DNA from: Acutalibacteraceae bacterium
Lineage (GTDB): Bacteria; Bacillota; Clostridia; Oscillospirales; Acutalibacteraceae
Direction: 5' to 3'
DNA length: 24,424 nt
NCBI GenBank assembly: GCA_051894015.1
Contig: JBJFHV010000527.1
Span: forward strand, 1-24,424
Shown: positions 1 through 24,424 of the stretch, in pieces
How the letters are laid out: every line of letters starts with the position of its first letter
How positions within the stretch are numbered: the first letter of the stretch is position 1
Program-made: the position numbers and the translations under genes
Notes under the pieces: model-generated
The model's database searches: none
What the model saw: the letters and a program-made list of their open reading frames with translations, nothing else
What the model was told of the DNA's origin: nothing

Positions 1-781
1 CGGGCACGCTTTTTTGAAGCCGTTCGGTGATATAGGCGGCAAAGGTTGTATCGCCCCGACCTGTTCTTCCGCTTAAATTTCTTGCGCGGATCGGGCGGGT
101 ATACGCCTTCTTTCCGTCAAAAGCAAGTACCTCGGTGTTGTGCGTGATCAGGATTTCCTTTGCGCCCCAGGAGTGAAGCATTTTTGCCGCTTCCAGTCGG
201 TCGGTAAGTCCCGTCATGATCTCGGCCTCCGCCGCGTCGGTCTTGAGAAAGTCAATATAGGGAAGCATTTCCTTTTTGTCCGCCCAATCCTCAAAATACA
301 TCGAGCCGTCCTTGCGGTCAACGTGGCGCAGACAGGTCTGGACATCGACGGCGACCTTGCCGAGCTTTGCGCATTTTGTGATCAGCTCGTTCGGGAAGTC
401 TCCGTAAACCAGACCGGCAAAATGATAAATGTCGCCCGTAATGGAGAGCTTGTCGATATCATCACACAAAAACGGATCTCCGACCGAAAGGCAGGTCGAA
501 AGCCTTCTTTCCTTGTCGGCGGTAAAATACTTGTTCCGCATCGTCGTTGAATTTTCGGACTTGATGACATAGATGTCGTCTTTGTCAAGCGTAAACTGCG
601 CAAGACGGTCAAAATCCTTTTCGGCAAGTCTTGTTACTGCGGCAACCTTATGGCCGAGCGCCGCCGCCGAAGCGGACGAATATAGAACCGCTCCGCCGCA
701 GATTGTCATAGCGTGATCTTCATGGTCAATGTTGTTGTCCTCGCTGATATGACCGATGATCACCGATTCATAGTGTTTCAT
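1..781 (-). CDS. PfkB/ribokinase-family carbohydrate kinase (3' end truncated by the window edge)
   Basis: Manual translation from ATG 781: MKHYESVIIGHISED...GGAVLYSS...FLKTDAAEAE...RNLSGRTGRGDTTFAAY. The N-terminal GG motif and a C-terminal TGxGD anion-hole motif are present. RBS GGAGG upstream. Not in the ORF track because it is open at the edge. Confidence 0.85.
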   Translation of the reverse strand, partial: MKHYESVIIGHISEDNNIDHEDHAMTICGGAVLYSSASAAALGHKVAAVTRLAEKDFDRLAQFTLDKDDIYVIKSENSTTMRNKYFTADKERRLSTCLSVGDPFLCDDIDKLSITGDIYHFAGLVYGDFPNELITKCAKLGKVAVDVQTCLRHVDRKDGSMYFEDWADKKEMLPYIDFLKTDAAEAEIMTGLTDRLEAAKMLHSWGAKEILITHNTEVLAFDGKKAYTRPIRARNLSGRTGRGDTTFAAYITERLQKSVP

Positions 782-797
782 TTTTCTTCCTCCGTGT

Positions 798-1496
798 TTA
801 AATACAATATGTTTTGCCCTCTTGAACCGAGACAAGATTGGGAATACCCTCAAAATCCTTTTCCGGGTCATATTCGGTTGACTGATGGGTCGCCATGATC
901 ACCGTGTCGGGGTGACGGGCCGCGAATGCCTTTGCCTGATTGATATTCATGTGCGGCCCTTTAAAGTCCGGCTGTCTTGCACAGTCAAGAAGAACATAAT
1001 CGCCTTCAGCAAGAAGCTTTTCCACATTTTCGCAGTCAAGCGTATCGCCTGAATAGCAAAGTGTTTTTCCGTCCTTTTGGCGGATCGTAACGCCGAAACA
1101 GGGAACGGGGTGGTTCACGTCGCAGAAAGTGAGCGTAAGACCGCAGACCTCAACCGTACTGTCCGTGTCGATATTCACAACCTCAATCAGCGGGTGATCA
1201 AACAGCAATCTGTACCATTCGCTGTCCTCATATCTTGCAAAAACCGTGACCTTATGGTCAAGATCTTCAAGCAGATAGCGGAACACGAGAAAATCGCTCG
1301 TGTGGTCATAGTGAAGATGTGAAAAATAAATATAGTTGACCTTTTTCATATCAACCGCCGCCATCAGCCGCGAAAGCGTCCCGGCACCCATATCCATGAC
1401 GAGATATTCGCCGTCGTTTTCCACAAGATAACAGCTTGCCGCACCGACCCCTGCCTTTCCGTAGGGACCGTATTTTCCGATAACCGTAACTTTCAT
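798..1496 (-). CDS. MBL-fold metallo-hydrolase (RNase Z / phosphodiesterase-like)
   Basis: HLHYDH (HxHxDH) motif, DMGAG, HPVPC, YSGDT and late His residues. Confidence 0.85.
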   Translation of the reverse strand: MKVTVIGKYGPYGKAGVGAASCYLVENDGEYLVMDMGAGTLSRLMAAVDMKKVNYIYFSHLHYDHTSDFLVFRYLLEDLDHKVTVFARYEDSEWYRLLFDHPLIEVVNIDTDSTVEVCGLTLTFCDVNHPVPCFGVTIRQKDGKTLCYSGDTLDCENVEKLLAEGDYVLLDCARQPDFKGPHMNINQAKAFAARHPDTVIMATHQSTEYDPEKDFEGIPNLVSVQEGKTYCI

Positions 1497-1533
1497 TTTC
1501 TTTCAGTCCTTTTTTTAAAATCAAACTGTCTCT

Positions 1534-2427
1534 TTATGCAAGAAGCTCGCCGTATTCCTTTTCTTTGTCCGCAATCACATTACCCTTTGTGAGATTGAGT
1601 CTGAGTGTCGTTTTGCTCTTCATAAAGTCAAGTGTCATAAAATCGCCGGCAATGATATTGGCGCTTTCAAGATAAAATTCATTTTCTCCGATCCGCTTCA
1701 TCAGCCCCGGAAAATAATTCCGCATATCGAGATCAAGCTTTCTTGGCGTTGTCAGTCCGATTTCGGTTCCCGGATTCGGCGTCTGCTGTGTCTGGAACCA
1801 GTAAAGACCGTCGGTCTGCTCTTCGTCGAAGAATTTCAGGGCAACCGCAGCGTAGTTTTTCGCTTTCATGCCGTTACGGGTCTTATCCCAAGGGAAGATC
1901 TGATCACAGCTCCGGCTGTATTTGTAATCCTCGTTTTCGTTGATGAGAATATATCGCTTGCCTGCCTTGCGGATATCGCCGAGCGTAACCTCACTGATCT
2001 TATCGAAGTCATGGTAAGCGTATTTTTCCGGTTCAAGATATTTTTCGAGAAGGGCATCGACCTGCTTCGGATCTGCGCTGTACCGCAGTGTGACCGGCCC
2101 GAAATTCTGGGGATAGTACTCTCTGATATCAAGAAAAAGTATTTCCGACGGATTTTCGTCAAGGGCGCGCCGGATATCCTTGAGCGCGTTTTCGAACAGA
2201 TCGCCTTTTGTAATTCCGTGGGCAAGGTGAATTCTGCCCTTTTTATCCGTGTCCAGCCGCAGACAAAACTGACGGATGCCGTATAGAATCTGAACGTACA
2301 AATTATCGTCCTGACAGCACGCCATAGCATTCATGCCGTAGCTTCCGGCGTTGTGCGAACCGGGAATGACAAGCTTCGTGATTTTTACATCGTCTTTGAT
2401 ATAAGACATCCAATTTGAATAGATCAT
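1534..2427 (-). CDS. PI-PLC X-domain (phosphatidylinositol phospholipase C-like) phosphodiesterase, no signal peptide
   Basis: IPGSHNAG, QILYGIRQFCLRL and HLAHG match the PLC-X catalytic His motifs. RBS AAGGAG upstream. Confidence 0.8.
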   Translation of the reverse strand: MIYSNWMSYIKDDVKITKLVIPGSHNAGSYGMNAMACCQDDNLYVQILYGIRQFCLRLDTDKKGRIHLAHGITKGDLFENALKDIRRALDENPSEILFLDIREYYPQNFGPVTLRYSADPKQVDALLEKYLEPEKYAYHDFDKISEVTLGDIRKAGKRYILINENEDYKYSRSCDQIFPWDKTRNGMKAKNYAAVALKFFDEEQTDGLYWFQTQQTPNPGTEIGLTTPRKLDLDMRNYFPGLMKRIGENEFYLESANIIAGDFMTLDFMKSKTTLRLNLTKGNVIADKEKEYGELLA

Positions 2428-2467
2428 ACTTTTCTCCTTTTAGTTATAATTTCTTCGTATCGCTGTA

Positions 2468-2496
2468 ATTATAGTACACTGCCATTTATGTGTCAA
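2468..2496 (-). promoter_or_regulatory. sigmaA promoter for the PLC/MBL/PfkB operon
   Basis: Perfect TTGACA-N17-TATAAT on the minus strand. Confidence 0.85.
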
Positions 2497-2529
2497 CAAA
2501 ATTTAAGAGGTTTCGCAAATCTTATGCGG

Positions 2530-2876
2530 GTCGCAAGGCGACTCCAATGCCGGGGGTCGCGTGGCGACTCCAATCCCGGGGTGCATGGTGCTTGATTGAA
2601 AGCTGAGTGCCCGAGCCGTGAGTTGAGCGATCGCGTGGCGACGCCAATGCCGGGGTAGGCAGTACTGATTTTGAGCTAACAGCCCGAGCCGTGAGTTAGG
2701 CAGTAATTTTCAGTTTTAGTTGCAAGGCGACACCAATGGCCGGAATACATAGAGCTTGATTAAAAGCTGAGTACCCGAGCCGGGAACTGAGCGGTCGCGT
2801 GGCGACTTCAATGCCGGGGTAGGCAGTGCTTGATTTGAGCTAACAGCCCGAGCCGGGAACTGAGCGGTAATTTTTT
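2530..2876 (+). repeat. Non-coding array of imperfect ~75 bp repeats with hairpins, arranged (partial)-A-B-A'-B'
   Basis: Units start at 2530, 2556, 2630, 2719 and 2794 with the hairpin GTCGC-(AAG/GTG)-GCGAC. The four full units share CAAT-GCCGGGG, GCTTGATT, AGCT and CCCGAGCCG-TGAGCG with some variation. B and B' end in GTAATTTT. Confidence 0.9.
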
Positions 2877-3003
2877 AATTTGTTTTCCTTAATTCAGATA
2901 CGCTTCTTATGAAAACGGCAGAGCAAACAGAGAGAATGAAACAAGCTTCAATGTACTCTGACAGGCAAAATTGCCGCTTGTCAAGACAAAAGAAATGTTT
3001 TTG

Positions 3004-3032
3004 TTGACAATATATATTTAATGTATTATAAT
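3004..3032 (+). promoter_or_regulatory. sigmaA promoter
   Basis: Perfect TTGACA-N17-TATAAT. Confidence 0.85.
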
Positions 3033-3107
3033 GGCTTCGGTAATAAAACGATGAAGATTTTCGTAAAGAATATAAGCTGAACCGACACCTACATAAAAAC
3101 CGATGAG

Positions 3108-3371
3108 ATGAAATGCTTAAAGCTGAAAGCCGGTGAATCCGCTTGTATTGAGGTGCAAAATACTGACAGCGTCGTGAAAGGTCTGATGACGGCGGCGGTG
3201 ACGCTCGTTTTGCTTACCGCCGTCACGCTCGGGACGGAAAAGCTTTTTGATAAGCTTCACAACAGGAGAAGAAAAAGAAATGGTCTTCCGGGTAGCAAAG
3301 AGCCGATCGGACTTGCACTGTGTCTTGACTCCGGGTATATTGACTGTATGTTCAAAAAGGCGGGATTTTAA
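3108..3371 (+). CDS. Possible small single-pass membrane protein (87 aa)
   Basis: Hydrophobic stretch followed by RRRKR. It fills the gap between the promoter and the next gene, and its stop abuts the next RBS. It has no clear RBS of its own. Confidence 0.4.
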   Translation: MKCLKLKAGESACIEVQNTDSVVKGLMTAAVTLVLLTAVTLGTEKLFDKLHNRRRKRNGLPGSKEPIGLALCLDSGYIDCMFKKAGF

Positions 3372-3381
3372 AGGAGGGCTT

Positions 3382-4122
3382 ATGGAAAACGAAATCAAAA
3401 AGACAAAAGTCACATCGGTGGTTTTGTTGGTCCTTGTCAGTATTCTACCGATTATCATCTATATGCTTGTCCCGAACTCACCGTTTACTTGTGTCTTTGT
3501 TTCGGTGTACACGGTAGCGGCATTTGCAACGGCTTATCTTTCGACGATGAAAAAAGGCTCAATTGCGTTGAATCCTCTGAATCTGCCTGCCGTCGGGGCA
3601 AATATTGTCTGTATTGCGCACGGCGGATATGCGCAGGTCTGCACCGACAACGATCTTGACAAGCTGATCGGACTTGCTGCCTGCGGCTTGCTTTTTTGTA
3701 TCGGTTTGGTTGTCAATCACTTCAGAAAAAATAAAGATATTTCGAAGCCGTACCATAAATTGCTTCTTTTGTTCTTCTGTCTTCTCACAGTCAGTTCGTG
3801 CGTGTCTTTCATAAACATCGCCTTTGATAACAGCGAACCGATTACGGTTAAAACGCAGGTGGTACAGCACCGTGCGTATAGTGTCTCATACGAGCTTGTT
3901 GTCACTTCGGACGAAAAGGCATACAATGCCGATTTGTCCGTGCAGACACTTAATGTCAACAAAAAAGCCCATGAATACTATGAAGATGGTGATACGGTTT
4001 CGGTCAGCGTGAAAAAAGGCGCCCTTGGCATCAGCTACTGCCGTTTTATTCCGGAGGACTATACAGGTGAGAGTGTATGGGAAAAATACAGCGGTCCGTT
4101 CGGAAGATTCGGACACGATTAA
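3382..4122 (+). CDS. Hypothetical multi-pass membrane protein, paralog 1
   Basis: AAGGAGG RBS before ATG 3382 (MENEIKK). About 5 hydrophobic segments and a C-terminal soluble GDTVSVSVKKGALG domain. Confidence 0.8.
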   Translation: MENEIKKTKVTSVVLLVLVSILPIIIYMLVPNSPFTCVFVSVYTVAAFATAYLSTMKKGSIALNPLNLPAVGANIVCIAHGGYAQVCTDNDLDKLIGLAACGLLFCIGLVVNHFRKNKDISKPYHKLLLLFFCLLTVSSCVSFINIAFDNSEPITVKTQVVQHRAYSVSYELVVTSDEKAYNADLSVQTLNVNKKAHEYYEDGDTVSVSVKKGALGISYCRFIPEDYTGESVWEKYSGPFGRFGHD

Positions 4123-4136
4123 TAAAAGGAGTTCTC

Positions 4137-4856
4137 ATGGAAACACAAGTCAAAAAATCAAAATTCAAAACGGTTGTTTTGCCGGTTCTGATAAGCTTTC
4201 TGCCGCTTTTCGTCTATATGCTTTTTCTGAACACACCGTTTGCCGCCGTCTTTGTTACGGTGTACACGTTGGCGGCGTTTGCGGTGGCTTTTCTTTCAAC
4301 GGTGAAAAAGGGGAATCTGATTACCAATCCGTTCAACCTGCCGGCAGTCGGTGCGCTGATTGCGTGTGCTTCTCACCTTCTGTATGCGGAATTGTGTATA
4401 AGCCGATTCTGGGTTCTCGGCATTTTCGTGTTTTACGTTCTGTGGGCCGTTATGACAATCGGTGTCAATATTCTCGACCGCGGCAAGGCGATGTCGGGCC
4501 TTTTTCATAAACTTATTATCCTGCTTGCGTTCTTTTTCGCTGTGGGTTGTTGTACTTTTTTGATCAATACCGCCTTTGACAAAAGCGAACCGATAACGGT
4601 TGAGGCACAAATCATCAGAATGAAGATGGAACGCACAAGAGATTTTGCCCGTTTTCTTGTTTCATCGGACGAGAGACCGTACGGCGCTTCGCTGAGCTCG
4701 CTGATCGTAAGCGTGAGCGAACAGGCGTATGAAGATTTTGAAGAGGGCGACACGGTTTCGGTCAGCGTGAAAAAGGGCGCGCTCGGTATCCGGTACTGCC
4801 GCTTTGTTGAAGACGGCTATACGGGCGAGAGTATATGGGAAGCGATGTATGAATAA
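4137..4856 (+). CDS. Hypothetical multi-pass membrane protein, paralog 2
   Basis: AAGGAG RBS before ATG 4137 (METQVKK). Clearly homologous to 3382-4122 (NxPF, NPxNLPAVGA, INxAFDxSEPITV, GDTVSVSVKKGALGI). Confidence 0.8.
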   Translation: METQVKKSKFKTVVLPVLISFLPLFVYMLFLNTPFAAVFVTVYTLAAFAVAFLSTVKKGNLITNPFNLPAVGALIACASHLLYAELCISRFWVLGIFVFYVLWAVMTIGVNILDRGKAMSGLFHKLIILLAFFFAVGCCTFLINTAFDKSEPITVEAQIIRMKMERTRDFARFLVSSDERPYGASLSSLIVSVSEQAYEDFEEGDTVSVSVKKGALGIRYCRFVEDGYTGESIWEAMYE

Positions 4857-4879
4857 TATAACACCTGATGACGACAATT

Positions 4880-4915
4880 AAAAAGCGACACTCTTGTTAC
4901 AAAGTGTCGCTTTTT
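4880..4915. terminator. Bidirectional intrinsic terminator
   Basis: AAAAGCGACACT...AGTGTCGCTTTT between convergent genes. Confidence 0.85.
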
Positions 4916-4925
4916 CTCGTGCTTT

Positions 4926-6413
4926 TTATACCGACTCAACGAAGCGGTCAAAGCCCGCAAAGCCGTTTTCGTCACGCTTGAAAACGCCCGCGTGCTCGAG
5001 AACCTTGGCAAAGACCTTGCCGACCTCGTTTTGTAAAATGTTTTTCGTGTTTTCCGGGGTGAAGGTGTATTTGTCTTTGAAAGACGCAACCCAATCGGCA
5101 TGCTTGGCGATCGTTTCGTTCGCCTTAATATCGCTGCCGTCCAGAATCGCTTTTTCAAGCTCTTTAAGCTCTGTCTTCAGTCTCGCCGGAAGAACCGCAA
5201 GTCCCATAACTTCAATCAGACCGATGTTCTCCTTTTTGATGTTGTGAAGCTCCTTGTGCGGGTGAAAAACACCGAACGGATGCTCTTCGGTCGTGATGTT
5301 GTTGCGAAGAACAAGATCCATTTCGAACTTGTCGCCGCGTTTTCTTGCGATCGGCGTAATGGTGCTGTGCTTTTCGCCGTCGGTTTCGGCAAAAACGAAA
5401 CAGCTTTCGTCGGTGTAGCTTCTCCACTTGGTCAAAATGCGGTCGGCAAGATCAACAAGTCTGTCCGTGTCTTTACCGCTGATTCTGATAACCGACATCG
5501 GCCATTTTACCCGCCCGACTTCGATATCCTCGAAGCCTTTTATTGTATAGGTCTTTTCAATCGGAGCCTTTGCCATGGCGAATTCATAGTTGCCGCCCTG
5601 GAAATGCTCGTGAGAAAGAATCGAACCGCCGACGATCGGCAAATCGGCGTTTGAGCCGATAAAGTAATGCGGGAAAAGCTTGACAAAGTCAAACAGCTTG
5701 CGGAACGCCGAACGGTCAATTTTCATCGGGATATGCTTTTTATTAAAGACGATGCAATGCTCGTTATAGTAAACATAGGGGGAATACTGGAAGCCCCATT
5801 CACTGCCGTCAATGGTAATCGGGATAATCCGGTGATTCTGCCTTGCCGGGTGGTTCATTCTTCCGGCGTAGCCCTCATTTTCGGGACAAAGCAGGCATTT
5901 CGGATATCCGCTCTGTTTTGCCAATTTTGCCGCCGCAATCTCTTCAGGCGTTTTTTCGGGCTTGGAAAGATTGACGGTGATATCAAGCTCACCGTATTCG
6001 CTTTCGCTTTTCCATTTCAGGTCCTTTGAAACCCGGTAACGGCGTATGTAGTCGGTGTCGCGGCTGAACCGATAATAAAAGTCCGTGGCTTCTTTCGGTG
6101 ACTTTTCATAAAGGGAATAAAACTTATTGATAACGTAAGACGGCCTCGGAACAAAAACGCTCATCAGTTTTGTATCAAAAAGGTCACGGCTTGTCACGTC
6201 GTTTTTGATGATTCCCTTTTCAGCGGCATAGTCCAGAAGTGCTTTCAGAATGTCTTCCAGTTCAGCCTTTCCGGGGGCTTGCTCCGGCTCGTTATACTCA
6301 TCAAGACCGAGAACTTCGAGCAGTCGGTTTGTACAATAAATTTCGTCCTCTTTTTCAATCAATCCGCAGTCAAGCGCATAGGAAACAAGTTGTTGAATAC
6401 TTTTATCGATCAT
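4926..6413 (-). CDS. galT: UDP-glucose--hexose-1-phosphate uridylyltransferase (Gram-positive, class II GalT)
   Basis: ITVNLSKPEK, YPKCLLCPENEGY, FQYSPYVYYNEHCIV, GGSILSHEHFQGG, ENIGLIEVMGLAVLP. GGAGG RBS before ATG 6413. Confidence 0.95.
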   Translation of the reverse strand: MIDKSIQQLVSYALDCGLIEKEDEIYCTNRLLEVLGLDEYNEPEQAPGKAELEDILKALLDYAAEKGIIKNDVTSRDLFDTKLMSVFVPRPSYVINKFYSLYEKSPKEATDFYYRFSRDTDYIRRYRVSKDLKWKSESEYGELDITVNLSKPEKTPEEIAAAKLAKQSGYPKCLLCPENEGYAGRMNHPARQNHRIIPITIDGSEWGFQYSPYVYYNEHCIVFNKKHIPMKIDRSAFRKLFDFVKLFPHYFIGSNADLPIVGGSILSHEHFQGGNYEFAMAKAPIEKTYTIKGFEDIEVGRVKWPMSVIRISGKDTDRLVDLADRILTKWRSYTDESCFVFAETDGEKHSTITPIARKRGDKFEMDLVLRNNITTEEHPFGVFHPHKELHNIKKENIGLIEVMGLAVLPARLKTELKELEKAILDGSDIKANETIAKHADWVASFKDKYTFTPENTKNILQNEVGKVFAKVLEHAGVFKRDENGFAGFDRFVESV

Positions 6414-6442
6414 TGAAAATACCTCCATAATATCCTAATTAT

Positions 6443-6471
6443 ATCATAAACGAAAAAGTAAAGAAAATCAA
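6443..6471 (-). promoter_or_regulatory. Probable sigmaA promoter of galT
   Basis: TTGATT-N17-TATGAT, with an overlapping TGnTATAAT. Confidence 0.6.
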
Positions 6472-6584
6472 GGTTCTTTTCGGTTTCATGCGGCGCAATT
6501 TATTCCGTTTGGGGTTAAAACCGGGCGGATGTTAAATTTATATTTATACTTTTGTTACATTGTATTAATTTTAACTTATTCATA

Positions 6585-6612
6585 TTGAATTATTTGTGCA
6601 ATTTGTTAGAAT
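6585..6612 (+). promoter_or_regulatory. Probable sigmaA promoter of the secreted hydrolase
   Basis: TTGAAT-N16-TAGAAT with an extended TG. Confidence 0.55.
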
Positions 6613-6642
6613 GAATTTACCACGATTAAAGGGGGTTAAACA

Positions 6643-8202
6643 ATGAAACGAAAAAGAATATTTTCGGTTATCCTTTCTCTTTGCCTGCTGATGTGTCTTT
6701 TCGTTCCGGCATTTACCGCTTCGGCTGCGATTGATTATCCGATCATTTATGTCGAGGGCTTCGGCGGTGCACTTTATAAAGACACAAGCAATCCGACAGA
6801 CGAAAACCGGATTTATCCGACCGGTGCTGATGTCGGCGCTATCGTAAGCAAAGCGTTAAAGCCGTGTCTTACCGAGCTTGCTGCCGGAACAATTACAGGC
6901 AACTATGAAAAATATGCCGACGAGCTTTATAATGCGTTGGCGCCTGTCTACAAAGATCTTGTGCTCGATAAAAACGGTGAACCCACCGACAATTCGGGCT
7001 GCGGAAGAGCTGGCAGTACAACGCCGGGCAGCCGAACCTATTATAATGCTTATTATTTCCGCTATGACTGGCGCATATCTCCGGTCACGCTTGCCGCTGA
7101 CCTGAAGGATTATGTTGAGGCTGTCAAATCGCTTACGGGGAAAAGCAAGGTGAACATTGTCGGCCGTTGTCTCGGCGCGAATATCGTTTCCGCTTACATG
7201 ACAAAGTATGAAAGCCATGCGAAAGAGAATCTGAACAGTGTTATCATGTTTATGCCCTCTACCATGGGAATCAATATGCTCGGTGCAATTTTCTCGGGCA
7301 ACATCAGAATCAATCCCGACGCGCTTGACAGATTTCTTGATTATTACCTTAACCACGATGCCAAAGACCTTATCGAGGACGAAACCACAAGAGATCTTGT
7401 CACCTCCCTTGTTACTTTCCTGAATCAGGTAAGAGTACTCGGCGTCGGTGTGGATATGCTCCAGCATGTCATCGACACCGTAAAGGACGATGTTGTTTCC
7501 CGTCTTGCGCTTGCCTCTTACGGCTCCTTCCCGTCCTATTGGGCAATGGTTGACAGCGAAACCTATGAAGAAGCAAGAGACTATATTTTTAAAGGCATTG
7601 AGGACGAATATGCCGGCATGATCGAAAAGACCGACGACTTCCATTATAACGTTCAGCTCAAGTTCTATGATACCGTCAAAAGACTCGAAGAAAGCGGCGT
7701 TTACACGAGCGTTATTGCAAAGTACAATATTCCGATGTTCCCGCTTTACGAAGAATGTGAAGAAAACGGAGATCTGTTCACAGGGCTTACCGAACTTTCG
7801 TTCGGCGCAACAAGCGCAAAAATCGAACAAGAACTCCCGAAAAGCTACATAGAATCGCTTGCTGATAAACGCTTCGTTTCTCCGGACAATAAGGTTGACG
7901 CTTCCACTTGCCTGATTCCTGAAAGAACATGGTTTATTAAGAATCTTGCCCATGCGGGTGTGCCTTCCTGTGTTGACGAGCTGATCGGCGCTATCTTTGA
8001 ACAAAACGGCCATCTTACGGTATTTGACAACGAACGGCTTACGCAGTATCTGAACTATGACGAGACGACCGATACGATGTCGCCCGTTACGGAACCGGAC
8101 AAAACACAGCCGGCAAACGGAACCTTGGCAAAGCTTATCAAGTCTGTTCTGAGCTTTTTCAAAAATCTTCTGAAAATGCTTGCCAAGCTATTTCAAGCTT
8201 AA
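6643..8202 (+). CDS. Secreted alpha/beta hydrolase, LCAT/PLA2-acyltransferase-like, with Cys at the nucleophile elbow
   Basis: Signal peptide ending ASA, PIIYVEGFGG, YDWR, VNIVGRCLGANIV, candidate Asp (NGD) and His (LAHAG), amphipathic C-terminal helix. Confidence 0.7.
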   Translation: MKRKRIFSVILSLCLLMCLFVPAFTASAAIDYPIIYVEGFGGALYKDTSNPTDENRIYPTGADVGAIVSKALKPCLTELAAGTITGNYEKYADELYNALAPVYKDLVLDKNGEPTDNSGCGRAGSTTPGSRTYYNAYYFRYDWRISPVTLAADLKDYVEAVKSLTGKSKVNIVGRCLGANIVSAYMTKYESHAKENLNSVIMFMPSTMGINMLGAIFSGNIRINPDALDRFLDYYLNHDAKDLIEDETTRDLVTSLVTFLNQVRVLGVGVDMLQHVIDTVKDDVVSRLALASYGSFPSYWAMVDSETYEEARDYIFKGIEDEYAGMIEKTDDFHYNVQLKFYDTVKRLEESGVYTSVIAKYNIPMFPLYEECEENGDLFTGLTELSFGATSAKIEQELPKSYIESLADKRFVSPDNKVDASTCLIPERTWFIKNLAHAGVPSCVDELIGAIFEQNGHLTVFDNERLTQYLNYDETTDTMSPVTEPDKTQPANGTLAKLIKSVLSFFKNLLKMLAKLFQA

Positions 8203-8275
8203 CAGATTCTTTCCTATATTTATCTGAAGGCATTTCATATCTTCATTGAAACCCGCAAAGGCAAACAGAATGAAA

Positions 8276-8307
8276 AATCCGGGCAACGGTATACCGCTGT
8301 CCGGATT
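8276..8307. terminator. Hairpin, probable terminator between convergent genes
   Basis: AATCCGG...CGGT-AT-ACCG...CCGGATT inverted repeat. Confidence 0.6.
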
Positions 8308-8312
8308 GCCTG

Positions 8313-9050
8313 TTATATTGTAATTCCGCCGTCCACGCAAAGCGTCTGACCGGTGATGAACGAAGCTTCTTTACCGGCAAAAAATCCGACGGCGGCGGCG
8401 ACGTCCTCCGGCAGTCCGATTCTTGCCATGGGCGTTTCCTCTATTACGTCTCTTTTCGCCTGTTCGTCAAGCTCAGCATTCATCTTGGTATCAATCAGTC
8501 CGGGTGCTACACAGTTGACCGTGATCCCCGACGGTCCGACCTCTTTGGCAAGTGCTTTCGTAAACCCGATCAGACCCGCTTTGGCGGCGCTGTAATGTAC
8601 TTCGCATGAGCCGCCGCTGACGCCCCACATGGAGGAAATATTGATGATCCGTCCGCTGTGCCGTGCAATCATACCGGGCACAATCCGCTTCGTCAAAAGC
8701 ATGGCGCAGGTGAGATTGACCGAAAGAACATCGTTCACCTTGCTCTCTTCGGCAAACTGAAAAAGCTCGCGGTAAGAGAGTCCGGCGTTGTTGACAAGAA
8801 CGTCAACTGTTCCGATTCCGAGCGCTTTTTCAGCAAGTGTTTTCACCTGCTCACAGTCGCTCAGATCCGCTTGGATTGCCGAAGCCGAAATACCGAAGCG
8901 TTCGTGGAGCTGCGTGCAAAGTCTCTTTGCCTTTTCTTCCGAACGGTTATAATGAACCGCAACATCAAACCCCATGGAAGCAAGCTTCCGGCAGATTTCG
9001 GCACCGATACCGCCCGAAGCGCCGGTTACAAGAGCAAGCATTGTATTCAC
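8313..9050 (-). CDS. Short-chain dehydrogenase, FabG-like (possibly YmfI-like)
   Basis: TGASGGIG, NNAG, NISS and YSAAK motifs. Confidence 0.9.
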   Translation of the reverse strand: MNTMLALVTGASGGIGAEICRKLASMGFDVAVHYNRSEEKAKRLCTQLHERFGISASAIQADLSDCEQVKTLAEKALGIGTVDVLVNNAGLSYRELFQFAEESKVNDVLSVNLTCAMLLTKRIVPGMIARHSGRIINISSMWGVSGGSCEVHYSAAKAGLIGFTKALAKEVGPSGITVNCVAPGLIDTKMNAELDEQAKRDVIEETPMARIGLPEDVAAAVGFFAGKEASFITGQTLCVDGGITI

Positions 9051-9074
9051 ACCTTTCGGATATTTTTCAGAGAA

Positions 9075-9103
9075 ATTATACTAAGTCCGGACAATAAAGT
9101 CAA
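9075..9103 (-). promoter_or_regulatory. sigmaA promoter of the SDR gene
   Basis: TTGACT-N17-TATAAT. Confidence 0.8.
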
Positions 9104-9146
9104 GCAGCGGATTTTATATAATTACAAAAAATATATCGAACACTTA

Positions 9147-9175
9147 TTGCATTTTGTGAACGAATGTGATATAAT
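9147..9175 (+). promoter_or_regulatory. sigmaA promoter of the 559-aa membrane protein gene
   Basis: TTGCAT-N17-TATAAT with an extended TG. Confidence 0.75.
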
Positions 9176-9204
9176 CTTGAAAATCACAGAAAGGGTGTGT
9201 CTTT

Positions 9205-10884
9205 GTGAAGAAAAATAAAATGACAGCGGCTTTCATCGCCTTGATCGTAACGGTGGTTGTCGGGCTGCTTGGTTTGTTCGTCCTTTGTATTCCGATCAAT
9301 CTTCATGATGAGGGCTTCTGGGTGTTTGTTATCGTTGAATGCTTTATCTTTTTATTGATCCGGAGGCTTGCGCTCGGCTTTAAGGATTTCGGACGGGTCA
9401 CCGTCATGAAAAAGACCGGCTCAAAGGGCAAAACGAAAAAACATACCGAATTTCGTTTTTCTCTGACGCCGTATATCGTACCGCTTGTGCTGATCGGTGT
9501 GTTCGTTATCGGCGGGGCTGTCGGCGGAACGTTCTTCAACGCCGAAACCTATGCTTCGATTCTTACCGTAACTGAAACCGATTTTTCAAAGGATATGGAC
9601 GAATCGGTCGGAACGGATTCCATTGCACTGATGGATACGGCGTCAGCGAAAATGCTCGGCGACCGCGAGATCGGCGCGCTGTCCGGGGTCGTCAGCCAGT
9701 TTAATGTGTCCGATGAGTATTCGCAGATTGATTATCAGGGTAAGCCCGTCAAGGTTTCCGCACTCGAATATGCGGGCTTTTTCAAGTGGCTTAACAATAA
9801 GTCATCGGGTGTTCACGGCTATGTGACCGTTGATCCGGTTTCTATGTCCGCCTCGTTTGTTCAGTCCGACGGAATGAAGTATATTCCGTCCGCCTACTTT
9901 TTCGAAAACGCCGCCAGACATATGTGGCTGAAGTTTCCGACGCTGATGTTCGGCAATCTTCATTTTGAAATTGATGAAAGCGGAAAGCCGTATTATGTGG
10001 CTTCGATTTACGATAAAACAATCGCGCTTTTCGGCGGTACGACCGTCAGCGGTTGTCTTGTGCTTGATCCGGTGACGGGTGACATTCAGCGGTATTCCGT
10101 TGCCGATACGCCGCGTTGGGTCGATATTGTGTTCAGCGGAGATCTGATCTGTGAGCAGTACAACTGGCTCGGTACGCTTCAGAACGGTTATTGGAACAGT
10201 GTGATCGGCAAAAAGGGCTGTAAACAGGTCACGACCTATTATGCCGAGGACGAAAACGATAACGCACCCGCCTCCGACTACGGTTATGTTTCAAAAGACG
10301 GCGACATCTGGATCTATACGGGCGTTACCTCCGTCAACAGCGACAGCTCGAACATCGGTTTTATTCTTGCCAACGAAAGAACAGGCGAATGTCATTACTA
10401 CACGGTTGCCGGTGCGGACGAAAAATCGGCCATGACCGCCGCCGAGGGTGAGGTGCAGGAAAAGGGCTATCAGGCGTCGTTCCCGTCGCTGATCAATGTT
10501 GACGGCAAGCCGACTTATATCATGGTGCTCAAAGATTCGGGCGGACTTGTCAAGCTTTACGCCGCGGTCAATGTCGAACAGTACAATCTTGTCACGACCG
10601 CTTCAACGCAGACCGAATGTATTGCAAAATACCGCAAGCTTCTCGGAATTGAAGAGCCGACTGAACCGCAAAAGGAAACCGAGGTCGTTACCGTTACCGT
10701 CGCGGCTGTCCGGTATATTGATGTTGACGGCAACACCTATATCTATCTGATCGACACAAAAGACAACATTTACAAGGCGAAAGCCGCAAGCCACGAAAAT
10801 ATGCTTCTGATCGAAAAAGGCGACAAGGTTCGGCTGTCATGTGCGGATTCGGTGATTTTGAAATGCGAAAAAGTTGAACAATAA
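9205..10884 (+). CDS. Conserved hypothetical membrane-anchored protein (3 N-terminal TM segments, large extracytoplasmic domain)
   Basis: Long ORF with an RBS before GTG, its own promoter and a terminator. No catalytic motif recognised. Confidence 0.75.
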   Translation: MKKNKMTAAFIALIVTVVVGLLGLFVLCIPINLHDEGFWVFVIVECFIFLLIRRLALGFKDFGRVTVMKKTGSKGKTKKHTEFRFSLTPYIVPLVLIGVFVIGGAVGGTFFNAETYASILTVTETDFSKDMDESVGTDSIALMDTASAKMLGDREIGALSGVVSQFNVSDEYSQIDYQGKPVKVSALEYAGFFKWLNNKSSGVHGYVTVDPVSMSASFVQSDGMKYIPSAYFFENAARHMWLKFPTLMFGNLHFEIDESGKPYYVASIYDKTIALFGGTTVSGCLVLDPVTGDIQRYSVADTPRWVDIVFSGDLICEQYNWLGTLQNGYWNSVIGKKGCKQVTTYYAEDENDNAPASDYGYVSKDGDIWIYTGVTSVNSDSSNIGFILANERTGECHYYTVAGADEKSAMTAAEGEVQEKGYQASFPSLINVDGKPTYIMVLKDSGGLVKLYAAVNVEQYNLVTTASTQTECIAKYRKLLGIEEPTEPQKETEVVTVTVAAVRYIDVDGNTYIYLIDTKDNIYKAKAASHENMLLIEKGDKVRLSCADSVILKCEKVEQ

Positions 10885-10888
10885 AACG

Positions 10889-10922
10889 AAGTTCCTCCTG
10901 CTGCTGCGGGAGGAACTTTTTT
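10889..10922. terminator. Intrinsic terminator
   Basis: AAGTTCCTCCTGC-TGCT-GCGGGAGGAACTT followed by a T run. Confidence 0.85.
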
Positions 10923-10937
10923 ACGCTTCTTTGAAAA

Positions 10938-11675
10938 TTACTTTCCGTCGGGCTGATTGTCCCGATATAAAACGGGCAGGATTTCAGCAAGATTTCTGTA
11001 TTCGATACAGCAATGCTCTGCCATTCCTTTTGCCATATTGTCGGTTATAATGAGCTTGCGCAAAAGCGGACTTTTCATGGTTTTTCCGAGCCAGAACCGG
11101 CTGATCAGAAACAGGCCGTTTTCCGTCTGCTTGAAAATATGTGCCATTTCCGTATGTCGGACAAGACCCTTAAACGCACCGACGTGGCCGCAGACGATGA
11201 GCGGTATTCCGTTTTGCTCCATGAGCTGTCTTGAAAAGCCGAATTCCTCCGGCGTTACAAAATCAATCCGTAAGGGCATTTTCATGCCGCCTATTTTTTC
11301 GACCGGATAGTGTGTGTTCGGCTGAAAAGGAGGCAGGGTAGACTGCTTAAAATAGTCCGTGTCTTTTTTTCGGTAGGAAATGCCGCAGTGAGCGCCGGGA
11401 AACCACACCTGATAACGAAGACTGTCCTGTGCGTGCCACCAGAACCACCATTCGATCATTTCCGGCGTGAGACCCGGCATTGGACAGACCATGGATACCA
11501 GATAGCTTCCGTTGGGAATTTTTTGATATCCGACTTCGTTTTGTAAATTTTCATTTTGCAAGATGTCGTTCTTTTTTTCAAGGGGCGTCAGCGTGATTTG
11601 GTTTTTCTCCAATGCCGCTTTGATTTCCGGCGGCATCTTCGGTAACGGCTTTTTCAGTAAATCTTTTATTTCCAC
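10938..11675 (-). CDS. PhlG / phloretin-hydrolase family C-C hydrolase
   Basis: MPGLTPEMIEWWFWWH...RYQVWFPGAH and C-terminal EHCCIEYxNLAEILPVLY, typical of the DAPG hydrolase family. Confidence 0.8.
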   Translation of the reverse strand: MEIKDLLKKPLPKMPPEIKAALEKNQITLTPLEKKNDILQNENLQNEVGYQKIPNGSYLVSMVCPMPGLTPEMIEWWFWWHAQDSLRYQVWFPGAHCGISYRKKDTDYFKQSTLPPFQPNTHYPVEKIGGMKMPLRIDFVTPEEFGFSRQLMEQNGIPLIVCGHVGAFKGLVRHTEMAHIFKQTENGLFLISRFWLGKTMKSPLLRKLIITDNMAKGMAEHCCIEYRNLAEILPVLYRDNQPDGK

Positions 11676-11707
11676 TTTGCTTCCTCCTGTGATTCATTGT
11701 TATAACA

Positions 11708-12457
11708 TTATCTTCTTAAAAGCCGGTCAACATATTTCGGGTCAATCTGATTGACTGTTTCAAGCTTTCCTTCGTAAAACACGGCGAAATTATTGAAAAC
11801 GCAGGGCAGCTGTTTGGCTTTTTCAAGCGAGTCAACCTCGATAAAAGAAGCGGGAATCCCTTTTTCTTCGCAGTACGAGCGAAGCGCTTCGACCCTTTGT
11901 AAAATGAACGGACACTGAAAATCATAATACACCGTAAGATCTTCGCTGTCGATTTTCTCTTGCTTTGCGTTATCACAAAAATGCGGTGTTGTTCCGTCGA
12001 ACGAAAGAGCCAAAAGCTCATAACCGCTGTCGGTCCCATCAACCGTGACAAATCCGTATTTTTTCGCAAAAGTCTGGTCGGACAGCCACGCTTTTTGCTT
12101 TTTTGACCCGAGCATACAGATGCCCGATTTTCCGCTTTCTTTTGCGTCGGCAATGCACGACTCCAGAAGCGCTTTGCCGGTTCCCGTTCCCTTGAATTCA
12201 CCCGTGACCCACAGGCAGTAGATATAGAAATAGTTTTTGCCCTCAATCGGTACCCATGCTTTTTCGAGCGGTGCATATTCGATAAACGCACAGCCCTTTG
12301 CGTCGAGTTTTCGGAAAACATGACCGTCAGAGAGCCGTTCCCGAAGCCAATCACGCTTCTTTTCAACGCCCGGATGCGGCTTTTTGATGCGGATAATACA
12401 GCATAAATGCTCGGTGTCAATGTTATCTTTTGTCAGGGTAATTAATTCTTCTTCCAT
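11708..12457 (-). CDS. GNAT acetyltransferase with YoaP domain
   Basis: FIEYAPLEKAWVPI, CLWVTGEFKGTGTGKALL, C-terminal QCPF...PCVFNNFAVFY. Confidence 0.85.
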   Translation of the reverse strand: MEEELITLTKDNIDTEHLCCIIRIKKPHPGVEKKRDWLRERLSDGHVFRKLDAKGCAFIEYAPLEKAWVPIEGKNYFYIYCLWVTGEFKGTGTGKALLESCIADAKESGKSGICMLGSKKQKAWLSDQTFAKKYGFVTVDGTDSGYELLALSFDGTTPHFCDNAKQEKIDSEDLTVYYDFQCPFILQRVEALRSYCEEKGIPASFIEVDSLEKAKQLPCVFNNFAVFYEGKLETVNQIDPKYVDRLLRR

Positions 12458-12479
12458 GTTGGTGCCTTTCTTGTTTTAC

Positions 12480-13616
12480 TCAGCAGTTCTCTTTGATAAA
12501 CTGTCCCATTTCGTCTACGACGTCTTCCGCCTGCGGAAAAACGCCCATGGCGTTGAGATAGCCGTGTCCCATGCCGTTGTACACTACGACCTTGACCGGA
12601 ACACCGGCGTCTTTGAGTTTGTGCGCCCAGGCGATACAGTCGTTTTTAAGAAAGTCGAGCGCACCGACCGAAATAAACGTCGGCGGATTTCCCGAAGCGT
12701 CAAAGGTGTACGGATTGCAGTACGGATCGGGCTTTGTGACGCCGAATTTTTTGTTCATTTTATGGAAGCTGTTGACCATGATTTCAAGCTGAGCCGTGAT
12801 GCGGCGGCAAAGTCGCTTTTGTTTCGGCTCGTAAACGAAATTCTTTCCGTCAAGCTTATAATACTTGTCCTCGGTCTTGAAAATGTTCAGTGTTGCATAC
12901 AGCAATAGCTGACCTTTGACCATGCCGGTTCCTTTTGCTCTTGTTGAGCAGTATTGAGCAAGATTTCCGCCGGCGCTGTCGCCCGTGACGAAGATTTTCG
13001 TTTTGTCTATGCCAAACGTTTCGGCGTTTTGATAAATCCATTCCAGCACGCAATAGCAGTCCTCGTGCGGTGTGGGATAGGGGACTTCCGGCATGAGTCG
13101 GTATGCGGCGCTGACGACGGGAATGGAGAACTTTTCAACAAAAACCTTCCACACCTCGTCGTAGGGCGGAATACTGCCGCCGATGAAGCCGCCGCCGTGC
13201 ATAAAGAACAGGCACGGCCCGTTCGGCTCACACTTTTCACTTCTGTAGATTCTGATCGGAATTTCGTAGCCGTCTTTTGCCGTTACGGTCTGATCCGTAA
13301 GGTTGATACCGCTCTTGACGCAGACCGCGCTCGAAACCTTGTCGCAGCTTTTTCTGAAATTTTCGAGTCCCTTTCCGCTCAAATTCATGCTCATTTTTTT
13401 GATGACGGCTTCGGGCAGAAACGACATCATTTTTGCGTTCCTGCCGAGCGGTCCGCCGAGCATACGGGGATCGGCGGCAATTTCGGATATGGCGTCCGGC
13501 GCATATTTTTCGGTGATCGGAAGTCCGTCCTCGGTTATTGTTTTTGCCGTCGCTTTGAACGCGGCGAAAAATTCATCGGTGTACCATTTTTTATCCCAGC
13601 TTTTTTTCTTCTTCAT
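12480..13616 (-). CDS. HSL-family esterase/lipase (alpha/beta hydrolase)
   Basis: HGGGF, GDSAGG, LDFL and GMGHG. Confidence 0.9.
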   Translation of the reverse strand: MKKKKSWDKKWYTDEFFAAFKATAKTITEDGLPITEKYAPDAISEIAADPRMLGGPLGRNAKMMSFLPEAVIKKMSMNLSGKGLENFRKSCDKVSSAVCVKSGINLTDQTVTAKDGYEIPIRIYRSEKCEPNGPCLFFMHGGGFIGGSIPPYDEVWKVFVEKFSIPVVSAAYRLMPEVPYPTPHEDCYCVLEWIYQNAETFGIDKTKIFVTGDSAGGNLAQYCSTRAKGTGMVKGQLLLYATLNIFKTEDKYYKLDGKNFVYEPKQKRLCRRITAQLEIMVNSFHKMNKKFGVTKPDPYCNPYTFDASGNPPTFISVGALDFLKNDCIAWAHKLKDAGVPVKVVVYNGMGHGYLNAMGVFPQAEDVVDEMGQFIKENC

Positions 13617-14119
13617 TTTATTTCCTCCTGTGATTCACCTTGAAGTTCTCTCTTCCATATTTCATAAAGCCGGTCAAGGCTGTACGATGCGTTTGCGGGG
13701 CTTGTTGACGGAAGAACGCGCGCACGGATGCCGATGATCGGCTCGATATGTTTTTGATAAAGGGCAAAAGCCTTTTGACCGTTGACAAAAATCCGCTTGA
13801 TCGGTGCTCTTTCCAGAATCACCGAAAGATCGTTTGGCACAACATTTTTGATTGTGCTGTCGGCGGATCCGTCAATTTCGCACGAGTGAATCACGTCCCA
13901 AAGCGCAAGATGATTGTCTAAGATCAGCTTTCTTTTTTCTTCAATTGTAACAGGCGTCTCCTCTTCGAAAATGCGGGCAAGAACACGCCAGAAGCGGTTT
14001 TGCTTATGACCGTAGAAAAACATCACTTCTCTCGATTTGACAGACGGAAACGAGCCTAAAATCAGCGTTTCGCTCCTTTCGTCAAACAGCGGTTCGATCG
14101 GGTGAACAATTTTGCTCAT
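13613..14119 (-). CDS. DNA-deoxyinosine glycosylase (UDG superfamily, family 6)
   Basis: LILGSFPSVKS, FYGHKQNRFW, LWDVI, LPSTSPAN. Confidence 0.85.
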   Translation of the reverse strand: MSKIVHPIEPLFDERSETLILGSFPSVKSREVMFFYGHKQNRFWRVLARIFEEETPVTIEEKRKLILDNHLALWDVIHSCEIDGSADSTIKNVVPNDLSVILERAPIKRIFVNGQKAFALYQKHIEPIIGIRARVLPSTSPANASYSLDRLYEIWKRELQGESQEEIK

Positions 14120-14144
14120 TTTTTATACCTTCCGATAAGAAAGC

Positions 14145-14176
14145 TTTTCCCGCAGAGAAGAAGCTTTGCGGGAAAA
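14145..14176 (-). terminator. Intergenic hairpin (terminator or RNA stabiliser)
   Basis: TTTTCCCGCA...TGCGGGAAAA; only a weak U tail on the minus strand. Confidence 0.5.
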
Positions 14177-14208
14177 GAACAGGTTGATTTATGAATTTCC
14201 GTTTGCGG

Positions 14209-14709
14209 TTATTTGGTCAAATCTGCCATCTTAAGTCCGGATCCCTTCTGTCCCCAGGCGTTTGCCCAGCTTTCGCAGTACAGCTTGTAGTAGGAGACGT
14301 TGTGCTTTTTGCGGTAACCCTCAAAGAAATTGCACCAGATTGCCGAGGGGAGCGCGATGACGATATAGTAAAGCGGACCTAACAGCAGGCACTGCCAGGT
14401 GTGACCGTATTCGTGAATCCGGGTGTTATAGGTCCACTTTCTGTTTTTGTGCTGATCCTTCATGAAGATGAAAAGACCCATTGAAAGACCGCCTGCGTTC
14501 CACGGAAGATAGACAATTCTTGCGTAACCGAAGCGCTGCCAGCGTCTGCCTTTGATTTTCGTGCAGATCAAAAAGGCGATTCCCCCGACAAGGTTGACCG
14601 GAAGTCCCCATGTCCATTGGACAAAATAGAACAGAAAATCGAGCAGACTTTGTTTAAAGCATTTTTTCTTTTTCGGCGGTTCTTTTACGGTGATGTCAAT
14701 TTCGTTCAT
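14209..14709 (-). CDS. Small membrane protein with an HExxH metallopeptidase-like motif
   Basis: Two hydrophobic segments, RIHEYGHTWQ, downstream ESWAN. 4-bp overlap with the transporter stop codon. Confidence 0.7.
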   Translation of the reverse strand: MNEIDITVKEPPKKKKCFKQSLLDFLFYFVQWTWGLPVNLVGGIAFLICTKIKGRRWQRFGYARIVYLPWNAGGLSMGLFIFMKDQHKNRKWTYNTRIHEYGHTWQCLLLGPLYYIVIALPSAIWCNFFEGYRKKHNVSYYKLYCESWANAWGQKGSGLKMADLTK

Positions 14710-16382
14710 TTTGCATTCTCCTTTTGTTTTTCAATTTCTCTTTTGGTTTCAAGCTCTTTTTCGATGAGGATAATGTAGTCTCCGTCCTCGTTTTTGTCAA
14801 GCGTATGAATTTCGTCGCTGTTGTTGTCCTTGCCGAGCCAGGTGTTTTCGAGCTTCTGACCGCTGACCAGTTCGATCCGCTCTCTTTCCTCATCGGAAAG
14901 GGTGACCGAACCGTATTTGTGCTTCGTGGCAACGGCGGCCCGGATCATGGTGTGATCCTCTTTTGTCATTTTGAACTTTTTCAGAAGAATTAGGGCGATT
15001 ACCGCGGCAATAATAGGAATCACGGCAACGCAGATGCGTACGCCTAAAACTGCGCTCGATGACTGAACATAAAGCGTTCCGTTGACTTTTTCATATTCAC
15101 TGACTGTGTCGCCGGTAACAAGGCCGAACGACTGTAAGATAAACGAAACGAAAAACGCCATTACGCCGCTGACGCTTTTTTTGATGAGGGTGCTGAACGT
15201 TGAAATAACGCCCTCTCTGCGTCGGCCGGTGATCAGCTCGTCAACGTCGGTAAGGTCCGGAAAAACGTTGGTTGACACAAAGCCTAAACCGCTCATTCCG
15301 AACGGATACAAAATCATACTCAGCAGCATCAGCACAACCCAGACAGGCGACGCCTTGCTTCCGCCCTGCATAAACAGTCCGATAGCAAGACCGGCGACCA
15401 TCAGCGGCGTTACGATGTCGCCGCAGCGCTTTTTGCCGAACTTCATGGTCAGCGCGTAATTGAACGGAAAAGCCGAAGCCTCCGCAACGCCGGCAATCGC
15501 ATTGAACAACGCATATTTGCTGTACTGATTGGCAAGATATTTGATGTAATAAACCTTTGAACTGGAGTAAAAACCGGTTGAAAACTGATAGGCAAGACTC
15601 ATAAAGAAGTACTGACGGAAGGATTTGTTTTTGAAAACAAGATAGTACTCTTTAAAGAAATACTTGATGTCGAACGGTTCAAGCTTGTTGTCAAGTGAGG
15701 ATGGCTCTCTTGTTGTTTTGTATGTAAGAAAGACCGCCACACTGTAAAACAGCGAAAGAACGAGCCCCGAGATCAGAAACGGCATTTTCGATTCCGAGGT
15801 GAGGTTGTCGCCCGAGCCGAAAAGTCCGAGAATCAGAACAACGATACCGAACGAGGGTACCATGCCGGCGGAATTGAACAGATAGCCCATTGAGTTGTAC
15901 TGCGTCCGAAGATCATATTCGGGTGCAAGCTCGGGGAGCATCGCGGTATGCGGAACGCAGATAATGGTATAAGCCGTTTTGTAAACCATATAAATCAGGA
16001 CAAAATAAATCATCGCCGCCGTCGGGTTGGTTTTTCCGTTGAGACCGAACGAGTTCCATAAAAGAGTATACGAAACGAACATCAGCGGAATACCCCAAAG
16101 AAGATACCGCCTGTGCTTGCCGGTCCTGCTTCTTGTGCGGTCGGTGATGATGCCCATTGCCGGGTCGGTCACAGCGTCCCAGATGGTTGCAAACATGACG
16201 ACAAGTCCCGCCTGCTTCAGACTGAGGTTGACGACGTCGGTCAGGAAAATCGTCAGATACATTGAAATGATGTAGCCTGAGCCGCCGAGATACATATTCG
16301 TGTAGCTGTAATTGATCATCGGCAGAATCGCGGTTTTAAAATCGCCCTTAACGCCGATTGCCTTTTTTATTTTTTCTCCCAT
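14706..16382 (-). CDS. MFS glycoside-pentoside-hexuronide (GPH) cation symporter
   Basis: IWDAVTDPAMG..TDRTRSRTGKHRRY, PHTAMLPEL, ITGRRREG, about 12 TM segments. The start is chosen from GGAG spacing; alternative starts run up to 16397. Confidence 0.9.
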   Translation of the reverse strand: MGEKIKKAIGVKGDFKTAILPMINYSYTNMYLGGSGYIISMYLTIFLTDVVNLSLKQAGLVVMFATIWDAVTDPAMGIITDRTRSRTGKHRRYLLWGIPLMFVSYTLLWNSFGLNGKTNPTAAMIYFVLIYMVYKTAYTIICVPHTAMLPELAPEYDLRTQYNSMGYLFNSAGMVPSFGIVVLILGLFGSGDNLTSESKMPFLISGLVLSLFYSVAVFLTYKTTREPSSLDNKLEPFDIKYFFKEYYLVFKNKSFRQYFFMSLAYQFSTGFYSSSKVYYIKYLANQYSKYALFNAIAGVAEASAFPFNYALTMKFGKKRCGDIVTPLMVAGLAIGLFMQGGSKASPVWVVLMLLSMILYPFGMSGLGFVSTNVFPDLTDVDELITGRRREGVISTFSTLIKKSVSGVMAFFVSFILQSFGLVTGDTVSEYEKVNGTLYVQSSSAVLGVRICVAVIPIIAAVIALILLKKFKMTKEDHTMIRAAVATKHKYGSVTLSDEERERIELVSGQKLENTWLGKDNNSDEIHTLDKNEDGDYIILIEKELETKREIEKQKENAK

Positions 16383-16409
16383 ACGCATCATCTCCAAGCG
16401 CTTTTTTTG

Positions 16410-16439
16410 ATTTTAACACCTTAAAGTGCCGTAAGTCAA
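16410..16439 (-). promoter_or_regulatory. sigmaA promoter of the transporter operon
   Basis: TTGACT-N18-TAAAAT with an extended TG. Confidence 0.65.
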
Positions 16440-16447
16440 TACATACG

Positions 16448-16477
16448 GAATAAATAAAACCGATTTGCGGCATAATA
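16448..16477 (+). promoter_or_regulatory. Candidate forespore sigmaG/sigmaF-type promoter
   Basis: GAATA-N18-CATAATA matches the B. subtilis sigmaG consensus GHATR-N18-CATxxTA. Confidence 0.55.
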
Positions 16478-16526
16478 AAGAAGGAAGAATGAATCTTCTC
16501 AATAACAAATAAGGAGAATAAGACTT

Positions 16527-16679
16527 ATGTCACAGAACAATCAGCAAAACAATCAGCAAAATAACCAGCAAAATAACCAGCAGAACAATGCCCGCAGCCG
16601 TCAGCAGCAAAACGAGCAGAACAAACAGCAGAATAAGCAGAAGAATCAGCAGCAGAACAAAGAAGAAAATCAGTTTTAA
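16527..16679 (+). CDS. 50-aa Gln/Asn-rich micropeptide
   Basis: MSQNNQQNNQQNNQQNNQQNNARSRQQQNEQNKQQNKQKNQQQNKEENQF*. AAGGAG RBS at 16511-16516. Synonymous codon variation between QQNN repeats. Confidence 0.75.
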   Translation: MSQNNQQNNQQNNQQNNQQNNARSRQQQNEQNKQQNKQKNQQQNKEENQF

Positions 16680-16785
16680 GGGTAGGTAACCCCTAAAAAC
16701 ATCCCGGCATTCGTTAGAACACACAACTATGCCAAACGCCTTGAGTTCTTAGAGGCTGTCTGCGTTTCTTTTGCAGATTCAGACC

Positions 16786-16824
16786 AAAAACGCGCCTGTC
16801 GGATTTCGGACACGGCGCGTTTTT
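16786..16824. terminator. Bidirectional intrinsic terminator
   Basis: AAAAACGCGCC-TGTC...GACA-C-GGCGCGTTTTT. Confidence 0.8.
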
Positions 16825-16842
16825 ACCGGCTTTTCATATTTT

Positions 16843-17006
16843 AGGGATCCGCTGAATCCATCACAGTGCACGCTTTATGCACAGTTTACTTGCATATTTC
16901 CGCCATACAGCACAAAGCCCGTTTCAGATCCGACAGAATTCCTGCGCGGCTTTTGTATAATAATCTGACGGCGTAATCTGTACATCAGGTTGAATCAGTG
17001 TTCCCT
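16843..17006 (-). ncRNA. Candidate rod-shaped ncRNA with a central bubble (6S-like)
   Basis: Colinear nested helices read by eye, with G-U pairs favouring the minus strand and a terminator downstream. No promoter found. Confidence 0.3.
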
Positions 17007-18091
17007 TAGGCCCGCATATAAATCTCACGGTCAATAAACTCCTCGGTAAAGCGGTCGAGGGCACCGAAATCCATCGCTTCGGTATAGAAGCTTTCCAGCC
17101 TGTCGTGTGTTTTTTTCGCTTTCGATAACAGTTCGATACTTTCTTTTGTCAGTTCATCGGCCGTTTTCGTTCCGAAGGCAAGACGATTCTTTCGGTCCTT
17201 GAGAACATTGGTAGTGATAAATCTTCTTGCATGAATGAGCCGGTCGAACGGCACGGCAATTTCATGACTGCTCTTGACGGTCAAAAGTGCAAGACTCAGT
17301 TTCGGAATGATGATATGCTCAAACTCGTCGGGCTTCATCGGGCACGGACAGGCGATCACGTCATAGCCGTTTTTCGACGCGGTTTGGGCAATCCGTTCGG
17401 TAAGAATCCCCGAAACGGCACCGTATTCGTCCACAAGGCCGATCACTCTTGAGGCAAGAGCGGTGACGGTTTCATCGAAAAATACGATTCCGTCGGGCGT
17501 GATACCGGATAAGAACCGCCGGCTGATTTTCCCGATCCCTGCGCCCTTGATCCGCGGCGCCTCCCGGGCACAGAATCTTTGGGCGAAGCTTTCCGCTTTG
17601 GCTTCGTCAACGCTTGTTTGTACGATTCTTCTTGTGTCTTCGCTGATTGCGCCGGCTGCGCTGAGATATTGGGTTGATCGGCGGTGGAAAATCGAATTTT
17701 CAATCGAAACCGAGCGAATGAGATCGGCTTTTTCAAAAAGCTTTTCTCTGTCCCAGAATTGCCCGAGATTGATGATGTTTTCCGAAGCACCGGGAAAAAC
17801 CGGCTCGAGTACATGCGGCGCCGTTCCGTCGGCAAGACAAAGACCGAGCTTGGGAATGATCACGCCGTCAAGACTTCCCGGGTCACTGCTGCAATAGATC
17901 CGTTCGGTGTCAAGCGCCAAAGCTTCTGCGGCCTTGGCGACTTTTTTCATAAAAGATGATTTTCCCGTTCCCGGTCCGCCTTTGATAATATACATACGAC
18001 TGTCACGGTACGGATTGTAAAGCTCACTGAAGAGGGAGTGAAACCCGTTTGGTGTATTGGCGCCTAAAAAGCTTTTTATGTGTTTGCTCAT
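17006..18091 (-). CDS. P-loop NTPase (PRK06851-like family)
   Basis: FLGANTPNGF, IIKGGPGTGKS (Walker A), CSSDPGSLDG, DGTAPH. RBS GGGGG before ATG 18091. Confidence 0.8.
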   Translation of the reverse strand: MSKHIKSFLGANTPNGFHSLFSELYNPYRDSRMYIIKGGPGTGKSSFMKKVAKAAEALALDTERIYCSSDPGSLDGVIIPKLGLCLADGTAPHVLEPVFPGASENIINLGQFWDREKLFEKADLIRSVSIENSIFHRRSTQYLSAAGAISEDTRRIVQTSVDEAKAESFAQRFCAREAPRIKGAGIGKISRRFLSGITPDGIVFFDETVTALASRVIGLVDEYGAVSGILTERIAQTASKNGYDVIACPCPMKPDEFEHIIIPKLSLALLTVKSSHEIAVPFDRLIHARRFITTNVLKDRKNRLAFGTKTADELTKESIELLSKAKKTHDRLESFYTEAMDFGALDRFTEEFIDREIYMRA

Positions 18092-18187
18092 ATGATACCC
18101 CCGTAAAAAACGTTCTGTTTTGATTTTCATTTCATTCTATTCACAATGGAAAAGAAACGACACAAAAAACTTGTTTGCAAGCCGCGG

Positions 18188-18228
18188 AAATAAAAAAAGG
18201 CCGGCGCACGTTCCTTTATGCACCAGCC
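18188..18228 (-). terminator. Intrinsic terminator
   Basis: Minus strand GGCTGGTGCA-loop-TGCGCCGGCC followed by T7. Confidence 0.85.
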
Positions 18229-18265
18229 GTTTTTATTCGTATTTTTGATTGTTTTCTTGACCGCT

Positions 18266-19435
18266 TTATGACGATGAATCATCACCGCTGAGGTCACCGA
18301 GCTTGCCGAGCCATGACAGATTGAAGTAGCTGTAGTTCTTCGGAATTTCAAAAGTTGAATCGGGAACATCGGACGTAATTCTGTTGATGAAAGTCGAGAA
18401 TTCCTGACCCTCGGTATCAATCGAGTCGATTCTTACAAGGGTATCGCCGCTGAAATAGTATTTCATGGTACTGCCGTCTTTTGCTTTGTAGCTTTCACAG
18501 GTGAGCTTCTGACCGTTGATGGTAACATCCGTAACAGTGATATTTTTCGAGTTGAGGTCAGAATCTCCGATGCCTGACATCATGTTTACTTCGTCCATAT
18601 TCATGGATTCACCGAACATATCCTCGGGAAGCTTGCTGTACTTCTTGACGTTATCAATAAGAAGGTACGTCGTATCCTTGCTCTTGATGTAAAGAATTTT
18701 GCATTTGATTTCGCCCATGGTTGCATCCATGATAAAATTGCCGTTCTTTGTGGCAAAAGTAATAGGAGCGTCGCCCATTTCGGGATCGTTGGTGGTAAAT
18801 TCCATCAGATAGGTGTTTGACATAAACAGTTCCTTGTATTTTGCGATTTTATATTCGCTGTTACCGGTTTGATTGCCGGAAGAACTGTTTGTTGTATTTT
18901 GCTGGCCCTGCTGAGTATTGGTGCTGCCTTGCTGAGCGTTGGTAGTGCCCTGCTGAGCGCCGGTTGCGCCCTGCTGAGCGTTGGTAGAACCCTGCTGAGC
19001 GTTGGTGCCGCCTTGCTGCGTATTGGTGCTGCTTTGCTGACCCTGAGAACCGGTATTACTCTGATTCGGCTCGGTTACGACCTGACCGCTGAATTGGTTC
19101 TCGACGACCGTGTCGTTAATCACGGGACCTTTGCTGTTTTGCGGAAGCTGGTTGATATCGACCTGGTCATTGATCTGCGTAACGGTCTCACCGGGCGTTC
19201 CGTCTGCATTGGTGTGAGCCGCATACCGGTCACCGTTTTTATCCGTAACAACGACCATGGTTTCTCCGTCGTCTCCCTTTACAACGCCGTATGCCGTTCC
19301 GTTTGCGTCGGTTACGGTCGGAATAAAGACGGTCGGCTTTTCGCCTCCGGTAAAAAGAAAGACGCATAAAGCACTGACCACAACGACAATAAAAATCAAA
19401 AGACCGAGACAAATCCGCTTTATGATTTTTTTCAT
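18266..19435 (-). CDS. Membrane-anchored extracytoplasmic protein with a Q/G/T/N heptad linker and a beta-rich C-terminal domain
   Basis: GGAGG RBS before MKKIIKRICL, N-terminal TM segment, QQGxTNA repeats. Confidence 0.8.
   Translation of the reverse strand: MKKIIKRICLGLLIFIVVVVSALCVFLFTGGEKPTVFIPTVTDANGTAYGVVKGDDGETMVVVTDKNGDRYAAHTNADGTPGETVTQINDQVDINQLPQNSKGPVINDTVVENQFSGQVVTEPNQSNTGSQGQQSSTNTQQGGTNAQQGSTNAQQGATGAQQGTTNAQQGSTNTQQGQQNTTNSSSGNQTGNSEYKIAKYKELFMSNTYLMEFTTNDPEMGDAPITFATKNGNFIMDATMGEIKCKILYIKSKDTTYLLIDNVKKYSKLPEDMFGESMNMDEVNMMSGIGDSDLNSKNITVTDVTINGQKLTCESYKAKDGSTMKYYFSGDTLVRIDSIDTEGQEFSTFINRITSDVPDSTFEIPKNYSYFNLSWLGKLGDLSGDDSSS
18905..19030. repeat. Six 21-bp tandem coding repeats
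   Basis: GCC(C/T)TGCTGAGCGTTGGT... x6, encoding QQGSTNA-like heptads on the minus strand. Confidence 0.9.
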
Positions 19436-19539
19436 ATTTGTTTCCTCCGTATTTATTGATTTATTAAACAATACACCCTTATTTTAATGCTGATGATTTC
19501 GTATTGTAAATTAAGTGTAAACCCGAACTTAGCCGAAGC

Positions 19540-20346
19540 TTAAAGTCTCTTTAAAACCGGCTCAAATTCACGAATGTCCGCTTTCTCGATCATACCTTTG
19601 TCGGCAAGCGCCGGTGTTTCGGGATGGATCGGCAGTGTTGCAAGAAGCTCCAGTCCGTTTTCGGCGGCAACCTTCTGGATATCGCTCTTTCCGAAGATAT
19701 AATGACGGCTCTTGCAGTCGGGACATTCGAAATAGCTCATGTTTTCGATGACACCTACGATCGGTACGTTCATCATCTTTGCCATGTTGACGGCCTTGGC
19801 AACGATCATCGAAACAAGATCCTGCGCCGTTGTGACAACGATGATACCGTCCACCTTCAGGCTTTGGAAAACCGTAAGCGGAACATCGCCGGTTCCCGGA
19901 GGCATATCAACGAACATATAGTCAACATCGCCCCATTTTACGTCGGTGAAAAACTGCTGGATCACGCCGCTGATAACCGGACCTCTCCAGACAACGGGCT
20001 GTTCGTCGTTTTCAAGAAGAAGATTGACCGACATAACCTTGATTCCCGTTTCGGTTACGGCGGGATTGAGCATGTTATTGTCTGCGGTGGCCTTATCCCG
20101 GATCCCGAACATCTTCGGAACAGACGGTCCCGTTACGTCGGCGTCGAGCACGGCAACCTTTTTGCCGCTTTTTTGCATCGCCGAGGCGAGCATACAAGTA
20201 ACGGAAGATTTTCCGACGCCGCCTTTGCCGCTGATGACGGCGTAAATCTTTTTAATGTTGCTGAAATCGTTTTGTTTTAACGTTAAATCTCTGTCCTTGC
20301 AATCCGAAGAAGAGCAGGACGAGCAATTACCCGAGCATTCACTCAT
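19540..20346 (-). CDS. mrp: Mrp/Nbp35/ApbC Fe-S cluster carrier ATPase
   Basis: N-terminal CxxxCxxC cluster, SGKGGVGKS, DADVTGPS, WRGP, DMPPGTGD, ENMS..CPDC. Confidence 0.95.
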   Translation of the reverse strand: MSECSGNCSSCSSSDCKDRDLTLKQNDFSNIKKIYAVISGKGGVGKSSVTCMLASAMQKSGKKVAVLDADVTGPSVPKMFGIRDKATADNNMLNPAVTETGIKVMSVNLLLENDEQPVVWRGPVISGVIQQFFTDVKWGDVDYMFVDMPPGTGDVPLTVFQSLKVDGIIVVTTAQDLVSMIVAKAVNMAKMMNVPIVGVIENMSYFECPDCKSRHYIFGKSDIQKVAAENGLELLATLPIHPETPALADKGMIEKADIREFEPVLKRL

Positions 20347-20506
20347 TATTTGATCACCTTACTGCGTATATGCACGCTGAATTTATTTCGTCGGCTAAAA
20401 AAGGCATACCGACTTAACATAATATAAATACAATAATATAAAACGACCTTAAAGTCAAATGAAAAAGCAAAAAATTCTTAAAAAAATCAAAAATATTTTC
20501 CTTTGG

Positions 20507-20535
20507 TTGACAACTTCTTTTACAGATGGTAAAAT
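20507..20535 (+). promoter_or_regulatory. sigmaA promoter P1 of the tRNA locus
   Basis: TTGACA-N17-TAAAAT with an extended TG. Confidence 0.8.
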
Positions 20536-20552
20536 TAAACAGAAATCAGCTC

Positions 20553-20581
20553 TTGACTTTACCCTTGATGAATGTTAGAAT
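20553..20581 (+). promoter_or_regulatory. sigmaA promoter P2 of the tRNA locus
   Basis: TTGACT-N17-TAGAAT with an extended TG; tandem promoters are typical of stable-RNA genes. Confidence 0.8.
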
Positions 20582-20721
20582 CATCGGGCAGTGTGACTGC
20601 TTTAGCGAAATGGCAAAGCGAACACAGCGACGAATCATTAGAATTTGCAAACTTCCTGTCTTAGAAAAGCCGACTTTGCGGGGAGAGACTTTCCGACGGT
20701 ACAGTGTAAACCCGCGACCGT

Positions 20722-20749
20722 CACTATTCACTATTCATTATTCATTATT
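20722..20749 (+). repeat. 4 x 7-bp tandem repeat CA(C/T)TATT
   Basis: cactatt cactatt cattatt cattatt. Confidence 0.85.
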
Positions 20750-20757
20750 TTATATCC

Positions 20758-20841
20758 GCCTCCTTAGTTAAATGGATATAAGAACCTGACGCTTTGCGTC
20801 AGAACCTTGTTGTTCGCTTGGCTCACAATAATAAACCCCTC
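20758..20841 (+). pseudogene. Interrupted copy of tRNA-Arg nt 1-34 with a 46-bp insertion
   Basis: 20758-20781 equals tRNA nt 1-24 and 20828-20841 equals nt 21-34. ATAA is duplicated around the insert 20782-20827. Confidence 0.85.
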
Positions 20842-20870
20842 ATTTTATTGATACTATCAATGTAATTTAT

Positions 20871-20945
20871 GCCTCCTTAGTTAAATGGATATAATAAACC
20901 CCTCCTAAGGGTTAGTTGTGGGTTCGATTCCCGCAGGGGGTGCCA
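20871..20945 (+). tRNA. tRNA-Arg, anticodon CCT
   Basis: Acceptor GCCTCCT/AGGGGGT, anticodon arm AACCC-CTCCTAA-GGGTT, T arm GTGGG-TTCGATT-CCCGC, encoded CCA. Confidence 0.95.
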
Positions 20946-20955
20946 AAAGAAGGTG

Positions 20956-20994
20956 CCGTGAAGCCTTATGTCATAAGGCTTCACGGATTTTTTT
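20956..20994 (+). terminator. tRNA terminator
   Basis: Perfect 14-bp stem CCGTGAAGCCTTAT/ATAAGGCTTCACGG followed by a T run. Confidence 0.85.
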
Positions 20995-21147
20995 CATTTT
21001 TCCGAGTCACTCCACAAATTCTGAAAAACACCCACTCAGCTAATGAAAACAGTCCTCCGGCTAATTTCGTGTTTTGCCCCCTCATCAAATTCTGCTGATT
21101 TTATAGGCGGTTGTTATGATGTTAATACAATCATTTTCTTTCCTTTC

Positions 21148-21423
21148 AAGAACGGTCATTCTCGTATGGATATGTTTGCCGAGGTTTACAGTCACATCAT
21201 TGATGAGGACAGAAGATTTAATGCTCAGAAATTTGAAGAACAATTCTATCAAACAAAGGAAATCCGAAATGTTGATGAAGGACAAACTGTTCCTATGCCG
21301 TCTTTCTCATCAGCAACAGAGCTAAAAAAGAACGAGGCTTCTGAAACAGAAGAACCGGTTACTGAACTTCTTAACAATCCGGAGTCTTTATCATTACTGA
21401 AAGCAATAGCAAATAAACTGTGA
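21148..21423 (+). pseudogene. C-terminal remnant of a tyrosine recombinase/integrase
   Basis: GHS...VYSHIIDEDRRFNAQKFEEQFY keeps the final catalytic His and Tyr region typical of clostridial ICE/phage integrases. The rest of the gene is missing. Confidence 0.75.
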
Positions 21424-21431
21424 TGAAGGAG

Positions 21432-21465
21432 ATACCGACTGTCGTTTTGGCAGCCGGTATTTTTT
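21432..21465 (+). terminator. Intrinsic terminator
   Basis: ATACCGACTGTC-loop-GGCAGCCGGTAT followed by a T run. Confidence 0.75.
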
Positions 21466-21512
21466 ATAAGTTGTTGAGTTTTTCGATCTGTGCTTGATTT
21501 TCAGAAAACCTA

Positions 21513-21541
21513 TTTACAGGCGCATACAATCAAGGTATAAT
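21513..21541 (+). promoter_or_regulatory. sigmaA promoter
   Basis: TTTACA-N17-TATAAT. Confidence 0.7.
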
Positions 21542-21589
21542 TGCGGTGTACACGAAACCATCGCCGCAAATAAAAGGGAGAGTGTTTGT

Positions 21590-24424
21590 ATGAAAAAAAG
21601 AAAGCTCACACCAAGTATTATTTTGTCACTTCTTATTTCCTTTTCTTTCCTTTTCATCTGCCCGGCTTCGGCAGTCGATACGATCGACATTGAAAAAATG
21701 ACAACGGAAAGAATTGAGCAAATAAGAAACACCGAAAACACGGACACGAGCGCTGTCACCGGCACGGTCTATTATGTTTCTCAAACGAACGGCGATGACG
21801 GCAATGACGGAAAATCTCCTTCATCTGCGTGGAAAACGCTCAAAAAAGTTGCGCAGTACAGTTTTTCAGACGGAGACGCCGTGCTGTTCGAACGCGGCGG
21901 AATTTACCGCGGTCATTATTTTACCAACCAAAGCCTTCTTTTCGGAAGCTACGGCAGCGGAAGCAAGCCGAGACTCTACGGTTCTGTCAATGCTACAGAA
22001 AGCGGAACCTGGCGGTTGGCGGCTGAAAACATTTGGTGCTATTCAGAGGACACCTATTACGACATCGGTAACATTGTGTTTGATGCCGACCGGGACAACC
22101 TGAACGCCGTATACGGTCACAAGGTTCTGACTGATTCGAGTACGGTATATGACGACACGAATATTTCACAGCTTCTTACCGAGGATCTTCAGTTTTATTC
22201 GGTTGGCTTTGCCGCTTCATTCAAAAATACTGCAACAAAGCTGTATCTGTATTCTTCCGTCAATCCGAATGAGCGGTTTTCACAGATTGAGCTTTGTGAG
22301 GACAGCTCCATCATAACCGCCCGCAGGAATAATACGGTTATTGATAATATTGAATTCCGGTACACCGGAGCACACGGCGTCAACAGCGGCGATATTGACG
22401 GCTTCACCGTGACAAACTGCGAATTTGCCTGGATCGGCGGAGGAATTCAGTCTTACAATAATGGTTCGCCTGTCCGTTTCGGAAACGCCGTTGAGGTTTA
22501 CGGAACATCAAAAAACTATACCGTTAATAACAACTACATCTGGCAGGTGTACGATGCCGGAATCACGCCGCAAATTACAAAAGATACCGCATCTGTCGGC
22601 GGCCCGATTGCTTTTACAAACAATGTGATTGAATACTGCAATTATTCGGTCGAATTCTGGAATACGTCAAAGGATCCGTCTTCCGTCATTAACGGCTTCC
22701 ATATTGAAAACAACATTATGCGCTTTGCCGGTTACGGTTTTTGTACCGAACGCACAGACAAAAACGGCGCGGCGCATTTCAAGTCATGGCCGAACCGGCA
22801 TCAGGGAATCTATTACGTCAACAAAATGACGGATTTTGTGATCCGCAACAATATCTTTGACGAATGCGACGGACAGATGATGTACCTGTGTACGGATTAT
22901 GCGGACTCTCTTCCGATAATTGAAAACAATACATTTATTCAGTCACAAGGCAAAGGCGGAATCCTTGTCAACATCACGGGTGACGGAAACGAAACAAACC
23001 GACCGCCGTATGTGCCCTCTCTGCTTGGTGAACAGTATCCGGATAATTCGTTTTCATACACCGGCATACAGAACACACAAAGCGGTGTTCTCGAAAATAT
23101 CCGCTGGAATCTTGATCTGACAACCGGACATCTGACCCTGGAGGGAAGCGGAGCGTTACCGGCGGAAACCGAAGGCAGTGCGCCGTGGTATGACTTTGCA
23201 AAGGATATCCGCAAAGTGACGATTGACAGCGGAATTACCGTCATCGGCAGGTATGCCTTTTATGATTGCGTCAATCTCACGGAACTGGTCGCAGACGAAA
23301 ATGCCGCATTTTTGTCGGGAAGTTTTGACGGTGTGAATTGGAAATACTCCCCCGAAACGGCAGAGCTGAATATCTCAGGCGCAGGCGAAGTTCCCGATTT
23401 CGAGAACGGAACAGCACCGTGGTCTTTCCTTTCCAAGGCAGTGAAAACACTGACCGTCGGTGAAAACATCACGAAGCTTGGCAATTATGCTTTTGCCTCG
23501 ATGAGTCATCTCGAAAGAATCAATTTTAATCCGTCAGCCTGTGCGAATCTTGCCAAAGATCCGCAGGATGGCAACAACGGTGCAAACTACACTTTCGCAT
23601 GGTGCGGAACCGATTCGGACGGAATCACGGTTGTTTTCGGTGAAAATGTCAGATCCGTTCCTGCCCATTTGTTCAGACCGTCTGCTGCTGCCGCTGATTC
23701 CCCAAAAGTTACTTCCATATCATTTGCCGGTAACGCCTGCGAAGCATTGGGCGACCATTGTTTCAGAACGCTTGATGATCTTTGCGAAATCACACTTCCG
23801 TCGTTGCTCAAAAAGATCGGAACGTTCGCTTTCGGCAACTGTTCAAAACTCGTTAAAATTACAGTCCCCGAAAGCGTTGACACTTTGGGCGGATACATAT
23901 TCATGAATTGCACGTCCCTCGAGGAAGTTACGCTTCCGTCAGCTGTCACAAGCGCATACACCGTCAACATGTTCGGCAACTGCAAATCGCTGAAAAAAGT
24001 GAATTTACCGGACGGTCTTAAGCGGATTGACGAAAGAATGTTCCACAACTGTCCGAGTCTTGCCGAAATCACCATTCCCGAAACAGTCACGGCAATCAAC
24101 CAATACGCATTCAACGGTTGTAAAGCTCTCGCAGAACTTCATGTTCCGTCAAGCGTCAGTGTAATTGAAGTCTCTGCCTTTGCCGGCTGTTCCGGCCTTT
24201 CCAAAATAACGGTTGAAAACCCGGAATGCGACATCAAAGCGGGATCTATCGGCAGCGGCACAACGATTTACGGTTATACCGGTTCAACGGCAGAAACGTA
24301 TGCGAACGAGAACGACTGCACTTTTGTAAGTCTTGAAGTTCCCCATGAACATATTTATCAATGTGTCAGCCATAAAGACGCATCGTGCACCGAAAAGGGC
24401 TTCAGCCGATATGTCTGCGAAATC
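21590..24424 (+). CDS. Large secreted protein: right-handed beta-helix domain + BspA-type LRRs + start of Cys/His repeats (runs off the window)
   Basis: Manual translation, open for 945 codons: signal peptide MKKRKL...CPASA; YYVSxxxGDDxNDGxSPxxAWKT, GDAVLFERGG and VTNCEFAWIGG; then xIxxxAFxxCxxL LRRs; ends HEHIYQCVSHKDASCTEKG. Confidence 0.85.
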   Translation, partial: MKKRKLTPSIILSLLISFSFLFICPASAVDTIDIEKMTTERIEQIRNTENTDTSAVTGTVYYVSQTNGDDGNDGKSPSSAWKTLKKVAQYSFSDGDAVLFERGGIYRGHYFTNQSLLFGSYGSGSKPRLYGSVNATESGTWRLAAENIWCYSEDTYYDIGNIVFDADRDNLNAVYGHKVLTDSSTVYDDTNISQLLTEDLQFYSVGFAASFKNTATKLYLYSSVNPNERFSQIELCEDSSIITARRNNTVIDNIEFRYTGAHGVNSGDIDGFTVTNCEFAWIGGGIQSYNNGSPVRFGNAVEVYGTSKNYTVNNNYIWQVYDAGITPQITKDTASVGGPIAFTNNVIEYCNYSVEFWNTSKDPSSVINGFHIENNIMRFAGYGFCTERTDKNGAAHFKSWPNRHQGIYYVNKMTDFVIRNNIFDECDGQMMYLCTDYADSLPIIENNTFIQSQGKGGILVNITGDGNETNRPPYVPSLLGEQYPDNSFSYTGIQNTQSGVLENIRWNLDLTTGHLTLEGSGALPAETEGSAPWYDFAKDIRKVTIDSGITVIGRYAFYDCVNLTELVADENAAFLSGSFDGVNWKYSPETAELNISGAGEVPDFENGTAPWSFLSKAVKTLTVGENITKLGNYAFASMSHLERINFNPSACANLAKDPQDGNNGANYTFAWCGTDSDGITVVFGENVRSVPAHLFRPSAAAADSPKVTSISFAGNACEALGDHCFRTLDDLCEITLPSLLKKIGTFAFGNCSKLVKITVPESVDTLGGYIFMNCTSLEEVTLPSAVTSAYTVNMFGNCKSLKKVNLPDGLKRIDERMFHNCPSLAEITIPETVTAINQYAFNGCKALAELHVPSSVSVIEVSAFAGCSGLSKITVENPECDIKAGSIGSGTTIYGYTGSTAETYANENDCTFVSLEVPHEHIYQCVSHKDASCTEKGFSRYVCEI

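What the first reader, a model, noticed from the sequence alone, without database searches (positions are those of the whole stretch)
2530..2876. Higher-order A/B array of ~75-nt structured non-coding repeats between divergent promoters
Seen: one truncated and four full units (starts 2530, 2556, 2630, 2719, 2794) forming two A-B dimers with a 163-164 bp period, each dimer ending in a T-rich GTAATTTT tail. Every unit opens with the hairpin GTCGC-NNG-GCGAC. A, A' and B' carry a second hairpin GCTT-GATT..-(A/G)AGC. Substitutions keep pairing as G-U only on the plus strand (GTTGC/GCGAC, GCTT/GAGC). The middle of each unit tracks A or B type, while the 3' motif tracks the dimer (GCCGTGAGTT in A and B, GCCGGGAACT in A' and B'). 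The array lies upstream of both flanking sigmaA promoters, so it is in neither 5' UTR. I cannot match it to a riboswitch, CRISPR or REP family. Inference: an undescribed multimeric structured RNA (tandem aptamer, ribozyme or processed sRNA array) or a ssDNA/protein-binding element evolving by duplication and conversion.
Basis: partly seen in the sequence, partly recalled or inferred. Interest (0 to 1): 0.75.

Follow-up and report, generated by a model that had tools for sequence, protein, structure and literature searches.

The report
Dispersed modular intergenic repeat array
The "structured RNA array" is real as sequence, but it is one locus of an apparently undescribed non-coding repeat family present in more than 100 copies in this gut bacterium and three sister species, so it is an ordinary REP/BIME/BOX-like kind of element and not a dedicated RNA gene.

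Summary
Window 2529-2881 carries one 26-nt head-only unit and four long units (74, 89, 75, 88 nt). They form two A-B dimers with a 164-nt period, between two perfect divergent sigma-70-type promoters.

The head motif (a GTCGC-N3-GCGAC palindrome followed by CCAAT and CCGGG) occurs about 104-108 times in this 2.45-Mb, 557-contig MAG, against 0-4 for a reversed control. Many copies sit at contig ends. It occurs 53-87 times in each of three sister MAGs. It was not found in the other 113 species of the genus, about 400 genomes of the family, phages, plasmids or viral contigs.

Copies are intergenic, lie in both orientations and are built from modules. No Rfam family matches. RNAalifold finds no consensus fold, and folding z-scores are ordinary. 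Only the 5-bp head palindrome covaries, with no strand-specific G-U bias.

No RAYT, reverse transcriptase, TnpB or multi-copy transposase is linked to the family.

Verdict: a new, clade-restricted family of a known kind, a REP/BIME/BOX-like mosaic intergenic repeat. This array grew by local duplication and conversion. The agent that spreads it is unknown.

The parts
2529..2555 (+). Head-only unit (26-27 nt): the GTCGC-AAG-GCGAC palindrome followed by TCCAATGCCGGGG. It is a 3'-truncated copy of the family unit.
   Evidence: family D2. Spacings of about 25 nt are the commonest class in the family (26 cases).
2556..2629 (+). Unit A (74 nt): head, the common 'A' middle and the GCCCGAGCC block, cut after GAGCG and joined directly to the next head.
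   Evidence: The 73-76-nt spacing class occurs only at this locus (2 of 2 cases).
2630..2718 (+). Unit B (89 nt): a full unit with the rarer 'B' middle and the T-rich tail GTAATTTTCAGTTTTA (2703-2718). This tail is a variant of the family junction motif AAATTTNAGTTT.
2719..2793 (+). Unit A' (75 nt): the most diverged head (GTTGC..GCGAC, one G.T pair), an A-type middle and the second-dimer 3' motif.
2794..2881 (+). Unit B' (88 nt): a full unit with a B-type middle and a degenerate tail (2867-2881).
2468..2496 (-). Consensus sigma-70-type promoter (TTGACA-17-TATAAT) of the left gene (1534-2427, minus strand). It is conserved in sister genomes that lack the array.
3004..3032 (+). Consensus sigma-70-type promoter of the right-hand transcription unit. 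The array ends 122 nt upstream of its -35 hexamer.
1534..2427 (-). Left flanking gene (297 aa, no Pfam hit). It was used as the anchor for the orthologous-site test.

Best explanation
The array is one locus, and the largest one assembled, of a clade-restricted family of non-coding modular intergenic repeats that act at the DNA level.

Shown: the family unit is about 88 nt. It consists of a 13-nt head palindrome (GTCGC-N3-GCGAC), CCAAT and CCGGGG, a variable middle, a conserved GCCCGAGCC block, and an A/T-rich junction motif (AAATTTNAGTTT). Units are strung head to tail without spacers. Shorter units are 3'-truncated copies that always restart at the head. The family is old: copies sit at orthologous sites in sister species.

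Inferred: individual loci are remodelled quickly. At this locus an A-B pair (a 75-nt truncated unit plus a full unit) was duplicated as a 164-nt block, and the 3' segments were then homogenised within each dimer by conversion. The head palindrome is the likely recognition element, either as a hairpin in single-stranded DNA or as a symmetric duplex site, for whatever protein spreads or maintains the family. That protein is not identified.

Because the array lies upstream of both flanking promoters, it is probably not transcribed here. At most it has incidental effects on the two promoters.
For: Copy number: blastn of the array finds 51 matches on other contigs. The head pattern occurs 108 times against 4 for the reversed control, and 104 against 0 with a stricter pattern. 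61 of 143 heads lie within 300 nt of a contig end.

Independent samples: in pig-gut and digester metagenome contigs the unit region has 20-40 times the depth of its flanks.

Distribution: only 4 of 117 genomes of the genus carry the family. It was not found in about 400 other genomes of the family. A scan of all GTDB species representatives finds three other MAGs, with 85, 87 and 53 heads.

Modular grammar: head-to-head spacings fall into four classes, 23-27 (26 cases), 61-65 (19), 73-76 (2) and 86-92 (16). The order junction motif, head, GCCCGAGCC block, junction motif is seen in the sister genomes.

Location: 142 of 147 arrays lie outside long ORFs. Relative to flanking genes the counts are convergent 19, co-directional 9, divergent 8 and antisense 7.

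Remodelling at this locus: the closest sister genome (flanking protein 96% identical) has only one degenerate head at the same spot, and another sister has none.

Age: repeats flank the release-factor-like and MnmG-like genes at the same places in two species, and the same rare GTCGT head variant is retained. Nearest-neighbour identity within the genome (0.875) is about the same as between genomes (0.864).

Head covariation: GTCGC/GCGAC occurs 70 times, GTCGT/ACGAC 22 times and the mixed form only 2 times.
Against: No mobilising enzyme was found, so 'mobile element' is inferred from copy number and distribution, not shown. No empty-site versus filled-site pair with a clean insertion signature or target-site duplication was recovered. 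The conserved blocks partly reflect how I selected copies. Transcription could not be tested (no RNA run was listed), so an RNA-level role at other loci, as for REP or BOX elements in mRNAs, is not excluded. The host assembly is only 84.6% complete and breaks at these repeats, so array sizes and partner genes may be missing.
Confidence: 0.82

Rival explanations
1. A dedicated multimeric structured RNA encoded at this locus (tandem aptamer, ribozyme or processed sRNA array).
For: The head hairpin covaries. There are regular units of 75-89 nt. No known family explains the sequence.
Against: More than 100 dispersed copies lie in both orientations with no bias relative to genes. RNAalifold gives no consensus structure on the plus strand and -2.9 kcal/mol on the minus strand. 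Folding z-scores are -0.65 and -1.69. The units do not share a fold. No promoter reads into the array. G.T and A.C mismatches are balanced. The array is absent or a relic at the orthologous site in sister species.
Confidence: 0.04
2. A true REP/REPIN system: the heads are REP hairpins bound and cut as single-stranded DNA by a RAYT-type Y1 (HUH) transposase, which also builds the arrays.
For: The repeats are high-copy intergenic palindromes with a compensatory stem change. They persist vertically at orthologous sites as REPINs do (bioRxiv 10.1101/2021.07.10.451892). One 175-aa Y1_Tnp-like gene with HUH and Tyr motifs exists in this genome.
Against: That gene is not flanked by heads. No Y1_Tnp was detected in two of the four carriers, including the 97%-complete one. 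Distant homologues occur in 27 of 60 same-genus genomes searched, one of them a carrier at E 3.5e-6. There is no GTAG or CGTC tag. Head-to-tail arrays dominate, whereas such dimers are negligible in REP families (PMC3733652).
Confidence: 0.1
3. An operator or nucleoid-protein array: the five GTCGC-N3-GCGAC palindromes are duplex binding sites for a dimeric protein that controls the two divergent promoters. The genome-wide copies would be further sites of a global regulator.
For: Symmetric covariation is also what a dimer binding site would show. The array sits exactly between two divergent consensus promoters.
Against: Sites occur in all intergenic contexts and most often between convergent genes. 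Each palindrome comes with about 75 nt of conserved non-palindromic sequence and shared junction motifs. Both promoters are conserved in sister genomes without the array.
Confidence: 0.06
4. Units are made by a polar copying process. Synthesis would start at the head end, abort at preferred points and jump back to the start, for example reverse-transcriptase template switching or hairpin-stalled replication. This would explain why every short unit is a 3' truncation.
For: All 63 close head-to-head intervals are 3'-truncated or full units that restart at the head, at a few fixed junctions. The 61-65 class always ends in GCCG (19 of 19). Still shorter 11-nt partial heads stack in front of first heads.
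Against: No RVT_1 or group II intron maturase domain was found in the genome. The GT/GGT microhomology fits the 25-nt and 75-nt junctions but not the 63-nt one. Composite units could simply have been propagated after single events.
Confidence: 0.05

Closest known systems
REP / BIME elements of Enterobacteria and Pseudomonas, including REPIN doublets with RAYT (PMC3116915, PMC3733652)
   Same: Hundreds of short non-coding intergenic copies per genome. A small covarying palindrome is the conserved core. Copies are clustered in mosaics with conserved linkers, enriched between convergent genes, restricted to a narrow clade and persistent at orthologous sites.
   Different: The palindrome is only 13 nt inside an 88-nt unit. 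There is no GTAG or CGTC tag. Arrays are head to tail with polar truncations. No flanked RAYT gene exists, and two carriers have no detectable Y1 gene. The host is a Firmicute of the Oscillospiraceae.
BOX elements of Streptococcus pneumoniae (boxA-boxB(n)-boxC; PMC3049150)
   Same: A Firmicute composite repeat built from modules. A tandem array of one module varies in number between loci and strains. No transposase is assigned. Proliferation is old and current turnover is slow.
   Different: No sequence relationship was tested or is expected. BOX elements have distinct terminal modules and a tightly folded predicted RNA, whereas this family shows no consensus fold. BOX elements are often co-transcribed, while this locus lies upstream of both promoters.
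Neisseria intergenic mosaic elements (NIME: repeat units bounded by dRS3). Named in PMC3049150 and PMC3733652; details are from my own knowledge.
   Same: Arrays of 50-150-nt non-coding modules of several kinds, joined by one short conserved junction sequence (here AAATTTNAGTTT).
   Different: dRS3 is a 20-bp inverted repeat used as a phage or IS integration site. Here the junction motif is a direct, non-palindromic A/T-rich 12-mer, and no integrating element is known.
MITEs (non-autonomous derivatives of IS elements)
   Same: Heads-outward inverted pairs enclose ORF-less composites of about 300, 520 and 850-1000 nt, with arms up to 264 nt. They are multi-copy and non-coding.
   Different: There is no variable target-site duplication. 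No autonomous IS shares the ends, and no multi-copy ORF exists in the assembly. Most copies are solo units or direct arrays, not TIR-bounded elements.

Membership tests
Any Rfam RNA family (riboswitch, ribozyme, sRNA, large ornate RNAs) | Covariance-model match at or near the gathering score | tested here: not met
   At the gathering threshold the only hit in the window is a tRNA. A permissive scan of 2400-3120 gave only chance snoRNA hits at E of 3 or more. Five other loci carrying the repeats gave nothing relevant.
REP (GTAG/CGTC super-families, PMC3733652) | A 20-40-bp imperfect palindrome carrying a terminal GTAG or CGTC tetranucleotide | tested here: not met
   The consensus of 90 units has a 13-nt palindrome, GTCGC-N3-GCGAC, with no GTAG. 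CGTC appears only on the reverse strand of the minority GTCGT..ACGAC variant.
REP/REPIN-RAYT system | A single-copy Y1 (HUH) transposase gene flanked by inverted REPs and co-distributed with them | tested here: not met
   The one Y1_Tnp gene (contig 41) has no heads beside it. No Y1_Tnp was found in carriers G061 and G062. Homologues are scattered across same-genus genomes that mostly lack the repeat.
REP/BIME-like dispersed repeats (broad kind) | High copy number, intergenic location, both orientations, restriction to a clade | tested here: met
MITE | Terminal inverted repeats, a target-site duplication and a related autonomous IS | tested here: inconclusive
   Inverted composites exist. The flanking 12-mer is constant rather than site-specific. 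No transposase-bearing relative or multi-copy ORF was found in an 84.6%-complete MAG.
BOX element | boxA and boxC terminal modules around tandem boxB, with sequence similarity to the pneumococcal models | not tested
   No BOX models or sequences were available in the tools. Only the architectural analogy is claimed (PMC3049150).
CRISPR array | Identical short repeats separated by unique spacers of similar length | tested here: not met
   Units abut directly with no spacers and diverge by 10-30%.
Type III toxin-antitoxin RNA (ToxI-like) array | A promoter-driven tandem repeat immediately upstream of its toxin gene, present as a single locus | tested here: not met
   No promoter reads into the array, and the right-hand gene has its own promoter downstream of it. 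There are more than 100 dispersed copies.

The most novel reading that the evidence does not exclude
The family could be a mosaic 'non-coding cassette' system of a kind not yet described. Several unrelated modules (this unit and at least four others) are all joined through the same 12-nt motif, AAATTTNAGTTT. The unit itself is copied in a polar way from its hairpin end, giving nested 11-, 25-, 63-, 75- and 88-nt versions. This would point to an unidentified site-specific or hairpin-primed enzyme, neither RAYT nor a known transposase. The copies would be kept by selection at orthologous sites across species.
Probability: 0.1. Interest if true: 0.6.

Novelty: new member of a known kind. Interest (0 to 1): 0.28.

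Why it matters
It removes a false candidate for a new structured RNA. It also documents an uncatalogued repeat family of pig-gut and digester Oscillospiraceae that breaks short-read assemblies: 61 of 143 heads lie at contig ends of this MAG. The family marks rearrangement breakpoints and could serve as a strain-typing or assembly-QC marker. Such Firmicute repeat families have no known mobilising enzyme. The polar truncation pattern and the shared junction motif give concrete handles for finding one.

Tried and rejected
- Rfam at the gathering and permissive thresholds on the window and on five other repeat loci: nothing.
- RNA-seq: no RNA run was listed for the locus. DNA contigs of four metagenome runs gave only depth and junction information.
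- Partner enzymes in the own genome: the group II intron maturase domain, the TnpB zinc-ribbon domain and RVT_1 were all absent. Y1_Tnp is present once but unlinked. Self-blast of all ORFs found no multi-copy ORF.
- Group II intron reading: a second repeat module ends in GTGCGAC on the reverse strand. I rejected an intron 5' end because there is no Rfam intron hit, no maturase, and the element is too short.
- Integron attC reading: rejected by inspecting the sequence. The unit ends are not complementary, and the tail-to-head junction (GTTTGTC) does not fit the GTTRRRY core.
- A uniform 'G|GT microhomology' model for the truncation junctions fits the 25-nt and 75-nt classes but fails for the 63-nt class.
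- The automated empty-site test using flanks of sister-genome loci was mostly uninformative. The MAG breaks at the repeats and the flanks carry other repeats: 15 of 17 cases were split.
- Phage, plasmid, viral-contig and JGI metagenome searches found nothing except one 2-kb metagenome contig.
- A literature search for the head sequence returned no papers.

Full report
**1. What is in the window**

Region 2529-2881 contains five in-register copies of a 27-nt head, starting at 2529, 2555, 2629, 2718 and 2793. Each head is a GTCGC-N3-GCGAC palindrome followed by N-CCAAT-S-CCGGGG. A 135-nt segment is repeated at a 164-nt period with 83% identity.

Cutting at the heads gives units of 26, 74, 89, 75 and 88 nt. 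The middle third of each unit tracks an A or B type (A-A' 0.81, B-B' 0.93). The 3' third tracks the dimer (A-B 0.86, A'-B' 0.90).

The array sits between two perfect TTGACA-17-TATAAT promoters that fire away from it.

**2. It is not a single-locus feature**

- blastn of the array against the window's own assembly gave 51 matches on dozens of contigs. The assembly is 2.45 Mb in 557 contigs and 84.6% complete.
- The head pattern occurs 108 times against 4 for the reversed control. A stricter 25-nt pattern occurs 104 times against 0.
- 61 of 143 heads lie within 300 nt of a contig end, so the family is a main reason why this MAG is fragmented.
- In contigs of independent pig-gut and digester metagenomes, the unit region has 20-40 times the depth of its unique flanks.

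**3. Distribution**

- The family is found in only 4 of the 117 species genomes of the genus.
- It is not found in about 400 genomes from 185 genera of the family, nor in 24 other families of the order.
- An exact-pattern scan of all GTDB species representatives finds the same three sister MAGs. These are labelled Oscillospiraceae or Clostridia and come from gut samples. They hold 85, 87 and 53 heads.
- There is nothing in phage, plasmid or viral collections, and one 2-kb contig in JGI metagenomes.
- A full-text search for the head sequence found no paper.

**4. Anatomy of the family**

Ninety distinct full units align to an 88-nt consensus. In order it has the head palindrome, CCAAT, CCGGGG, a variable middle, GCCCGAGCC, a semi-conserved stretch and the tail TAAATTTTAGTTT.

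Head-to-head spacings fall into four classes:

| Spacing (nt) | Cases |
|---|---|
| 23-27 | 26 |
| 61-65 | 19 |
| 73-76 | 2 |
| 86-92 | 16 |

Every short unit is a 3'-truncated copy that restarts at a head. The 61-65 class always ends in GCCG. Still shorter 11-nt partial heads stack in front of first heads. The 73-76 class occurs only in this window. This argues that the A-B pair was duplicated here as one 164-nt block.

The 12-mer AAATTTNAGTTT is also the junction between this unit and at least three other repeat modules. Heads-outward inverted pairs enclose ORF-less composites of about 300, 520 and 850-1000 nt, with arms up to 264 nt.

**5. RNA or DNA**

- No Rfam family matches.
- RNAalifold on the 90 units returns no structure on the plus strand and -2.9 kcal/mol on the minus strand.
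- The whole array folds no better than shuffles: z is -0.65 on the plus strand and -1.69 on the minus strand.
- As single-stranded DNA the units share only the head hairpin, at -4.5 kcal/mol.
- The head does covary: GTCGC/GCGAC 70 times, GTCGT/ACGAC 22 times and the mixed form 2 times. The intermediates show no strand preference, with 19 G.T against 14 A.C. The covariation therefore fits a DNA hairpin or a symmetric duplex site as well as an RNA.
- Arrays are intergenic (142 of 147). Relative to neighbouring genes the counts are convergent 19, co-directional 9, divergent 8 and antisense 7.
- No RNA run was listed, so transcription remains untested.

**6. Dynamics**

At the orthologous site in the closest sister genome, where the flanking protein is 96% identical, only one degenerate head remains next to the conserved promoter. 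A second sister genome has none.

The right-hand gene has units in the opposite orientation upstream in one sister genome. In another it has none, only a terminator. The two flanking genes are arranged differently in the closest relative. The array therefore marks a rearrangement breakpoint.

Elsewhere, repeats flank the same housekeeping genes at the same positions in two species and keep the same rare head variant. Further flanks also abut repeats in the sister genomes. Nearest-neighbour identity is the same within genomes (0.875) as between them (0.864), and no identical copies exist.

The family therefore predates the split of the four species. It shows no recent burst and no concerted evolution, and it is reshaped locally.

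**7. Who moves it**

- One 175-aa HUH/Tyr Y1_Tnp protein exists in this genome, but no heads flank it.
- Two of the four carriers, including the 97%-complete one, have no detectable Y1_Tnp.
- No reverse transcriptase, group II maturase, TnpB domain or multi-copy ORF was found.
- The mobilising or maintaining protein is therefore unknown. Any statement about mechanism beyond local duplication and conversion is inference.

**8. Comparison with known systems**

The family behaves like REP/BIME, BOX and NIME elements (PMC3116915, PMC3733652, PMC3049150). It fails the tested defining features of REP: palindrome size, the GTAG or CGTC tag, a flanked RAYT gene and the predominance of inverted dimers. 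I therefore file it only under the broad kind of dispersed mosaic intergenic repeats.

Earlier notes of this scan describe several comparable, apparently undescribed repeat families in gut Clostridia. They are context only, not evidence.

**9. Verdict**

- The structured-RNA reading is not supported.
- The array is a locus of a new member of a known kind of element.
- Interest is modest. The points worth following are the polar truncation series, the shared junction motif and the absence of any candidate transposase.

Noticed in passing
window 20638-20751: A second dispersed repeat, with up to 11 matches elsewhere in the genome, lies just upstream of the split tRNA-Arg region. On the reverse strand it reads as an (AATGAATA)-like run followed by GTGGTCGCGGG. 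In a sister genome the same kind of module sits directly after family units (L110, about 330-400). It is probably another module of the same mosaic system.
   Followed up: partly
L021 (own genome, contig 15: 13900-15400) and 29 other places: Repeat module 'R2' has about 30 copies. It usually follows the unit tail and most contigs break inside it. It is non-coding and continues into two alternative sequence types. It has no Rfam match.
   Followed up: partly
L036:188-1136 (sister MAG JALEYA01): An ORF-less foldback composite of about 950 nt. A unit plus other modules form 264-nt inverted arms (89% complementary) around a 348-nt centre. Similar composites of 840-1000 nt recur in three genomes.
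   Followed up: partly
L024:417-506 (own genome, contig 218): A near-perfect 90-nt hairpin (CCCCTCTGTCA...TGACAGAGGGG type, with an inner TCTCCCC...GGGGAGA hairpin) is often attached to the unit tail. It picked up only spurious microRNA-model hits. It may be a terminator-like hairpin with a nested insertion.
   Followed up: no
window 1534-4900 compared with G062 contig 187: The genes left and right of the array are divergent neighbours here. In the closest sister genome they are about 1.9 kb apart in the same orientation, with another gene between them. An inversion or rearrangement breakpoint therefore coincides with the repeat array.
   Followed up: partly
window 3108-4856: Right of the array, three overlapping ORFs in different frames (3108-3371, 3247-4122, 4077-4856) have no Pfam hit. 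The DNA is conserved at 76-82% identity in the sister genomes. The gene model is unclear: these may be small membrane proteins or a frameshifted gene.
   Followed up: no
L026:1276-1803 (own genome, contig 41): A stand-alone 175-aa IS200/RAYT-like Y1 protein with HUH and YRDH motifs abuts the stop codon of the upstream gene. It has no flanking repeats. Homologues at 47% identity or less are scattered through the genus.
   Followed up: yes

Follow-up and report, generated by a model that had tools for sequence, protein, structure and literature searches.

The 24,424-nt stretch of Acutalibacteraceae DNA analysed here (hereafter the window) carries a gene for a 50-aa peptide composed largely of Gln and Asn, preceded by a forespore-type promoter. 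Judging from sequence comparisons, the peptide belongs to a family, not previously described, of 30-72-aa Q/N-rich microproteins of spore-forming Clostridia. Given a promoter of the class active in developing spores, the peptide is probably a small spore protein of a new kind. A literature search found no described Q/N-rich small forespore protein or family. The features of the locus are listed in Table 1.

Table 1. Features of the microprotein locus in the window.
Feature	Position	Strand	Basis or remark
Sigma-70-like promoter TTGACT-18-TAAAAT with TG, of the divergent MFS/GPH sugar transporter gene	16410..16439	-	context
-35 element GAATA of the forespore-type (sigF/sigG) promoter	16448..16452	+	read directly; identical in four orthologous loci
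-10 element CATAATA, 18 nt after the -35, with G before and A after	16471..16477	+	0 mismatches to GNATR-N18-CATNNTA
Shine-Dalgarno (SD) sequence AAGGAG, 10 nt ahead of the ATG	16511..16516	+	read directly
CDS, 50-aa Q/N-rich microprotein	16527..16679	+	ATG to TAA, stop included; orthologues L039/L117, L116, L118
12-bp tandem repeat, 4.5 copies, encoding the (QQNN)n core	16536..16589	+	TRF and codon list
Copy of a dispersed short intergenic repeat, between stop codon and terminator (3' UTR, outside the gene proper)	16683..16762		sequence similarity
Predicted intrinsic two-way terminator, GC-rich hairpin between an A run and a U run	16785..16830	+	fold prediction; probable 3' end of the transcript
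PRK06851-family P-loop ATPase gene ('hypothetical protein' equivalogs), convergent to the microprotein gene	17006..18130	-	profile match

A Q/N-rich peptide with a repeat core

Translation of 16527-16679(+) bore out the original prediction of 20 Gln and 16 Asn residues in 50 aa; the rest of the product comprises four Lys, three Glu, two Ser, two Arg and one each of Met, Ala and Phe. Q and N together make up 72% of the peptide and place an amide nitrogen on 36 of its 50 side chains. It is almost wholly polar, with a net charge of +3, 18% charged residues and two hydrophobic residues after Met1, and its longest unbroken Q/N run spans 19 residues. Q/N-rich (prion-like) domains are usually defined by 30 or more Q/N within 80 residues, and this peptide has 36 in 50. 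Single-sequence AlphaFold2 predicted one helix over residues 4-49 (pLDDT 85.8), a model that is weak for a low-complexity peptide and uninformative on aggregation.

Copies of the 12-bp repeat match at 88% (TRF); two units are identical, and the others differ only at synonymous third positions. These repeats had been read as maintained at the protein level rather than produced by slippage. The synonymous codon variation agrees with the first half of that reading, but the second half did not stand. Since TRF found a 12-bp period, two units are identical and the orthologues described below differ by whole 12-nt units, slippage or unequal exchange, on this sequence evidence, acts on the core and is constrained to keep frame and composition.

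The reading frame very probably encodes a protein

We searched for orthologues starting from the convergent PRK06851 ATPase. Three sister MAGs with ATPases 86-90% identical were found ('Clostridia bacterium HGM12744', 'Oscillospiraceae bacterium SUG439' and one uncultured Clostridia bacterium), and all three contained a small ORF in the same position convergent to the ATPase. This convergent arrangement is kept at the four orthologous loci and lost in distant relatives with ATPases at most 56% identical. The four orthologous peptides, that of the window included, are 50-54 aa long and have in common an MSQN start, a central ARSRQ[RQ]QNEQ and an EExQF end. All four are Gln-rich rather than Asn-rich, and the ARSRQ centre and EExQF end are specific to this lineage.

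Pairwise substitutions among the orthologues at first, second and third codon positions ranged from 3/3/11 to 7/4/16 (with 4/3/16 and 5/3/14 among them), a bias to third positions, and synonymous codon changes equalled or exceeded non-synonymous ones in the orthologue pairs. Differences in length were whole in-frame 12-nt units. Similarity collapsed exactly at the stop codon: between the window and L039, identity was ~90% over the upstream 160 nt, ~76% over the ORF and ~33% beyond the stop codon, where the two sequences are unrelated. On the opposite strand, no SD-led or conserved ORF was found at these loci; the open antisense frame varies between orthologues, and its openness is a by-product of the CAG/AAC codons.

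Because an SD sequence and ATG precede the frame, indels stay in frame, substitutions are biased to third positions, conservation ends at the stop codon and no SD-led antisense ORF exists, we conclude that 16527-16679(+) is very probably a real stand-alone protein-coding gene translated in the plus frame.

Gene boundaries and flanking sequences

Folding of 16670-16835 gave an MFE of -53.2 kcal/mol (z = -3.7), with UUUUU after the last hairpin, and orthologues L116 and L117 have an equivalent predicted terminator hairpin 15-45 nt past the stop. The dispersed repeat at 16683-16762 has 12 further copies in the host genome (82-97% identity) and also occurs in genome G017; it is found on short high-depth contigs in pig and gut metagenomes. 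It is missing at the 3' position in L116 and L117, and a related copy lies in the 5' UTR of L118. A second stretch of dispersed repeat occupies 16837-16998 of the window. Further along, 18266-19471(-) encodes a 401-aa membrane-anchored protein without a Pfam family, in which a long T/N/A/Q/G low-complexity linker of TNAQQG-like units is followed by a C-terminal domain.

A family of Q/N-rich microproteins in Clostridia

Runs of twelve consecutive [AC]A[N] codons were present in 50 of the 117 species genomes of the host genus, and in the loci returned by this pattern the runs lay in SD-led ORFs of 35-55 aa, some Gln-rich and others Asn-rich. We collected 39 family peptides from the host genus and at least seven other families of Clostridia, almost purely Q/N/K/R/E in makeup. 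As a check, the original prediction had proposed looking in spore-forming Clostridia for Q/N-rich small ORFs with the same promoter; upstream of the family collected here by codon pattern, the forespore consensus is enriched (see below).

Composition was tallied for 30 of the 39 peptides; the nine added later reach 72 aa. The tallied peptides are 30-58 aa long, with 47-92% Q+N (41% N, 33% Q, 9% K, 4% E, 4% S and 4% R overall) and a net charge of 0 to +6, and hydrophobic residues, Gly and Pro are nearly absent. Half of them (15/30) have a C-terminal F or Y and 12/30 end in K or R; several homologues finish in QQNY- or NNNY-like tails. GGAG, GAGG or AGGA lies 5-15 nt before the ATG in nearly all members, L179 and L180 having AAGG only. 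Gene neighbours differ between members, and synteny is confined to close orthologues. Since composition and charge are maintained even though length, repeat number and Q:N ratio change freely from member to member, we infer that the family is under selection on bulk properties rather than on exact sequence.

Conventional searches gave little trace of these peptides. The window peptide matched no Pfam or NCBIfam profile (hmmscan with it and three homologues, none at E<=10) and no PDB sequence. A homologue search of a protein collection with the peptide produced 342 word-sharing candidates, none at E<=0.01. A four-row protein profile run over 300 genomes of the host's taxonomic family recovered only the window itself, low-complexity filters removing matches. 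An exact look-up of five family peptides in a collection of 15 billion proteins found none of them (0/5), so gene callers evidently skip these ORFs. The ESM Atlas contained three clusters of 38-44-aa hypothetical proteins (scores 0.92-0.94). Of the sequencing runs searched, none contained above 7% of the words sampled. The sole RNA run matched, a rhizosphere metatranscriptome, is uninformative on expression: its match comes from another organism, since it covers 40 nt of CAG/AAC tract and then continues into unrelated sequence. An SD+ATG+8xMAN pattern applied to 401 class genomes was too noisy, matching Lys-rich N-termini, S14 and IF-2, and was kept out of the counts.

Two loci of family f38, L096 and L108 (genomes G563 and G449), encode a 97-101-aa protein with a Gln-rich N-terminus, a QQQQ tail and a conserved helical domain ILEDM.NYE.LYYKKLDMY..., whose sole profile match is a weak one to DUF2383 (E = 0.055). 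This is a different family sharing a Q-rich start.

A forespore-type promoter precedes the gene

The AAGGAG ribosome binding site and the upstream GAATA-N18-CATAATA announced in the original prediction were both found, at 16511-16516 and 16448-16477. The promoter match ends 49 nt upstream of the ATG. The 129 nt between the microprotein gene and the divergently oriented MFS/GPH transporter gene accommodate this forespore-type promoter on the plus strand and the sigma-70-like one on the minus strand. All four orthologous loci have retained the forespore-type promoter unchanged, although insertions have entered the surrounding sequence; in L118, ~190 nt of dispersed repeat has entered the 5' UTR, and the intact GAATA-N18-CATAATA was found at -243. 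Chance matches of this quality are rare. The whole 2.45-Mb genome has only 21 occurrences of strict GAATA-N17/18-CATNNTA, counting both strands, perfect GNATR-N17/18-CATNNTA lies 15-130 nt upstream of 0.15-0.4% of the host's SD-led genes, and the forespore consensus arose in 0.3% of shuffles of the microprotein upstream region (p = 0.003).

The match had been attributed to the sigG consensus. That it is a non-trivial forespore-type match, kept at four loci, stood, but sigG cannot be told from sigF by sequence, since the two consensus sequences overlap (PMC3789822) and the -10 element is flanked by a G upstream, as is typical for sigF, and by an A downstream, as is typical for sigG (PMC3789822). 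A regulon study found the C. difficile forespore consensus very similar to that of B. subtilis (PMC3789822). In the host itself, the regions upstream of gpr, spoVT, spoVAC and sspA fit the canonical consensus worse than that of the microprotein gene, having 1-2 mismatches or unusual spacing, which cautions against reading forespore promoters of this host by the canonical rules.

We then compared the regions upstream of one representative from each of 21 family lineages with shuffles, using the B. subtilis forespore consensus and counting lineages at p<=0.15. GNATR-N17/18-CATNNTA was enriched (10/21 lineages, binomial P = 4e-4). No enrichment was seen upstream of the same 21 lineages for the consensus sequences of sigA (4/21, P = 0.39), sigE (3/21, P = 0.63) or sigK (1/21, P = 0.97). 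A clade-adapted consensus, GWATA-N17/18-HAWAMTA, trained on the 21 lineages, reached p<=0.15 in 5 of 9 held-out lineages (binomial P = 0.006).

Association with sporulation

The host is an uncultured gut organism represented by an 85% complete MAG of 557 contigs and 2.45 Mb. The original prediction had tied its case to a host with spo0A and sigG, and the assembly indeed has the genes of a spore former: GPR (313 bits), SpoVT, SpoVAC/AEB, a SigF-like sigma factor, SigE, SigK in two pieces, and one alpha/beta SASP gene (PF00269) on contig C224, away from the microprotein locus. Spo0A is represented by its C-terminal 97 residues, at a contig edge, and SigG by a 32-aa fragment scoring best as SigG at the edge of contig C173 of this incomplete MAG. 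The N- and C-terminal pieces of SigK lie on C487:1321-1566 and C74:2149-2448, and an assembly break or a skin-like intervening element is possible.

Among 401 genomes of the class sampled at a completeness of 90% or more, GPR was present in 306 of 399 (77%). We scanned 52 GPR-negative Clostridia and the first 52 GPR-positive ones with the twelve-codon pattern and inspected every match. Free-standing Q/N small ORFs occurred in 11/52 GPR-positive and 0/52 GPR-negative genomes (Fisher P = 2.7e-4, on genomes that are phylogenetically non-independent); the Q/N runs of the GPR-negative genomes lie inside IF-2 and other long proteins. Counted by family the contrast is 7 of ~34 against 0 of 5. It is suggestive but not independent, because the GPR-negative genomes span only five families. 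From the promoter and its conservation, we consider it likely that the microprotein gene is expressed in the forespore under sigG and/or sigF.

Comparison with SASPs

That Clostridia are generally reported to lack gamma-type SASPs, as the original prediction stated, agrees with the literature (PMC8452069, PMC3533761). The gamma-type SASP is regarded as a store of amino acids drawn on during outgrowth (PMC8452069, PMC10730256). The microprotein had been called non-homologous to this class, and profile searches concurred: gamma-type profiles (PF04259, TIGR01442) matched neither the peptide nor three homologues at E<=10, PF04259 found nothing in the whole genome at E<=1, and NCBIfam returned no gamma-type SASP. 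The alpha/beta-type profile PF00269 did not match the peptide either.

The GPR cleavage site has the motif E-F/I-A-S/N/Q-E. A regex search for the strict site was negative for all 39 family peptides (0/39), and the earlier remark that no GPR motif is visible was right for the window peptide. A looser [EQ]F[AS]x[EQ]L, which we take to resemble the SASP cleavage site, is absent from the window peptide and occurs in four distant members, L058, L101, L177 and L199. L101, L177 and L199 (family f23) have a conserved island outside low complexity, N[VL]QF[SA][DE]EL[SAV]PNN, and L058, from the host genus, has AEFSQQL. If GPR cuts this island, the four would be closer functional analogues of the gamma-type SASP.

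Like SspE, the gamma-type SASP of Bacillales (PF04259), the microprotein is small, built of repeats, strongly hydrophilic and rich in Gln/Asn, with a promoter of the forespore type, and the sequence of SspE is highly variable between species, as in the microprotein family. Unlike SspE, to which it has no sequence similarity, it is shorter, has no E-F/I-A-S-E site, is far more extreme in composition (72% Q+N, with almost no G, A, T or F) and comes from Clostridia, a group reported to lack SspE (PMC3533761). It shares with minor SASPs and other small sigG-dependent proteins (SspH, SspI, Tlp) a length below 60 aa and a forespore-type promoter, here a predicted one; unlike the microprotein, those proteins are not low-complexity Q/N peptides, and Pfam and NCBIfam searches link it to none of them. 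Most minor SASPs are of unknown function, and a few occur in clostridia (PMC3533761). By profile and by GPR site, the microprotein thus falls outside the gamma-type SASPs, but by analogy may work like one.

Alternative explanations

The strongest alternative is a real small protein that is not specific to spores: a disordered hydrophilin, or a basic peptide associated with nucleic acids or the ribosome, made in vegetative or stressed cells, with a forespore promoter match that is fortuitous or served by another sigma factor. About half of the family lineages have no good forespore consensus, net charge is consistently 0 to +6, and the presence of GPR in 77% of sampled Clostridia makes co-occurrence easy to obtain. 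We nevertheless regard this explanation as unlikely, given a consensus that is perfect here, conserved in the orthologues and enriched in the family where that of sigA is not, and the lack of free-standing members in the 52 GPR-negative genomes scanned.

A functional amyloid, polar-zipper gel or condensate former, akin to yeast prion domains or the repeats of C. difficile GerG, appears improbable. Its appeal lies in a Q/N content far above the 30-in-80 threshold, the 19-residue Q/N run and the QQNY- or NNNY-like tails of several homologues, together with the gelling in vitro of the Asn-rich GerG repeats (PMC5241399). GerG is likewise a clostridial spore protein with a low-complexity Asn-rich sequence that self-associates in vitro and is PLAAC-positive (PMC5241399). 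GerG is far longer (its PLAAC-predicted prion-like domain alone covers aa 43-270), embeds its GMPNNMSNNMNSNM repeats in other sequence, is confined to C. difficile, acts on Csp incorporation and has no homology to the microprotein; moreover, the repeats are dispensable for GerG function (PMC5241399). Compared with yeast-type Q/N-rich prion domains, whose usual threshold it far exceeds, the microprotein is only 50 aa long, has 18% charged residues in a family of net charge 0 to +6, and almost lacks the G, S and Y typical of such domains. The predicted AlphaFold2 helix, weak as it is, also speaks against a beta arrangement.

It is highly improbable that the locus is no gene at all but an A-rich microsatellite-like repeat open by chance, or that the real product is a Leu/Val/Ile-rich one encoded antisense. 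The 12-bp tandem repeat, the failure of gene callers to call the ORF, the absence of exact sequences from the 15-billion-protein collection and the lack of HMMER relatives would fit such an origin. They are outweighed by the SD sequence and ATG ahead of nearly every family member (two with AAGG only), by the substitution, indel and stop-codon evidence given above, and by the fact that 16527-16679 is the sole Q/N-rich small ORF of the 2.45-Mb host assembly. The antisense ORF was ruled out: it has no SD-led start, and its open frame is not conserved across orthologues.

Attenuator leader peptides show an extreme bias to particular amino acids, as does this peptide, but a leader peptide or uORF sensing Gln/Asn-tRNA supply and controlling a neighbour gene is scarcely credible and was rejected, since the PRK06851 ATPase gene downstream is convergent and lies on the other strand, a dedicated promoter and a plain terminator bound the small ORF, neighbours differ among family members, and no co-directional downstream gene with alternative terminator/antiterminator structures was seen at the locus.

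Discussion

On balance, we favour the microprotein as a forespore-made hydrophilic protein of the spore core that would serve as a Gln/Asn depot and/or polar matrix. Forespore RNA polymerase carrying sigG and/or sigF would transcribe the gene, and its product, small and hydrophilic, would build up in the spore core, where selection would act on its composition and not on its exact sequence. It could then form a depot of amide nitrogen and amino acids, freed by proteolysis at germination, and, alternatively or additionally, a polar matrix in the dehydrated core. Since it has no canonical GPR site, another protease would be needed to break it down. The microprotein would be analogous, not homologous, to the gamma-type SASP of Bacillales. 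The storage or protectant role itself, drawn from composition alone, is put forward tentatively.

A bolder proposal, which we offer as speculative, is that the family fills the vacant place of gamma-type SASPs in clostridia: made in the forespore in large amounts, it would be a store of Gln/Asn with an origin independent of SspE, supplying amide nitrogen and amino acids at germination. Such a protein may also aid vitrification of the core, and its breakdown may fall to another protease than GPR, or to GPR itself acting at the relaxed QF[AS]xEL site of those members that have one.

Textbooks and reviews describe clostridia as having no gamma-type SASP, and so raise the question of what, beyond the alpha/beta SASPs, feeds the early outgrowth of their spores. 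Microproteins made almost only of Q/N, widespread but never annotated and with predicted forespore promoters, would be a concrete candidate for that supply. The family also points to a blind spot, in that low-complexity genes dropped by gene callers and HMM searches are lost both to protein databases and to the sequence sets that metaproteomics searches.
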